From: an uncultured Candidatus Saccharibacteria bacterium
GTDB taxonomy: Bacteria; Patescibacteriota; CALEFQ01; G965231055
Assembly (NCBI GenBank): GCA_965231055.1
Contig: OZ246411.1
Coordinates: 48,334 to 112,333, forward strand
Direction of reading: 5' to 3'
DNA: 64,000 nucleotides
Shown one piece after another: positions 1 to 64,000 of this stretch (position 1 is the stretch's first letter; each line of letters opens with the position of its first letter). The notes under the pieces are model-generated. The model ran no database searches. It was not told the DNA's origin and worked only from the letters and a program-made list of their open reading frames with translations. The translations under genes were made by a program, and so were the position numbers.

Positions 1-145
1 GTCTTTTGATTTCATATAATTGCTCATATGGACAATTTGAATCGTTTTCTCAAGGGGTCTGCTTCTCTGCCTCTAAAAATATTTTAGCAAGCAGAGGTTC
101 CCTGGCAACTGAAATTTTGTCCAGATGGACAATTTTCCGAATCAA

Positions 146-190
146 ATATAAAAAGAGCCGCCATGTGTTTTAAGGACACAATGGCGGCAT
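146..190 (-). terminator. rho-independent terminator of CDS 198..839
   Basis: GC-rich hairpin gccgccatgtg...cacaatggcggc followed by T-run on minus strand. Confidence 0.55.
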
Positions 191-197
191 TTTGTTG

Positions 198-839
198 TCA
201 CTCTCCAACTTGGATAGTTTCAATTCGGATCTGGGTGCGTCTTTTGCTTCGATGATCAACAAGGATTGAGGATATAAACGGCCCGGGAGAAAACGGGATT
301 CCACTCCTGACGGTAATAACTGATGAATCCGCGTTTAGGCTGAGCTCGATTGGGACATTGATTATATCGAGATCGTCTTCCTCTTTTGGATACAACCATT
401 GTCCTGTCAGGTGATCAAGAACCAAATAAAGCACGAACATGTCAATCTTAACTTTTTGATTCCGATTTCCGTGAAATCTGACGGGGATTTTCGTAAATTC
501 ACCCCGGAGAATTCCTATTCTCAACCACTCTCTACATGTTGATTCCAGATCACCCCATGTTGTTGCAAGTTCTGATTCATACGAACGAATTTTGGAGAAT
601 TCTATGACCGCGCGCACATAACTGCAGATCAAATGCGAAGAAGCTTTGGCTAACTCAACAGGGGCATTGGGAATTCCGCAAAGCACTGATATAACCGATT
701 GCATTTTATTCATTACGATATGGTTCAACACACGACCAAGAAGATTGATCTTCTGCTCCGTCGTTGGCTCGACAACTTGTGGCTCGACGATCCTCCGATT
801 ACTACCGCTAAACCTCTTGATATTTGCTTTCTTATTCAT
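198..839 (-). CDS. hypothetical protein (GC-rich island gene, strong SD gaggagg)
   Basis: 213-aa ORF; about 50% GC versus about 33% background; strong SD 7 nt before ATG; conserved 80-nt leader upstream. Confidence 0.5.
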   Translation of the reverse strand: MNKKANIKRFSGSNRRIVEPQVVEPTTEQKINLLGRVLNHIVMNKMQSVISVLCGIPNAPVELAKASSHLICSYVRAVIEFSKIRSYESELATTWGDLESTCREWLRIGILRGEFTKIPVRFHGNRNQKVKIDMFVLYLVLDHLTGQWLYPKEEDDLDIINVPIELSLNADSSVITVRSGIPFSPGPFISSILVDHRSKRRTQIRIETIQVGE

Positions 840-924
840 AGTTTCCTCCTCGAAAGCAATTCCAAAACTACCGCCCTGTATTCAGGAGCCGTAATCGGGA
901 ATTTTGTTAACGAACAATCCATTC

Positions 925-1010
925 CTACCTCGTGCCTGAAATGCCAGAGGGTATTTCAAAAACGAAAGAAGAATGAGGGGCGAGAACAAAGATTTTGCTG
1001 CCGCCCCCTT
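925..1010 (-). promoter_or_regulatory. conserved about 80-nt leader/operator element, copy A (dyad TGAAATGCC-N5-GTATTTCA)
   Basis: about 75% identical to 1478..1555; both sit 30-90 nt upstream of adjacent minus-strand GC-island genes. Confidence 0.45.
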
Positions 1011-1023
1011 CATAGCTTGATAG

Positions 1024-1437
1024 CTACTTTTGTTGTGGCTTGAACGGACACGTTTGGATTGGACAATGAGGACAGATGAACCAGGCGAAATAGGTTTCTC
1101 TGGACATCGGATTTTTCGTCCGTGCATATGCTGTCACCGTGGAACAAACATCCCATGCATTCACAATTCTGTAAGCAAGCCGTGACGGGATCGCGCCATT
1201 TCGCTTAAGCTCAAACCACTGTTTACCCAGTAGACACCACTCGGTAACCAGTAATACCCCATAGGCCCCCATAGATAGTAGACGGTGTTCAGGTTTATCC
1301 TCCTTGAGTGGACGTTCCCAGCTCGTAACGCAAGTGAAATTTCCATAGTAACCATCTGGCCAGACCATATGATGTTCTAGTGCTTCCTTCCATTTTTTCA
1401 GATCTTCACTGTCGGGCACACGATATTCGGTGGTCAT
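1024..1437 (-). CDS. hypothetical protein (start at internal ATG 1437, SD aaggggga)
   Basis: ORF 1024..1563 trimmed to the ATG with a good SD; GC-rich; C-terminal CPHCPxxxC motif. Confidence 0.45.
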   Translation of the reverse strand: MTTEYRVPDSEDLKKWKEALEHHMVWPDGYYGNFTCVTSWERPLKEDKPEHRLLSMGAYGVLLVTEWCLLGKQWFELKRNGAIPSRLAYRIVNAWDVCSTVTAYARTKNPMSRETYFAWFICPHCPIQTCPFKPQQK

Positions 1438-1477
1438 GATTTTCCCCCTTTCATTGTTTCGACTTTCTTTCTTCGTG

Positions 1478-1555
1478 CCTGACATGCCCGGAAGCATTTC
1501 AAACACGAAGGAAGAATGAGGGACGGCGGCAGAAAGATCTGGGGCCGTCCCGAGT
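1478..1555 (-). promoter_or_regulatory. conserved about 80-nt leader/operator element, copy B (dyad TGACATGCC-N5-GCATTTCA)
   Basis: paralogous to 925..1010; shared core ccctcattcttcYttcgt. Confidence 0.45.
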
Positions 1556-1556
1556 C

Positions 1557-1814
1557 TCAACAAACGTTTCTTCGCATTTTTCGTTCCTGTTCACGCGCTC
1601 GCGCGAAGATTTCAACCAGACATTCGGGATCAAACGCCTCTTTAAGAACGGCAAAGAAATCATCACTTTTCTTGCTAGACAAAAAGTCTTGAAGATCATC
1701 CGGAATCTCACAGATCCAAGCAGCTGCAGAAATGGCTATTAAAACGCCGTCTTCTCCATGCAAGGCTTCCTCCATTTCTTTCTTAGATTTTTCAAGTATC
1801 TCGGGCCTTTTCAT
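1557..1814 (-). CDS. small acidic hypothetical protein
   Basis: 85-aa ORF with strong SD (caaggaggg); GC-rich. Confidence 0.4.
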   Translation of the reverse strand: MKRPEILEKSKKEMEEALHGEDGVLIAISAAAWICEIPDDLQDFLSSKKSDDFFAVLKEAFDPECLVEIFARAREQERKMRRNVC

Positions 1815-1946
1815 TGATTTACCCTCCTTGTTACAGCTCCGCCACTCCCTGCCTTCAAACAGAGAATCAGTGAGCTTTGTTAATGTTCATCCGTATTTAC
1901 CGTAACGCTGCATTCAACCATTAAGTCTATATAAAGTCAACACTAT

Positions 1947-1975
1947 TTGACGACTTTTGTTATTAGTGATATAAT
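1947..1975 (+). promoter_or_regulatory. sigma70-type promoter (TTGACG-17-TATAAT)
   Basis: perfect -35/-10 spacing upstream of the TrmB-like gene. Confidence 0.5.
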
Positions 1976-2027
1976 GGCTAATATAAGAGTTTTAGGTGAT
2001 TTCTATCCATTTATTTTGACATCTACT

Positions 2028-2774
2028 ATGCGCGATGAACTAATACAATTAGGTCTCTCCTCTCACCAGGCCGATATCTACCTGGCTCTTTTGGAGTCCG
2101 GACCAAGCTCAATTGGCCCCCTGGCCAAAAAAGTGCATCTGCACCGGCAGATCATCTACAATACCCTGGCTGAATTGGAACGGCAGGGTTTGGTGACTGT
2201 CTCCCCCAAAGGATATCGTCGTTATTTCCGCGCCGAGAGTCCGGAAAATATCACCCGCAATATCAAGCGCCAGGTCGCACTCGCCCAAGAAATCGTGCCG
2301 CAACTGAATCAGCACCAGGCAACCAGTAAGCACGCCAATGAAATCACTGTCTATGAAGGCATTCTGGAGATCCAGCGATTCTTTCGCCAGGCACTGGAAA
2401 ATCAACCGGCCCATAGCACGGTTTCTATCATCGGCGGTGGAGCCAGTAAGTTCTTTGATTTGGTGGATCAGGACAACTTCTTCCGGCAATATGAGAAGAT
2501 TCGTCTGCGCAAGCAGATCAAACACGCCATTCTGCTTTACGAGAATCAAAAAAAAGACCCCAAAGTGGATCTCTATACCAATCGACGCGACCTGGTGACA
2601 TCTAAATTTTTATCGGATGATTTTGATCAGCCTCTGGCCACGACTATCTGGCATGATCGCCTTTCCATGTTATTCTTCGGCCCTACTCCACTGATCATCT
2701 CCCTCAAAGGCGGAGCCCTGGTCAAAACCTACCAGAATTATTTCAAACTGCTCTGGAAAAGCGCCGGAAATTAA
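2028..2774 (+). CDS. TrmB-family transcriptional regulator
   Basis: N-terminal wHTH LGLSSHQADIYLALLESGPSSIGPLAKK...LERQGLV typical of TrmB; start moved to ATG 2028 because the ORF's first ATG lies inside the promoter. Confidence 0.65.
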   Translation: MRDELIQLGLSSHQADIYLALLESGPSSIGPLAKKVHLHRQIIYNTLAELERQGLVTVSPKGYRRYFRAESPENITRNIKRQVALAQEIVPQLNQHQATSKHANEITVYEGILEIQRFFRQALENQPAHSTVSIIGGGASKFFDLVDQDNFFRQYEKIRLRKQIKHAILLYENQKKDPKVDLYTNRRDLVTSKFLSDDFDQPLATTIWHDRLSMLFFGPTPLIISLKGGALVKTYQNYFKLLWKSAGN

Positions 2775-2818
2775 GAGGGCAGGCAGGACTCGAACTCGAT
2801 TATTTGGCTTATGAAAGC

Positions 2819-2845
2819 GAAAACCCCGTTTTGCGGGGTTTTTCG
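2819..2845 (+). terminator. rho-independent terminator
   Basis: aaccccgttttgcggggtt hairpin followed by T-run. Confidence 0.7.
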
Positions 2846-2919
2846 ATGCTGTTCACTCGAACTGTTTTTTTAGGCTGTGCTTAGCGGAAATTTGTATTCA
2901 AAGACAAATAAAAATTCGT

Positions 2920-2994
2920 TGGCTCCCCGAGCTGGACTCGAACCAGCAACCCTCTCGTTAACAGCGAGATGCTCTACCATTGAGCTATCGGGGA
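2920..2994 (-). tRNA. tRNA-Asn (anticodon GTT)
   Basis: cloverleaf: acceptor TCCCCGA/TCGGGGA, anticodon loop CTGTTAA, T-arm GGTTCGAGTCC, encoded CCA. Confidence 0.9.
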
Positions 2995-3017
2995 ATAATT
3001 GAATATGCAAATTTTTA

Positions 3018-3091
3018 TCAGCGAGATGCTCCCTGCCTCTACCTGTCGGTAGACAGGTGCCGGCAGGCAGATACCATTGAGCTATCGGGGA
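3018..3091 (-). pseudogene. truncated tRNA-Asn 5'-half pseudo-copy with 39-nt GC-rich palindromic insert in the D-loop
   Basis: TCCCCGATAGCTCAATGGTA + insert + GAGCATCTCGCTG, then diverges at the anticodon; no 3' half. Confidence 0.6.
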
Positions 3092-3100
3092 ATACGATAA

Positions 3101-3445
3101 CTAGTTTGAGCTAGAAATCATCCTTATCCTAATTTCTAGCATTTTTACTATATGCTCGCATTCGTAAGCGAGTTTTCTGTAAAATGACTTGTCTATAATA
3201 GCGGATTCGTAGAGATTGTCCAGCCATGCGAGAGTTTCATTGGCCTTTCCGAGCGCTCGCTCAAGAAATCTCTGAATATCGTTTTTATTCTGGCTTTTTC
3301 TTGCGGCAAGTAGATAATTGTCCACTGCCTCTGAAGACTCTATCATTTTCTCCCCTATCTCAGACATCACAAATCCTCTTGGCAACTTGTCAGCCAATAA
3401 AACAATCTGGGTGGAAAAACGTCCTGATGTTTCTATGATATCCAT
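3101..3445 (-). CDS. four-helix-bundle protein (23S rRNA-intervening-sequence protein family-like)
   Basis: 114-aa helical protein; start set to MDIIETS to avoid overlap with rpoD. Confidence 0.45.
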   Translation of the reverse strand: MDIIETSGRFSTQIVLLADKLPRGFVMSEIGEKMIESSEAVDNYLLAARKSQNKNDIQRFLERALGKANETLAWLDNLYESAIIDKSFYRKLAYECEHIVKMLEIRIRMISSSN

Positions 3446-3452
3446 GGAAAAT

Positions 3453-4796
3453 TTAATAGTCTCTAAGTTTTTTAAGATCTTCGTCTGCACGTATTTTTTC
3501 AAGTGCCTTCGCCTCTATCTGTCTTATACGCTCTCTCGTCACTCCAAATTCTTGTCCCACTTCCTCAAGAGTGTGTCCTATTCCATCAGTAAGTCCAAAT
3601 CGCATCTCTAGAATTTTTTGTTCTCTTGGGAGCAATCTTCTGAGTACTTTTTCAACATGCTCTTTGAGAAGCTTTCTGGCTGCACTTTGACTTGGAGAAA
3701 GAGTTTTGTCGTCTTCAATAAAATCTCCGAGCGTGCTCTCGCTGTCATCATCATCTCCCACTGAAGTCTGAAGTGAAACTGTTTCTTGATTTATTTTTAT
3801 AATATGTCTAACCTTGTCCACGTCCATTCCCATTTCTGCTGCAATTTCTTCTGGCAAAGGCTCTCTTCCGAGATCCTGAACTAGTCTTCGCGAAATTTGT
3901 GTAAATTTATTTATAGTTTCAACCATGTGCACAGGAATACGAATAGTTCTTGATTGATCAGCTAGCGCTCTTGTGATTGCTTGCCTGATCCACCATGTCG
4001 CATAAGTTGAAAATTTGTATCCCTTGCGATAATCAAATTTATCTACAGCTCTAAACAATCCTATATTTCCCTCTTGAATAAGATCAAGCAGTGTCAGGTC
4101 TCCTTGTCCTACATATTTTTTGGCAATACTTACGACAAGTCTCAAGTTGGCTTCAATCAATCTTTTGCGAGCCGCCTTGTCCCCTCGTTTCATTCTTTTT
4201 GCGAGCATCACTTCTTCTTCTCCTGTCAAAAGATTTACTCTACCTATTTCTCGTAGATACATCTGCACAGAATCTCCAGCAAGTCCGCCTGAAAAATCTT
4301 GACTGCTAAAAGTTTCACTTCCTTCATCTGATTCTTCTTCAATTTTCAATATCTCTGTCTCGTGTTTTTTTGATTCCAAAACTTCCTTCTTGGCTTCGAT
4401 AACAGAAGCATCCATGGATAGCGCTTCTTTACCTTCTACTACGTCTATGCCTTCATTATCAAAATACTCCAAAACTTCTTCAAGTTTTTGGATATTGGTT
4501 TCGGCTTCAGGTATTGCTTGCAAAATTTCGCCCTCAGAAACAAATCCTTGATCCTTGCCCTTGACTATAAGTTCATCAATTGATTTCTTCTGTTCTTCTG
4601 GAGTGATGCTCTGAATTTCTTTTTCTGATTTGGCTGGTGTTTTTACCCGAGAAAGAAATCCTTTTCTTTTCTTCGCATACTTTGCTTTTCTTTTGGCGTT
4701 CTGTTTTCTGGTTTTCTTTCGGGGCTTGCGAACCATTTTTACTCGCCTAGATTTTGCTGGTTTAGCCTTTTTCTTTTTGGAAGTTTTTTTCTTCAC
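3453..4796 (-). CDS. rpoD: RNA polymerase sigma factor RpoD (sigma-70) with lysine-rich N-terminus
   Basis: regions 2-4 motifs [50 protein letters not shown]. Confidence 0.95.
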
Positions 4797-4826
4797 GTAT
4801 TTTAAGTATTAATCGTCAAATTAAAA

Positions 4827-6647
4827 CTAACGAAAATCGGCCATTTGCTTTTGAAGTAGCTCCATGAGCTTTGATATTTCCACACTGATTTCTTCAGCTC
4901 TTTGATTATTGCCTTTGGCTTCTACTACTCTGAGTTCGCCCTCTTTATCCTTTAACCATCTTCTTAAATGGTAAATATAAAGCTCACCAAGGCATCTCTT
5001 GATTTCTGGTTCAAACTGATCTTCAGGTATGTTTTCGTTTTCTATGACCAAAACAAGCTCACTGAGCATGTCTGCAAGTTTTTTGTCCTGAATAGCAACC
5101 ACATCCTTGAAGGCACCGAGATCAAATTGTCCTGTCCTATTATAAAATTCTTTTAGGTTTTCGTAAAGCCCTATATAACTCTCCGGCAAAAGCTTGATTT
5201 TCTCTTCTTCTACCGAATTCACGAGTTCAGGAAAAGACAATAAAAGCGCCAAAATTCTATTTTCAAGTTTATTTTTTCTTCCTAGCATTTTATCCCCGCG
5301 TGGAATAGCTATTACAGATTTTTTGGATTCCAATCTTGTGTATTTTGATGAATTTTTGTCTTTGCTAATTGCACCCAAAAGATCTCTCACAATAGATTCT
5401 TCTGTATCTATTTTTTCTGAAAGCGATTTGATGTAATGATCCTGTTCTATCTTGTCAGACATAAAACTCAAAAATTTCAATATTTCAGCAGCAGCTTTTT
5501 TCTTTTGAACGACGTCTTTGAGATTGGTTTTGGCGAGCACGCTGTCTATAATAAAATCTCCTACTGATTTTTTGGCTTTGAGAATTGCGAGCCATCTTTT
5601 TGGACTCTCTTTTATGATATCGGCTGGATCTTTTCCCATATCACTTATGCTTACCACTTTTACATTCATTCCCGCGACAAGAGCGATTTCTATTCCTCTT
5701 CTTGTTGCCTTGTCTCCTGCGATATCCATATCGAAAGCTAGAACCAAATTATTTGTATATCTTTTTACGAGATCTATTTGCTCGGTGGTAAATGCTGTGC
5801 CAGAAACTGATACCGTATTTTTTACGTCAGCCTGATGAGACATGATAACATCCGTATATCCTTCGACGATAATAGCAAAATCATATTTGCGTATATAATT
5901 TTTGGCTTTATCAAGTCCATAAAGCACTGCACTTTTGTTGTATATCGGAGTTGTGGGAGTGTTTACATATTTGGGACCTTCGAATTTGGGATCAGATTTT
6001 ATAAACTCCCTGCCCCCAAACCCCACAGTATCTCCATGAGAATCAAAAATCGGAAACATAATTCTTCCCCTAAACCTATCGTATATTCCTTTTTTATTTT
6101 TTCTGGGTAGCCCTAGCCCCACTTCTATGCAATCGCTTTCGTTGAAACCAGATGCGTTCATTTTTCTTGATAGTTCATCCCATCCGATAGGAGAAAAACC
6201 TATGTGAAACTCTGAAATTGATTTTTCGGTAATGCCCCTTTTGACAAGATAATCAAAAGCTTTTTTTCCTTCCTCTGTTTTGGTTATATTTTCTTCAAAA
6301 AAAGCCATAGCTCTTTGATTCATCACAAAAAGTCTTCTTCTGTGCTCATCTATTTTGAAACTTGTTTTCTTGATTTCTACTCCCGCCTTTGTCGCCAATA
6401 CTCTCATGGCTTCAGGAAAATCTATATTGTCCATTTTCATTACGAAAGTAAAAATATCTCCACCCTCTCCGCAACCAAAACAATGCCAGATTTGTTTTTC
6501 TGGACTCACAACAAGAGAAGGTGTTTTTTCATTATGAAAAGGACACCTAGCTTTGTAATTCACGCCGGCTTTTGAGAGCTGAATATAATCTCTAATAACA
6601 TCTACTATATCCAGTTTTGATTTGATTTCTTCTTTTTGATCTAGCAT
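4827..6647 (-). CDS. dnaG: DNA primase DnaG
   Basis: CHC2 zinc finger CPFHNEKTPSL..CFGCGEGGD; TOPRIM EGYTDV; classical dnaG-rpoD arrangement. Confidence 0.95.
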   Translation of the reverse strand: MLDQKEEIKSKLDIVDVIRDYIQLSKAGVNYKARCPFHNEKTPSLVVSPEKQIWHCFGCGEGGDIFTFVMKMDNIDFPEAMRVLATKAGVEIKKTSFKIDEHRRRLFVMNQRAMAFFEENITKTEEGKKAFDYLVKRGITEKSISEFHIGFSPIGWDELSRKMNASGFNESDCIEVGLGLPRKNKKGIYDRFRGRIMFPIFDSHGDTVGFGGREFIKSDPKFEGPKYVNTPTTPIYNKSAVLYGLDKAKNYIRKYDFAIIVEGYTDVIMSHQADVKNTVSVSGTAFTTEQIDLVKRYTNNLVLAFDMDIAGDKATRRGIEIALVAGMNVKVVSISDMGKDPADIIKESPKRWLAILKAKKSVGDFIIDSVLAKTNLKDVVQKKKAAAEILKFLSFMSDKIEQDHYIKSLSEKIDTEESIVRDLLGAISKDKNSSKYTRLESKKSVIAIPRGDKMLGRKNKLENRILALLLSFPELVNSVEEEKIKLLPESYIGLYENLKEFYNRTGQFDLGAFKDVVAIQDKKLADMLSELVLVIENENIPEDQFEPEIKRCLGELYIYHLRRWLKDKEGELRVVEAKGNNQRAEEISVEISKLMELLQKQMADFR

Positions 6648-6712
6648 GAGTATTCAGTATTAAGCATTCAGCGTTCAGTTGTGTTTGAATACTGATTACT
6701 GAAAACTGACTA
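6648..6712. repeat. AGTATTCAGT-type palindromic intergenic repeat R1
   Basis: words agtattcagtatt / tgaatactga / tactgaaaactga immediately 5' of dnaG start. Confidence 0.6.
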
Positions 6713-7261
6713 CTTTCTAATAACTACTATTTTTCCGTTCTCAATTTTTATAACTTTTGAGGGTTTTTTGGAAGATACGCGGCCAGAAATATAAAGGCCT
6801 ACTTTATCTCCAAAATACTCTTTTGCCTGCTTGATATTCATAGCTGGAGGCTCGCCAGATGAATTAACACTCGTAGAAACAAGCGGGCCAGTCTTCATTA
6901 GAAGTCTAGTGAGTGTTGGCTTTTTTGGCAAGCGAAATGCAATAGCATCATTACCTCTATGCAAATATTTGAACTTATTATTTTTACACGGCAAAATCAC
7001 ACTTATAGGCCCCGGCCATACTTTTTGAAGTAGTTTATTTTCAAACTCATCGAGCTTGATACCAAACAAATCAAGCTGATCAATGGAGCCAATTAAAACT
7101 ATAAACGGCTTTTTGAAATCCCTAGATTTTAGATTATAAATATCTTGAACTGCTTTTTTGTTCAATGCATCGGCAAAAATACCGTATATAGTATCAGACG
7201 GCATAACCACAAGTTTTCCTGTTTTAAGTTTTTCAATCACTTTAACCATAATCTGACTCAC
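6710..7261 (-). CDS. tsaC: L-threonylcarbamoyladenylate synthase TsaC/YrdC family
   Basis: YrdC/Sua5 fold motifs (PSDTIYG, KxR, LSTSVN..SG). Confidence 0.8.
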   Translation of the reverse strand: MSQIMVKVIEKLKTGKLVVMPSDTIYGIFADALNKKAVQDIYNLKSRDFKKPFIVLIGSIDQLDLFGIKLDEFENKLLQKVWPGPISVILPCKNNKFKYLHRGNDAIAFRLPKKPTLTRLLMKTGPLVSTSVNSSGEPPAMNIKQAKEYFGDKVGLYISGRVSSKKPSKVIKIENGKIVVIRK

Positions 7262-7283
7262 TCAAATATACCATATCCGGCTA

Positions 7284-7316
7284 AAAAAATGGGATTCGAA
7301 CCTAAGCTCGAATCCC
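7284..7316 (-). terminator. rho-independent terminator built on a tRNA T-arm-like hairpin
   Basis: gggattcgaacctaagctcgaatccc hairpin + T7 on minus strand; contains GGTTCGAATCCCAT. Confidence 0.6.
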
Positions 7317-7339
7317 AACAAAGAACACGCATCGCGATA

Positions 7340-7768
7340 TCACCACTTGATAGTTGCAAGTAATCTCCTGGTATCAATAGCGCTCTTTAAACTCTCTGTA
7401 GACATAGTTTCGTGCCTGTACAGAATCTTGGATTGAGTCTCATAATCGCTCCAAATGGTAAATTCGCAATCTTGATTCAATTCAAACTGTTCCTCGGAAC
7501 GAGCAACACCAAGACGAAGAATGATAGTTTTGTTCTCGCATTTGTAGTCAGCACGGATACGGTACTGACCAATCAAATCCCCCAAGGACACTTCAACCGA
7601 AACAAAACCCCTGATGTCGAAACCCACGCGTTTCAGAAGAGAAAAAAGTAAATCACGCGCAGGATCATCGCTATCAATAGAGATAAACGTGAGTTTTGAA
7701 TTCTTAAAGGTCCGTGGTTCTTGCTTTTGAGATTTGTTTTTCTTGGAATTTCTTAAAAAAACACCCAT
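7340..7768 (-). CDS. hypothetical protein
   Basis: 142-aa ORF, no recognisable motif. Confidence 0.4.
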   Translation of the reverse strand: MGVFLRNSKKNKSQKQEPRTFKNSKLTFISIDSDDPARDLLFSLLKRVGFDIRGFVSVEVSLGDLIGQYRIRADYKCENKTIILRLGVARSEEQFELNQDCEFTIWSDYETQSKILYRHETMSTESLKSAIDTRRLLATIKW

Positions 7769-7862
7769 AACACCTCCTTGTCTGTTAATTGGGCAATTTG
7801 CATACTAGCAGAAAATTAAAGCTAGTCAATATTGGATAAAAAGGACTCTCAAATTCAAACAT

Positions 7863-7890
7863 TGACTTTTAACAATAAAAATAAGATAAT
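7863..7890 (+). promoter_or_regulatory. sigma70-type promoter TTGACT-16-GATAAT
   Basis: 8 nt upstream of the ABC ATPase start. Confidence 0.45.
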
Positions 7891-7897
7891 TGTCTAC

Positions 7898-8815
7898 ATG
7901 AAAACTCAAATCAAAGTAAAAAATCTCGTAAAAAAGTACAAAGGACTCACTGCCGTTAATGATGTTTCATTTGACGTGCATGAAGGTGAGATTTTTGGAT
8001 TGCTGGGAGAAAATGGTGCTGGAAAAACCACCACAATGGAAATTATGGAAGGACTTAGGAAACCAACATCAGGAAGAGTTGAGATTCTTGGTAAAGAAAT
8101 TGCCAAACAATCAAAATCAATCAAGCAAAAAATAGGCGTACAGCTTCAGTCCTCTGCCTATTTTAGCCTTCTTACTCTCAAAGAAATTCTTGAACTTTTC
8201 GGTAGTTTTTACGAAACACAAAAGGATCCTGATGAACTTTTGAAAATGGTCGCACTCTCAGAAAAAGCCAATTCATATGTAAACAAATTGTCTGGTGGAC
8301 AAAAGCAAAGATTTTCTATAGTAGCAAGTTTAGTAAACGACCCTGAAATAATATTTTTGGATGAACCAACTACCGGACTAGATCCATTAGCTCGAAGAAA
8401 TCTTTGGAAACTTATATCGCAAATTAAATCTCTAGGAAAAACAATAATCCTCACCACTCACTACATGGAAGAAGCTGAGACACTCTGCGACAGAGTTGCT
8501 ATTATGGAAAAGGGTAAGCTTTTGCGAATAGGCAAAACTCATGAGCTCGTAAATGAAATGCCCTATCCTTACAAAGCCAGCATAGTACTAAACGAACAAA
8601 ATAAAGACAAAATAAATTTGTTTTCAAAGTTCGGTGAAGTACAGGAAAAACAAGGCAAGAAAAACTATTTCAGCATCAGAATAAAAAGTCAGAAAGATTT
8701 GGACGACGTAATGGTGCTTATTCAAAAAATAAAACCAGAGGACTTCAAGGTAAGTAAGGCGAGTTTGGAGGATTTATTTATTCTCCTCACGGGAAAAACT
8801 ATTTTGGATGATTAA
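7898..8815 (+). CDS. ABC transporter ATP-binding protein (ABC-2 type)
   Basis: Walker A GENGAGKTT, signature LSGGQKQR, Walker [14 protein letters not shown]-loop; start at MKTQIKVKNL. Confidence 0.9.
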   Translation: MKTQIKVKNLVKKYKGLTAVNDVSFDVHEGEIFGLLGENGAGKTTTMEIMEGLRKPTSGRVEILGKEIAKQSKSIKQKIGVQLQSSAYFSLLTLKEILELFGSFYETQKDPDELLKMVALSEKANSYVNKLSGGQKQRFSIVASLVNDPEIIFLDEPTTGLDPLARRNLWKLISQIKSLGKTIILTTHYMEEAETLCDRVAIMEKGKLLRIGKTHELVNEMPYPYKASIVLNEQNKDKINLFSKFGEVQEKQGKKNYFSIRIKSQKDLDDVMVLIQKIKPEDFKVSKASLEDLFILLTGKTILDD

Positions 8816-8831
8816 TTAATATTCACTGTCA

Positions 8832-8853
8832 CCTCTGCCTGTCGGTAGGCAAG
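8832..8853. repeat. 22-nt motif CCTCTGCCTGTCGGTAGGCAAG (18/22 identical to the insert in the tRNA-Asn pseudo-copy)
   Basis: direct comparison with 3036..3057. Confidence 0.4.
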
Positions 8854-8915
8854 CTGAACTTGTTTCAAGGTCTATGGAAAGGAGAGAAAATGAAAGTTAG
8901 AAACAAGGATCTTAA

Positions 8916-9325
8916 GTCGTCGTCTTCCCCGCGAATGCGGGGATCCAGACACCACGTATGACTAATTTTAGGAGGGATAAATGAATAAAAGCTATTATGT
9001 ATATATTTTAGCAAGTAAGCGTAATGGTACGCTCTATATTGGTATAACCAATGATTTAGCAAGAAGAGTGCTTGAGCATAAGGAAGGAAAAGGCTCTATA
9101 TTCACAAAAAAGCATAAAGTTAATATACTCGTATACTGTGAAACCCTATCAACTGCACATGATGCCATCTGTAGAGAAAAACAACTCAAGAAATGGAACT
9201 GAAGATGGAAACTAGAACTTATTGAGACACAAAATCCTTTCTGGAAAGATCTATCAAAAGAATACTTTGGATACTAAACCACGACGACTTCTGGGTCCCC
9301 AATCAAGTTGGGGATGACGACGGGA
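8916..9325 (+). mobile_element. GIY-YIG mini-element with hairpin-containing terminal inverted repeats
   Basis: left gtcgtcgtcttccccgcgaatgcgggga; right tccccaatcaagttggggatgacgacggg (inverted); inserted between ABC ATPase and permease. Confidence 0.6.
8981..9202 (+). pseudogene. GIY-YIG nuclease family protein, interrupted by in-frame TGA (family-typical C-terminus continues to 9277)
   Basis: YYVYILASKRNGTLYIGITNDLARRVLEH; after TGA the frame reads RWKLELIETQNPFWKDLSKEYFGY. Confidence 0.7.
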
Positions 9326-9426
9326 GCATAGGCCTTATCGTAATTAGATGGAATGACGACTGTTTCAAGAACTGTTCGCAAAAGAAAGACTCCTAGTTAA
9401 AAACAATAACAACATATTATAAATAT

Positions 9427-10512
9427 ATGCTAAAACTTTTACTATCAGACATAAAAATGGTCATAAGAAACAAACAGGCTCTTTTCTGGAGCTTGATGTT
9501 TCCATTGGTTTTTACTGTTATTTTTGGATTCTTTTTTGCCAAATCAGATAGTTTTAGCGGAGGCAAAATTGGACTTATCAATAATTCAGATTCAGAAATA
9601 GCTATAAACCTAGAAAAAACACTGGATGAATCTGATACTTTTGAAGTTCAAAAACTTTCAAATGAAGACGAGATCAAAAACTTGATTTCAAAATCAAGCA
9701 TTGGAGCTGGAGTGGTGATCCCAGAAAGCTTTGGAGACATGAACCCAGAAAGTCCAAAACAGATTAAAATAGTATTTGATCCAGCCAACGCACAGTCCGT
9801 ACTCTCAATACAAGGATTTCTAAATAGCTATCTCACCCAAGTTAACTATCAAATTCAACAAGCTACTCCAATATTCTCCATAATCGAAGAAAAAACAGCA
9901 GGAGGAGAACTAAACTATTTCGATTTCGTGCTCGCAGGACTTCTTGGAATGGCCCTGATGAATAGCTCCATCCAAGGAATCGCTATCTCCATGGCAAAAT
10001 ACAGAGAAGACCAAATACTAAAACGCATAGGCACTACACCACTTAGAGCTTGGAAATTTGTAGCTTCGGAAGTTCTATCAAGATTGGTTTTAAATTTTAT
10101 ACAAATAGCGGTGGTTCTAATGGTGGGCTACTACGGATTTGGAGCACACATATACGGCAATCTCGGAATTATATTTTTGGTTGCACTAATAGGTGCAGCG
10201 CTTTTCCAGTCGATAGGATTTGCAATAGCCAGCGTATCAAAAACTACCCAAGCCGCAGAGGGTATGTCGGTTAGCGTCACTATCCCAATGATGTTTTTAT
10301 CAGGAGTATTTTTCCCAATAGACCAACTCCCTACCTGGCTAGGACTTTTTGTAAAATATCTCCCCCTCACTCCTCTACTCAAACTCACAAGGCAAGTAAT
10401 GCTCGACGGAGAATCTATGTTTACGAATCCTATAAATATAACCATCATCGGATGCTGGATAGCTTTTGCACTCACCGTTTCAATAATGCGATTTAAACTT
10501 TCGGAAGAATAA
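9427..10512 (+). CDS. ABC-2 family transporter permease
   Basis: 6 TM helices, ABC-2 architecture, downstream of the ATPase. Confidence 0.8.
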   Translation: MLKLLLSDIKMVIRNKQALFWSLMFPLVFTVIFGFFFAKSDSFSGGKIGLINNSDSEIAINLEKTLDESDTFEVQKLSNEDEIKNLISKSSIGAGVVIPESFGDMNPESPKQIKIVFDPANAQSVLSIQGFLNSYLTQVNYQIQQATPIFSIIEEKTAGGELNYFDFVLAGLLGMALMNSSIQGIAISMAKYREDQILKRIGTTPLRAWKFVASEVLSRLVLNFIQIAVVLMVGYYGFGAHIYGNLGIIFLVALIGAALFQSIGFAIASVSKTTQAAEGMSVSVTIPMMFLSGVFFPIDQLPTWLGLFVKYLPLTPLLKLTRQVMLDGESMFTNPINITIIGCWIAFALTVSIMRFKLSEE

Positions 10513-10542
10513 AAAATTATCAAGATTTTCAAATTAAAAAAT

Positions 10543-10568
10543 CCAGACAAAGCTGTCTGGTTTTTTTC
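10543..10568 (+). terminator. rho-independent terminator of ABC operon
   Basis: ccagacaaagctgtctgg + T8. Confidence 0.75.
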
Positions 10569-10578
10569 AAAAATAAAA

Positions 10579-10605
10579 GGCCGTGGTATAAAACACCAGC
10601 GGCCC
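10579..10605 (-). terminator. rho-independent terminator of 10633..11139
   Basis: ggccgtggt...accagcggcc hairpin + T-run on minus. Confidence 0.5.
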
Positions 10606-10632
10606 GATATAGAACATTTTGAACGGTAAGGA

Positions 10633-11139
10633 TCAAGTTTCTGTTTTTTTTCTTTCTGGGGAGCCATTGCAAACCAGTTGCCGTAAACAGTATTCTTTAC
10701 AACTATCACAATGACTCATGTGCACAACTGCATTTATTAGTCTCAGAATTATACCAGCATCGTAATCTGCGCCCTGAATAACAAACTGGCCAAATGCATG
10801 TTTGTGATTATCACATACATGATTCATGATTTCTTCTCTTTTGAGTGTTTCAGCCCACTGCCTTTCTCTCCAATACTCTGTACGAGAAAATACAAATGTA
10901 AGAATTGCGGAAAAACAGCACAACGCAATTAAAACAAGAGAGGCTATTGGCCCAAAGAGACCCCATTCATGCAATGCTATAGACACCACACATGCCACCA
11001 AACAACCGACGCAAGCTGATAACCAATCCGAAGATTTCATCTTAAACCCCTTTTTTGAAAGAGCCCCAATGGCTGTTAATGAAACAAAATGCATCATATT
11101 TCCTGACAATAAACTAATACAAGGATTCCAAAAAGTCAA
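10633..11139 (-). CDS. membrane protein with C-terminal Cys/His cluster
   Basis: TM segments plus HxCDNHKH...HCDSCKEYC. Confidence 0.4.
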   Translation of the reverse strand: MTFWNPCISLLSGNMMHFVSLTAIGALSKKGFKMKSSDWLSACVGCLVACVVSIALHEWGLFGPIASLVLIALCCFSAILTFVFSRTEYWRERQWAETLKREEIMNHVCDNHKHAFGQFVIQGADYDAGIILRLINAVVHMSHCDSCKEYCLRQLVCNGSPERKKTET

Positions 11140-11517
11140 AAAAATGGATACACATCACAAATGATTATATGAGAATTGAGGCAGTATTATATTTTACAAT
11201 TAAAAACAACCTCGCGGTCAATGACCACGAGGTATAAAAATGTGCTAACAAAAGCGACACCTATTGGCTCTCGATCTTCGTTTGCGGGATGCCTTTCTAT
11301 AGTTTCCCTGAAAATCCTCACCAATGGATTTCTCGGTTCCAGATTTTTGTCCCTTCATAAAAAGTACCACCGTAATTATCGAAAGGCCGATAACCACAAG
11401 CTCATAACCATCACCAAACACAGGATGAAAAATCAAAATAAGAAAAATAAGAGACATGATAAAGAAAATTCTAATCATCGCAATCTCCTCCTTATTAGTA
11501 AAGAACAATTAAGAAAA

Positions 11518-12513
11518 TTATCTACCGACAACCAATCTACCACAAGCCCCTGATACATCACGTCCAAATCTAAACCTTTCCACGGTATTTATATCTGCGC
11601 GCTCCAAAATTTCTTTAAAAGTCTCGGCTCGATTCTCTGATGAAGGTTTGAAGTTTTCTACCTGATTACACAAAATCAAATTTACTACGTACGGATACTT
11701 CAATTGCTTTAGCAAAACCACGAGTTCTTTGGCGTTTTCTATGCGATCATTTATACCATCAATCAAAACATATTCAATCATAACTTTTCTATGAGTTGCT
11801 TCCATGTAATCCGAAATGGCTTTGAGTATTTCTTTGAGCGAATTCTTTTTGGCAAAAGGAATGAGACTAGATCTAAGTTCATCATTTGGAGCATGCATAG
11901 AAAATGCCAGATTGTATTGGTCTTTTTCCTCGGTAAGCTTCTTTATTCCATCTACAACTCCCACAGTAGAAAAAGAAATCTTGCGCGCACTTATTTCAAA
12001 ATATTTCTGTATAAATTTAGCCGCCAATATCACTTCGTCATAATTTAAAAACGGTTCCCCCATTCCCATGAAAGTAACGTTTGTGACTCTTGCATTGTCT
12101 TTTTTAAGCATCCTTTCAAAAATCAAAACCTGATCCACAATCTCCATATAAGTCAAACTGCGCTTCAAGCCCATGGAACCAGTAGCGCAAAACTTGCATC
12201 CGAGTGCGCACCCCACCTGAGAAGAAACGCACACTGTATTTCTATTATCCTTGTGCCTCATCAAAACCGCTTCAATTTTTAATCCATCATCAAGAGTAAT
12301 CAATACTTTTTTGGTATTTTTATCTGCCGAGTTACTGACTTTGTAATTTATTTCCAATGAAAAATCTTTTTTGAGTTTTTCTCTGAGTTCTTTGGAGAGA
12401 TTTGTCGCCATGTCCCAATTTTCTATCGCCTTGGCATAAATCCACTCAAAAACCTGCCTCTCTCGAAACGCAGGTTCGCCTTTCAATAAATTTTTGAGTT
12501 TTTCTATTTGCAT
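11518..12513 (-). CDS. rlmN: 23S rRNA (adenine2503-C2)-methyltransferase RlmN (radical SAM)
   Basis: CVSSQVGCALGCKFCATG radical-SAM motif; RlmN N-terminal QIEKLK..ERQVFEW. Confidence 0.85.
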   Translation of the reverse strand: MQIEKLKNLLKGEPAFRERQVFEWIYAKAIENWDMATNLSKELREKLKKDFSLEINYKVSNSADKNTKKVLITLDDGLKIEAVLMRHKDNRNTVCVSSQVGCALGCKFCATGSMGLKRSLTYMEIVDQVLIFERMLKKDNARVTNVTFMGMGEPFLNYDEVILAAKFIQKYFEISARKISFSTVGVVDGIKKLTEEKDQYNLAFSMHAPNDELRSSLIPFAKKNSLKEILKAISDYMEATHRKVMIEYVLIDGINDRIENAKELVVLLKQLKYPYVVNLILCNQVENFKPSSENRAETFKEILERADINTVERFRFGRDVSGACGRLVVGR

Positions 12514-12548
12514 ATATGAAATTCCAATCAAGCATACCAAAACCACAT

Positions 12549-12580
12549 AAAATTAAAAGCTATCCCACGAAGATAGCTTT
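12549..12580 (-). terminator. rho-independent terminator
   Basis: aaagctatcccacgaagatagcttt 9-bp stem + T-run on minus. Confidence 0.6.
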
Positions 12581-12610
12581 TGAAGAGCAATTTTGATTGT
12601 ACAAAATGAA

Positions 12611-12901
12611 TTAGTCACAATTAATCCAATTATTGCAACTGGAACAAATGTCAGAATGAGTTTCGTCAATAGTTTTGCCTTCTTCCCGTGCAATGCGTGC
12701 ATTTCTGCGAAATTCCCTGCATTCGCTTCTTATCCAAAATTGGAAAAGCGCTGCAAGGATCAATCCCGGTAAAACCGCAAAACCCATCCAAATTCCTCCC
12801 AAAAAAAACAAATCGATCAACCACGAAACAATACCAGCTACGAAAGCGAGAAAGAAACCACCCCAAAAAGTCGAGATCTTGTTTCTTATTGCATCCAGCA
12901 T
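12611..12901 (-). CDS. small membrane protein with C-terminal Cys-rich tail
   Basis: 2 TM + CREF..CSSCNNWINC. Confidence 0.4.
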   Translation of the reverse strand: MLDAIRNKISTFWGGFFLAFVAGIVSWLIDLFFLGGIWMGFAVLPGLILAALFQFWIRSECREFRRNARIAREEGKTIDETHSDICSSCNNWINCD

Positions 12902-12931
12902 ACAATTTCCTTCTTTCCGCAGATACTCTGC

Positions 12932-13234
12932 TCAGTATATTGTTTGATGAGAAAACCACTTTCTACACCTATTGCATCTTGCCAGGTGATTTGGATCGAT
13001 TGATTTTCCGAGACCACAATAGGCCTTCCTATAACTCTTGCATTTCGAAAAATTAACTATCAGCCAAGCAACATAAACTAGCGCAAAGATGGGAGCGAGA
13101 AGAAGAGATTCTCTTGGCAAAAAAGTAACTTCAGAAAAAAATGCAAAAGGAGTAAGCACTATGCAAATTACGAACAAGGTGAAAAAGATTTTTCTCATAA
13201 AAACCTCCTGTGAAAGAACTATTACCGCAAACAC
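12932..13234 (-). CDS. small membrane protein with C-terminal Cys-rich tail (paralogue-like of 12611..12901)
   Basis: 2 TM + CKSYRKAYCG..CNRCRKW. Confidence 0.4.
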   Translation of the reverse strand: MFAVIVLSQEVFMRKIFFTLFVICIVLTPFAFFSEVTFLPRESLLLAPIFALVYVAWLIVNFSKCKSYRKAYCGLGKSIDPNHLARCNRCRKWFSHQTIY

Positions 13235-13326
13235 ACCATACGATCACACTAGCCCAACGCCATAAAAATTGCAAGTTTTGGCATAAAAAAAACAGTAAAT
13301 TATTACTGCCCTTTCTAATAATAACA

Positions 13327-13899
13327 TTATTGTTTTGCTGTTCCCCTAGCTAGCACTTTATCAAAAATAGCACATTCTTTGCTTGGCACATCAGCAAGTG
13401 CGATAGTGATATTTGAATTACTAAAATCAATTTCTTTTTTCTGTATTTTGGCCAAAGTTATCGCGGTAGCCCTGTGATGACCTTCAATGCAGGCTATCTG
13501 ATTCGTATCATTTCGCCTCAATCCTATAAACTCCGTATCAAATGGCATAGCATTCATAATTTTTAACACCCCATCGTTTTTTGCATACTTTTCATATTTT
13601 TTAAGAATAGTGAGAAGCTCAGCAAATGTGGTTTGGTTTTTCACGGCCAATCCCTCTTGCCAACCATTAAATGGCCCAATTAGCATTTCCGGAACTTCTT
13701 TTGAGGGATCAGTAAATTTAAAAATCTGCCATTTTCTATTGGGACATCCCAATTGATCTGCAGTAAAACCTCGCCAAGATTTCCAATCAGGCCAACCTTT
13801 GATCTCGGTCGCACATTTAATCCAGCCAGGATTACTGGCTTCTCTTTCTTCCCAGCCCTTAAAAATCTGATCCCAGGTTGTTGATTTGATCAATTTCAT
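13327..13899 (-). CDS. hypothetical protein with ParB/sulfiredoxin-like GHHR motif
   Basis: CIEGHHRATAITLAK resembles the ParB/Srx G-x-H-R-x-x-A motif; tentative. Confidence 0.35.
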   Translation of the reverse strand: MKLIKSTTWDQIFKGWEEREASNPGWIKCATEIKGWPDWKSWRGFTADQLGCPNRKWQIFKFTDPSKEVPEMLIGPFNGWQEGLAVKNQTTFAELLTILKKYEKYAKNDGVLKIMNAMPFDTEFIGLRRNDTNQIACIEGHHRATAITLAKIQKKEIDFSNSNITIALADVPSKECAIFDKVLARGTAKQ

Positions 13900-13950
13900 T
13901 AGTTGAAAACTAAGTTTACAGGCCGAAGCATCATGAAGTGATGCGAAGGC

Positions 13951-13964
13951 CTGGTCGGGGCGAG
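13951..13964 (-). repeat. 14-nt direct repeat of the tRNA-Pro 3' end (ctggtcggggcgag), att-like
   Basis: identical to 14753..14766; adjacent 35-nt hairpin 13919..13953. Confidence 0.45.
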
Positions 13965-14218
13965 TGAACGAAATCCGAACTTTTTTGTGGGAACATCTGG
14001 ATGATTTCCATGCGCCGGATTTCTCTTAAACAAGCTGATTTCATGTAAGTAATAATAGCAGAACAGACAAAATCGACAAGTCTTGACTTGCTTCTCATGA
14101 GAATAAATTTTGTGGAAAAGAAAAAGAGGTTCACCATCTCAGTGGCAAGCCTCTCTTCAACTATCATACTCGAAGATTGCTCAAACAGAAGATTATTCTT
14201 TTTTGTCAGCAACTTTTT

Positions 14219-14464
14219 TTAAGTTGTTCCCATCTTTCTTCTACTGAGAGGATTCCGAATTCCTCCAATTGAGAAGAAATTATTGAAAAATGCTTCTCCT
14301 TCTCCGAGGGTTTCGAAATCTGATGTCAGTATGCGTGTTTCTAACTCCAGTGTTATTGCCTGACAATGAGCGCAACTGTGAGCATGCTCAGACATAATAT
14401 CCATTTGCTCAGGAGTAGGTTCTGTTTCTTGTTCCAATAGCTTTTTATACTCTTCACAAGTCAT
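14219..14464 (-). CDS. zf-HC2-like putative anti-sigma factor zinc-finger protein
   Basis: MTCEEYKKLLEQ...HAHSCAHCQ matches C-x(n)-H-x3-C-x2-C. Confidence 0.4.
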   Translation of the reverse strand: MTCEEYKKLLEQETEPTPEQMDIMSEHAHSCAHCQAITLELETRILTSDFETLGEGEAFFNNFFSIGGIRNPLSRRKMGTT

Positions 14465-14586
14465 AATTAGTCCTCCCAGCTGATATGTTCAGCTTTTTGA
14501 ATTATTAAATGAACCATATCTTTACTATGCTTAGACAATTACATTTTTTACTAATTTTGTCAATATCTTAAAGGACAAGAACCCTG

Positions 14587-14602
14587 ATGGGATTCGAACC
14601 CC
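14587..14602 (-). other. tRNA 3'-end-like fragment (GGGGTTCGAATCCCAT)
   Basis: T-arm-like 16-mer without 5' half; same 14-mer as at 7289..7302. Confidence 0.4.
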
Positions 14603-14753
14603 ACAATTTACCTAACCCAAGCGAAAAACCGGCTTTTGACTGGTTTTTTTCATTTTCGTTCGAACTTTTCCTTCTGGATTTTCGGATCTTTATTGAGCTT
14701 AGGTTAGCCAAAAATGGAAAGTTGTAGGTATTAAAACAACAACCTGTTGCATC

Positions 14754-14831
14754 TGGTCGGGGCGAGAGGATTTGAACCTCCGGTCTCATGCACCCCATGC
14801 ATGCACTTTAGGCCAGCTAAGCTACGCCCCG
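14754..14831 (-). tRNA. tRNA-Pro (anticodon GGG)
   Basis: acceptor CGGGGCG/CGCCCCG, anticodon stem CATGC/GCATG loop ATGGGGT, T-arm GGAGGTTCAAATCCTCT, CCA. Confidence 0.9.
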
Positions 14832-14884
14832 ATAATAATATTCGCTTGTTATAAAAATTTTCACACAAAACCTAATCAACTACA

Positions 14885-14933
14885 CCTTAGGCCAGACCCG
14901 AGGGGTCCCCCTTGGGGCTAAGCTACCCCCCGA
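14885..14933 (-). pseudogene. truncated tRNA-Pro 5' pseudo-copy with 22-nt GC-rich palindromic insert in the D-loop
   Basis: CGGGGGGTAGCTTAG + ccccaagggggacccctcgggt + CTGGCCTAAGG, then diverges. Confidence 0.55.
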
Positions 14934-14999
14934 AAAGCTAAAGACATAAGTCACTAGCTAAATAGAATATACCTCAAATAAAACAAAAATCAACCCATA

Positions 15000-16682
15000 T
15001 TACTTTGATTTTTTGTTTTTAGTACCTTGTTTGATCGCATTTTCTACAAGTCCCAAAAATAATGGATGAGGATTTAGGAATTGAGATTTGAGTTCTGGGT
15101 GATACTGAGTTGCTATGAAATAAGGATGCTTTGATGGATCAAGCTCGATAGCTTCCACCAAGAGCCCGTCGGGACTTACTCCCGCGATATTAAGCCCTGC
15201 TTTCGCAAGAGAATCTCTGTAAGCCAAATTGAACTCGTAGCGATGCCTGTGTCTCTCCGCAACCAGTGCGGATTTTTTAAATATCGGGTTTTTGTATTTA
15301 TTGTAAACCGAATACATGAGACTGCTTTTGTCTATTTTGCATGGCCAAGCTCCGAGCCTAATAGTTCCACCATAATGCTTTTTTGCAATGAGTTCTTTTT
15401 GACTATTCATCAAATGAATCACCGGATGAGGAGTTTTTGGATCAACTTCTTCTGAATTCGCCTTTTTGAGTCCTACCACATTTCTAGCATATTCTATAAC
15501 CGCCATCTGCATACCAAAACAAAGTCCGAGATACGGAATTTTGTTTTCTCTGGCAATTCTCACTGCTTCAAGTTTTCCTTCAACTCCGCGTGATCCCCAA
15601 CCTTGTGGAATAATAATAGCATCAGAATTCAAAAGTTCTTTTTGTTTGGATTTATCTTTTTCAAATCCATCAGCGATAAACCATTTGATCTCAGGAATTA
15701 CTCCAAGCTGCCAAGAGGCGTGCTTTATGGCCTCAATCACGGAGACATAAGAATCTTTTACACTAAAATCTCCGCTTTTGTAATACTTACCTACTATGGA
15801 AATATTTACTTTTTTTGTAAGCTCTTTAATTTTATTAGTCCTACTTTTCCATTCGTCAAAAAGCCTGCCTCTTTTGGCTTTTTTAATTCCCAAACTTTCC
15901 AATATTAGTTTGCCAACCTTTTCTTTTTCAAAATTTACGGGCACATCATAAATACTTTTTACATCGGGCGCCGAAATAACTCTCTTGCTATTCAAGTTAC
16001 AAAAGTACGCGAGCTTTTTTCTTCTTATCTCATCGAGAAGATGAGTTCCCCTAGCTACGATAAAATCAGGAAAGATTCCGTAGTTATTTACCATTCTTAC
16101 TGAAATCTGAGTGGGCTTGGTTTTCATTTCCCCAAGAGTAGAGGGAATAGGAAGATATGACACATGAACATGCACTACATCATCTGGATTTGCTTGTTTC
16201 AAAATCCTGTTCGCCTCAAGGAAAAGTGCATTTTGATATTCACCCACAGTTCCACCAATTTCAAAAATAACCACTTCTGCCCTGTGACGCTTTAGTGCAG
16301 AACCAATTCTATTTATAATCTCCCCTGGAACATGTGGCACCACTTCCACGCATTTGCCATCATACCCCAAAGCTCTTTCTCTGTTTATAACTGATTGATA
16401 GACAGAGCCAGTGGTCATGTAGTTTTCCTTGGTCAAAAGATCACCGATAAAGCGCTCATAATGCCCCAAATCCATATCAGTTTCAAGTCCATCCTCAAGC
16501 ACAAAAGTCTCTCCATGTTCCATGGGATTCATGGTACCTGCATCCACATTTACATATGGATCTGCCTTGATAGAAGTAACTTTGACTCCATAGCTTTTCA
16601 GTATGAAGCCGAGTGAGGCTGCGGTAACACCCTTGCCTACCCCAGAAATCACTCCCCCTGATACGAAAATGTATTTTTTCAT
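15000..16682 (-). CDS. pyrG: CTP synthase PyrG
   Basis: N-terminal synthetase GGVISGVGKG, C-terminal GATase GLCFGMQ, H/E triad region. Confidence 0.95.
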   Translation of the reverse strand: MKKYIFVSGGVISGVGKGVTAASLGFILKSYGVKVTSIKADPYVNVDAGTMNPMEHGETFVLEDGLETDMDLGHYERFIGDLLTKENYMTTGSVYQSVINRERALGYDGKCVEVVPHVPGEIINRIGSALKRHRAEVVIFEIGGTVGEYQNALFLEANRILKQANPDDVVHVHVSYLPIPSTLGEMKTKPTQISVRMVNNYGIFPDFIVARGTHLLDEIRRKKLAYFCNLNSKRVISAPDVKSIYDVPVNFEKEKVGKLILESLGIKKAKRGRLFDEWKSRTNKIKELTKKVNISIVGKYYKSGDFSVKDSYVSVIEAIKHASWQLGVIPEIKWFIADGFEKDKSKQKELLNSDAIIIPQGWGSRGVEGKLEAVRIARENKIPYLGLCFGMQMAVIEYARNVVGLKKANSEEVDPKTPHPVIHLMNSQKELIAKKHYGGTIRLGAWPCKIDKSSLMYSVYNKYKNPIFKKSALVAERHRHRYEFNLAYRDSLAKAGLNIAGVSPDGLLVEAIELDPSKHPYFIATQYHPELKSQFLNPHPLFLGLVENAIKQGTKNKKSK

Positions 16683-16705
16683 TTTGGTTTTGATTAAAAA
16701 ATATT

Positions 16706-16743
16706 AAATAAAAAAAGAGTTTCAAGAAAAAAATCACTCTTTT
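16706..16743 (-). terminator. rho-independent terminator
   Basis: aagagt..actctt hairpin + T-run on minus. Confidence 0.55.
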
Positions 16744-16749
16744 AAAATG

Positions 16750-17085
16750 CTATTTCAAAGATAAATATATAGCAACTACTCCAAATTTATTTTCCTCTTC
16801 TTTACTGTAATACTTTGCATAACAAGAAAGCACATCTTCAACACTGTCTGATTCACTAAATCCAACCTTAACCAGATCAACTTGCTTATTTAATTCCTTA
16901 AAAGATTTAAAAACCCTCAGTCTAGTTATGGTGGCTTCAATAGACGAATCGTCTTTAAGATTCTTAAATTGAACAACATCCCCGATTTTCAATGCCCGTC
17001 TCTTTTCATCGTTAACTCTAACTTCAATGGTTTTTATGCCATCTTTTACCATTTTGAAGTCAACTGGGCCCAAGTGCATCTTCAT
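16750..17085 (-). CDS. ASCH domain protein
   Basis: MKMHL..VKDGIKTIEVRVNDEKRR pattern of ASCH/PUA-like fold. Confidence 0.55.
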   Translation of the reverse strand: MKMHLGPVDFKMVKDGIKTIEVRVNDEKRRALKIGDVVQFKNLKDDSSIEATITRLRVFKSFKELNKQVDLVKVGFSESDSVEDVLSCYAKYYSKEEENKFGVVAIYLSLK

Positions 17086-17121
17086 TATATGTATTATCTA
17101 TAAAACTACAATAATAAAAAT

Positions 17122-18720
17122 TTATTCTAGTGTGATAGAAATCTGATTTGAATAAACACCGCATGCTCCACCGAGATATTCGCATACTCTAACATAATAT
17201 TTTCCTGCGCCATCAAAAGCATTTACAGATGAACCCGTCACCGTAGCGCTGTTGTAGTAAAGGTATTTGTCATCGGCTCTAGTGGGGTAAGTAGGATTTT
17301 TGTTTTTTGACCAAACTACTTTAAATCCACTTTCCGAATATCCATTTACTGACCAGCTTATTTTACCACTTCCCAAGTAGCTAAGTGCGATTGAATCCAC
17401 TCCACTTGCCTGCTGTTCTTTTTTAGGAGCCGTTACTGTTATATTGTTACTATAAACTCCGCAACTTCCTCCGAGATACTGACACACCCTAAAATGATAA
17501 GTTTTTCCATCTTGGATAGACCATTTATAGCTTCTAGTAGCATTATCTGATAGGTACTGATAATCATTTCCAGGATATACAGGACTTGCTGATTCGCTTT
17601 TTACAAGCTTAAATCCCTGAGAAATATCAACCCCCGTAACCGTCCAGCTAAAATTTATTCCGTCATCAGTGGCGCTACCTGAAAGCGAGATAGATGCGCC
17701 CTGCTGTTGTTGCTGATTGGATTCTTGATTTTGTTCCTGAGCCCTTTCGCGTCTCGTAACTTTAAGACTTTTTTCATTTTTATGACCAAGGGAATTTTCG
17801 GCTCTCACGTTTATTTTGTTCTCACCCATCTCTAGTGCTATTTTTTGAGAAAATTTTCCGTCTGTATTTGTCACTTCCGTATCGTTTATATAAACTTTGG
17901 CATCGGTATCTGTCTTTCCTTCAACTAAAATCTCTGAATCCTCGGTGGTAGCTTCGTTTTTGGGGGTTGAAATTTCTAGCATCACACCATCAATGTTTTG
18001 CAAAAATCCCATTTTGTTTTTGAAATCTTCAAGCTTGAGGTCTTCACTCCTATTCCAAACTACAAATTCGTCTTCCTTCAAATCATCTAGGTTTAATTCG
18101 CCAATTTCATTGTTTTCCTTACCGTCTTTTACGAAATAGTATTCCTTACCTTGTTCTATTGTTTTTGATTCATCAGCTTTCTTAAATTCTACAGAGCTTT
18201 CAAAAACCTCAACTCCCTTTTCCGAATCCATATTCTTTGTGAGATATGCCGTGCCCAATGATTTCATGGAGTATTCATCAATTTTGACTTCAAATGATCT
18301 CTCGAGATCTGCGATTCTAGAATAAACTTCTCCTTTTTTATTTGTAATAACTATGGAATTTGGGTGCAAACTAGTAAGTTCCACTTCAGTGTTATTGTTT
18401 AATCTCAAAACACTTCCATCATCCAAACTTAATATCGCCTTGCCATTGTCACCAGTTTTTATCATGTCTCCCTCCTGCAAATCAAAATTTTGAGGAAGGT
18501 TTCCCGTAGATCCTAATCTTACATATTCTATAGTCCCCTCTACATATGCGGAGACAGCTTTCAATGAAGCTACGCCATGATCATCGTCCCTACTCGCATT
18601 CCATATAAAAAAGAGGGATACGATAATAGCAACTGCTAAAACTGTCATACAAATCCAAAAAAATCTTGGAACCCTACCTTTTTGCATAAAATCTCCAATT
18701 TTTTGTAGAAATTGCTTCAT
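17122..18720 (-). CDS. membrane-anchored protein with FecR-like domain and two C-terminal about 85-aa tandem repeats
   Basis: N-terminal TM; FecR-like GDMIKTGDNGKAILSLDDGSVLRL; repeats ending RVCQYLGGSCGVYSN / RVCEYLGGACGVYSN. Confidence 0.5.
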   Translation of the reverse strand: MKQFLQKIGDFMQKGRVPRFFWICMTVLAVAIIVSLFFIWNASRDDDHGVASLKAVSAYVEGTIEYVRLGSTGNLPQNFDLQEGDMIKTGDNGKAILSLDDGSVLRLNNNTEVELTSLHPNSIVITNKKGEVYSRIADLERSFEVKIDEYSMKSLGTAYLTKNMDSEKGVEVFESSVEFKKADESKTIEQGKEYYFVKDGKENNEIGELNLDDLKEDEFVVWNRSEDLKLEDFKNKMGFLQNIDGVMLEISTPKNEATTEDSEILVEGKTDTDAKVYINDTEVTNTDGKFSQKIALEMGENKINVRAENSLGHKNEKSLKVTRRERAQEQNQESNQQQQQGASISLSGSATDDGINFSWTVTGVDISQGFKLVKSESASPVYPGNDYQYLSDNATRSYKWSIQDGKTYHFRVCQYLGGSCGVYSNNITVTAPKKEQQASGVDSIALSYLGSGKISWSVNGYSESGFKVVWSKNKNPTYPTRADDKYLYYNSATVTGSSVNAFDGAGKYYVRVCEYLGGACGVYSNQISITLE

Positions 18721-18764
18721 GTTTTTTGATTAAATATAATATCTAATATTATCATATTTTGGGT

Positions 18765-18793
18765 TTTTTAAAAAACCGCTTCTTGGGGCGGTT
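18765..18793 (-). terminator. rho-independent terminator
   Basis: aaccgc..gcggtt hairpin + T-run on minus. Confidence 0.5.
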
Positions 18794-19125
18794 TAAACTA
18801 GAATGTTTTCTAGTATTTTGTCGTAAATTGTGCCGGCAAACTGCTTTGTAAAATGCTTTTTTTGATCTTCATTCTCAAATTTTTCTTCTGGAAAAATATT
18901 ATTTATGCTTTGCAAAAGCATGCTGAAGCTTTCTGAATCATCTTTGGACTCGTTTTTGTCTATTTTGTCTTTATTTTTCTTCCACCACAAAAATATAGTT
19001 TCAACTATTTTTTCATTGGTATCTGAAAAATCAAATTTAAATACGCCTGATTCCAAAACTGATTTAATCAGAGATTTCATCTGTTCTTTTTGAATTTCTT
19101 CTTGTGCTCGCAAAGTCTCATCCAT
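18793..19125 (-). CDS. hypothetical protein (K/E-rich)
   Basis: 110-aa ORF. Confidence 0.4.
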   Translation of the reverse strand: MDETLRAQEEIQKEQMKSLIKSVLESGVFKFDFSDTNEKIVETIFLWWKKNKDKIDKNESKDDSESFSMLLQSINNIFPEEKFENEDQKKHFTKQFAGTIYDKILENILV

Positions 19126-19126
19126 A

Positions 19127-19627
19127 TTATTGCGTCAATGAATCAGAAATTTTCATAGCCCACTCGGAAGCTTTATTTGAATTTACTTCTTTTGCTTTCA
19201 CATCATCTCTAGCATTTCTAAATCCCACCACATCCACAATCTCTGTATTGGGAATAGCTTTCGTAACTTTTTCTCGCAAATTTCCTAGCTCACTTTCATG
19301 AGAAGCAAAAACAGCCAGCTTTTTACCAGAGAAATCATATTTAGAAAAAAGAGTTTTAAATACTGGATTAAATCCACCTGCCCAAATCGGAGTACCCATT
19401 AAAATCATATCGTATTTTGAAATATCCAATTCAAAAGGCTTGAGCTCTGGCTTTTCATTGAAAAGCACTTGCTTGCCTCCCCAAAAATATTTGGCAAAAC
19501 CTTTTTTGCTTTTTGCATCATTTATTGCCTCTAATTCAATTTTATCCGCGCTAACTTTTCTAGCAATAGAGTCGGCTAATGCTCTAGTGTGTCCAGATAA
19601 TGAATAATAGATTACGAGTGTTTTCAT
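19127..19627 (-). CDS. flavodoxin-like fold protein (NAD(P)H-dependent oxidoreductase family)
   Basis: MKTLVIYYSLSGHTRALA flavodoxin FMN-binding loop. Confidence 0.7.
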   Translation of the reverse strand: MKTLVIYYSLSGHTRALADSIARKVSADKIELEAINDAKSKKGFAKYFWGGKQVLFNEKPELKPFELDISKYDMILMGTPIWAGGFNPVFKTLFSKYDFSGKKLAVFASHESELGNLREKVTKAIPNTEIVDVVGFRNARDDVKAKEVNSNKASEWAMKISDSLTQ

Positions 19628-19630
19628 ATG

Positions 19631-19692
19631 TGTTATTAGTATTCAATAATCAGTATTCATTATTCATGAAAACTGAACACTGATTACTAACT
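19631..19692. repeat. AGTATTCAGT-type palindromic intergenic repeat R2
   Basis: agtattcaataatcagtattca...gaaaactgaacactgattac 5' of the flavodoxin start. Confidence 0.55.
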
Positions 19693-20374
19693 ATTTAGTA
19701 CTTATCAAGAATCTCCAAAGTTTTTGGTTTTTCACCTCATCCAACCTTAGCACGATATATAGCCAATACAAAATGGGCCCCAATGAAAAATACATTATTT
19801 GCATCCAAGTAGGTGCGTGCATACAGTCACACAAAGGAAGTCCATCATAAGTTGCTGATGTTATATTATGAATATTCAAAGAATGATAACCATAAGTCTC
19901 AAAAAATATAAGTACTACAAAATAAATAAAATAGAAAAAAATGAACTTAGCCCAAAGTTTTTTAATTTTTAGTTTGTGCTTAAGATAAGCATAAAGGGTA
20001 TGAACTCCAAAAAGCCCGAGCGCCCAAGCAAAAGCTGGAAACAGATTTATACCCACTAGTGTTAAAAAGCTGTGGTTGTATCCATACTGATCTCTAGCAA
20101 AAATCATCCACAAAAAAGCGATCAATGACGCTACCAAAAAACGATAAGTTAAAACCTTATTTTTTAAAGCCAGCAAAAAACCCAAAACAAAAAAGTAGAT
20201 TATCACAAGCGAATAAGAAATAGTCAGCACATAATCAGGACTATTGATAAGTCCAAAAACAATCGTGATTAATAGAGCCACGAGACCACAATACAAAATC
20301 ACCTGCTTTTTGTGTTTCAGTAATGTTTGCTCAAGCTCTGCAATACTTTTTTCTACTTTTTTTATATTTATCAT
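19691..20374 (-). CDS. multi-pass membrane protein, hypothetical
   Basis: 6-7 predicted TM helices. Confidence 0.4.
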   Translation of the reverse strand: MINIKKVEKSIAELEQTLLKHKKQVILYCGLVALLITIVFGLINSPDYVLTISYSLVIIYFFVLGFLLALKNKVLTYRFLVASLIAFLWMIFARDQYGYNHSFLTLVGINLFPAFAWALGLFGVHTLYAYLKHKLKIKKLWAKFIFFYFIYFVVLIFFETYGYHSLNIHNITSATYDGLPLCDCMHAPTWMQIMYFSLGPILYWLYIVLRLDEVKNQKLWRFLISTK

Positions 20375-20377
20375 ATT

Positions 20378-21757
20378 TTACCAACCAAATTGTTTACCCA
20401 CTTCCTCCGAAGTTTCACGTTTTCTGATAACTTTTACTTCTCCGTTTGTCGCTACTAGTTTTGCAGGACTAGAAAGCAGACAATGATGAGAAGCTAAAGA
20501 ATCTTGATAAGCTCCCGTGTCAAAAAAAGCTATGTAAAGTTCTTCGCATTCATTGATATCGGGAAGCAAAATGTAATTTCCTCCGGCTGTGTATTTGTCA
20601 TCGCTGTCACAACTAGATCCAGCTATCCAAACTTTTTTAAGTTTTTTGGAATTAAGATGAGTAACTGGAGCCACATGCCATTTTTGATGAATAGACCAAG
20701 TATCTATAAGATCATTCATAAAACTTCCGTCTATTACATACCAGAGTTTGCTACCCACATCCTCAACTATTTTTTCCGCCAAAACTTTATAAATTGTAAT
20801 CTGGGAAGGAGCTACTATATATCTACTCCATTCTACTATAATATCAGGTGGCTTGGTACCCACTTTATCACAATATTTTTTGGCAGTACGAACTATGAGA
20901 TTTATAAGATTTCTACCTGTATAAAATCTTTTGTTTTTCATATAGGGAATCCCTGCTCCTCCTCCAATATCCATAGTATCTAGTCCTGGATTATGTTTTC
21001 GCATTTTCTCATACAGCTCCAATGCTTTTTTAAATGGAGCAATTATGCCTTCCATGGTCTCAACCTGACTAGATATATGATAATGCAAAATACTAAGATT
21101 TTTTATCTTGCCCATGCTCAAAAGCTCTGCTTCAGTAAAACCATATCTGTTGAATTTTTTATCCCAGTGGCTTTGCACTCTAATATCAAGATTCACCCTA
21201 ATTCCTATATTGCCTTTGAATTTTTTAAATCTTTCAAGCTCCCGATAATCTTCAATGATAGGAATTATAACAAGCCCCCTGCTCCTGAGCTCTTCTATTA
21301 GATTTATATATTTATCTGTCTTGGGACCATTGCAGATTACTCTGATTCTGGCATTGAACTTTTCCTGTTCTATCATGCGTTTCACCAAATAAAGTTCGTT
21401 TGCACTAGATACTTCCAAGTGAGCTCCCTCAGCTACGGCTGGCAAAACAAACTCTTTATTCTGGTTTACCTTCATCGCATAGTGATAAAAAAACTTTCCT
21501 TTATAATTTAGTATTTTTATATAAGCATTGAAAGTATCTATCAAATCTCTCACTCTATTTTCAATAATCGTAGGGAAAACTATCTCCGTGCTAGTTCCGT
21601 ATTTTTTTATGATATCGTGAATGTTGTATTGAAAATGTCCTTCTTTTACTACCATCTCTCCATCCGGACTAATATCAAAATTAGCTGTATTAAATTCTTC
21701 CATGCCGAGCTTCCAAAATTTTAACAGCTTCGCCTTATTACTCTTCGCCTTACCCAA
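20378..21757 (-). CDS. speA: PLP-dependent fold-III decarboxylase, arginine decarboxylase (SpeA)-like
   Basis: VFPTIIENRV...FFYHYAMKVNQNKEFV (SpeA-type FPDIL..YPIKVNQ pattern); IGGGAGIPY. Confidence 0.6.
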   Translation of the reverse strand: MGKAKSNKAKLLKFWKLGMEEFNTANFDISPDGEMVVKEGHFQYNIHDIIKKYGTSTEIVFPTIIENRVRDLIDTFNAYIKILNYKGKFFYHYAMKVNQNKEFVLPAVAEGAHLEVSSANELYLVKRMIEQEKFNARIRVICNGPKTDKYINLIEELRSRGLVIIPIIEDYRELERFKKFKGNIGIRVNLDIRVQSHWDKKFNRYGFTEAELLSMGKIKNLSILHYHISSQVETMEGIIAPFKKALELYEKMRKHNPGLDTMDIGGGAGIPYMKNKRFYTGRNLINLIVRTAKKYCDKVGTKPPDIIVEWSRYIVAPSQITIYKVLAEKIVEDVGSKLWYVIDGSFMNDLIDTWSIHQKWHVAPVTHLNSKKLKKVWIAGSSCDSDDKYTAGGNYILLPDINECEELYIAFFDTGAYQDSLASHHCLLSSPAKLVATNGEVKVIRKRETSEEVGKQFGW

Positions 21758-21843
21758 TTTGTTTGATTAATAAATAATTTGCGATTTATTATACTACAAT
21801 CTCAAAAATAGTATAGGAAGTTTTGATTTTATGTATACCTGAG

Positions 21844-22707
21844 TTATTCCGAAATAAAACACAACGCAATCACCGCAATCAAAGAGATGGCAAGTCCCCA
21901 CCACTGGTGTTTTTTTAGCTTTTCTTTATTGAAAACAAATCCCAAAACAGCAGCTATTCCGATATAACCCTGACTTATTCCAGTTGCCATTGGGATGGAC
22001 AAAAAAACCATTCCAAAAGAATACGCCAGCCAAGCAAAATTATCCAAAAAGCCTAACGAAAATATTAATTTTTTGTTATCTTGCCAGCTCTTCGAAATAA
22101 GTTTTGTTTGCGATTTAAAAATAAGGTAAAAAAGCACGACTACAAAAATAAAAAAGCTCGTAAACCAGTTTACGAGAATAGGATCGGTAAGTCTAGACCC
22201 CACACCAAAAAGAAAATTAACCAAACCCATCAAAAATGTACCCAGTATAGCCATCCATATTCCTTTTTCAAACCTAGCTTTTTTAAATTCACCAAAAGAC
22301 TTAGTAGAAAGTAAAAATAAACCAACCACAACGAAAATAACAAAAAATCCTTGAATGAAATTCATCTTTTCTCTGATAATCAAAGTAGTTATCAGAATAG
22401 TTATCGGGATTTCTATGGCAAAGACAGGATCTATGACTGAAATTTTTCCTATTTTCAACGCTTGGGTGTATAACAATCCAGCAAGAAGTACCAATATACT
22501 AGTAATTATGAGAACCAAAAGTTCCTTTGGGCTATTTAGAAGTGAATATATTGACCTCCAAGCAAATGGTAGGAACATTAGTGCCCCAAAAACTCCTATG
22601 TAAAACAGGGTAAGTAAATTTCCAAGTTTACGAGCGCTCTTTTGTAATAAAAAATCACCCACTCCCCAAAACAACAAAGCAATAATAGCGAACAAAACTC
22701 CCCACAT
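21844..22707 (-). CDS. EamA/DMT-family transporter
   Basis: 10 TM helices, two EamA-like halves. Confidence 0.7.
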   Translation of the reverse strand: MWGVLFAIIALLFWGVGDFLLQKSARKLGNLLTLFYIGVFGALMFLPFAWRSIYSLLNSPKELLVLIITSILVLLAGLLYTQALKIGKISVIDPVFAIEIPITILITTLIIREKMNFIQGFFVIFVVVGLFLLSTKSFGEFKKARFEKGIWMAILGTFLMGLVNFLFGVGSRLTDPILVNWFTSFFIFVVVLFYLIFKSQTKLISKSWQDNKKLIFSLGFLDNFAWLAYSFGMVFLSIPMATGISQGYIGIAAVLGFVFNKEKLKKHQWWGLAISLIAVIALCFISE

Positions 22708-22719
22708 AAAAAATTTACA

Positions 22720-23838
22720 TTATTTAGTTTTTGTTTTTACAAATTTCACAGCGAGAAATGTGGCAATAGGTATAGCAAGACAAAGCCCAATACTTCCTGC
22801 TAGAGTTCTCACTATTTCTGTAACTATAACTTCGTTGTTTATAGCTTGAGTAAAACTTAGAGCTGAGGAATTGTCTCCACTAAATAAAACGAGTAATGGC
22901 AATGAGCATCCAGCATAAGCTAAAAACAAAGTGTTTACCATGGAACTTAGATGAGACACGCCCACCTTCATAGCTTTTTTATAAAGCTCTTTACCATGAA
23001 TTGAAACGCCTGAAGACTTGAGCTCTTTAACAAGTACCACCTGAGAAATCACTACATCATCCAAAACTCCAAGTGTCCCTATAATTATTCCGGCAAGCAA
23101 AAGTCCCTTGAGATTTATACTGACTCCACTAAGTCCCGTCAAAAACATTGCTTCTTCAGTTGCAAACCCTGAAAGCTTGGTCATTTCAGTAAAAAGAAGG
23201 GAGAGAATTCCCGTCACAAGTAGAGCTATAACTATAGAAACGATAGATATTGTAGATTCTCTATTGAATCCTTCCGTAATATATATCGCAAGTAGCAATA
23301 TAAATATGGATCCAATAATACTTATAAAAAGTGGATTGTGACCAGCAAGAATCAGGGGCACCACAAATTTGATAATTATTAAAAAGGTTATACCAAGTAC
23401 GATCAATGCCCTAAGTCCTTTGAGTTTTCCGGTGAGCACCACAACCAAAGCAAAAACCAAAGCCATCCACCAAAGAGCACTAGTTCTCACATATCCATTT
23501 ATATAAAAAGTTTCCTCTCCACTTTCACTGAGCGTTCTGTTGATCAAAACTCTATCACCTACTTTGTATTTTGTGCCTGGCATTTTGGTTTCTTCGGTTT
23601 CATACACAAAAAACTCTTTGTTTTTATAATCTCCATCTAGCCCCCTTAGCTTCACCGGAGTTTGTGGTGAATCCAACCCCATGTCATCTGACACAATTTT
23701 TTCATCCTGGATTTCTAAAATTCTCGCCTTGAAAAAATCTGATTCCATCGTGTCTGTGTCTGCTTTCACAGAAAAAGCCACTGCGAAAACCACAGCTATC
23801 ATCACGAATAAAAATAATTTATTTTTAATTTTTTTCAT
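22720..23838 (-). CDS. YibE/F-family membrane protein
   Basis: signal/TM + extracytoplasmic domain + 6 TM with YibE/F pattern. Confidence 0.6.
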   Translation of the reverse strand: MKKIKNKLFLFVMIAVVFAVAFSVKADTDTMESDFFKARILEIQDEKIVSDDMGLDSPQTPVKLRGLDGDYKNKEFFVYETEETKMPGTKYKVGDRVLINRTLSESGEETFYINGYVRTSALWWMALVFALVVVLTGKLKGLRALIVLGITFLIIIKFVVPLILAGHNPLFISIIGSIFILLLAIYITEGFNRESTISIVSIVIALLVTGILSLLFTEMTKLSGFATEEAMFLTGLSGVSINLKGLLLAGIIIGTLGVLDDVVISQVVLVKELKSSGVSIHGKELYKKAMKVGVSHLSSMVNTLFLAYAGCSLPLLVLFSGDNSSALSFTQAINNEVIVTEIVRTLAGSIGLCLAIPIATFLAVKFVKTKTK

Positions 23839-23855
23839 TGTTTGAATAAATTATA

Positions 23856-24494
23856 CTATTCACAACTACCCTCGCACTCAAAAAGTTTTTCCGTGTTATC
23901 TGAATATTTTGAATTGCATGTTTCCACGCAAGATTTACAAAAAGTAAAATCTGGATTTTCTACTTGCTTGCAAGTACCGTTTTCTACTCCGCATGTCGCA
24001 TATTGTCTGCATTTATCTCCCAACACATACATCTCATCACAAACATCTGCACGATTTGAACCGCAAGAAATATCAAGTCCGTGACAATTCTCCACTTCAC
24101 AAGTGCCAACCACGTCGCCAGGATCATTTGCGACACTACAGTTTTTGGGAGAAAACTCCAGACCATCATCGGAAATATCTGCAATATACTCTTTTTGCGA
24201 AATGGTTTTATCAGGATCTACGGTAAAACATTTTGCTGAAATAATTGGTCTTCCCGATCCCTCTTGGATAAAAGCTACGTACCAAGTATCACCCTCTTTT
24301 TTTGACTTGATAGATTTGGGAGCAAGATTATCAGAAGGATATTCATCTAGCTCTGAATATTTTTGTTTCAAAAAAGACACTACCTGATCCTCTGTTTTTA
24401 GCTCAACTTTTCGCTCATAAAACATCCAGAACGCCACAGCAGACGATACGATTGCCAAAAGTACCACTAGGATCATTATGATTTTTGTTTGCAT
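23856..24494 (-). CDS. signal-anchored Cys-rich secreted protein, hypothetical
   Basis: N-terminal TM; about 20 Cys in the C-terminal half. Confidence 0.4.
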   Translation of the reverse strand: MQTKIIMILVVLLAIVSSAVAFWMFYERKVELKTEDQVVSFLKQKYSELDEYPSDNLAPKSIKSKKEGDTWYVAFIQEGSGRPIISAKCFTVDPDKTISQKEYIADISDDGLEFSPKNCSVANDPGDVVGTCEVENCHGLDISCGSNRADVCDEMYVLGDKCRQYATCGVENGTCKQVENPDFTFCKSCVETCNSKYSDNTEKLFECEGSCE

Positions 24495-24610
24495 TTTATT
24501 TAGATTAGATTATATTTTGGCTCTCATAACAGTATATCAAAATGAGAGGCAATGCAAAGCAATAAAAAAACGCTCATAAATAATACATGCTGAGCGCTAC
24601 TTACAAATTA

Positions 24611-24964
24611 TCAGGTAGTTTTTTTGGTTTTATTTTTTCTAAGTAACGTGGCTCTGGATTTATTTTGACACTTTGGGCATTTGAGATACTTCCAGCCACC
24701 ATTTTTACTAGGCCCATGAGGACTCAAAAAGTCTTTCCAAAACGAGATTTCAAATTCATTTCCACACCTTGGACAGCGGTAAGCAAAATTACTCGCGTGC
24801 CACTTTACAATAATCGCTACTCCAAAAATAACCAGCACCAACCAAACATAAATATATTCAGGAACCAGCAAAATTGCACCAATAACAATAACCGCAACAA
24901 AAATAGAAATAAAAAGAATTGTTTTCGTCCAATCCTTTTTCGTGGTTTCTACATATTTACTCAT
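24611..24964 (-). CDS. membrane protein with zinc-ribbon (CPRC...CPKC)
   Basis: 2 TM + YRCPRCGNEF..LKCPKCQNK. Confidence 0.4.
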   Translation of the reverse strand: MSKYVETTKKDWTKTILFISIFVAVIVIGAILLVPEYIYVWLVLVIFGVAIIVKWHASNFAYRCPRCGNEFEISFWKDFLSPHGPSKNGGWKYLKCPKCQNKSRATLLRKNKTKKTT

Positions 24965-25069
24965 AGGGTTTACTATGTTACACGGCGTTGCGATATGCGC
25001 TTACTAGCTCAAAATATATTTCTTGTTTTGATTATCACTATAAACTATTTTGAATTCCTATTGATTTAA

Positions 25070-25702
25070 CTACTTCTTCTTCAAAATTTTTATAAACCTC
25101 AGGGCGCCGTAAGAAATCAAGACAAAGCCGACAATCAAATTCAATATTTGAATTACATACATCGGGATTGTTTCTCTTAATAACGAAAACAAAATTACAG
25201 AAACCCCCATGAATATCATTGTCGCTAGGCCTACTGAAAAACCGAAAATGTATAAATTCTTTTTCGTATAATTTCGCTCAATAGCTTTTGAGGCAAAAAT
25301 GCCTGTGAAAAAAATTATTGTCATCGGATTGGAAATGGTTAGAACAAATGCAGATATAAAACTTGATACTAAATTTCCAGATTCGATCTCGGTATTAGTG
25401 GAAAGACCACTACCCAATATCCCATTTATTATAACCACTCCGAATGCAATTAGCACAATTGAGCTAATTGCTCCAAATAATCTCTTGGTTTTCTTATTTT
25501 CCAAAATTTTTCCAATCCCAGTAACTGACAGGGTAATGTAAATATAGTCAACTAAAGTAACGGCTAAAACAGCTACAAGCCCATCGTAAATTGTTTTTTG
25601 GAATGCTAGATTTATGATAAAGAAAAAAACTGGACCAATTGCGAGCTGAAGAAATAATCCAGTTAATAAACCGTTTGAGAATATTTTGAAACTGTTTTTC
25701 AT
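25070..25702 (-). CDS. LysE/RhtB-family amino-acid exporter
   Basis: 6 TM, N-terminal LQLAIGPVFFFIIN LysE signature. Confidence 0.65.
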   Translation of the reverse strand: MKNSFKIFSNGLLTGLFLQLAIGPVFFFIINLAFQKTIYDGLVAVLAVTLVDYIYITLSVTGIGKILENKKTKRLFGAISSIVLIAFGVVIINGILGSGLSTNTEIESGNLVSSFISAFVLTISNPMTIIFFTGIFASKAIERNYTKKNLYIFGFSVGLATMIFMGVSVILFSLLRETIPMYVIQILNLIVGFVLISYGALRFIKILKKK

Positions 25703-25789
25703 ATCGAAAGTTTTTACAAAGACGCCGTGCGATCAAGGACGCAACAAATCTTAACCGTAGCACTTTAAAAACATCGCACCTAGCTAAGA

Positions 25790-26140
25790 CTACTTTTTTG
25801 TTAAATTATTTTCTGGATTTTTGTGATTGTACTTTGCAAAAATCTCGGTTTTTACTAGATTAAAAGCTTCTTCGATATCTACTCCGAGCTGATTGGCAAG
25901 ACGACAAGTTCCAAAAAACAAATCACCTATTCCATCTATAAAAATTTCCTTGTTTTCTTCAACAAATTTCTTACGCTCTTTTTCTGATTTGTATCTCAGG
26001 TGCTGAGACATCTCTATAAGCTCTTCATGTAAATGATCAAACTTATCAACATTGGGAACATCTTTCCAATTATTCCGCTCAGCAAAAAACTTGAGCAGCT
26101 CCTGAGCGTCTTTCATTTTTGAGATTTGCTTTTCTTTCAT
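25790..26140 (-). CDS. MazG-like all-alpha NTP pyrophosphohydrolase
   Basis: HLHEELIEM...IGDLFF EExxE/D metal-binding pattern. Confidence 0.5.
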   Translation of the reverse strand: MKEKQISKMKDAQELLKFFAERNNWKDVPNVDKFDHLHEELIEMSQHLRYKSEKERKKFVEENKEIFIDGIGDLFFGTCRLANQLGVDIEEAFNLVKTEIFAKYNHKNPENNLTKK

Positions 26141-26358
26141 AATATTAAATAAAAATTCTAGATTTTATTATAAATTAATTATACCATAAAAACACCAAAA
26201 GTAGTTGAAATTTGGATATACGTCAAATCGAAAAGTGAATTGAAAAACGCACCTCCAAAATAGCTTTTTGAAATTTTTAGCTATTGACATCATTAAAACT
26301 ATTTGTTTGACTATAGTGTCTGATTAACAATAAAATCTGAAAGACGAGAGGAGGATCG

Positions 26359-26913
26359 ATGAAAAAGCATGTTTACTTATTAGTTGGTCAGCGTGGAGCA
26401 GGCAAAAGTTATTACGCCAAGCGATTGCTCACTGCACAACCCGAACTTTTACTCATAAGTCGTGACGAGATTCTTGTGCGTAATTTCGGCTCTACCGATA
26501 CGAACCCCTACGGCGGAACACAATGGTATGCCCTCAAGGCTATGCATCGTCTTCTTCGCTTTGTACTTCGGACTCGACCAACAGCCAAAATCATACTGGA
26601 CTGCTGGACAGGAGACAGCAAGGAACGAGCGTCACTTGTGCAAAAGCTCATAGAATACGGTGCGACCAAGGTTGTAGCTCTTTATTTTATAACACCACGC
26701 GAGATCGTAAACGATTGGTTTTGGCTCAAACCGGGAATAGCAAAAATGGAAGAGATGAGGTCACGTAAAGGGGAAAATCTTGTGTATTTTTCTGCCGAAG
26801 CACCCTTGCGAGATCATGAAGTATTCCATCAATTTGCACAGCAAATCGATTCAGACGGCTTCGATGAAGTTATCAGAATCAATCCACTCAACGAGCTCGT
26901 ATTCCTAGACTAA
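26359..26913 (+). CDS. P-loop kinase/ATPase (AAA_33/zeta-toxin-like); GC-rich, strong SD
   Basis: Walker A GQRGAGKS; about 50% GC; SD gaggagga; directly 3' of tRNA-Ser. Confidence 0.6.
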   Translation: MKKHVYLLVGQRGAGKSYYAKRLLTAQPELLLISRDEILVRNFGSTDTNPYGGTQWYALKAMHRLLRFVLRTRPTAKIILDCWTGDSKERASLVQKLIEYGATKVVALYFITPREIVNDWFWLKPGIAKMEEMRSRKGENLVYFSAEAPLRDHEVFHQFAQQIDSDGFDEVIRINPLNELVFLD

Positions 26914-26926
26914 AAAAGTCATAAAC

Positions 26927-26958
26927 GGAGTCGCCATCTCAAGATGACGACTTTTTTC
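26927..26958 (+). terminator. rho-independent terminator
   Basis: gtcgccatctcaagatgacgac hairpin + T6; a second hairpin at 26971..26986. Confidence 0.6.
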
Positions 26959-27042
26959 TTATCTCAAAAAAGCGCCGCTTGGCGCTTTCAAAAATACTAT
27001 AAACATAACTTACTTAATCATTTCACAGTGAGCTTATTGAAC

Positions 27043-27134
<92 letters not shown>

Positions 27135-27180
27135 ATGCTTAGGCATTAGAAGAACTAGAAGTTTCAGATGAGTTAGTATT
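27135..27180 (-). promoter_or_regulatory. conserved tRNA-Ser leader/promoter element (ATTAGAAGAACTAGAAGTTTCAGATGAG)
   Basis: about 85% identical 30-mer also 5' of tRNA-Ser-CGA (45575..45605). Confidence 0.5.
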
Positions 27181-27193
27181 AAATCGAAGTTAA

Positions 27194-27775
27194 TTACTTC
27201 ATCCTAATCACTGCATATTTCTGATTCATCGCGACAACTTTGTATTCCTTAAACATTTCTTTTGCTTGTCTTTTGATCAACTCCTTAATCCTACGCTGAA
27301 AAACCATCCACACTACCCCGCCTTCATTTAAATGTTCAGCGATAGATTTCATAAGTCTCTCCTCCCCTTCCTTGGTAAGGTGAGATGGTATATTGCACAA
27401 AACTACATCAAATTTTTCACTTTCGCAAGCGCTAAACACATCAGAACCTATTGCTTCTGCATTACCAATATTTAGTTTTTCTATATTCTGTTTCGCAAGC
27501 GCTATCGCTCTTGGATCTATATCAAAAAGCTTCACTTTGTTTTTGGTAAGAGTGGAGGCGCAAATTCCTAGTATTCCATTTCCGCATCCTAGATCCGCAA
27601 CCGTAGCGTTTTCAGTAATTTCAATTTTGGATAAAAGTAATTCAGATCCTTCATCTATTTTTTCATACGCAAAAACATCTGGGTAGGTCAGAAATTTCAT
27701 CTTGTTTCCACGAAAATCAAAATCAACTTCTTTGAGAAGCTTGGGATCTAATTTGATTTCAAAATTAATGTTCAT
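27194..27775 (-). CDS. class I SAM-dependent methyltransferase (RsmC/small-MTase domain)
   Basis: motif I DLGCGNGILG; NIP(S) motif CNIPSH. Confidence 0.7.
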   Translation of the reverse strand: MNINFEIKLDPKLLKEVDFDFRGNKMKFLTYPDVFAYEKIDEGSELLLSKIEITENATVADLGCGNGILGICASTLTKNKVKLFDIDPRAIALAKQNIEKLNIGNAEAIGSDVFSACESEKFDVVLCNIPSHLTKEGEERLMKSIAEHLNEGGVVWMVFQRRIKELIKRQAKEMFKEYKVVAMNQKYAVIRMK

Positions 27776-27796
27776 ATATTAAGAAATAGGGAACTA

Positions 27797-28990
27797 TTAA
27801 CCTTTTTTAACATACTCGCCAATCGCAATGCCTAGAACCTGCATCGCTTTCTTGAGTCTACCCGAATCCAGTACAAATGCAACCCTTATCTCATCTTTTC
27901 CAAGCCCCTTTGTAGAATAAAATCCGGAAGCAGGTGCTACCATAACTGTTTGATTTTTGTATCTAAATTTCTCAAGTAACCACTTAGCAAAATCATCAGA
28001 ATCTTTTATTGGTAGCTTTATAGTCATATAAAAAGCTCCGCGCGGCTTTACACAAAATGCGTTTTTGATTTTAGCTAATTCAACAAACGCAACATCTCTT
28101 CTTTTTTTATATTCCATAGCAATCTTGCGAGTATATTTTTTTGAATTTTCAAGCATTTTTACAGAAGCAAGCTGCTCAATCAACGGCACAGAAAGTCTAG
28201 CCTGAGCAAATTTCAAGATCGCCTGCATTATTTCTTTGTTTTTTGAAGCCACGCATCCTATCCTTACTCCACACGCATTAAACCTCTTTGAAATACTATC
28301 CATGATAACTATTCTTTCTCTAGCTCCCGCAAAATCAAATGGAGAAACAAATCTAGCGTCATCATAGACAAATTCCCTATAAACTTCGTCAGAGAGAATA
28401 AACAAATCGTGTTCTTTGGCAATGGCGACGATCATCTCAATTTCTTTTTTGGTATAAACCGTGCCCGTGGGATTATTTGGATTACAAATCAAGATAGCTT
28501 TGGTTTTCTTGGAGATACACTTCTCTATTTCTTTTTTTGAAGGCAAATGAAATCCATTTTCAGCTTTCAGCGTAATTGGTTTTAGTTTTATATTGGCTAT
28601 AGATGCATAGCCATTGTAATTGGCATAAAAAGGTTCAAAAACCAAAATTTCATCACCATAGTCAGCAACCGCCGCCATGGCAAACAAAATCGCCTCACTT
28701 CCTCCGGCAGTCACAATAATCTCTGAGGCATCAAAATTCATCTTGTAACCCTTGAAATATTTTTGCCATGCGGTAATAGTCTCAGGAATTCCGCTTGAAG
28801 GAGTATAGGGAATTATTTTTTTATTAAACTTTTTTATCGCACTCAAAATTTCTTTTGGAGTTTCTATGTCTGGCTGACCTATATGCAATTCAAAAACCTC
28901 CACTCCCTCTTTTTTGGTTTTTTCAAGAAGTGGAACAAATTTGCGTATTGGAGATGATTGAGCCTCGCTGGCTCTTTTGGAAATATACAT
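27797..28990 (-). CDS. pyridoxal-phosphate-dependent aminotransferase (class I/II, AspAT-like)
   Basis: fold-type I architecture, SxSKxF lysine motif DSISKRFNACGVRIG. Confidence 0.85.
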   Translation of the reverse strand: MYISKRASEAQSSPIRKFVPLLEKTKKEGVEVFELHIGQPDIETPKEILSAIKKFNKKIIPYTPSSGIPETITAWQKYFKGYKMNFDASEIIVTAGGSEAILFAMAAVADYGDEILVFEPFYANYNGYASIANIKLKPITLKAENGFHLPSKKEIEKCISKKTKAILICNPNNPTGTVYTKKEIEMIVAIAKEHDLFILSDEVYREFVYDDARFVSPFDFAGARERIVIMDSISKRFNACGVRIGCVASKNKEIMQAILKFAQARLSVPLIEQLASVKMLENSKKYTRKIAMEYKKRRDVAFVELAKIKNAFCVKPRGAFYMTIKLPIKDSDDFAKWLLEKFRYKNQTVMVAPASGFYSTKGLGKDEIRVAFVLDSGRLKKAMQVLGIAIGEYVKKG

Positions 28991-28992
28991 AA

Positions 28993-29068
28993 TAAGTATT
29001 CAGTTTTCAGTATTAAGTGATCAGTGTTCATGAATATTAATCACTGACAACTGAATACTTAATACTTC
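28993..29068. repeat. AGTATTCAGT-type palindromic intergenic repeat R3 (centre catg)
   Basis: aagtattcagttttcagtattaagtgatcagtgttcatg / mirror image. Confidence 0.6.
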
Positions 29069-29154
29069 GTATTATACCAGAAAATCAACAAAGTATCTGC
29101 AATGGCTTGAAATCTTATCAGCTCCTTATTAAAAATTTAATCCGGTTTTTTATC

Positions 29155-29187
29155 TATGAAAACAGCTACACCCCTGGGGCGTAGCTG
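29155..29187 (-). terminator. terminator hairpin
   Basis: cagctacacccctggggcgtagctg. Confidence 0.45.
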
Positions 29188-29205
29188 TAGCAAAAAAACG
29201 AAAAC

Positions 29206-29553
29206 TTAAAATCTCTTCAGTCCTCCTGGCTCTTTGTTGGCATTGCCCGCTGCAACCATCCTGCTCCACTGCCAAAAAGATATCGGGCGAGGAACTTTGG
29301 TCGGATTTTCAGCGGACACCGTTTCAATCGGAAAAACTTGAGCATTCATATCCTTGAATTCCTCGAGTTTTTGAGCCGAATACAAAGAACATTTCGAAGG
29401 ATCAGCCCCTACGACTGTGCACGGGCAGAACTCTTCTCCACCCGTAGAAATTATACCACAGCACTTCTCTGTTTCACCCTGCAGAGTCGTATCGACAAAA
29501 ATCCCTGGAGCAACCTGGCGAAAACCATAAAAAGAACAGCTTCTCTTACCCAT
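29206..29553 (-). CDS. hypothetical protein (GC-rich, strong SD aaggagg)
   Basis: 115 aa; about 50% GC; own SD and terminator. Confidence 0.4.
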   Translation of the reverse strand: MGKRSCSFYGFRQVAPGIFVDTTLQGETEKCCGIISTGGEEFCPCTVVGADPSKCSLYSAQKLEEFKDMNAQVFPIETVSAENPTKVPRPISFWQWSRMVAAGNANKEPGGLKRF

Positions 29554-29607
29554 ATAATTATTCCTCCTTTTGATGATGGGTTAACTAAACACAAACTATC
29601 ACAAAAA

Positions 29608-29643
29608 TTCAAAAAGTCAAAAAGACGAGGCTATGCCTCGTCT
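29608..29643 (-). terminator. rho-independent terminator
   Basis: aagacgaggctatgcctcgtctt + T-run. Confidence 0.55.
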
Positions 29644-29672
29644 TGATAATTTTTTTATCCTTAGCATTTCAA

Positions 29673-30164
29673 TTACACTTCCGCAAATCCTACTACATAA
29701 TTTTTTCCGTATGCTTTGGCACATTTGGGACAAGTGGTGTAGTAAAAATAAATTTTCTTTACTTGCCTACCTTTTGACTCCACATAACTAATCATTTCTT
29801 TGTGCCACTTCTTTGCATCTTGGTATGGACCCTCAAAAACTTTGGTCATAAAGGTACCGGAAAGCTTTGTATTATTCATCCCCTCAACTGGCTTCGTAAC
29901 GCTTAGATAGTGATCACTGTACCACGGCGAGGATTCGAGCGAGAGCATTACAAAATCCTTGTCAGCAGGAGCAGCGCCAGCGGTTCTGATCTGTTCCATT
30001 GTTTTTGTCATCATCTGCCCCATGTTTAGAGGTATATGCATAAAACTTTTTACTCTCCCTATCACAAAAGGCTTATTATTCCACGTAAATTCTTTACCAT
30101 CCCACATCGAGGGATCAAAAATCGGACAGCATCCTGTTGGCTTAATTGTTTCTTTGTTTTCCAT
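29673..30164 (-). CDS. hypothetical protein
   Basis: 163-aa ORF. Confidence 0.4.
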   Translation of the reverse strand: MENKETIKPTGCCPIFDPSMWDGKEFTWNNKPFVIGRVKSFMHIPLNMGQMMTKTMEQIRTAGAAPADKDFVMLSLESSPWYSDHYLSVTKPVEGMNNTKLSGTFMTKVFEGPYQDAKKWHKEMISYVESKGRQVKKIYFYYTTCPKCAKAYGKNYVVGFAEV

Positions 30165-30183
30165 TTTATTAGTTTAATATTTT

Positions 30184-30660
30184 TTATTTAATAAGCTTAT
30201 TTCCAAAATCTTTTACCAAGATTCTCTTTCCTTTTTTCTCAAATTTATGTCCTTCTTTTGAAAGCAACTTTTTCTGGCCAGCTACTCCGCCAGGATATTT
30301 GGGATTTACCTCTCCATCGGTTTTAATAGTGCGCCAATACGGGGTAATATTTTTCTTTCCGGCGGTTCTTTCTTCATCAGCAGCCCATGCAGAAACCCAT
30401 GAGAATATTCCACTCGTAATTGGACATCCCATTGTGGCTTTATGCTTTTTTGCAATTTTCTTTTGGATTTGACCAATCGTAAGTAATCTACCCTTAGGAA
30501 CTCGTTGCATTATAGAGTTTACTTCTATCGGAGAAGGTATGGCCAATGTACCACCCCCCCATCTTTTTGAAAGCTTCTTATCTATTTTAACAACTTTGGG
30601 TAAATTCTTACTGTCATGCAATTTTTTTACCCAAGATTTTTGTGGTTTTTTTGATTGCAT
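30184..30660 (-). CDS. lysine-rich protein with possible MGMT/ATL-like DNA-binding C-terminal domain (tentative)
   Basis: TPYWRTIKTDGEVNPKYPGG resembles PCHRVV..G..GY.GG of the O6-alkylguanine transferase-like fold; no active-site Cys. Confidence 0.3.
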   Translation of the reverse strand: MQSKKPQKSWVKKLHDSKNLPKVVKIDKKLSKRWGGGTLAIPSPIEVNSIMQRVPKGRLLTIGQIQKKIAKKHKATMGCPITSGIFSWVSAWAADEERTAGKKNITPYWRTIKTDGEVNPKYPGGVAGQKKLLSKEGHKFEKKGKRILVKDFGNKLIK

Positions 30661-30702
30661 ATTTTGAAATTATGTTACCAGTTAATTATATCATTGCTGC
30701 GA

Positions 30703-30736
30703 AATAAAAAAAGAGAGCGATTGTTCTCACTCTCTT
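30703..30736 (-). terminator. rho-independent terminator
   Basis: aagagagcgattgttctcactctctt + T-run on minus. Confidence 0.55.
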
Positions 30737-30755
30737 AAAAGTTATAGACTAACTT

Positions 30756-30860
30756 TTATTTTCTCTTCTTAGTTTTCTTAGCCTTCTTCTTTGTTTTTCT
30801 TTTTGCAACTTTCTTAGCTGGCTTTCTTTTCTTTGCAACCTTCTTTTTCTTTTTTGCCAT
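30756..30860 (-). CDS. 34-aa lysine-rich small basic protein (MAKKKKKVAKKRKPAKKVAKRKTKKKAKKTKKRK)
   Basis: ATG-initiated small ORF with its own downstream terminator; not in the 60-aa-cutoff ORF track. Confidence 0.3.
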   Translation of the reverse strand: MAKKKKKVAKKRKPAKKVAKRKTKKKAKKTKKRK

Positions 30861-30953
30861 TTTGTTTTTTTTAATTAATCGGCTGTTACTTTCATTATAT
30901 GGCTATGAGATTACATGTAAACCTCTATCACAAAGTTATCCACAGAGGAAATT

Positions 30954-31496
30954 TTATTTTTTGTTTTGAGAAAAATATTTTTCATACTCTTGATCAACGA
31001 AAGTTGAAATTTCAAAATCTGGAGTATCAAATATTTCGACTGCTTCTCCTTTCGGAAAACCCGTAGCTATGTTCAACGCTTCCATTTGATTTGTCTCACC
31101 AGATTGCTCCAAAAGTTTTTTTGAAAAACCAGAAAGATCAGCGAAATATTTTTCTACAAACTCTGAATTTAAAAGCTCCTTAGATTTTTTTTCCAAAACA
31201 TTTTTATAAAGAAATCTCTCTATCGAATCTTCACCTTCAAAATCCCAGCAAGTAATATCTTTTGGCGGAGTACTCATTCCCGCATGATAACTCATTGTAT
31301 ATTTTAGCTCTGTGCTACTGTATTTTTCTTTCAAAAGATTAATAAAATTGTAATGACGCTCACTCATACTCTTATCAAACATTACTTCATGTTTTTTGGA
31401 AGCAAGCGCACTAAACCTAGGAAACAAAACTCTCTCCTCTTTTTGCTTACTAAAAACCCCTTCTTGCTCCCTATTTTTTATATCTGGATTTGACAT
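30954..31496 (-). CDS. hypothetical protein
   Basis: 180-aa ORF. Confidence 0.4.
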   Translation of the reverse strand: MSNPDIKNREQEGVFSKQKEERVLFPRFSALASKKHEVMFDKSMSERHYNFINLLKEKYSSTELKYTMSYHAGMSTPPKDITCWDFEGEDSIERFLYKNVLEKKSKELLNSEFVEKYFADLSGFSKKLLEQSGETNQMEALNIATGFPKGEAVEIFDTPDFEISTFVDQEYEKYFSQNKK

Positions 31497-31501
31497 ACAG
31501 C

Positions 31502-32092
31502 TTACTTGAAATTTTTTATAGTCTCCGCAACGCCCTTTGCAAATTTCAAATCTTCTTCATTTGTAAGAGCCTTTATGGAACTTCTTTGAATACTTATAAA
31601 TTTGTTATCGCTCAAGACAAGATAAATGGAATTTATATTCCCATCTTCTTGATACACAACCATGTTTTTCATGGGAATATTTGCATCCTCTTCAACTCGT
31701 CTATCTAGAGCTTCTTGTCCTTCTTTTTGATTCGTCGCACTTAAATAATTCAGATTGAGCATCACATAGTCTTTATCAGAAGTATAATACGAACAACTAT
31801 AAACACTGCTTATCGTGGAAGACTTAGCTTTTACAACATCCTTGCCAAGTTTGTTTTCTATAAATTCTTTTGTGAATTGAGCACAAAGATCTTCTACAAT
31901 ATAATAATCACTAGTTTCCCTACTTGGCTCACCCGGAAGCCTGACAAATCCATCATCATTTGAAGTGTCCTCAACTACAGTGTTTTCAGATACCTTACCC
32001 TGACTAGAATCATTTGGGGTTTCATTTTTTGTACATCCTGAGAAGACCAAAACAGCAACCAGCAAAATACCAATCGTTATTAGTTTTTTCAT
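31502..32092 (-). CDS. putative lipoprotein
   Basis: signal peptide + lipobox LVFSGC. Confidence 0.5.
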   Translation of the reverse strand: MKKLITIGILLVAVLVFSGCTKNETPNDSSQGKVSENTVVEDTSNDDGFVRLPGEPSRETSDYYIVEDLCAQFTKEFIENKLGKDVVKAKSSTISSVYSCSYYTSDKDYVMLNLNYLSATNQKEGQEALDRRVEEDANIPMKNMVVYQEDGNINSIYLVLSDNKFISIQRSSIKALTNEEDLKFAKGVAETIKNFK

Positions 32093-32194
32093 GTTTTTTT
32101 ATTAATTATTTATTGTATATTTTCATTGAAATTAGTGCAAATCCTATATTTGACTCTAATTGACATAAAAATCATATTTGATAAAATATAGTTA

Positions 32195-32362
32195 CAGGTG
32201 AGGTCTCTCCACTTTTTCTCCCAACACACGGGTTCATTCGGGACTAAAAGATGTTTCTCTTACCTCCACCTTTCTTACACGCTCTCTTTTCTTACAACTC
32301 GTTCTCCATTCCATTTACCTTCTCTCATGAGAGGTACCCATTGGTGGTACCTCATTTTTTTT
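32195..32362 (+). ncRNA. candidate small RNA, unknown class (promoter TTGACA-16-TAAAAT, CU-rich body, double hairpin + T8 terminator)
   Basis: promoter 32160..32187; terminator gaggtacccattggtggtacctc + T8 at 32331..32362; no plausible CDS. Confidence 0.3.
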
Positions 32363-32397
32363 GGACTTAAGGCGTTTCTTGATTTCAAAATCATATA

Positions 32398-33879
32398 TCA
32401 ATTCCCCTTTAAAGATTTTCGAAAGTGAAATCCATAGATCGCATAAGTTATCGCCCTAGGAAAAAGCTTTGGCCTAGTGAAAAGCGTCCAGAAAAATAAT
32501 TTCCAATAATAAATTCTTCCATTATTTTTTATTCCGAGTACCCATATAGATTTTACAAAAGCTCCTAAATAAAATAAATGAAATTGGGATTTATCCTTCT
32601 TTGTTAGGGGCTTAAAGTTTTTGAGAAAAGTTTTTACCCTTTCATAATAATTTTTGTGAGAATAAATAGTCTTCATCACCTTTTTATATCCTTCGACTAG
32701 TTTTTGAGGATTCATCTTTGGAACAAAATTCAGAGAATTGTCAGTATTATCTCCTGACATATTTTTTATCAACCTATTTTCTTTTTTGAGTCTTTCATAA
32801 AGCCGAGTGTTTTTTGGCGCATTAAGAATGCCGACCATGGCGGTAGCTATGCCGCTTTTTTGAATGAAACTAATCATACGCTCAAAAACTGAATCGTTGT
32901 CACTATCAAATCCCAAAATAAATCCTCCTTGTACTTGTAGCCCCAGTCCTTGAATCTTTTGCACACAAGCGATCAGATCTCTTCCTTTGTTTTGTAGTTT
33001 TCCACACTCTATTAGACTTTTGTCGTCTGGAGTTTCTATGCCCACGAAAACTTGATCAAAACCCGCTTCCACCATTAAGTTTATTAGCTCCTCATCATCA
33101 GCCAAATTCACAGAAGCCTGGGTGCTGAAACTAAAAGGATATCTTCTGAGTTTAAGCCACTCAATCATAGCGGGAAGTATTTCATTTTTTAGCTCTTTTT
33201 TATTTCCTATAAAATTATCATCTACCACAAAAACTCTGCCCTTCCAACCACTCATATATAAAGATTCTAGTTCACCTATAAATTGATTTTTGGTTTTGGT
33301 TCTGAATTTTTGACCAAAAAGCAATGTTACATCACAAAAATCACAATTAAATGGGCACCCCCTAGAATACTGAACACATGCTATGGCATAATCCTTTTGA
33401 TTGAATAAATTCCACTGTGGCGTGGGGGTTTTCCTAATATCTGCGAAATCCGAAGTTGTATAAATATGCTTGGCACAACCATTTTCCAGGTCCTTTAAAA
33501 ACATTGGCAAAGTGATTTCCGCTTCATTTAGAATCAAATGATCAACGTCGTCAAATTCATTGCATCGCGCAGTAAACAGGGTTCCTCCTGCAACCATTTT
33601 GACCCCAAGTTTCTTACATCTATCAATCAATGTTCTCGCTGAATCAAACTGGACAGACATCGCACTTATAAATACATAATCAGCTCCGAGCAAATCCTTG
33701 TCTCTCACCTCAGAAGCATTCATATCTATTAGCTGTTTTTGCCAATGTTTAGGCAAAAGAGATGCGACAGTCAGAAGTCCTAGTGGTGGTAGATTTGCTT
33801 TACGTGAAATAAATTTCAAAGCATATCTAAAACTCCAAAAAGTACTAGGGTATCTCGGATATACTAAAAGTATTTTCAT
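32398..33879 (-). CDS. B12-binding-domain radical SAM protein
   Basis: N-terminal B12-binding fold MKILLVYPRYP; CPFNCDFC radical-SAM cluster motif. Confidence 0.8.
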   Translation of the reverse strand: MKILLVYPRYPSTFWSFRYALKFISRKANLPPLGLLTVASLLPKHWQKQLIDMNASEVRDKDLLGADYVFISAMSVQFDSARTLIDRCKKLGVKMVAGGTLFTARCNEFDDVDHLILNEAEITLPMFLKDLENGCAKHIYTTSDFADIRKTPTPQWNLFNQKDYAIACVQYSRGCPFNCDFCDVTLLFGQKFRTKTKNQFIGELESLYMSGWKGRVFVVDDNFIGNKKELKNEILPAMIEWLKLRRYPFSFSTQASVNLADDEELINLMVEAGFDQVFVGIETPDDKSLIECGKLQNKGRDLIACVQKIQGLGLQVQGGFILGFDSDNDSVFERMISFIQKSGIATAMVGILNAPKNTRLYERLKKENRLIKNMSGDNTDNSLNFVPKMNPQKLVEGYKKVMKTIYSHKNYYERVKTFLKNFKPLTKKDKSQFHLFYLGAFVKSIWVLGIKNNGRIYYWKLFFWTLFTRPKLFPRAITYAIYGFHFRKSLKGN

Positions 33880-34011
33880 ATTTATTTTTTATGAGCTAAA
33901 TGATAATTGAAATTTAAAAACACCTGAGTACAGGTGCTTGGTGTATATTAACCGCGATGGTGTTGAAATTATCTCGCTATTTACATACACAGTTTATTTA
34001 GGTTAATCGGC

Positions 34012-34428
34012 TTATTTTGAATTAGTCTTGGCATGACAATCAGAGCATTCTCCTCTGTGCACGCATATTGTATCACCGCATGAGGCACAGCGCCACCTCT
34101 TTTTTTCTAATTTCACAAATTCGTTGATTGCTACCCTTTTTATTTTGTCCAGATTTTCAATCATACTCATCCCATATCTGGTTCTATATCTCTTATCAAG
34201 ATGTTTTATTTTCGCGCAAGGATAATCCTCACACGCAAAACAAAATTTGAAATCTCCTTTTTTAAGTTTGTTGCAATTTTTTATTTTGCATTTTGACCAG
34301 ATCTTCTCGGTATAGCTATCGGTTCCCCCGCATCCAGAGCAATGATTTTTCTCGCGCAAAAACGCCATACATATTCCACAATTCATACCACAACTAGCTA
34401 TGAGTTTTCTTGTGATATTATTTTTCAT
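34012..34428 (-). CDS. Cys-rich protein (DUF3795-like)
   Basis: about 22 Cys arranged CGMNCGIC, CSGCGG, CFACEDYPC, CASCGDTIC. Confidence 0.4.
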   Translation of the reverse strand: MKNNITRKLIASCGMNCGICMAFLREKNHCSGCGGTDSYTEKIWSKCKIKNCNKLKKGDFKFCFACEDYPCAKIKHLDKRYRTRYGMSMIENLDKIKRVAINEFVKLEKKRWRCASCGDTICVHRGECSDCHAKTNSK

Positions 34429-35134
34429 CAGCGTGATTTAAAAAATTTTCAACTATTTTTATATCCTCGGGACGTCCAAAATCGAGCCAAGGATCAACGC
34501 ATTTTTGAAGCTTAATTTTTTTATCTTCCGCAAGTTTAAGCAGTGCATCTGTAATTTTATACTCACCTTTCGGAGAAATAGGCACTTGATTCGCCAATTC
34601 AAAAACCTCTTTTTTGAATGTATAAAGCGCACTATTTACGATTCCAGTTTCAGATTTTTCAGTCTTACCTTTTATATCAATCAAATTATGATCCGTATCT
34701 TCTACCAATACCCCATATCTACTGGTATCCCCAAGCACTCCATAAACCGCATTTCCAGAAAATTTCATTGCTCGTTTTAAATCGTTTTTTCCATAAAGAT
34801 TATCTCCCATTGCATAAACAAACTGCTCGTCTTTTATTATTTTCTCAACTGCGATTATCGGGATAGCTGTGCCGTATTTTTGACCCACTAAATCCTGATC
34901 GACTATTTCAAGTTCAAATTCATTTGAATATTTTTTTTGAAAATCGAAAAACTTTTCTTTTTTATATCCCACAACCAGAATTATTCTTTCATATCCAGCT
35001 TGTTTAATATTTTTTAGCAAAAAATAAATAAAAGGTTTGCCACAAACTTCAATCAAAGGTTTTGGAGTATCCTTGGTAAGCTCACCCATGCGAGTTCCCC
35101 TACCCGCACAAGCTACGGCAATCGACGTGATCAT
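34418..35134 (-). CDS. sugar-phosphate nucleotidyltransferase (NTP_transferase family)
   Basis: AGRGTRMGELTKDTPKPL G-x-G-T-R motif. Confidence 0.75.
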   Translation of the reverse strand: MITSIAVACAGRGTRMGELTKDTPKPLIEVCGKPFIYFLLKNIKQAGYERIILVVGYKKEKFFDFQKKYSNEFELEIVDQDLVGQKYGTAIPIIAVEKIIKDEQFVYAMGDNLYGKNDLKRAMKFSGNAVYGVLGDTSRYGVLVEDTDHNLIDIKGKTEKSETGIVNSALYTFKKEVFELANQVPISPKGEYKITDALLKLAEDKKIKLQKCVDPWLDFGRPEDIKIVENFLNHADEK

Positions 35135-35143
35135 TTTTTCAAA

Positions 35144-35800
35144 TCAATTACTAATTAATTTAATTCGCCTAATGGCTTTTGGTAAATTACGCATACCCTG
35201 TCCGATAGGATAAAAAGTTGGGTAAACATTGAACTTTTTATTTCTAACTTTCAATATTTCTTTATCGCTTTTTTTATATTCAGAAACTTTGATGCTTTTA
35301 CCGAGCAAAATACTGCTCACTTGATTTCCAAAAGAAATAATATGCTTAGGATTAACCATGGCAATTTCCTTTTTTGCAAGCTCCAAATACTCCAAAAATA
35401 TTTTATTATGCAGGGGCCTCGCATCAATTTGCGTACATTTGGCTAGATTTGTGATATAAACTTTATTTTTTGCTAGTTCCAGATAGAGAGAGCTGGCGAA
35501 ATCAGGAGTCCATTCAGAAGGTTTTAGTTTTTGAGTTTGCAGAAACAGTTTTCTGGATATCAAGCTTAGAGAATAAAGCATCTTCCAAATATTTTTAGTT
35601 CCTAACCACTGAGCCCTTATTCCTTTCCAGTTTTTACTTGAAGCTACGTTTCTTGCAGTAGGATTCATGAAAAGTAAAAATAGCTTGGGATTTTTTATAC
35701 ATCCGGCACCATAAATAGAACATAAGTCTTTATGTCCATGGAAGCTTTGAAGATCGTCAAATTCCTGAAAAAGCTTGGTTAATTGCATAACGTTATACAT
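35144..35800 (-). CDS. uracil-DNA glycosylase superfamily protein (Mug/TDG-like FMNP motif)
   Basis: LFLLFMNPTA resembles GINPG; ITNLAKC resembles TNxVKC. Confidence 0.4.
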   Translation of the reverse strand: MYNVMQLTKLFQEFDDLQSFHGHKDLCSIYGAGCIKNPKLFLLFMNPTARNVASSKNWKGIRAQWLGTKNIWKMLYSLSLISRKLFLQTQKLKPSEWTPDFASSLYLELAKNKVYITNLAKCTQIDARPLHNKIFLEYLELAKKEIAMVNPKHIISFGNQVSSILLGKSIKVSEYKKSDKEILKVRNKKFNVYPTFYPIGQGMRNLPKAIRRIKLISN

Positions 35801-35812
35801 AAAATCAATTTT

Positions 35813-36247
35813 TTATACCCTCTCCCACGCCTCTATTTTACCATTTTTTAATTTAAAAATCTTATTAATCTCGATGTTTGAAATCTTTATACTTTCAAGT
35901 TCTCGAAACTTTTCATTGTTTCTTTTTTTAAGTTTTTTTAAAAGATGAGTATATTCATATTTCACTTGTCCTCTAGTCACAAAAAGCTTTTGTTTTGTGA
36001 TACGAATTTGCATCTTTGATTTATTGAATCTATATTTTCTTTTTACGCCCTCTTTCCATATTTCGCAAAGAAAAGCATTTATAAATTTAGTTGAATTTTT
36101 TGACTCCTTAAAACGCAAAAGCTGGGGATGATTTTTATATCCCCTTGTTTTTCCTTCTAAAACTTTTTTAGCTAAAAGCGCCTCTCTCCAAAGTGCCAAA
36201 AGTCCTGCCCTATCTAAATATTTAGGATGTAAACTCCAAAGCCTCAT
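35813..36247 (-). CDS. pyrimidine-dimer DNA glycosylase / endonuclease V-like protein
   Basis: N-terminus MRLWSLHPKYLDRAGLLALWREALLAKKVL matches the DenV-like family pattern as recalled; unverified. Confidence 0.45.
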   Translation of the reverse strand: MRLWSLHPKYLDRAGLLALWREALLAKKVLEGKTRGYKNHPQLLRFKESKNSTKFINAFLCEIWKEGVKRKYRFNKSKMQIRITKQKLFVTRGQVKYEYTHLLKKLKKRNNEKFRELESIKISNIEINKIFKLKNGKIEAWERV

Positions 36248-36249
36248 AT

Positions 36250-37059
36250 TTATTTCTTACCGTGGTGAAAATAAATTCTATATTTCAAATTATTTTTTTC
36301 ACAGTAATTATTTATTTCTGCTTCCTCTCGTGACCAGTAACCATCGCCTTTACTATAAATTTTTTCATATTTTTGAACCAAATCACTATTTATTGTTTTT
36401 AGAAATGAAAATATTCCGGGCTTCACGGATGAATAAAGATTGAGATTTTCAAACCAATACTCATCTACGAAATCTTTTGTTTTTTGTATCATGGCCTTCC
36501 AATCCGTAAGATATGGAAATATCGGAGAAATAAATAGCACAGTTCTAATTCCAACATCGTGTAGTGATTTCAACGCATCAAATCTGTTTTTAGCCGATAC
36601 ACTATTTTCAATCTTATTTCTTTTTGAGTCGTCTAAAATTGAAAGTGAAATCGCGACAGTGCATTTTTTTAGGTGCTTAAGAATATCTATATCTCTTTTT
36701 ACTAAATCAGACTTGGTCAATACGTCCAATTCGGGTTGAAATTTTACCAATTTTTCGAGAACACCTCTTGTAATTTTTAATTCTTTTTCCAATGTCTGAT
36801 ATGGATCTGTCACCGAACCAAGCACAACCTTTTTACCAACTATCTTTTTCCCCTCCTTTTCTACTAGCTCCGGGGCATTTATTTTTACATCCACAAAATC
36901 ACCCCAAGATTCGCTATGTCCCGTAAATCTTTTCATAAATCTGGCGTAACAATACGCGCATCCATGTCCACAACCAGTATATGGATTTATTACAAAATCA
37001 GCATCAGGAAGTCCTGACTTGGTGATTATAGATTTGGCTTTTATAGTTTTAATTTTCAT
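36250..37059 (-). CDS. radical SAM DNA repair photolyase (SplB/COG1533-like)
   Basis: NPYTGCGHGCAYCYA CX3CX2C motif typical of the SPL family. Confidence 0.7.
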   Translation of the reverse strand: MKIKTIKAKSIITKSGLPDADFVINPYTGCGHGCAYCYARFMKRFTGHSESWGDFVDVKINAPELVEKEGKKIVGKKVVLGSVTDPYQTLEKELKITRGVLEKLVKFQPELDVLTKSDLVKRDIDILKHLKKCTVAISLSILDDSKRNKIENSVSAKNRFDALKSLHDVGIRTVLFISPIFPYLTDWKAMIQKTKDFVDEYWFENLNLYSSVKPGIFSFLKTINSDLVQKYEKIYSKGDGYWSREEAEINNYCEKNNLKYRIYFHHGKK

Positions 37060-37069
37060 TTTAATTCTA

Positions 37070-38893
37070 CTATTCCACCGTTACGGATTTTGCGAGGTTT
37101 CTTGGTTTATCTACATTGCACCCGCGCTTTATTCCAATATAATACGCGAAAAGCTGAAGTGGTACAACAGTTAGAAGTGGCTCAAGTGCCTCGTAAGTTT
37201 TGGGGATATAGAAAATATCATCAGCAAATGATTCAAACCTTTTGTCTCCCTCAGTCGCAATTACAAATATAGGACCACTTCTCGCTTTTATTTCTTCAAG
37301 ATTTGAAAGCATTTTTTCTGATACGCTATTTTTGGGAGCTATCGCAAGAGTTGGAAAATTTGGACTAATAAGCGCTATGGGACCATGCTTCATTTCACCT
37401 GCGCCAAATCCCTCAGCATGAATATACGAAATTTCTTTTAATTTAAGCGCACCTTCTAAAGCTGTTGGATAATTGTATCTTCTACCAAGAAACAAAAAAT
37501 CATCATAGTTTTTGCATTTTTCTGCCAGTTTTTCTATTTCTTTATGTCTTTTAAGTATTTCTTCTATTTTTGAAGGAATTTTTTCAAGCTCTTTTAGTAT
37601 TTTTTTGAATTCACCATTTTTGGTTTTGCAAAAAAGCGAAGCTATGAGGGTCAAAATAGTCACTTGGGAAAGAAATGCCTTGGTAGATGCTACTGCGATT
37701 TCGGGTCCCGCGTGATTATATACTCCTGCATCCGTGGCTCTTGAGATAGAGGATCCCACAGTATTCACGATACCCAAAGTTATCAGTTTTTCTTTTTTTG
37801 CTTTTGTGAGAGCTGCAAGCGTGTCAGCTGTTTCACCAGATTGAGAGATAGCGAGGGCGACTGTATTTTTATTAAATGGCTCTTTGCGATAACGAAATTC
37901 TGAAGCAAACTGCACTTCCGTAGGAATCTTTGCAATTTCTTCAAACAAATATTCTCCGATTAGCCCTGCATAATAAGAAGTACCACATGCGGTGATAATA
38001 AGTCGCTTCATATTTTTTATTTTGGGCATTATTTCTTCGAGCCCTCCGAGCTTCACCGTATTTTTCTTTGCATTCAATCTCCCCCTAAGAGCAGAGCGCA
38101 CCACCTCGGGTCCTTCAAAAATTTCTTTGAGCATGAAATGAGAAAAATCCCCTTTTTTCGCTTGCTCCAAATTCCATTCAAGTCTCACCACCTCTATCGG
38201 CTTTGGTTTTTTATCCAAATCAATAATTTTTATTTTGGTTTTGGTGATCTCCGCCACTTCTCCATCTTTTAGATAAATCACATCTTTTGTAGCTCCGATA
38301 ATTGCCGAGGGATCAGACGCTATGTAGTTTTCATTTTTTCCTATTCCTATAACCAAGGGGCTAGATATTCTTGTCGCATAAACCGTATCCGGATCCTCTG
38401 AATCAACTATCACCAAAGCGTAAGCACCCCTTATCATTTTTAGAGCCCTAAACATGGCGTCCTTGAAAGATTTTCCAGAATTCATGAAGTCTTCAATGAG
38501 ATGTGCGACAGCCTCGGTGTCAGTGTCTGAAACGAAATCATGTTCTCTATCCTCCAGATATTTTCTAAGCTCTTTGTAATTTTCTATAATTCCATTGTGG
38601 ACTAGGAATATTCTTTCGTGACAATCAAAATGAGGATGAGCATTGGCTTCGCTGGGTACTCCATGTGTCGCCCATCTCGTATGCGCTATTCCCATACATC
38701 CATCAAAATCTTGAATAGTTGTAGATTCTTCAAGCACATGAACTTGTCCCAATGTTTTTTTGCAATTCTTTTTATTCTTCAAAAAAACTGCCACACCGGC
38801 AGAATCATAACCTCTGTATTCTAGAGCTTTTAGCCCCTGAATCAATATGGGAAGAGCTGTTTTTGTACCTATATACCCAACTATTCCACACAT
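37070..38893 (-). CDS. glmS: glutamine--fructose-6-phosphate aminotransferase GlmS
   Basis: MCGIVGY Ntn start; two SIS domains. Confidence 0.95.
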   Translation of the reverse strand: MCGIVGYIGTKTALPILIQGLKALEYRGYDSAGVAVFLKNKKNCKKTLGQVHVLEESTTIQDFDGCMGIAHTRWATHGVPSEANAHPHFDCHERIFLVHNGIIENYKELRKYLEDREHDFVSDTDTEAVAHLIEDFMNSGKSFKDAMFRALKMIRGAYALVIVDSEDPDTVYATRISSPLVIGIGKNENYIASDPSAIIGATKDVIYLKDGEVAEITKTKIKIIDLDKKPKPIEVVRLEWNLEQAKKGDFSHFMLKEIFEGPEVVRSALRGRLNAKKNTVKLGGLEEIMPKIKNMKRLIITACGTSYYAGLIGEYLFEEIAKIPTEVQFASEFRYRKEPFNKNTVALAISQSGETADTLAALTKAKKEKLITLGIVNTVGSSISRATDAGVYNHAGPEIAVASTKAFLSQVTILTLIASLFCKTKNGEFKKILKELEKIPSKIEEILKRHKEIEKLAEKCKNYDDFLFLGRRYNYPTALEGALKLKEISYIHAEGFGAGEMKHGPIALISPNFPTLAIAPKNSVSEKMLSNLEEIKARSGPIFVIATEGDKRFESFADDIFYIPKTYEALEPLLTVVPLQLFAYYIGIKRGCNVDKPRNLAKSVTVE

Positions 38894-38975
38894 ATATTTA
38901 TAATTTATTGTATTAGAGATTTATACAAAGCTCACTAACTTTATAATTAGTTTAGCACCTAAAAAGATATTTGTT

Positions 38976-39015
38976 AAATAAAAAGCCTGTCGAATACAAA
39001 CACAATTCGACAGGC
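38976..39015 (-). terminator. rho-independent terminator
   Basis: gcctgtcgaat..attcgacaggc 11-bp stem + T-run on minus. Confidence 0.65.
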
Positions 39016-39027
39016 AAAAATAAACGA

Positions 39028-39636
39028 CTAAACCCCGAATGACCTGATCACGTATGAATTAACAAACTCGAGAACTGTAGGCATCACGGATATGACCTTC
39101 TCAATCTCAACAACAATCTCGGGTGGAATTCTTCTAAATTCTTCCTTCACCTCTTGAAGAAAAGATTTTGTTAATTTCGCCCGAGACTTATTCTCGTAAT
39201 CAAGAATGTCCCCGTTACCATAGTGTGCGAAATCACTTTCATAATACGGACGGTCATGTGGTTGATCAATGGATTTTGGGAGTAAAATTTTGAGCATCGG
39301 CAACCAGAAAATCTTGGAAACAGATTTTTCGTTTTCGATGTACACACGCCACAGCATCAACCACGAATAAATTTCAACATTTGGCCGCCAATCAAGGGGC
39401 TCTGGATCAGGCGGAACAATGAGTTTGTCAGTCACGGTGGCTATCATGGTAGCTGAAAGGCAATACGAAATCCACCGAAAATTAACTGGGCAAAAACTAC
39501 TGCCCACACCTTTTCCGAGAATAATATAATCATAACTCACATCTCCAGCACCCATAAGAGATAACCACTTCATCACATCGTTCATCTGAAGAAGATCTGC
39601 AGTCAAAAATTCACTAGGTAATACAAGCTTATTCAT
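39028..39636 (-). CDS. hypothetical protein (GC-elevated, strong SD aaggag)
   Basis: 202 aa; about 41% GC. Confidence 0.4.
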   Translation of the reverse strand: MNKLVLPSEFLTADLLQMNDVMKWLSLMGAGDVSYDYIILGKGVGSSFCPVNFRWISYCLSATMIATVTDKLIVPPDPEPLDWRPNVEIYSWLMLWRVYIENEKSVSKIFWLPMLKILLPKSIDQPHDRPYYESDFAHYGNGDILDYENKSRAKLTKSFLQEVKEEFRRIPPEIVVEIEKVISVMPTVLEFVNSYVIRSFGV

Positions 39637-39789
39637 ACGAATCTCCTTTTTGAAAGAGCACTGTTGTTAATAAAAAAACACTAGCACAATACCATTAAAC
39701 AAATCAACCCCTCAGAAAAAATTAGTATTTCTTGGAACCATATCTATCCAATCTCGTTCAGTAAACTCATTGAAATATTTTCAAAATAC

Positions 39790-40719
39790 CTATTTACTAA
39801 TAATAAATTCTACGATCACATAAGAAATCCAGAAAAACAGAAGCGCGTATCCTTCTTTTTTTGTTATCACTCTTTCTGATTTCATAAAATTTAGTAGCAC
39901 AAGAGCCGCCACAATCATAAAAAATCCAGTCACATAAATTATTTTTGCTGGAAAATGAAAGGGAGAAATAAAAGCCAAAACTCCCACAACTATAGTAGCA
40001 TCAGCAAGCACCGATCCAAGAATGTCTCCAGCAGCTAAGCTATCCTCGTTGGAATGCATTGATTTAAGCGAAAAGAAAAATTCGGGCATCGTAGTTCCCA
40101 GACTTACAACCAAAATCCCCATAAGCACAGGATTGATAGCCCATAAACTAGAAAGTTTAACCGCAGAATCAACTGCAAAATATGAACCAACGAGAAGTAA
40201 AGCCATAGCAAGAGCTAGCATTGCAAAAGTTTTGAAACTTTTTTTAGTGGGTTTTATTTCCACCGAAACATTTACGCTCTTCTTAAAAACCATGTAGTAA
40301 AAAAGGACACCGGCAATAATGAGAAAAATCCCCTCCAATTTGGAATAGTATCCATCCAAACCAAGAATCAAAGGAAGCAAAAGAAAAAACGGATAGATGC
40401 TAATATTTTTCAAAATTTTGCTCTGAATCTTCATTCCCCGCTTATTGATGATTATGAGAAGGGCAAAAATCAAAGTGAGATCTGCAACATTTGATCCAAA
40501 CAAAGTGCCCAAACCAAATTCAGGAACACCAGCAATTGCGGAGTTTACTGAAATCAGTGTTTCAGGAAGTATAGAAATAAAAGCTATAATGATAAATCCC
40601 ACAATATATTTGGACAATCTAAAACTTCTCGCAAGTTTTGCAGAGTATTTAGTCGCCAGAGTAGATCCCTGCACCACCAGAAATAGCGAAAGCAATAATA
40701 TGATAATGTTTTTTATCAT
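39790..40719 (-). CDS. Ca2+/Na+ antiporter (CaCA/YrbG family)
   Basis: 10 TM, two alpha-repeat regions (GSNVADL, GDILGS). Confidence 0.6.
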   Translation of the reverse strand: MIKNIIILLLSLFLVVQGSTLATKYSAKLARSFRLSKYIVGFIIIAFISILPETLISVNSAIAGVPEFGLGTLFGSNVADLTLIFALLIIINKRGMKIQSKILKNISIYPFFLLLPLILGLDGYYSKLEGIFLIIAGVLFYYMVFKKSVNVSVEIKPTKKSFKTFAMLALAMALLLVGSYFAVDSAVKLSSLWAINPVLMGILVVSLGTTMPEFFFSLKSMHSNEDSLAAGDILGSVLADATIVVGVLAFISPFHFPAKIIYVTGFFMIVAALVLLNFMKSERVITKKEGYALLFFWISYVIVEFIISK

Positions 40720-40808
40720 TTTGTGTTGATTTTTTACCTCGACATCAATTTAATAACACCTAATAAGCAAACTCGTTCAGGGTTTTTAAAAATCCTTTTT
40801 TTATTTTA

Positions 40809-42074
40809 CTAATATCTATTTCCTCTACCGAGTGGTCGTATCTTTTTATGACCATAAGTATATGATTTTTTAGCTATTACGTTTCTCGCAAATGGCTTTT
40901 TGGTTGGCACAAATTTGGAAATAGCTTTTGCCTTGCGACCCGCTGGAAGCTCAGGAACCTCGGAGATTGGCAAATGTTTTTTTATCAATCTCTCAATCTC
41001 GCGCAATTCTCTGCGCTGATCTGGAGTGGCAAAAGAGATAGCATGACCAGTACCCCCTGCTCTCGCTGTACGACCAATTCTGTGAACATAATCCTTTGAG
41101 TCTGTTGGCAAATCATAGTTCAAAACAAGTTCAATTCCAGCAACATCAATTCCGCGAGATGCTATATCTGTCGCGACCAAGATTCTAAATTTACCAGACT
41201 TGAATCCAGCTAACGCTGCTCTTCTTTGAGAAAGAGATCTGTTTGAGTGCATCTCAACTGCACTGTGTCCCATATCTCTAATGGCAGTGGTGAGTTTTTT
41301 TGCACCATGCTTTGTTCTTGTGAATACAAGCACGACTCCGAGATATTGTTTCAGAATCTTTTCAACTAGTCTATCTTTATTGGCCTTGGGAATGATAAAA
41401 ATTTCCTGAGTGAGATTTTCTGCAATAGAACCAGTAGGCGCAACTTCAATTCTAATAGGAAGTTTCAAGAAGCTTGTCGCCATTTTCATTATTTCAGGAG
41501 CAAGTGTTGCAGAAAAAAGCATTGTCTGGCGTTCTTTTGGAAGTTCTTTGAAAATCTTGTCTATCTGAGGAGCAAAACCCATATCCAACATTCTATCAGC
41601 TTCATCCAATACAACTATTTTTACATTTTTTATATTGGCTGTTCTCTGATGCAAATGATCATTAAGTCTTCCTGGAGTAGCAACAATCACATGAGGTCGC
41701 CTTCGCAAAGCTTGGATCTGAGGACGTATAGGAGTACCTCCGATAAGCACAGCTGTTCTAAGACCAAGCTTGGCTCCTATCTTATTCAATGCTTCGTTTA
41801 CCTGAATAGCTAGCTCCCTAGTTGGTAGCACTATTAGTCCACCACCCTTGACCTGATTCAATCTCTGAAGCAAAGGAATACCAAAAGCAAGGGTTTTTCC
41901 TGTACCCGTCTGAGCCACTCCAACCAAATCTTTTCCCTGAAGTGCGACAGGAATTGCCTGACGCTGGATAGATGTAGGTTCTTTGTAATCTAATCTAGCT
42001 AGAGCTTCCATAAGACTAGGAGCGATACCCAATCCAGAAAAACCAGAGCTAACACTCTTTACATTCTGATTCAT
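40809..42074 (-). CDS. DEAD-box ATP-dependent RNA helicase
   Basis: Q motif, AQTGTGKT, DEAD, SAT, HRIGRTARAG. Confidence 0.9.
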   Translation of the reverse strand: MNQNVKSVSSGFSGLGIAPSLMEALARLDYKEPTSIQRQAIPVALQGKDLVGVAQTGTGKTLAFGIPLLQRLNQVKGGGLIVLPTRELAIQVNEALNKIGAKLGLRTAVLIGGTPIRPQIQALRRRPHVIVATPGRLNDHLHQRTANIKNVKIVVLDEADRMLDMGFAPQIDKIFKELPKERQTMLFSATLAPEIMKMATSFLKLPIRIEVAPTGSIAENLTQEIFIIPKANKDRLVEKILKQYLGVVLVFTRTKHGAKKLTTAIRDMGHSAVEMHSNRSLSQRRAALAGFKSGKFRILVATDIASRGIDVAGIELVLNYDLPTDSKDYVHRIGRTARAGGTGHAISFATPDQRRELREIERLIKKHLPISEVPELPAGRKAKAISKFVPTKKPFARNVIAKKSYTYGHKKIRPLGRGNRY

Positions 42075-42165
42075 AAGTTTTTTTAATAAAGTTTTGGCAA
42101 CAGAAAGTGTGAGGAAGTTGCCGTTAATAAAATACGTTAAGCAAAAATCACCTATTTGGTGTTAT

Positions 42166-43878
42166 TTACTCAGTCTTGCGTGAATTCTCAATAATGTCAA
42201 TGTTTGATTTGGGTTTTTGGGAAAATTCTGTATGAAGCACTTTTTGGCTGATGGCTTCGTCCACAAAAAATTCATCATAAACTTTTTTCACAATTGGATT
42301 TTCGTGAGCTTTTCTCACTTTTTTACCACTATCTATGGTATAAAGCGAGGCACCCCTCTTACTCACTATCTCTTTTGTAGTCGGCAATGACTGACCGCCT
42401 CCCCCAACGCATCCCCCTGGACACGCCATCACTTCGACAGCGTCATAAAGCTTGGGATTTTCCTTGAGCTCTTTCAATATTTTTTCTGCATTTTTGATGC
42501 CTGACACCACGCATAGTCTAACCTTCCTGCCTTTTAGAGAAAATTCCTTTATCTTGATTCCTTTTGATCCGCGTATTTCTTTCACTGACTCTTCCGGTAG
42601 ATCCTTGCCAGTTGTTTTAAAATACACTGTACGAAATGCAGACTCAAACACACCTCCGCTAGAACCATAGATCACTCCAGCACCAGAAGGCATACACAAA
42701 GGATTGTCTATCTCCTGCTCTTCGATATTTTTTAGATCTATGTTTTTACTTTTGAAAAATCTTACAAGCTCTCTAGTGGTCAGAACCATATCTACCGGAT
42801 ATATTCCATCTATTTTTAGCTCCTCTCTCTTTATTTCATATTTCTTGGCGACGCAGGGCATAATAGAAACAACAAATATATCTTTTGGATCTATTTTATT
42901 TTCCTTGGCCCAATAGTTTTTTATGATGCCTCCGAGCATTGTCTGAGGTGAACGCGCAGTGCAGAGATTTGGAACAAATTCAGGATGATAAAATTCCACA
43001 TATTTCACCCAAGCAGGACAGCACGAAGTGAAACCTGGAAGTTTTGTATTTGTTTGCAATCGCTCCATCAGCTCACCCGCCTCTTCTGTCGTAGTAAAAT
43101 CAGCACCAGCTGCAGTATCAAAAACATGATCAAATCCAAGTTGCTTTAGTCCTGCTATGAGTTTACCTGTATTTATTTCTCCGTACTTCATTCCAAATTC
43201 CTCGCCTATGCTTGTGCGAATTGACGGAGCAAACTGGACTACAACGACTTTGTTCTTGTCCATAAAATGTTTTTGGAGTTCTTCAAACTCACCCACTCCC
43301 TCTATAGCTCCCACAGGGCAATGTAAAATACACTGACCACAGTTTATGCATTCTTTACTTTCATCTTTGGAGGGTGTCAGATTTCCATTTTTATCAAGCT
43401 CCAAAAATCCCGTAGGACAAACATCGATACAATTTTCACATCCGATACATTTGGTCTGATCAAAAACTATGGTGCCAGATTTGAAAACTTTTTCATCATC
43501 CTTTTTTGTCGCAATAGGCTTAGCATCAAATTTCTTTGTGAGTTCAAGCAGTTTACAGTGTTGGAACCAAACACAATCATCGCATTCCAAAAGATGCTTT
43601 GATAAAATTTTGTCCAAATTATTTTTTCGTTCTTTGTTTATCTCTTCTGATTCTGTAATTATTTCCATGCCTTCCTTAACTTCAGTAGCGCACGCTCTTA
43701 CTAGCTCATTTTCTTTATCAATTTTAACCAAACACATCCCACAATGATGCTTGATTTCTATATCAGGATGAAAACAAAGTGATGGAATCTTAATACCATT
43801 TTCATGAGCAACGCGAAGAATGGTTTTTCCTGCGTCTGCCAAAACCGCTTTACCGTTTATTTTTATAGAGATTTTCAT
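42166..43878 (-). CDS. [FeFe]-hydrogenase large subunit (2Fe-2S + 4Fe-4S + H-cluster domains)
   Basis: TSCCPAWV, MPCVAKKYE, EVMACPGGCVGGGG H-cluster motifs. Confidence 0.85.
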   Translation of the reverse strand: MKISIKINGKAVLADAGKTILRVAHENGIKIPSLCFHPDIEIKHHCGMCLVKIDKENELVRACATEVKEGMEIITESEEINKERKNNLDKILSKHLLECDDCVWFQHCKLLELTKKFDAKPIATKKDDEKVFKSGTIVFDQTKCIGCENCIDVCPTGFLELDKNGNLTPSKDESKECINCGQCILHCPVGAIEGVGEFEELQKHFMDKNKVVVVQFAPSIRTSIGEEFGMKYGEINTGKLIAGLKQLGFDHVFDTAAGADFTTTEEAGELMERLQTNTKLPGFTSCCPAWVKYVEFYHPEFVPNLCTARSPQTMLGGIIKNYWAKENKIDPKDIFVVSIMPCVAKKYEIKREELKIDGIYPVDMVLTTRELVRFFKSKNIDLKNIEEQEIDNPLCMPSGAGVIYGSSGGVFESAFRTVYFKTTGKDLPEESVKEIRGSKGIKIKEFSLKGRKVRLCVVSGIKNAEKILKELKENPKLYDAVEVMACPGGCVGGGGQSLPTTKEIVSKRGASLYTIDSGKKVRKAHENPIVKKVYDEFFVDEAISQKVLHTEFSQKPKSNIDIIENSRKTE

Positions 43879-43912
43879 TTTTTAAATATTTTATTTTGGT
43901 TAATTCTTTTTA

Positions 43913-45397
43913 TTATTTGTTTTCATCAACTCTCTCCCACTTCACACCAGACTCAAAAGCATTTACATCTTCCTCGTGCTGCTCGTGAGTAGCTCTGATA
44001 GTTATTGAATCAATATTCAATCTTAATGAGTATTGGTCCAAAAGTGCTTTTGCAGCACGCGTTTTTTGAACGTTAACCCAATCAGCAATAATATCAAAAC
44101 GAGACAATGGATTGGATTTTATTTTCTGACGCAAATCTGAAACAAAAGTGCTAAAATCCTCATTATTAAATTTTGCGCCAAGCTCCTCTGGATCAGATTC
44201 GTTTTTATCCGCTGACTCACCCCCTATTTGCTCCATCTTTGCCAAATCAATAATACCTTTTGGATTTACTACCCTAAGCCCCTTTTCATTTTTCACAGCA
44301 CTCTCATTTATAATTTCGGCTATTCTTTCTCTTCCTATATTCGGATTTACCTGTAAAATCAGCGCAAACAATCCAGCGAGATACGGAACAGACCAACTAA
44401 TTCCGCCTTTCCCGTTGTACGCATACTGATCCTTCTTGCTCCAAGAAGAAGCCATTGTTCTGTAATCAGAAGGAATAACTATCTCTTTTTTTCTCGCACC
44501 TAGATATTCTTCGATTTTTTTAGTTAAATCTGCGTCAGAAATATTTGAAAGAACTTCTTTCTTTTGTTCTCTTAGTTTTTTTGCTATTTCACCCACATCG
44601 CCTTTATCTATAATTTTATTTAGTTCTTTATTTCCTTCAGCTTCATGCAACCACGGTGAATAATTTTCAAAACTATCTTTAGTTTCTGGACTTCCACCTC
44701 CAACAAATGAAACATCTATTTGACTACCGTCAGAATCTATTACAAAAATTCCTTCTTTTTTGGCTTTTTCAAGAGCATCAATCCACCGATCAAGTCCTGG
44801 TTTTGGATTTTCTATCGCATAACCAAAAGAGCAACTAACAACTCTCACCTTTTCATTTTGTGAAACGTCTTTGTTTTTATTAATAATCTCTATTAGCGCT
44901 TTGGTTTTTGAATGAAAACCTTCATCACTAGATGGAATAGCCTTGTAAACCAATTTTGCTTCGGGAGCTACGCCACAATCTTTTCCAACAAGTAAGCTAG
45001 CCACAGCCGGACCGTGCATACTGATTTTCTCATCTCCAGCTCCATCGTATTCCGTGTAATCAACTATAGAATTTTTATATTCCGGATGCTTTGTGTCTAG
45101 TTTTTGATCAATAATAGCTACCACTACCCCTTCTCCCGTTATACCCTGTTCATGCAGTTCTCTAATGCCTAAACCTGGGTTTTTGCTTTCTTCCAAAAGT
45201 TTTTCTGGACTGAAGTCATTTGGTAATCTATCTTTTTCTGGCCATACGGTTTCCGTATCAAAATCCGCTGTTTGCAAAACATCCATAGAAACATTTGCAA
45301 AATTTTCGCGAAACAAATCTTTTCCACGAAAATCTGCAAATCGAGAAGCTACCACTCCTTGCTCTCCTTTATGCTCATTTTTTTCAAACTCATTCAT
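43913..45397 (-). CDS. subtilisin-like serine peptidase (S8 family)
   Basis: D (VAIIDQ), H (MHGPAVAS) and S (GGISWSVPYLAG) triad context. Confidence 0.55.
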   Translation of the reverse strand: MNEFEKNEHKGEQGVVASRFADFRGKDLFRENFANVSMDVLQTADFDTETVWPEKDRLPNDFSPEKLLEESKNPGLGIRELHEQGITGEGVVVAIIDQKLDTKHPEYKNSIVDYTEYDGAGDEKISMHGPAVASLLVGKDCGVAPEAKLVYKAIPSSDEGFHSKTKALIEIINKNKDVSQNEKVRVVSCSFGYAIENPKPGLDRWIDALEKAKKEGIFVIDSDGSQIDVSFVGGGSPETKDSFENYSPWLHEAEGNKELNKIIDKGDVGEIAKKLREQKKEVLSNISDADLTKKIEEYLGARKKEIVIPSDYRTMASSWSKKDQYAYNGKGGISWSVPYLAGLFALILQVNPNIGRERIAEIINESAVKNEKGLRVVNPKGIIDLAKMEQIGGESADKNESDPEELGAKFNNEDFSTFVSDLRQKIKSNPLSRFDIIADWVNVQKTRAAKALLDQYSLRLNIDSITIRATHEQHEEDVNAFESGVKWERVDENK

Positions 45398-45477
45398 AGT
45401 TCTTTATAAGATACTAACTCTACTTATAATTTTATAAAAAATATTATTTGTATAGTCCATATAGGTTTATCACAAAA

Positions 45478-45567
45478 TGGCGGAGAGGGTGGGATTTGAA
45501 CCCACGAAGCCCTTTCGAACTTACCGGTTTTCGAAACCGGCGCCTTCGACCACTCAGCCACCTCTCC
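45478..45567 (-). tRNA. tRNA-Ser (anticodon CGA), long variable arm
   Basis: GGAGAGG acceptor, anticodon stem CCGGT/ACCGG loop TTCGAAA, T-arm GGGTTCAAATCCC, CCA. Confidence 0.9.
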
Positions 45568-45649
45568 ATATTTTAGATATTAGAAGGAACAGAAGTTTTA
45601 GATGAATCAGGGCGTGAAATACAAGGCTTAATACTGCAACTTCTGTAAA

Positions 45650-46204
45650 CTAATTTTGAATTTTTTTAAACTGCCAATTCTCCCAGCTCCACACACTATC
45701 ATTATGTGAAAATATAGCAAATCTATCAAGCATATTTCTTGCCTCCCTTATTTTAAAAAGCTTTTCTTGAGGTTCATCCAAAATTTCTATTTTTACAAAT
45801 GGCTCTGGCATAACATCAGAAACCCATAGTAAATTAAATTCTGGTTCAAGATTGTATATGGCCACATGCGAACCAAATTTAATTTTGTATTCAGGATTTT
45901 TATCTGCCTTTTTTTGTAATGGATCTGAAACGTCCACAATTTCGAGTTTCCAAATAATCATAGCAATATCCGTACTTCCATTCTTGTCAGCATCCCCCAA
46001 ACTATAAGAAGCAACATGCCACAAAGGATGCGTAGAAAAGATCTTTTTATCGTTTTTCTCAATCGAAACGGTATTCAAAATACGTTTGACTGTAAACTTT
46101 TGATATTCTGTTTTTGAAAAACCGAAGTAATACAAAAAAACGCCCAAAAGGGCAAAGCAAATAACGATTCCAAATATATTTATCAAAGTGTTTCTTGAAA
46201 TCAT
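45650..46204 (-). CDS. membrane-anchored hypothetical protein
   Basis: N-terminal TM, 184 aa. Confidence 0.4.
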   Translation of the reverse strand: MISRNTLINIFGIVICFALLGVFLYYFGFSKTEYQKFTVKRILNTVSIEKNDKKIFSTHPLWHVASYSLGDADKNGSTDIAMIIWKLEIVDVSDPLQKKADKNPEYKIKFGSHVAIYNLEPEFNLLWVSDVMPEPFVKIEILDEPQEKLFKIREARNMLDRFAIFSHNDSVWSWENWQFKKIQN

Positions 46205-46217
46205 TGTTTTGCCAAAC

Positions 46218-47666
46218 TTAGTTAATCACATGAAGCAATGAAGAGTGGTGATGTATATCTGTCGCAAAATCATTTATAAAAACTATTCCGCCTTCTCCGC
46301 GAGGAAGAGTATGAGCATCAAGCTCTTCTATAAATTTCTCAACATTTTTATCTTCAAGAGATTTTAGTATAGCTTCCGGCACTACATGAGGATCCATCGC
46401 CCATCCGCACACTGCTTGATTTTGGATTCTTTTGTGTGGAGTAAGAAGCACTATAGGAATTTCATATCTATGAGCTGAAATCGCATGAGCTATTTCTTCT
46501 GACGAGCTAGCTATCACTATACCCCTCGCTCTTATAGTCTTTGCGAGCTTTACGGCACTTGCAGCAAAAATATAAAAAGCTGGATTGTATGGCAAAAGTT
46601 TTAGTGCTTTTTCTGGGACATGAAGATCTTCGAGCACATCATCATAAGGAGAGATTTCAGATTCTTTGATTATTTCCGCCATTGTCTTCACACTTTCTAC
46701 GGGATACTTACCAGTCGTAGTTTCGGCAGAAAGAGTGGTGCAATCAGTATGATCAAAAACAGCATGAGCTACATCAGATAGCTCAGCCCTAGTTGGTCTA
46801 GGATTTTCCTTCATGGATTCAAGCATTTGAGTAGCCACAACCACAGGTTTTCCTGCAATCCTGCATTTTTCTATGAGCATTTTTTGGATACGAGGAACTT
46901 TGGCCTGATCTATTTCCACAGCCAAATCCCCCCTCGCTATCACTATTCCATCAGCTACTTTTATAATCTCATCGATATCTTCTAGTGCCGCTTGCTTTTC
47001 TATTTTTGCCATTATCTTCGGAGGAATATCTCCATCAAAATATTTTTTGATAAGTGCTTTGAGCTGCTTTACATCTTCGTTTGATTTTACAAAAGACTGC
47101 CAAATCCAATCCACACCAAGTTTCAAACCAAATTTCAAATCATCTTCATCTTTTTCGGAAATAGAAGGTGCTGAAAGTTTTACTCCGGGAACATTGAAAG
47201 CTTTGTGTGAACCGAGCACTCCACCTTTTATCACAAAAGTTTTGATGCTGTTTCCACTCACCCCCTCAACCATCACTTCCATCAAACCATCATCAAGCAA
47301 AACTCTATCCCCTTTTTTGACTTCTTTATGTAGCTCTCTATAAGTCATAGGAATTTCTTTGCCATCAAATTTATCTATGGCCGTAGAAAAAACCACCTGC
47401 TCATTTTCCTTGAGTTCAATTCCCTCTTTGGGAAGCTCACCAACTCTAATCTTTGGACCCTGTAAGTCCTGATGAATACTTATGGGGACATTCAGCTCTC
47501 TTGAAACAGCCCTGATGTTTTCATAAATCATCTGGTGATTTTCATATGTTCCATGCGAAAAATTGAGGCGAGCAATATTCATGCCCGCCCCAACCATTTT
47601 TCGAAGAGTTTCCTTATCTTCCGATGCTGGACCGATTGTAGCTATTATTTTTGTTCTTTTTTTCAT
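46218..47666 (-). CDS. pyk: pyruvate kinase
   Basis: KIIATIGPAS, NFSHG, MVARGDLAVE-like IARGDLAVE motifs. Confidence 0.9.
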   Translation of the reverse strand: MKKRTKIIATIGPASEDKETLRKMVGAGMNIARLNFSHGTYENHQMIYENIRAVSRELNVPISIHQDLQGPKIRVGELPKEGIELKENEQVVFSTAIDKFDGKEIPMTYRELHKEVKKGDRVLLDDGLMEVMVEGVSGNSIKTFVIKGGVLGSHKAFNVPGVKLSAPSISEKDEDDLKFGLKLGVDWIWQSFVKSNEDVKQLKALIKKYFDGDIPPKIMAKIEKQAALEDIDEIIKVADGIVIARGDLAVEIDQAKVPRIQKMLIEKCRIAGKPVVVATQMLESMKENPRPTRAELSDVAHAVFDHTDCTTLSAETTTGKYPVESVKTMAEIIKESEISPYDDVLEDLHVPEKALKLLPYNPAFYIFAASAVKLAKTIRARGIVIASSSEEIAHAISAHRYEIPIVLLTPHKRIQNQAVCGWAMDPHVVPEAILKSLEDKNVEKFIEELDAHTLPRGEGGIVFINDFATDIHHHSSLLHVIN

Positions 47667-47701
47667 TTGAAGCAATGCTTCTAATTCCGAGATATCTTAA
47701 A

Positions 47702-48061
47702 CTAGAATTTTATTTTCTCTGCCAAATCTCCTATTAGAGGAAGTTTGTACCACTGTCTATCAAGAGCCTTGGTAAGACCAACTATGATTGCTACTAGTAT
47801 AAGGATGTTTAGAATCCAAGCAACAACTGGAATCCAAGAAATTATCAAAGCTGCGATGAATAGAATTAGACCTTGTTTGGCGTGAAATGATGCGAATTTG
47901 CTGTCCTTCTTTACCACCAAAACAATAATGCTAACTATCCAAAGATAGCTTATAGCAGCCAATACTCTGTTTTCCTCAATGTCATTTTTTGGAGGCTGAT
48001 TTGCGTTGGCACCACCTTGCTGTGGCTGTCCTTGTGGGTTTTGCTGATTCTGATTTTCCAT
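47702..48061 (-). CDS. DUF4870-like small membrane protein with Q/P-rich N-terminus
   Basis: MENQNQQNPQGQPQQ + 3 TM; LAAISYLWIVS..HAKQGL pattern. Confidence 0.45.
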   Translation of the reverse strand: MENQNQQNPQGQPQQGGANANQPPKNDIEENRVLAAISYLWIVSIIVLVVKKDSKFASFHAKQGLILFIAALIISWIPVVAWILNILILVAIIVGLTKALDRQWYKLPLIGDLAEKIKF

Positions 48062-48143
48062 TTGTAGTTTGTTATTAACTAATATTAAAACATGCTCTTT
48101 TTAAGCTTTGTTATTATACCACAATACAATGCACAGATGCAAT

Positions 48144-48689
48144 TTATCGCATCCGCATTTTCAATTCCCATTTCACAAGATTATCCAAAATATATTGCTG
48201 AAATCGTGCATATTTATTTTGATTTCTGATAATGCGATCGTAATATGATTTTTGCCAGGCAAAATCTACGCCATTTAATTGTCGATGAATTTCGCGGGTT
48301 GTGGATGATTTGAATCCGTGAATGATTTTAGGCAAATGCATTTTGGTGCGATATTGATTATATGAATATTGCGATTGTAGGGAATGCAGATCTGCATTCC
48401 CTACAATCATTGCGGATATCATATCCGCATTTTCAATAATCAATATTCCATGAATATGATCGGGCATGATGATAAAATAACCCAAAACCACATTTTTGAA
48501 ATGAAATGGAATTGATCGCCAACATTCATTCGCAATTTTTCCGATTTGGAATAAAATTATTTTGCCATTTTTTATTTTACCCAAAACACGCTTGCGATCT
48601 TTGACACAAATCGTAATAAAATAATAACCTGGACTACTATAATCATATCTTTTTAATCTGATTGATTTACGATTGCGATATTTTTGCAT
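48144..48689 (-). CDS. RAYT/IS200-like HuH tyrosine transposase carrying an in-frame REP-like palindrome
   Basis: GYYFITICVKDR; HuH PDHIHGIL; catalytic WQKSYYDRII; about 25-aa insert encoded by GTAG-flanked palindrome 48373..48440. Confidence 0.7.
   Translation of the reverse strand: MQKYRNRKSIRLKRYDYSSPGYYFITICVKDRKRVLGKIKNGKIILFQIGKIANECWRSIPFHFKNVVLGYFIIMPDHIHGILIIENADMISAMIVGNADLHSLQSQYSYNQYRTKMHLPKIIHGFKSSTTREIHRQLNGVDFAWQKSYYDRIIRNQNKYARFQQYILDNLVKWELKMRMR
48373..48440. repeat. REP-like element: 34-bp perfect palindrome attGTAGggaatgcagatctgcattccCTACaat plus 19-bp palindrome tgcggatatcatatccgca
   Basis: read directly; lies inside the transposase CDS; 15-nt atccgcattttcaat repeated at 48151 and 48423. 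Confidence 0.7.
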
Positions 48690-48718
48690 AAAAAATCCCC
48701 CCTTTCATAGGAGGGATT
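48686..48718 (-). terminator. groEL terminator
   Basis: atcccccctttcataggagggat hairpin + T-run on minus. Confidence 0.65.
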
Positions 48719-48736
48719 TTGAATTTTGGATAAAAA

Positions 48737-50386
<1,650 letters not shown>

Positions 50387-50402
50387 TTAATATTTAACCA
50401 AT

Positions 50403-50696
50403 TTATTTTTCTACGATTCCTATAATATCTTCTTCCGAAAGAACTAGAAATTCTTTTTCACCTACTTTGAATTCGTCTGCTGAATATTTTTTGAACAAAA
50501 CCATATCTCCTTTTTTTATCAATGGCTTAACCACATTTCCTTCTGGGGTAATTCTGCCGTCACCTATTGCGATAACTTTTCCTTGCTCTGGTTTTTCTTT
50601 GTCTACAGTGTCAGGGAGTACTATTCCTGATTTGGTTTTTTCCTCAACCTTCATTGGTTCGAGGATAACTTTGTCTCGTAGTGGTTTGATTTTCAT
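50403..50696 (-). CDS. groES: co-chaperonin GroES
   Basis: 97 aa, canonical GroES. Confidence 0.95.
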   Translation of the reverse strand: MKIKPLRDKVILEPMKVEEKTKSGIVLPDTVDKEKPEQGKVIAIGDGRITPEGNVVKPLIKKGDMVLFKKYSADEFKVGEKEFLVLSEEDIIGIVEK

Positions 50697-50797
50697 ATAT
50701 TTGAATTTAATTTATACGTAAATTTTTATTGATCAATTCTAGTTTTTAGCTGAGAACTAAAAACTGATCGCTGACTTGCCCTAACATTTTATATCCA

Positions 50798-50824
50798 TTA
50801 GCACTCCCCTGTCAAGAGTGCCAA
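50798..50824. promoter_or_regulatory. CIRCE operator (TTAGCACTC-N9-GAGTGCCAA)
   Basis: matches HrcA-binding CIRCE consensus about 100 nt upstream of groES. Confidence 0.75.
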
Positions 50825-50850
50825 AAATATTGTTTTTTGCTTCATTCTAT

Positions 50851-51843
50851 TTAGTTTTCTACTACTTTTTCATATTCCTTCAAAAACTTTTCTCTAAATT
50901 CTTCTCTTCTATCGTTTTCGTGAAATTTCAAAATCTTGTCGCATACGATCACATCAGTGTTGGGCTTGTCGCTTTTAGTTTTGTGCTCCCTGCTCATATA
51001 CTTTAGCTGCATTTTTTTCACCATTTTTTCGATTAGCCGACCAAAGCGCCCACCCAAAATATTTTCCCATATACTAGCTACCATTTTAGAAAAATTGGTG
51101 TCATCTACTCTTCTCCTGAAAGAAGGACTAAATCCATGAAATCTATAAAACCATCTCCCTATCCACAAATTTGCTTTTTGAAATTTTTTGTAAACCTTGC
51201 CACCTCTTTCATAAATCGGAGCCATAATAGCAATCCAGTTTATAAAATATGGATCATATGGTTTTTTTTGCAGATGTCTAAGATCCAAATATTTATCAGT
51301 CACAAAAAAACTCAAACATAGTTTATTTGATATTTTGAATCTTCTCCACTGTCCCTGAATAGCAAAAAGAAATGTGATAAAAAGTCTAGCCGTCCACATC
51401 CTACCATCCTTTACGATAATAAAAATATCTATATCACTTCTTTCGCTGATTGCATTGATGGGATTTGTATTACATAGCCCAACTAGCTTCACAAAAGGAA
51501 CAAATCTCAATTGTTTAGTCATTTTTACTGCTTTATCCCATCTTTTTATCGCGAGCAAATGCCTATCCCTTCTTGTTTGAATATTGCCTTCTCGATCTTT
51601 GAGAAAATAAAATCCATCCCTAGTTCTAAGTCTCTCTTTGAGCCAATCACTTTCATCAAGTGCCTTGTAAACATCCTCAAGGCTAACTTCAGATTTTCTA
51701 AACTCATCTTTAATCACCAATTCATTTGTGCCCGAGTCTATGCTCTGCAAAAATTTGTATATCTCAAGAACTGTCAGTGGGTATCTGAAAATATCGTAGA
51801 ACACGATGGTTGCCAATATGTCTTTTTCTATGTACGTAGACAT
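50851..51843 (-). CDS. hypothetical protein with minimal nucleotidyltransferase-fold motif
   Basis: VGLCNTNPINAISERSDIDIFII (G-x13-DxD) and later VTDKY acidic residue. Confidence 0.35.
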   Translation of the reverse strand: MSTYIEKDILATIVFYDIFRYPLTVLEIYKFLQSIDSGTNELVIKDEFRKSEVSLEDVYKALDESDWLKERLRTRDGFYFLKDREGNIQTRRDRHLLAIKRWDKAVKMTKQLRFVPFVKLVGLCNTNPINAISERSDIDIFIIVKDGRMWTARLFITFLFAIQGQWRRFKISNKLCLSFFVTDKYLDLRHLQKKPYDPYFINWIAIMAPIYERGGKVYKKFQKANLWIGRWFYRFHGFSPSFRRRVDDTNFSKMVASIWENILGGRFGRLIEKMVKKMQLKYMSREHKTKSDKPNTDVIVCDKILKFHENDRREEFREKFLKEYEKVVEN

Positions 51844-51844
51844 T

Positions 51845-52003
51845 TGATTAGAAGCATTAAAAGGACTAGGGATTAGATATTGGGTGTTAGGTTATGGGTT
51901 TTAGAAGTATTAAAGGATCTAGATGAACTAGAAATTAATCGGTTCTTATAATATCTTTGATGCTTCTAGGTTCACTAAAAACTTTAATCTATAACCTAAC
52001 ACC
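51845..52003. repeat. TTAGAAG/CTAGGG/TTAGAT word-repeat region containing a perfect 13-bp inverted repeat (51883..51895 / 51991..52003)
   Basis: ggtgttaggttat ... ataacctaacacc 95 bp apart; divergent intergenic spacer. Confidence 0.5.
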
Positions 52004-52090
52004 TCGCTCGTAGTGTAACAAGTAATACTACTAATTTTTTTGAACTTTATCAATAAAAATGCTATTATTCCTTATTAATCACAAAAAATT

Positions 52091-52738
52091 ATGTCCATAA
52101 AAAATAGTGAGTCAATGCCGAATAAGCAAGAACAAGAGCCACAAATAGACATCACGCAAAAAACTAAGGAGCTCGAAAAAGCATTAAAATCAAAAAAAAG
52201 CTTCACCCTGATAGAATTAGCATCGATAGCGTCGATACTTCTATGTCTCGGGGGCGTTGTTAAAGAAAGGTTTCCCAAAGTCAGAGGAGAAAACACAAAA
52301 CCAGAAATGTCCACCCCAAGTCAAGAAAAACCTAAACAAAAAATGTGGGAGGAAGATTTTCACACAAACGAACAAAAAAAATCTACTCGTGAAATTAAAT
52401 CAGAGCCGGAACAAAAAAGCGAAGAAGACAAACTTCAAGACGCGATCAAAATGTGCGTAGATGATTTTGAAAAAGGAGCATTCCGCCACAAAACAGAAAG
52501 TCCGGTAAGATGGATGATATTTGATGCAAGACAACCCAAAGAGGGCGAAACTCAAAGCAATTTTGAAATCAATTCGGCAAAAGAACAAATAACTGAAAAA
52601 ATAGACGGAATGATTGATGCAATGCGCACAGAAAAAAATGACGAAGAAGCTGACTACATGGAAGAACTGCGAGACAAGATCTCTGCATGCAATAGCGAGG
52701 AAGAATTAGCAAAACTACAATCCGAGCTTAAACGATAA
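52091..52738 (+). CDS. K/E-rich single-TM protein, hypothetical (possible retron-associated effector)
   Basis: TM FTLIELASIASILLCLGGVV then charged low-complexity tail; ends 70 nt before the retron-like ncRNA. Confidence 0.45.
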   Translation: MSIKNSESMPNKQEQEPQIDITQKTKELEKALKSKKSFTLIELASIASILLCLGGVVKERFPKVRGENTKPEMSTPSQEKPKQKMWEEDFHTNEQKKSTREIKSEPEQKSEEDKLQDAIKMCVDDFEKGAFRHKTESPVRWMIFDARQPKEGETQSNFEINSAKEQITEKIDGMIDAMRTEKNDEEADYMEELRDKISACNSEEELAKLQSELKR

Positions 52739-52807
52739 TCAAACAAATGAAGCAAAGCATTGACAATGCACCAAACAGTGCTATGTTTTTTGTATAAGTC
52801 GGTACAT

Positions 52808-52957
52808 CGGGGACTGGTATTGAAACCGAAAAGGATATCAAAAGATATCTCCGTTTACACAAGTAAGCGGAAGGGAAATCTACAAAGTGGATTTTCCACC
52901 AAAATCAAACTTTTCTATGTCCGACTATGCCAAGTGGGAAAACAAGTCCAGTCCCCG
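52808..52957 (+). ncRNA. retron-like msr/msd non-coding RNA candidate
   Basis: a1 cggggactgg (52808..52817) and a2 ccagtccccg (52948..52957) 10-bp inverted repeat; internal hairpins; 33 nt before the RT start. Confidence 0.45.
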
Positions 52958-52990
52958 CCCCCTTGGTATTAGGACAAAATAGGAGGAATT

Positions 52991-53860
52991 ATGGGTTCTT
53001 TAAAAAATAAATTTGGAAGTGATATCGAAAACCCTATGTTTTATCGCGAGACCATGTTACCCTTTTGCAAAAAGAATCGCACCATCAGTATCCAAAATCA
53101 AGAAATGAGGAAGCTTCAAAAAAGATTTGCAAAATATATTAGGCAAATCAAAAGTTGGAATGAAGAAAAGTCTGTTGTCGTAAATTTGATACTCCATTCA
53201 TATCAAGGAAGATTTTTCTATCTCACAGATATTTGCGATGCCTTTTCATCTGTAAAGCTAGATCGATTTTTGGGAGCTTTTTCAAGGGCGAGCCATAATC
53301 ATTGGAGTGATGCCAAAGAATTTCTGCAAATCTTTTTTTCCGAAAACGGAGAACTAATTACCGGAGGATCAGCATCTCCCGCAATCTTTAGCCTGTACTG
53401 TCACTTATTGCTAGATGTCGAAATCAGAAACGTAATTGAAAATCAACCAATACTGTACACGAGATATGTTGACAACCTAACATTTTCATCACCCAAAAGA
53501 ATTGGAGCTAAGACAAGAAAAGAAATAAGAAGAGCTATGGCAAAAGTTGGGTTTAGACCAAATCATGGTAAATCCAAAGTCCTCGACATAAAAAAGGGAC
53601 CAATAAATATCATGGGACTAAATATGGATGACTCGAGACAGGTATTTTTCCGCAGAGAAATGCTGGCAAAAATTCACGGACTCCTACATTCATACAAGTC
53701 TAGAAAAGATGTCCCAATCGAGGTGTTACTTGGTTATTACGGCATATTCAAAGATCTTTATATAAACCACAGCCACCGCGCAAAAACAACATCACTTTCA
53801 GAAAAAATCAAAGCTCAATTTCAAGAACTATTTTTACAAACACGAGGGGATTATTTTTGA
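52991..53860 (+). CDS. retron-type reverse transcriptase (YXDD box = YVDN)
   Basis: RT motifs KKNRTISIQNQEMRKLQ (1), NLILH (NAxxH), FYLTDICDAF (A), GGSASPAIFSLY (B'), YTRYVDNLTFSS (C), IMGLNM (VTG-like); SD aggagg. Confidence 0.75.
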   Translation: MGSLKNKFGSDIENPMFYRETMLPFCKKNRTISIQNQEMRKLQKRFAKYIRQIKSWNEEKSVVVNLILHSYQGRFFYLTDICDAFSSVKLDRFLGAFSRASHNHWSDAKEFLQIFFSENGELITGGSASPAIFSLYCHLLLDVEIRNVIENQPILYTRYVDNLTFSSPKRIGAKTRKEIRRAMAKVGFRPNHGKSKVLDIKKGPINIMGLNMDDSRQVFFRREMLAKIHGLLHSYKSRKDVPIEVLLGYYGIFKDLYINHSHRAKTTSLSEKIKAQFQELFLQTRGDYF

Positions 53861-53878
53861 TCCCCTTTTTTATTTTTT
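53846..53878 (+). terminator. rho-independent terminator of RT gene
   Basis: ggggattatttttgatcccc + T-run; a second minus-strand terminator follows at 53879..53911. Confidence 0.6.
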
Positions 53879-53925
53879 AAATAAAAAGACCCTCCAACTT
53901 TTGGAGGGTCTATATGGACTACTAT

Positions 53926-54228
53926 TTATTTAGCTGTGAACCACTTGATGCTGGTGATCAATGCCCATACCCAAGCGATCATCATTAGAGGGATTCCGAT
54001 AATCATTCCAATTATGGTCCAGATCAATACCCATCCTACCAAAGCTAGAACCAACTGGATAACTCCTGGCTTCATTTGCTTGGCAATAATTGTTCCAAGT
54101 CCAGGAAGAACTGCTATGTTGACGATCAAACCGACGATTTTCAAAGTCTGGTTTGGATCTGATGGCTGTGTGGCAGGTCCTGTTGGAGGAGTCTGCTGTG
54201 GAGCCGACTGCTGTGCTTGATTTTCCAT
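53926..54228 (-). CDS. small 2-TM membrane protein with Q/P-rich N-terminus
   Basis: MENQAQQSAPQQTPP + 2-3 TM; resembles the N-terminus of 47702..48061. Confidence 0.45.
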   Translation of the reverse strand: MENQAQQSAPQQTPPTGPATQPSDPNQTLKIVGLIVNIAVLPGLGTIIAKQMKPGVIQLVLALVGWVLIWTIIGMIIGIPLMMIAWVWALITSIKWFTAK

Positions 54229-54303
54229 TTATTTGGTTAATTAGTTTTTTAAATACTAAACTTATTTCGAATACGCCTTCGAAATATCAAAAAGATTATA
54301 TCA

Positions 54304-57171
54304 CTATCTTTTGGCGTCTGCAATTGCTTTTGCAAGATACTTAGAAGTGTACCCTTTTTTACTACTTACAATCTTTTCTGGGGTTCCTTCTGCGATAATG
54401 CTGCCTCCCCCTTCTCCACCCTCCATACCAAGATCGATAATATGATCTGCTGACTTTATTATATCCAATTGATGCTCGATCACCAATACAGAATTACCTT
54501 TATCAACTAATCTCTGAAGAACTTCCAACAGTCTTTTTATATCATCAAAATGAAGGCCAGTAGTCGGTTCATCTAGAATATAAAGAGTTTTTCCTGTATC
54601 TCTCCTAGAAAGCTCCGTGGCAAGCTTGATTCTCTGTGCTTCTCCCCCAGAAAGAGTGGTAGCTGGCTGTCCTATTTTTATATACCCAAGTCCCACGTCA
54701 AAAAGGGTTCTCAGCTTGCGTTTGATAAGCGGCACATTTCCAAAAAATCCCATCGCTTCTTCTACATTCATATCTAGCACATCTGATATTGTTTTTTCTT
54801 TGTAGTGAATATCTAGCGCCTCCTTGTTATACCTTTTTCCTTTGCACTCATCGCATTCTACATATATATCAGGTAAAAACTGCATTTCTATTTTTACAAA
54901 ACCATCTCCCTGACACGCTTCACATCTCCCGCCTTTTACATTGAAACTAAATCTGCCAGCTTTGTATCCACGCATTCTAGCTTCGGGAGTTTGTGCAAAT
55001 AAATCTCGTATAAAAGTAAATACACCTGTATATGTAGCTGGGTTTGATCTGGGACTTCTGCCTATGGGAGATTGATCTATGGTAACTACTTTGTCTATGT
55101 TTTCAATTCCAGAAATAGTTTTATGTTCTCCTGGAGCATCCTTTGCTCCGTAAAATTCTTTGGCCAAAACTTTTGACAAAATATCATGAATCAATGTTGA
55201 TTTGCCAGAACCCGAAACTCCGGTTACAGCAACTAGTTTACCCAAAGGAATTTTTGCATCTATATTTTTAAGATTGTTTTCTTTGGCTCCTTTGATAACA
55301 ATAAATTTACCATTGCCTTTTCTGCGTTTTTTGGGAACCTCGATAACTTCTTTTCCGGAAAGGTATTGACCGGTAAGTGATGTTTTTGATTTTTTGATTT
55401 GTTCAGGGGTACCCTCAAAAATAACTTCTCCTCCGTATTCTCCAGCGCCAGGACCAATATCTATAATATAATCAGCCTCCCTCATCATCTCTTCATCATG
55501 TTCAACTACAATAACAGTATTGCCCAAATCCTTTAGCCTTTTTAATGTATCTATTAATTTTTGGTTGTCCCTTTGGTGAAGTCCTATAGATGGCTCGTCC
55601 AAAATATAAAGCACTCCCGTGAGCCCTGATCCTATCTGAGTAGCAAGTCGGATTCTCTGCGCTTCTCCCCCAGCAAGAGTTGCCGATGCACGATTCAAAG
55701 TGAGATAAGCCACCCCCACATCTATCAAAAATTCGAGTCGGCTTTTTATTTCCTTCATCACCTGCTTTGCGATTTGCTTTTCTCTTTTTGAAAAAGTTGT
55801 TTCTGTTTGATTGAAAAATTCTATCGCTTCACCTATGTTCATAGCAGAAACCTCTGCGATATTTTTTTTGTTTAAAATAATACTGAGAGCTTCTTTTTTA
55901 AGTCTTGTTCCATTACATGAAGGACAGACGTAAGTCCTCATATATCTTTCTGTTTCTGTACGCACATAGTCCGAATCAGTTTCTTTGTATCTTCTTTCCA
56001 TTTGAGGAATAACTCCTTCAAAGTGAGTATTGAAGGTGCCAGAAAATCTATCAGTATCTGCTTCTATCACTATTTCTTTGTCCTTTGCGCCATACAAAAT
56101 CAAATCCATTGTTTTTTTGGAAAGCTTTGAGACTGGCGCATCCATAGAAAAATCAAACTCCTTGGCAAGAGCTTCCAAATGACGCATATACCAAGTAGGT
56201 TTGCCTTGGGTTCTGCTCCACGGTCTTATCGCTCCCTCGCGCAAACTCAATTTTTTATTGGGAATAACTAGGTCAGGATCTACTTCTAGTTTCAAACCCA
56301 AACCAGAGCATTCTGTGCAAGCGCCATGAGGGGAATTGAAAGAAAAAAGTCGTGGCTGTATTTCTGGAATAGAAATTCCGCACTTGGCGCAAGCGAAGTG
56401 CTCACTAATGGTTTTCTCTTCTTTGGTTTCAGGATCAAGCAAAATAATGATTCCATTACCAAAATCAAGAGCAGTTTCCACGGAATCAGCGATCCGCGAA
56501 CGATCAGGGTGTTCAGATATATCGCCCTCAAATTTTGAAATAATAATTCTATCAACCACAACATCTATAGAATGCTTTTTGTTTTTGTCCTTTTTCTTTT
56601 CTATGGCTTCATCTATTTCCATAACAGTTCCGTCCAATCTTATTCTGACAAAACCAGATTTTCTAATACCTTCCAAGGTGTCTTTATGTTCACCTTTTCT
56701 GTCTGTTACAACGGGAGCCATGACGATAAGTTTTTTTCCATCTTGCATTCCCAAAATACTATCCGTGATTTGAGTTGGGCTTTGGGATTTGATTTCTATT
56801 CCGCACTTGGGGCAATGAGGCTTCCCCACTCTAGCAAAAAGCAATCTTACATAATCATAAATTTCAGTAACAGTTCCTACGGTAGATCTTGGATTTTTTG
56901 AAGTGCTTTTTTGATCTATGGAAATCGCTGGAGAAAGTCCTTCGATCTGATCCACATCAGGTTTATCCATCAAACCCAAAAACTGCCTAGCATAAGCAGA
57001 CAATGATTCTACATATCTTCTTTGACCCTCGGCATAAATAGTATCAAAGGCGAGAGAGGATTTTCCCGAACCAGAAAGACCCGTGATCACCACGAGTTTA
57101 TCTCTAGGAATGTCTATATCAATATTTTTTAGGTTGTGCACCCTGGCACCTCTGATTTTTATTGATTTCAT
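54304..57171 (-). CDS. uvrA: excinuclease ABC subunit UvrA
   Basis: two ABC modules with zinc fingers, 955 aa. Confidence 0.95.
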
Positions 57172-57174
57172 TGA

Positions 57175-57285
57175 TTAGATGTATTAGTAGAACTAGAAGG
57201 ATTAGGAGAATTAGAACTACGTCATTACTGATACTTCTAATCCTACTAGTACTTCTAGCTCATCTAATAAGCAAGCTAATATTGT
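57175..57285. repeat. about 110-bp imperfect palindrome built from TTAGATG / TAGAACTAGAAGG / ATTAGGAG words
   Basis: left arm and reverse complement of right arm alignable; immediately 5' of uvrA start. Confidence 0.55.
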
Positions 57286-57326
57286 ACACTCGCAAAAGGA
57301 GCATGTCAACGATACGATCAGCAACC

Positions 57327-57466
57327 AGTTTTCAGTATTCAATAGCTCTCGGCAGCTGATTGCTAATTGCCAATAGCCGAATGAAAACTGAGTACTAAAT
57401 ACTGAACACTTAATACAAAAAAGACCCCCTAGATTAGGAGGTCTTGATGAAAACTGAATACTCAAT
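57327..57466. repeat. AGTATTCAGT-type intergenic repeat R4
   Basis: cagttttcagtattcaat ... gaaaactgagtactaaatactgaacacttaatac ... gaaaactgaatactc. Confidence 0.55.
57414..57444 (-). terminator. rho-independent terminator
   Basis: agaccccctagattaggaggtct + T6 on minus. Confidence 0.6.
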
Positions 57467-59460
57467 CTATCTCTTATAATATATCCCGTCATATTTTATA
57501 CCCGAAACATTTCCCATAGCATCTCGATACTGAGCGTAAACATATTTAGTGCCATTATTGGAATTGCCACCGTATGATGTTGAGGTAAGCTGCCACTTGG
57601 GATAGAGAGTTCTGTAAACCTTCCACCCAGTCCAACTCACACCATTGTTTGAAAATCTCATGAGCACTACTCCAGATAGCGAATCAGTTGAAGATGGCAA
57701 TAGATTTACATAGCTTGAATGGTTTGTTTGATCAGCATTCTCTATGGTGAGTGAACCCTTGGGTGGCGCTCTATCATAAATAATACTGTCGTATTTCTTA
57801 TTTGAAATATTACCTGCAGAATCTTTAAGTTGAGCATATACATATTTCTTTCCACTCTTGGCATTGCCACCGTATGCTGAAGTAACTAGATTCCAAGAAG
57901 CTTTTGATTGATAAGGAATCCAGGCTGACCAGTGTTTGCTGTCGCTTGAAAAACGCATGAGATGTGTACCTGAACTATATACACTAACTTTGATCCTCTT
58001 TGTTCCCGTGTACTGATCCCCCTTGTTTATTCTGATGAAGCCAGAGGGAGGTGTGTGATCGTAAATTATAGTATCTGATTTTGAAGAAGTGGTTCCTGCG
58101 ACATCTTTGTATTGCGCATAAACTCTCTTGGTTCCACTGTTGGAATTGCCACCATAACTAGAATTGGCCAAATTCCAATTATATGTAGAAGAATAGACTT
58201 TCCATCCGGTCCAATGAGAACCGTCATTTGAAAAGCGCATACGATATATTCCGCTTCCTGAGTTTCTCAAAGCCACGCTTGTGGAAGTGGTATATGTATT
58301 ACCCCCCTTTATAGTAATACCTGTACCTGAGAGAGCTGTATATCCAAAAGCATATTTTAGATCGCCATCGCCTTCATCATAATAGGAAATATGTGCGTTA
58401 CCATTTTCATCTATTGCGAGAGAGTTTGCACTTCCTACTTCAGTATTGCCATCAGCTACTTCATGGTACCAAGTTGAGCCTGATTTATACGAATAAAGAA
58501 GCAAACCACTATTAAATTCATAATAGGCTATTCTAGGATTACCATTTCCATCTAGGGCAATAGAATTATTCATACCATAACTTCCAGTATCATCACGCAC
58601 TGTCTCGAGAGACCAGTTCGTACCTGTCTTTTTAGCATATTTCAATTTTTCACTATCGTTATCGTGATATGAAACATGTACATTGCTATCGCAATCAATT
58701 GCAATTGAAGTTCCGAGCTGTATTGTTCCTGAATCGTCTATGGCTTCAAGAGTCCAAACTCCCCCAGTTAAATCTCCTGAGTGGGAAGCCAGTTTTACAT
58801 AGCCACTACTTACATCTATATAACTCATACGTGGCTGATTTGTATTATCATCTACTGCGATATCAATATAGTATCCGGTAGTAAAAATTGCATCTTCCAC
58901 AACCACTTTCAACCAACCACCCCCATATGGTCGATACATATATTTGAGACTATCATCGGTAGCGTCAAAGTAGCCAATATGCACTCCCCTATTTTCATCT
59001 ATCGCAATGGATGAAAAGCCTCCCACTTCAGCGTCATTGTCTATAGTTGTCACCTGCCAGTCTCCATCTTCATTGGAAGCGTATTTCAGGGAGCTATTGG
59101 TAGCATCAAAATAACTAATGGCGTAAATATCATTGTCTTCATCGTAAGCAATTCCAATATCCGTACCCACATCTCCTCCACTGTCCAAAATCTGAGTACT
59201 CCAAGTATCATCACCATTCTGGTAAGCATATTTCAAATCGCCACTAGTTTCATCTCTATATGCAATATGAGCAAGTCCGTTATTATCTAGCACGATAGAA
59301 GTATATCCCCCCTTGTCCCCAGCTGATTCTATGATTTCTCTTGACCAAGTTTTGGCCCACGTAGTTGCTCCAAAAGTCAATAAACCAAAGACAATTACTA
59401 TTACAAAAACTACGCCTTTTACAACGGGCGTTGGCTCTGCGAATAATGAATGGTTTTTCA
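57467..59460 (-). CDS. cell-surface repeat protein (beta-propeller-like LKYA repeats + three about 70-aa MRFSxxGxxWTGWKVY repeats)
   Basis: signal/TM; internal tandem repeats; start set to MKNHSLF. Confidence 0.55.
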
Positions 59461-59625
59461 TTTTTTGTTTTTTAGTTTTATATTTTAATATTATACAACA
59501 CATTCAATATGGTGCAAAATGCATCATTTTTTGCGAGATAAACCTTGAATATCTATCGTGGCAAATTACCCAAAGAAAAAGGAGTTCTAGCAAAAGCCAG
59601 AACTCCCCCAAATTACAATTTTGAT

Positions 59626-60609
59626 CTACTTTCTATAATTACGCCAGTTAGCGATAAACATTGGCCACATTCTGGCATGAATAAAAGCTCTTTGAGCTAC
59701 GCTAACATGACATCCCCTAGGAACGACTTTTCTGAGATCGACGTTATTATTTCTAGAAGTCATAACCAAAACTTTTTCGGAATAATCGTTTCGAAAAATT
59801 ATTCCGGCTACAACCACATTGGGATATTTTTTTTCAATCTCTTTCCAGAAAACACTAAAATTTATATTTCTTCCATCTGTGGGCTGATTGCGAAGATCAC
59901 ATTGCACAACATCCCTTCCTCCTGGCACCAGATTGGCATATTCATTGGCGATATATGCAGCCTTGGCGCTAGCGCGACTTTTGAGTTGAGCTGAAAATTC
60001 AACCAATCTGTCAAAATGTTGTCGACTCATTTCTCCAGAAAACCAATCAATCAGTTTTTTGTAGCAATCCCTCCTCTCTTGTGAGTAAACTTTTTGTGAA
60101 GCATTCAGGCTTGGATAATTGAAATTCAAAAAGTTGGCAACCATTATCCCCGTTTCCGAAATCGGCTCTGTTCCAAATCTGCCATCTATCCTCCTAATAT
60201 CAGGGATCATTCGTTCATAAGTAATCCCACATCCTCTTAAAAAAGAGAAGAAACCATCCATGTCGTCGTGAAAAAAAACTTTCTTTACCTTTTTCGCGAG
60301 CCACAATCTGGGTTGCACAAGTTCACAACAAGATGGAGCCAAATCCCTGCTTTTTAAAATGGTAGAAATACATTTCTTGTAGGGAAAAGGAATTGATGGA
60401 TTGTACGGAAGATGATGATCAATATACATTCGTAATAGTTGCTCGGCCCCGGAAAGTAATCTATGAATGTGAAAGCTAAGCGCAACATCAACAAAGGCAA
60501 TCTCACATTTATCTTTGTTTACTTCTTCAATTAGCCTTTTCACCATACCCTTGCCCATCTTAGGCTTCACAGCGAAACCAGTAACTCCACGACACTCAAC
60601 TTTTATCAT
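59626..60609 (-). CDS. hypothetical protein with weak DHH/DHHA1-like motifs
   Basis: FFHDDMDGFFS and PRGCHVSVAQRAF; start at MIKVECRG with SD aaaggag. Confidence 0.35.
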   Translation of the reverse strand: MIKVECRGVTGFAVKPKMGKGMVKRLIEEVNKDKCEIAFVDVALSFHIHRLLSGAEQLLRMYIDHHLPYNPSIPFPYKKCISTILKSRDLAPSCCELVQPRLWLAKKVKKVFFHDDMDGFFSFLRGCGITYERMIPDIRRIDGRFGTEPISETGIMVANFLNFNYPSLNASQKVYSQERRDCYKKLIDWFSGEMSRQHFDRLVEFSAQLKSRASAKAAYIANEYANLVPGGRDVVQCDLRNQPTDGRNINFSVFWKEIEKKYPNVVVAGIIFRNDYSEKVLVMTSRNNNVDLRKVVPRGCHVSVAQRAFIHARMWPMFIANWRNYRK

Positions 60610-60763
60610 CTCGATCTCCTTTCTGAATGCGCTAAACTTAGCGGAAAAAGTTAGATCAAACCTAGTTTTAAATGAACACTCAAAACTACAATTTATCCCA
60701 AAATATGTCAACCAAGCCAAAGACATCATACCCAAGTTCTTTTGTGGTATAATCTTAGACGAA

Positions 60764-62050
60764 ATGAATAGACTCAAAACAAATAAGTCCTCATATATTA
60801 TTTTACCCATCTTGATGTTGGTGTTTTGTATTTTATTGATTCCAACCTCAAAGATAAATGCGGATAAGCTTGAAGATAAAAAAGCCGAACTTAGAGAACT
60901 TGAAAACAAAATCTCAGAAGCTCAAAAAGATGTGAGCTCAAAGCAATCTCAAAATTTTACACTCCAAAACTATATTAGTCAGCTGGAATCTGAAATAGAA
61001 AAGCTGAGACTTGAAATGGAAAAATCCCAAAAAGAATTGAGCATCACTGAAACCGAAATAGAGCAAAAACAAAAAAGTTTGGACGAACTTAATTCAGAAA
61101 TGAGTAGAAAAAAAATCGCACTCAAATCTTACATCCAACACATATCTAGACAAAGTAGCCATTCGGCCTTTGAGCTCATGCTTTCTACTTCAAAACTCTC
61201 AAAGTTTTTCAGACTTTTCAATTATGCTAGATCTATAGAAAGAAAAGTTTACGAGTCCACAATGGAACTCAAGGAAGTAAGAGATAAAATGAATCAAGAA
61301 AAAGAGGGACTTGAAAACAAAATGAATCAGCAAAAAATAACTTCCTCGACTTTGTTTGAACAGCAAAAACAAGCTGATCTAAAAAAACAGGAAAGTGAAA
61401 TTTTACATGGTAGAAATGAAAGCGAAATAAAAAACCTAGAAGATGTTATGTCGAGCACAACCGACCTCACCACGCAACTTCGCAACCAAATATTTCAGCT
61501 TGAAAGCAATGGCAAATCGGTAAAATTTACAGACGCGGTAGATGCAGCGAGATTTGCAGAAAAAGCCACGGGAGTTGAAGCGCCACTACTTCTCGGAATC
61601 ATGTCCCAAGAATCAGGACTAGGAAGAAATGTGGGCCAATGCGTTTATGAAGGCAACATGAATCCAGAACAATATGGAGTGTTTTTTGACATCATGGATG
61701 ATCTAAAAAAAGATCCCAAAAGCGTCAGGGTATCATGCAAACCTCAAACTTACAGTGGCTGGGGAGGTGCTATGGGACCTGGTCAGTTTATTCCTTCCAC
61801 ATGGGCAGCGTATAAACCACAAGTAGAATCCATAACACATCGAAGTGCGGATCCTTGGGAAATTACTGATGCAATGATTGCCATAGGACTTTATGTAAAA
61901 GCGCATGGTGGCTCAACCATGGAAAATGCATCCACCAGAGGAGCTGTCGGACAATTTTTCGCTGGCTCAAATTGGCAAAATTATCCATGGTATGTCGATC
62001 AAGTTTATAGCAAGGCGCAAATCTTTAAAGAGCAAATGGGACGACTATAA
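60764..62050 (+). CDS. coiled-coil protein with C-terminal lytic transglycosylase (MltB-like) domain
   Basis: TM, long coiled coil, then SQESGLG and GAMGPGQFIPSTW motifs. Confidence 0.6.
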   Translation: MNRLKTNKSSYIILPILMLVFCILLIPTSKINADKLEDKKAELRELENKISEAQKDVSSKQSQNFTLQNYISQLESEIEKLRLEMEKSQKELSITETEIEQKQKSLDELNSEMSRKKIALKSYIQHISRQSSHSAFELMLSTSKLSKFFRLFNYARSIERKVYESTMELKEVRDKMNQEKEGLENKMNQQKITSSTLFEQQKQADLKKQESEILHGRNESEIKNLEDVMSSTTDLTTQLRNQIFQLESNGKSVKFTDAVDAARFAEKATGVEAPLLLGIMSQESGLGRNVGQCVYEGNMNPEQYGVFFDIMDDLKKDPKSVRVSCKPQTYSGWGGAMGPGQFIPSTWAAYKPQVESITHRSADPWEITDAMIAIGLYVKAHGGSTMENASTRGAVGQFFAGSNWQNYPWYVDQVYSKAQIFKEQMGRL

Positions 62051-62069
62051 ATCAGTTTAATCTTTTGTT

Positions 62070-63713
62070 TTGAATCTTAAATACAAAACCTCATCACTCC
62101 CCCGCAAATCAGGGGTTTATCTTTTCAAAGACGAGAAAGGAAAAATTTTGTATGTGGGAAAGGCTGTAGATCTCAAGTCTAGAGTAAATCAATATTTTCA
62201 AAAAGGTGCCACGCTAGAATACGGAAAAGAACAAATGGTCGCTCTAGCAAAAGACCTGGATCACATTATTACAGATAATGAGCTTGAGGCGCTGGTGCTT
62301 GAAGCGTCTTTAATAAAACAGCATAAACCCAAATACAATATTCGCCTCAAGGATGATAAATATTACAAATTTATTGTCATAGATTACACGACATCATTTC
62401 CCAAGATTTTTTCAACAAGACAAATAGAAAAAAAATCAAAAAACAAAAAATATTTTGGTCCATTCACCGATGGACTTGCCGTAAACGAAACACTAGAAAT
62501 ACTTCGCACCACTTTTAGATACAGAAATTGCTCGAGAGAAATACCAGAAAATCAGGCAGAAGCCAAAAGGAAAAACAAAAGACCATGCCTAGATTTTTAT
62601 ATAAAAAGATGCACGGCTCCCTGCGTTGGCTTGATTGATAAAAAACAATACCAAGAACAAATCAAAAACGCTGAAGAATTTTTGAAGGGAAAATCCGAAG
62701 ATCTAGAAAAAAAACTAAAAATCGAAATGCAAACGGCGGCACAGCTGATGGATTTTGAAAGAGCAACACTTCTAAGAGACCAAGTAAAAAGTCTCGCTAA
62801 AACAAGAGAAAAACAAAAAGTACTGTCTGTAAAAGGCGAAAACCAAGATATCATAGCGATAAACCAAGGAATAGTACTCATGCTGATTATACGAGATGGG
62901 AAGCTTTTGAATAAAGAAAAATTTGAGCTAGAAAATATTGACAAAGACCAATCCAAAACCCTCACATCCTTTCTTGAGCAATACTATATAAGGGAAAATA
63001 GTTTTCCCAAAGAAATAATAATACCTTTTAAAATCGATTCCACTCTCATTCAGAAGTTTTTTCAAGACAAAAATAATTCTGATCTACAAATAACCATTCC
63101 CGAAAAAGGCAAAAAACTAAGTTTACTAAAACTAGCACAAACAAACTTGGAAGAATTTCAAAAACAGGAAGTAAAAACCAAAAAACTTGCACGAGAAAAC
63201 CAATTGCAACAGCTTTTAAAAACTAAATCACCGATAAATCGCATAGAGGCTTATGATATTTCAAATATTCAAGGAAAATTTGCGACGGGATCCATGGTAG
63301 TTTTGAAAAACAATCAACCCCAAAAATCCGAATACAGAAAATTTAAAATCATCAGAGAGGGAGAACCAGATGATGTGGCGATGATGAGCGAAATGGTGCT
63401 ACGAAGACTAAACCATTCACAGTTCGCAAGAATCAAAAAAGACAAATGGGAGGATCCAGACCTCGTACTTTTGGATGGAGGCAAGGGGCAACTAAATGCT
63501 GTGAACAAAATCTTTGAATCACAAAAAGTCACTTGGCCCATTGCCGCAATTGCAAAAAAAGAAGAAGAACTATATCTACCAAATAGAAAAAATCCTATCG
63601 CACTAAAAAAATATCCAGAAATAATGAAATGCTTTCAGCTAATCAGAGATGAGGCGCATCGTTTTGCTATTACTTATCATAGAAAGCTCAGAAATAAAAA
63701 CAGTCTTAGATAA
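62070..63713 (+). CDS. uvrC: excinuclease ABC subunit UvrC
   Basis: N-terminal GIY-YIG GVYLFKDEKGKILYVGKA, UvrBC-binding and RNase-H-like endonuclease domains. Confidence 0.9.
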   Translation: MNLKYKTSSLPRKSGVYLFKDEKGKILYVGKAVDLKSRVNQYFQKGATLEYGKEQMVALAKDLDHIITDNELEALVLEASLIKQHKPKYNIRLKDDKYYKFIVIDYTTSFPKIFSTRQIEKKSKNKKYFGPFTDGLAVNETLEILRTTFRYRNCSREIPENQAEAKRKNKRPCLDFYIKRCTAPCVGLIDKKQYQEQIKNAEEFLKGKSEDLEKKLKIEMQTAAQLMDFERATLLRDQVKSLAKTREKQKVLSVKGENQDIIAINQGIVLMLIIRDGKLLNKEKFELENIDKDQSKTLTSFLEQYYIRENSFPKEIIIPFKIDSTLIQKFFQDKNNSDLQITIPEKGKKLSLLKLAQTNLEEFQKQEVKTKKLARENQLQQLLKTKSPINRIEAYDISNIQGKFATGSMVVLKNNQPQKSEYRKFKIIREGEPDDVAMMSEMVLRRLNHSQFARIKKDKWEDPDLVLLDGGKGQLNAVNKIFESQKVTWPIAAIAKKEEELYLPNRKNPIALKKYPEIMKCFQLIRDEAHRFAITYHRKLRNKNSLR

Positions 63714-64000
63714 TCAGCTTTGACGAAAAATAAAAATTTAAATTTTCACCATGCTACCAAAATCAAAACAAAACAAATACAAAAGAAGGGACAAAAAGCG
63801 AAGACCCAAAATGAAAGTTTCAGGCAAGTCAGTCATAAAACTTGCAGATTTGTCTAAAAGAAAATGACCGGCACACAAAGTGACGGTCACTATTTTCAAA
63901 GAGCGAGTTAATTAAATTTTGGGAGTGAGATCTGAAATGGCGAGTAATAGCTGGTCGTCTTCAAGACGGAAGAATTTTAGAGGAATTTCTCTGGAACACA

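Follow-up and report, generated by a model that had tools for sequence, protein, structure and literature searches.

Upstream of uvrA in this uncultured Candidatus Saccharibacteria bacterium lie two facing arrays of a degenerate 9-bp unit, and the same unit forms further arrays at other gene boundaries of the genome and varies in number between close strains. We think it probable, if narrowly so, that the unit belongs to a lineage-specific, slippage-prone repeat family whose inverted pair constitutes the whole leader of uvrA and which most likely acts, if it acts at all, on RNA, through stability, processing, or start-site occlusion. The window, by which we mean the whole stretch of 64,000 nucleotides that was analyzed, has a G+C content of 37%, and its genes lie mostly on the − strand.

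The sequence-only reading had described a 110-bp palindrome 5′ of uvrA. The palindrome is real, but it is ~96 bp long (57174-57269), and the end that had been claimed for it, 57285, enters the −10 box of a promoter (Table 1). A repeat search returned inverted arms of 38-41 nt that are 78-80% complementary in several registers, which arise because every arm consists of five 9-bp units, arranged in tandem, with the consensus ATTAGAAGT. Spaced exactly 9 nt apart, TAG trinucleotides form a chain of five on the + strand, beginning at 57176, and one of four on the − strand, beginning at 57266; TAG chains at other spacings from 5 to 14 nt reach three at most. The arms pair in three registers 9 nt apart (75%, 78%, and 71%), and since these are equally good, the exact position of the loop depends on the register. 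Matching is 70% for any left unit against any right unit and 76% for in-register pairs; complementarity is therefore not register specific, and the palindrome is a by-product of the facing arrays, with no sign of base-by-base tuning as a hairpin. Tandem Repeats Finder (TRF) misses the 9-bp arrays because their units are only ~70% alike. The consensus drawn from 31 units is again that of the arms, with T3, A4, G5, and G8 nearly fixed, positions 7 and 9 free, and an A at each third base. Variation within the unit is uneven (chi-square p ~0.001) in a test that is biased by the alignment of the units on TAG, which builds in part of the contrast; such unevenness could reflect a sequence-specific binder instead of neutral slippage.

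The order of elements along the − strand is terminator, promoter, palindrome, CA, and ATG. The intrinsic terminator belongs to the gene upstream, so uvrA should begin its own transcript at the predicted sigma-70-type promoter, with a predicted start at ~57274, the foot of the hairpin. Only five sites in the window, on both strands, are as good as this promoter, and another of them is the groES promoter. Since the palindrome lies between promoter and ATG, it should be transcribed as the 5′ leader of uvrA and, judged from the predicted promoter and terminator, probably makes up the whole of that leader. The distal arm would provide the purine-rich 5′ arm of the leader RNA and the gene-proximal arm the pyrimidine-rich 3′ arm (...UCUACUAAUACAUCUAAU), whose end is separated from the AUG by 2 nt. 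The predicted fold has a free energy of −35.1 kcal/mol (z −4.3), matched by none of 200 shuffles; only a few nucleotides separate it from the predicted RNA 5′ end, and 2 nt from the AUG. No Shine-Dalgarno sequence was found at uvrA. Two open reading frames that overlap the palindrome were rejected as coding: a 65-aa frame on the + strand (57162-57359) and a 91-aa frame on the − strand (57217-57492), which is a gene in the Logan annotation and spans both terminator and promoter. A 9-nt period equals three codons, and a palindrome with a purine arm and a pyrimidine arm reads as Arg-rich and then Leu-rich protein, so both frames are by-products of the repeat. The groES promoter carries a CIRCE operator. 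A relation of the 9-mers to CIRCE was considered and rejected, TTAG being the sole common feature and the real CIRCE lying upstream of groES.

Table 1. Coordinates of the repeat arrays and of the features next to them in the window
Feature	Position	Strand	Sequence or remarks
9-mer array before tRNA-Ser-GGA (27045-27134)	27145-27180	−	+ strand ATTAGAAGA ACTAGAAGT TTCAGATGA GTTAGTATT; three to four units
9-mer array 5′ of tRNA-Ser-CGA (45478-45567)	45570-45605	−	
RAYT-like gene	48144-48689		Pfam Y1_Tnp 28.4 bits, above cut-off; NCBIfam REP_Tyr_transpos 60.7 bits, E 1.4e-16
9-mer array 5′ of 330-aa gene	51847-51880	−	+ strand ATTAGAAGC ATTAAAAGG ACTAGGG ATTAGATAT; three to four units
Long hairpin in leader of gene 50851-51843	51884-52003	−	Perfect 13-bp closing stem GGTGTTAGGTTAT / ATAACCTAACACC
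uvrA, 955 aa	54304-57171	−	
Palindrome, gene-proximal arm	57174-57218	−	+ strand reads ATTAGATGT ATTAGTAGA ACTAGAAGG ATTAGGAGA ATTAGAACT
Palindrome, center/loop (approximate)	57219-57224	−	ACGTCA
Palindrome, distal arm	57225-57269	−	− strand reads ATTAGATGA GCTAGAAGT ACTAGTAGG ATTAGAAGT ATCAGTAAT
Sigma-70-type promoter (predicted)	57281-57309	−	TTGACA-17-TACAAT, 11/12 matches
Intrinsic terminator of gene upstream of uvrA	57421-57445	−	11-bp stem, then T-run

A matrix made from the ten uvrA units only, and scored as three units at 9-nt spacing, matched outside uvrA at 27145 (27.0 bits), 45579 (23.1 bits), and 51847, 51900, and 51909 (13.8-17.2 bits), the best remaining site scoring 12.6 bits; at spacings of 6-8 and 10-12 nt there was no site of at least 15 bits. 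The pattern YTAGNNGNNYTAGNNGNNYTAGNNG with one mismatch allowed gave seven matches against 0.02 expected, equalled in 0 of 100 shuffles. Both searches bear out the earlier observation that the uvrA palindrome is built of the same words as the two tRNA-Ser leaders and the spacer 51845-52003. The words had also been taken for a second repeat family distinct from that of AGTATTCAGT, and they are one, the AGTATTC heptamers having a 7-nt period. Copies of one short unit thus stand head to tail beyond chance, every array is intergenic, and single units found under relaxed matching are 27% intergenic, as against 11% of bases. The survey for arrays covered ~82 kb of the 844-kb genome, including a fifth array outside the window, directly 3′ of the trpS stop codon (L203 19565-19625); it lies on the same DNA strand as the others and so has the opposite RNA sense, in the 3′ UTR. 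An identical UvrA is encoded on an NCBI contig of 843,892 bp and on Logan contigs of ~23 kb (SRR10912416/17). The Logan contigs equal the window base for base and extend it by ~18 kb, and these two independent assemblies (SRR10912416, SRR10912417) both stop ~100 nt past the trpS array. The genes that neighbor the arrays have no common function.

The gene at 50851-51843, a 330-aa protein for which the search gave no family match, repeats the layout of uvrA: candidate promoters on the − strand (52053-52025 and 52115-52088), then a hairpin, an array, and the ATG (51843), 3 nt after the array stops. The hairpin, 120 nt long, has a predicted energy of −37 kcal/mol (z −4.75) and encloses inverted 9-mer units at 51900-51935 and 51955-51985. 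The arrays of this gene and of uvrA place the same strand in the RNA, and in both cases units in one orientation come within a few nucleotides of a start codon without a Shine-Dalgarno sequence. No such sequence precedes any of the five protein genes in which a 7- or 9-mer array runs up to the ATG. No Rfam family reached the gathering threshold, and 51500-57600 gave only terminator-like noise (E up to 5). CTAG is not depleted (1.08 times expectation), which does not fit restriction or CTAG avoidance. The spacer 51845-52003 was rejected as a retron ncRNA (msr-msd): it folds into a single hairpin and lies upstream of a + strand promoter (52040-52068). A better candidate for the retron ncRNA is 52808-52957, directly 5′ of the reverse transcriptase gene. 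That reverse transcriptase (52991-53860) is of retron type, and 52808-52957 is predicted to form a multi-branch RNA closed by CGGGGACTGG / CCAGTCCCCG (−70 kcal/mol, z −5.9), with a promoter before it (52760-52787).

The arrays upstream of the two tRNA-Ser genes, each of three to four units, have the same orientation and end 10-11 nt before the mature 5′ end. That of tRNA-Ser-GGA sits in a 59-nt spacer after a methyltransferase gene, reads CAUCUGAAACUUCUAGUUCUUCUAAU in the RNA, and ends 10 nt short of the tRNA; that of tRNA-Ser-CGA can pair with an inverted unit, ACAGAAGTT, at 45638-45646. Both leaders have in common a block of ~40 nt directly 5′ of the mature tRNA, with no similarity farther upstream, and their matching position and order is unexplained by random slippage. 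The tRNA-Ser-GGA leader is predicted to be unstructured (z −0.6), and that of tRNA-Ser-CGA has a z of −2.6; since the tRNA-Ser arrays form no hairpin, a hairpin is not the common function of all copies. No sigma-70-type site occurs in either tRNA-Ser spacer, and a reading of these leaders as promoters was dropped. A metagenome scan with the tRNA-Ser leader pattern returned 14 stretches in four near-identical sequence groups on AT-rich contigs; no tRNA 5′ end comes after any of the 14, which apparently belong to coding DNA. No tRNA-Ser genes were present in 46 loci of relatives.

Strain-level turnover was seen in a 2.1-kb contig from ERR14653894 (L221), reached via a methyltransferase homolog, P0241, that is 99% identical to the window protein. 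L221 and the window are 93.6% identical across 1.7 kb of coding DNA and 100% identical in tRNA-Ser-GGA. The spacer from methyltransferase to tRNA, however, measures 286 nt in L221 versus 59 nt in the window, and the two are not alignable as a whole. When the leader of the intact tRNA in L221 is aligned with that of the window, the core CTTCTAGTTCTTCT falls in a gap of 14 nt and is missing from L221. Upstream lies a disrupted second 5′ half of the tRNA, broken by two GC-rich mini-insertions, and this copy carries CATCTAGTT CCGCTAATT, two units versus three. Copy number therefore differs between close strains at the one locus compared. With the tRNA-Ser-GGA spacer rebuilt and the intact tRNA lacking the repeat core, the arrays must be labile and dispensable for the tRNA, and the differences from L221 indicate that they change in unit-sized steps on a short time scale.

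The window comes from a genome of the Patescibacteria (CPR). The closest UvrA sequences in 185,579 species-representative genomes and 5.8 billion clustered proteins are 68-69% identical, the best matches coming from Komeilibacteria- and Kerfeldbacteria-like assemblies; none of the 5.8 billion proteins falls between 69% and 100% identity, and the clusters of eight window proteins contain only this genome. The sequence-only reading had asked whether uvrA orthologs carry the palindrome. Its sequence is not common to them: none of 80 uvrA loci of species-representative genomes (626 kb) contains the 9-mer arrays. What does recur, in several unrelated CPR lineages, is an analogous hairpin leader made of short units. 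Short-period arrays detected by TRF, mostly heptamers and often in inverted pairs, are common in the intergenic DNA of CPR loci. At one uvrA (L026) a promoter, TTGATC-17-TATAAT, is followed by five TTAGAAA units, a loop, and four units of TTTCTAA type, and the predicted stem closes 4 nt before the ATG (z −3.7). Repeat-built hairpins also form the uvrA leaders of L073, from the 8-mers TTTTAGAG / AAAATTCT, a family that stands before a second gene as well, and of L045 and L021 (CTTTCACA); the z scores predicted for the four leaders range from −3.05 to −4.75. UvrA identity among these lineages is 55-65%, rising to 81-84% within the group of L045, L073, and L055. Repeat-hairpin leaders of uvrA are thus seen in this genome and at least four other lineages.

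When only genes preceded by 100 nt or more of unoccupied DNA were compared, arrays lay within 100 nt upstream of 8 of 34 uvrA genes versus 6 of 95 other genes (Fisher p 0.0099), in a small sample of loci chosen via uvrA and with several of the arrays merely AT-rich. Such an enrichment would not be expected if the repeats were purely neutral, and it hints at a constraint tied to the gene. A degenerate four-unit pattern matched more than 120 stretches in viral contigs, many of them multi-copy runs, and was therefore judged too unspecific for use on the metagenome collection. YTAATC is not enriched in other CPR loci and so is not a general CPR start-site motif.

The closest analogs among known systems are the start-codon-proximal TAACTGA heptamers and the 5′-UTR hairpin of the hmw genes, and the uvrA leader combines features of both. 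In Haemophilus influenzae hmw1A, the 5′ UTR of the transcript contains (ATCTTTC)n repeats that fold into a long hairpin; RNase III cuts this hairpin, and repeat number sets expression (Rapun-Araiz et al. 2025, PMC12721329). The uvrA leader likewise has tandem short units between promoter and start codon, its transcription and hairpin being only predicted; the hmw1A/hmw2A hairpin uses about 10 repeats, as the predicted uvrA hairpin would, and repeat number is unstable in both systems. The two differ in the second arm, which is a non-repeat G-rich segment in hmw and an array of the same unit at uvrA, in unit length (7 versus 9 nt), and in the gene served, a surface adhesin versus a housekeeping repair gene. 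Direct TAACTGA heptamers stand a few nucleotides upstream of start codons in Beggiatoaceae, Cyanobacteria, and Bacteroidetes, at genes with neither a Shine-Dalgarno sequence nor a functional pattern (MacGregor 2015, PMC4679880). The 9-mers resemble them in that short units of one orientation reach the start codon and extend over the expected ribosome-binding site, in the lack of a Shine-Dalgarno sequence and of a functional pattern downstream, and in the restriction of the family to a lineage. The 9-nt unit makes ours an analog and not a member; inverted partner arrays are frequent here, whereas a single indirect repeat was noted among 170 TAACTGA sets (PMC4679880), and 9-mer copies also lie 5′ of tRNA genes and 3′ of trpS. 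In sequence, the window's family of ATACTGA units is closer to TAACTGA than the 9-mers are.

The arrays also share with long simple-sequence repeats their head-to-tail short units, mostly intergenic location, sporadic occurrence across phyla, and evolution by slippage. The STRR heptamers of cyanobacteria are comparable head-to-tail short repeats. The 9-mers depart from both in being degenerate, ~70% alike instead of near-perfect, and in being organized as inverted array pairs at gene boundaries. In the summary of Mrazek 2007 given in PMC4679880, long simple-sequence repeats with units of 5-11 nt are sporadic in bacteria, heptamers being the commonest.

Four other explanations were weighed against the slippage-prone family. 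Since uvrA is an SOS gene in many bacteria, the sequence-only reading had proposed a site for LexA or another damage regulator; a DNA-damage operator controlling uvrA now seems very improbable. LexA SOS boxes, too, lie upstream of uvrA and show overall dyad symmetry, but they differ from the 9-mer element in size, internal periodicity, and position relative to the promoter: ten contiguous 9-mers spanning ~96 bp downstream of a promoter are unlike a LexA operator, a dyad or direct repeat of 14-20 bp. A scan of 57150-57470 with eight LexA-box types other than the published Patescibacteria motif (Sanchez-Osuna et al. 2017) gave no exact match and, with one mismatch, only two weak matches to a loose Xylella pattern. 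TTAGA...TCTAA inverted pairs do occur in 5 of 75 uvrA upstream regions versus 1% of background windows (p 0.001), an enrichment confounded by composition because coding DNA makes up most of the background, and a perfect TTAGAATATATTCTAA lies across the −10 box of L045; yet that dyad is not kept in the 84%-identical L073, and the sites show no positional conservation. The units, moreover, flank genes outside repair and the SOS response (tRNA-Ser, a hypothetical gene, the 3′ end of trpS), the tRNA-Ser-GGA copy has unit-sized insertions and deletions in the ~94% identical strain, and the arrays are not conserved upstream of orthologous SOS genes, as the 80 uvrA loci attest. No lexA gene was seen among the ~40 family-scanned window genes and the Pfam-annotated flanking genes, ~82 kb in all. 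A DNA operator of another kind, in which a cooperative repressor (e.g., a ribbon-helix-helix protein; compare omega heptads and MetJ boxes) coats contiguous 9-bp units by the gene start, we regard as rather unlikely. It would account for contiguous units in both orientations at a fixed period, for the near fixation of TAG and G8 amid uneven conservation, for arms without register-specific complementarity, and for the adjacency of all four window copies to a gene 5′ end. It does not account for the functional incoherence of the loci (uvrA, two tRNA-Ser genes, a hypothetical gene, the trpS 3′ end), for an array downstream of its promoter at uvrA, for the disappearance of the tRNA-Ser-GGA array from an intact gene in the ~94% identical strain, or for relatives with different units and different periods, and no small DNA-binding protein is encoded nearby among 29 window proteins checked.

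Recognition at the RNA level is the subject of another proposal, which we hold to be unlikely: an RNA-binding protein, for instance ribosomal protein S1 or one with a cold-shock domain, would attach to single-stranded pyrimidine units CUUCUAAU just before the AUG or the 5′ end of the tRNA and promote or regulate Shine-Dalgarno-independent initiation or processing, and the upstream purine arm would sequester these units from within the same RNA. In all four window copies it is the same strand that enters the RNA directly 5′ of a functional start, a strand bias that is nevertheless inseparable from the replication or gene-strand bias of the window, and the trpS copy has the opposite RNA orientation in a 3′ UTR. 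The array-bearing genes lack a Shine-Dalgarno sequence, and YTAATC is 5-fold enriched at −12 to −15 of such genes in this genome; the TAATC of the arrays, however, falls at −6 or −7. An equivalent proposal exists for the TAACTGA repeats (PMC4679880), and a cold-shock-domain gene lies 8 kb outside the window. Against this, tRNAs do not need ribosome loading, and the intact tRNA of L221 manages without units. Spread as small mobile elements of REPIN or MITE type by the RAYT-like gene of the window (Table 1) appears improbable. REP, BIME, and REPIN elements are mobilized by RAYT transposases (Di Nocera 2013, PMC3733652), and like the 9-mer arrays they are intergenic, hairpin forming, often in inverted pairs, and often transcribed; the palindrome resembles a REPIN in size and shape, and the copies are lineage specific with fast turnover between strains. 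But the NCBIfam score of the RAYT-like protein is under the curated cut-off of 80, no arrays flank its gene, and the single units are 9 nt long, not palindromes of 20-40 nt, and have no GTAG or CGTC head. Nor are the copies near-identical, varying as they do in unit number and order, and the only hint of a target-site duplication is an ambiguous AT within the palindrome itself. GC-rich palindromic elements of the same genome are better REP candidates.

A slippage-prone repeat family that acts, if at all, on RNA remains our preferred explanation. Its units occur as direct arrays of three to five copies, and two arrays that face each other form a long imperfect palindrome; the strain comparison shows that arrays gain and lose units, with fast turnover. 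At uvrA the outcome would be a predicted hairpin of ~95 nt, running from near the RNA 5′ end to 2 nt before the AUG. By analogy, the most likely effect is post-transcriptional: a 5′-terminal stem of this kind would alter mRNA stability or RNase III processing, and it would also occlude the region where translation of uvrA, a gene without a Shine-Dalgarno sequence, begins. Expression could then be tuned through gain or loss of units.

The regulatory signals of Patescibacteria are almost unknown, and the organisms are not growable alone. Even as mere slippage-prone repeats, the arrays matter in that they break assemblies, create false open reading frames, and mimic operators. A functional uvrA leader hairpin would represent repeat-number-dependent control, at the RNA level, of a gene at the core of DNA repair, in a lineage that has very few transcription factors, and repeat leaders of the TAACTGA and hmw type would extend to a new phylum. 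What deserves follow-up is that hairpin leaders built of repeats recur at uvrA in different CPR lineages. A broader generalization, that CPR bacteria repeatedly place a fast-evolving repeat hairpin, built of inverted 7-9 nt arrays often with UUAGA/UCUAA cores, between a near-consensus promoter and the uvrA AUG, is speculative, and we give it a low probability. Were such hairpins under selection, they would amount to post-transcriptional control of nucleotide-excision repair that might replace control by LexA, and repair capacity could be switched or tuned through the number of repeats, so that uvrA would be a contingency locus for mutation rate.

Two open reading frames can be called mechanically across the palindrome that the 9-bp repeat units (9-mers) form upstream of uvrA, and both are probably spurious. 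The forward frame reads as an Arg-rich and then Leu-rich peptide only because one arm is purine and the other pyrimidine, and the reverse frame passes through a terminator plus a promoter (the coordinates of these and other features are tabulated below).

The AGTATTC heptamers, a separate repeat family of the window, also form inverted array pairs. At three genes without a Shine-Dalgarno sequence, namely dnaG, an aminotransferase gene, and a flavodoxin-like gene, the gene-proximal arm (sense ...ATACTGA ATACTC) ends at the ATG. The sense unit of this family is (A/T)(A/T)ACTGA, very similar to the TAACTGA repeats known from Beggiatoaceae, Cyanobacteria, and Bacteroidetes (PMC4679880). In L221, a contig from a strain about 94% identical, TCAGTTT TCAGTTA TCAGTTT is located 3′ of the methyltransferase stop codon. 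Inverted arrays of 7–8-nt units were also detected in uvrA leaders of other CPR lineages and, at locus L219, after trpS, the unit differing from lineage to lineage. Arrays within 100 nt upstream are commoner at uvrA: 8 of 34 uvrA genes have one, compared with 6 of 95 among the remaining genes whose upstream DNA is free (p 0.01).

The 9-mer array 3′ of trpS is carried by L203, a Logan contig reaching beyond the window. The Logan assemblies of SRR10912416 and SRR10912417, two runs of one study, both stop about 100 nt past this array, within a GC-rich repeat cluster (L203 19719, which is some 7.8 kb past the end of the window); because the assemblies end there, the surroundings of the trpS array are seen only up to that position, short of any right-hand partner.

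Coordinates of the features (window positions unless a locus is named)
Feature	Position	Strand	Remark
ORF across palindrome, 65 aa	57162-57359	+	
ORF across palindrome, 91 aa	57217-57492	-	annotated gene in Logan
AGTATTC inverted array pairs	6648-6709, 19628-19690, 28991-29070, 57327-57466		
Inverted short-unit arrays, other CPR lineages	L026 2913-2994; L073 2907-2965, 1809-1869; L045 2880-2965; L021 2895-2990; L013 2827-2918; L219 1077-1157		
CIRCE-type operator TTGGCACTC-N9-GAGTGCTAA	50806-50832	-	~90 nt upstream of groES-groEL
Retron	52760-53860		
Promoter TTGACA-16-TATGTT	52760-52787		with the RNA, directly 5′ of reverse transcriptase gene
Predicted multi-branch RNA	52808-52957		closing stem CGGGGACTGGTATTG / CAAGTCCAGTCCCCG; -70 kcal/mol, z -5.9
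70-aa ORF	52760-52972		
Reverse transcriptase	52991-53860		
215-aa gene	52091-52738		
IS200-like Y1 transposase, 181 aa	48144-48689	-	just 3′ of groEL
GIY-YIG ORF, 73 aa	8981-9202		
Small GC-rich palindromic elements	14885-14927, 2995-3100, 8816-8980, 9203-9426; L203 19640-19719; L221 1895-1965		

Translation starts in the window, judged from the 30 nt upstream of start codons, appear to fall into two classes: about 10 genes carry GGAGG or AGGAG between -8 and -12, and (T)TAATC is found between -12 and -15 in at least seven others. TAATC occurs within these 30 nt in 10 window genes, against 1.9 expected; no enrichment of this motif was detected in other CPR loci. The CIRCE-type operator overlaps the -35 box of an 11/12-match promoter; no HrcA-like gene was recognized nearby, and the adjoining 330-aa protein had no family match.

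The retron encodes a reverse transcriptase that matches PADLOC retron families RT_III-A, II-A, and VI (E ~1e-19) and scores under the family cut-off of NCBIfam retron St85. The predicted multi-branch RNA is probably its msr-msd RNA, and the 70-aa ORF spanning this region is therefore probably not a real gene. The 215-aa gene may encode the retron effector.

The transposase resembles REP-associated tyrosine transposases; it scores 28.4 bits against Pfam Y1_Tnp and 60.7 bits against NCBIfam REP_Tyr_transpos, the latter under the cut-off of 80, and none of the window's repeat families is present in its flanks. The small GC-rich palindromic elements, exemplified by CCCCAAGGGGGACCCCTCGGG and CCTGCCTGCCGGTCAGGCAGG, lie in an AT-rich genome. 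Such palindromic sequence (GTCGTCG.../...CGACGAC) stands on both sides of the GIY-YIG ORF, and in L221 a duplicated 5′ half of tRNA-Ser-GGA is broken up by two GC-rich elements. As candidates for REP or mini-mobile elements, the GC-rich palindromes are better than the 9-mers.
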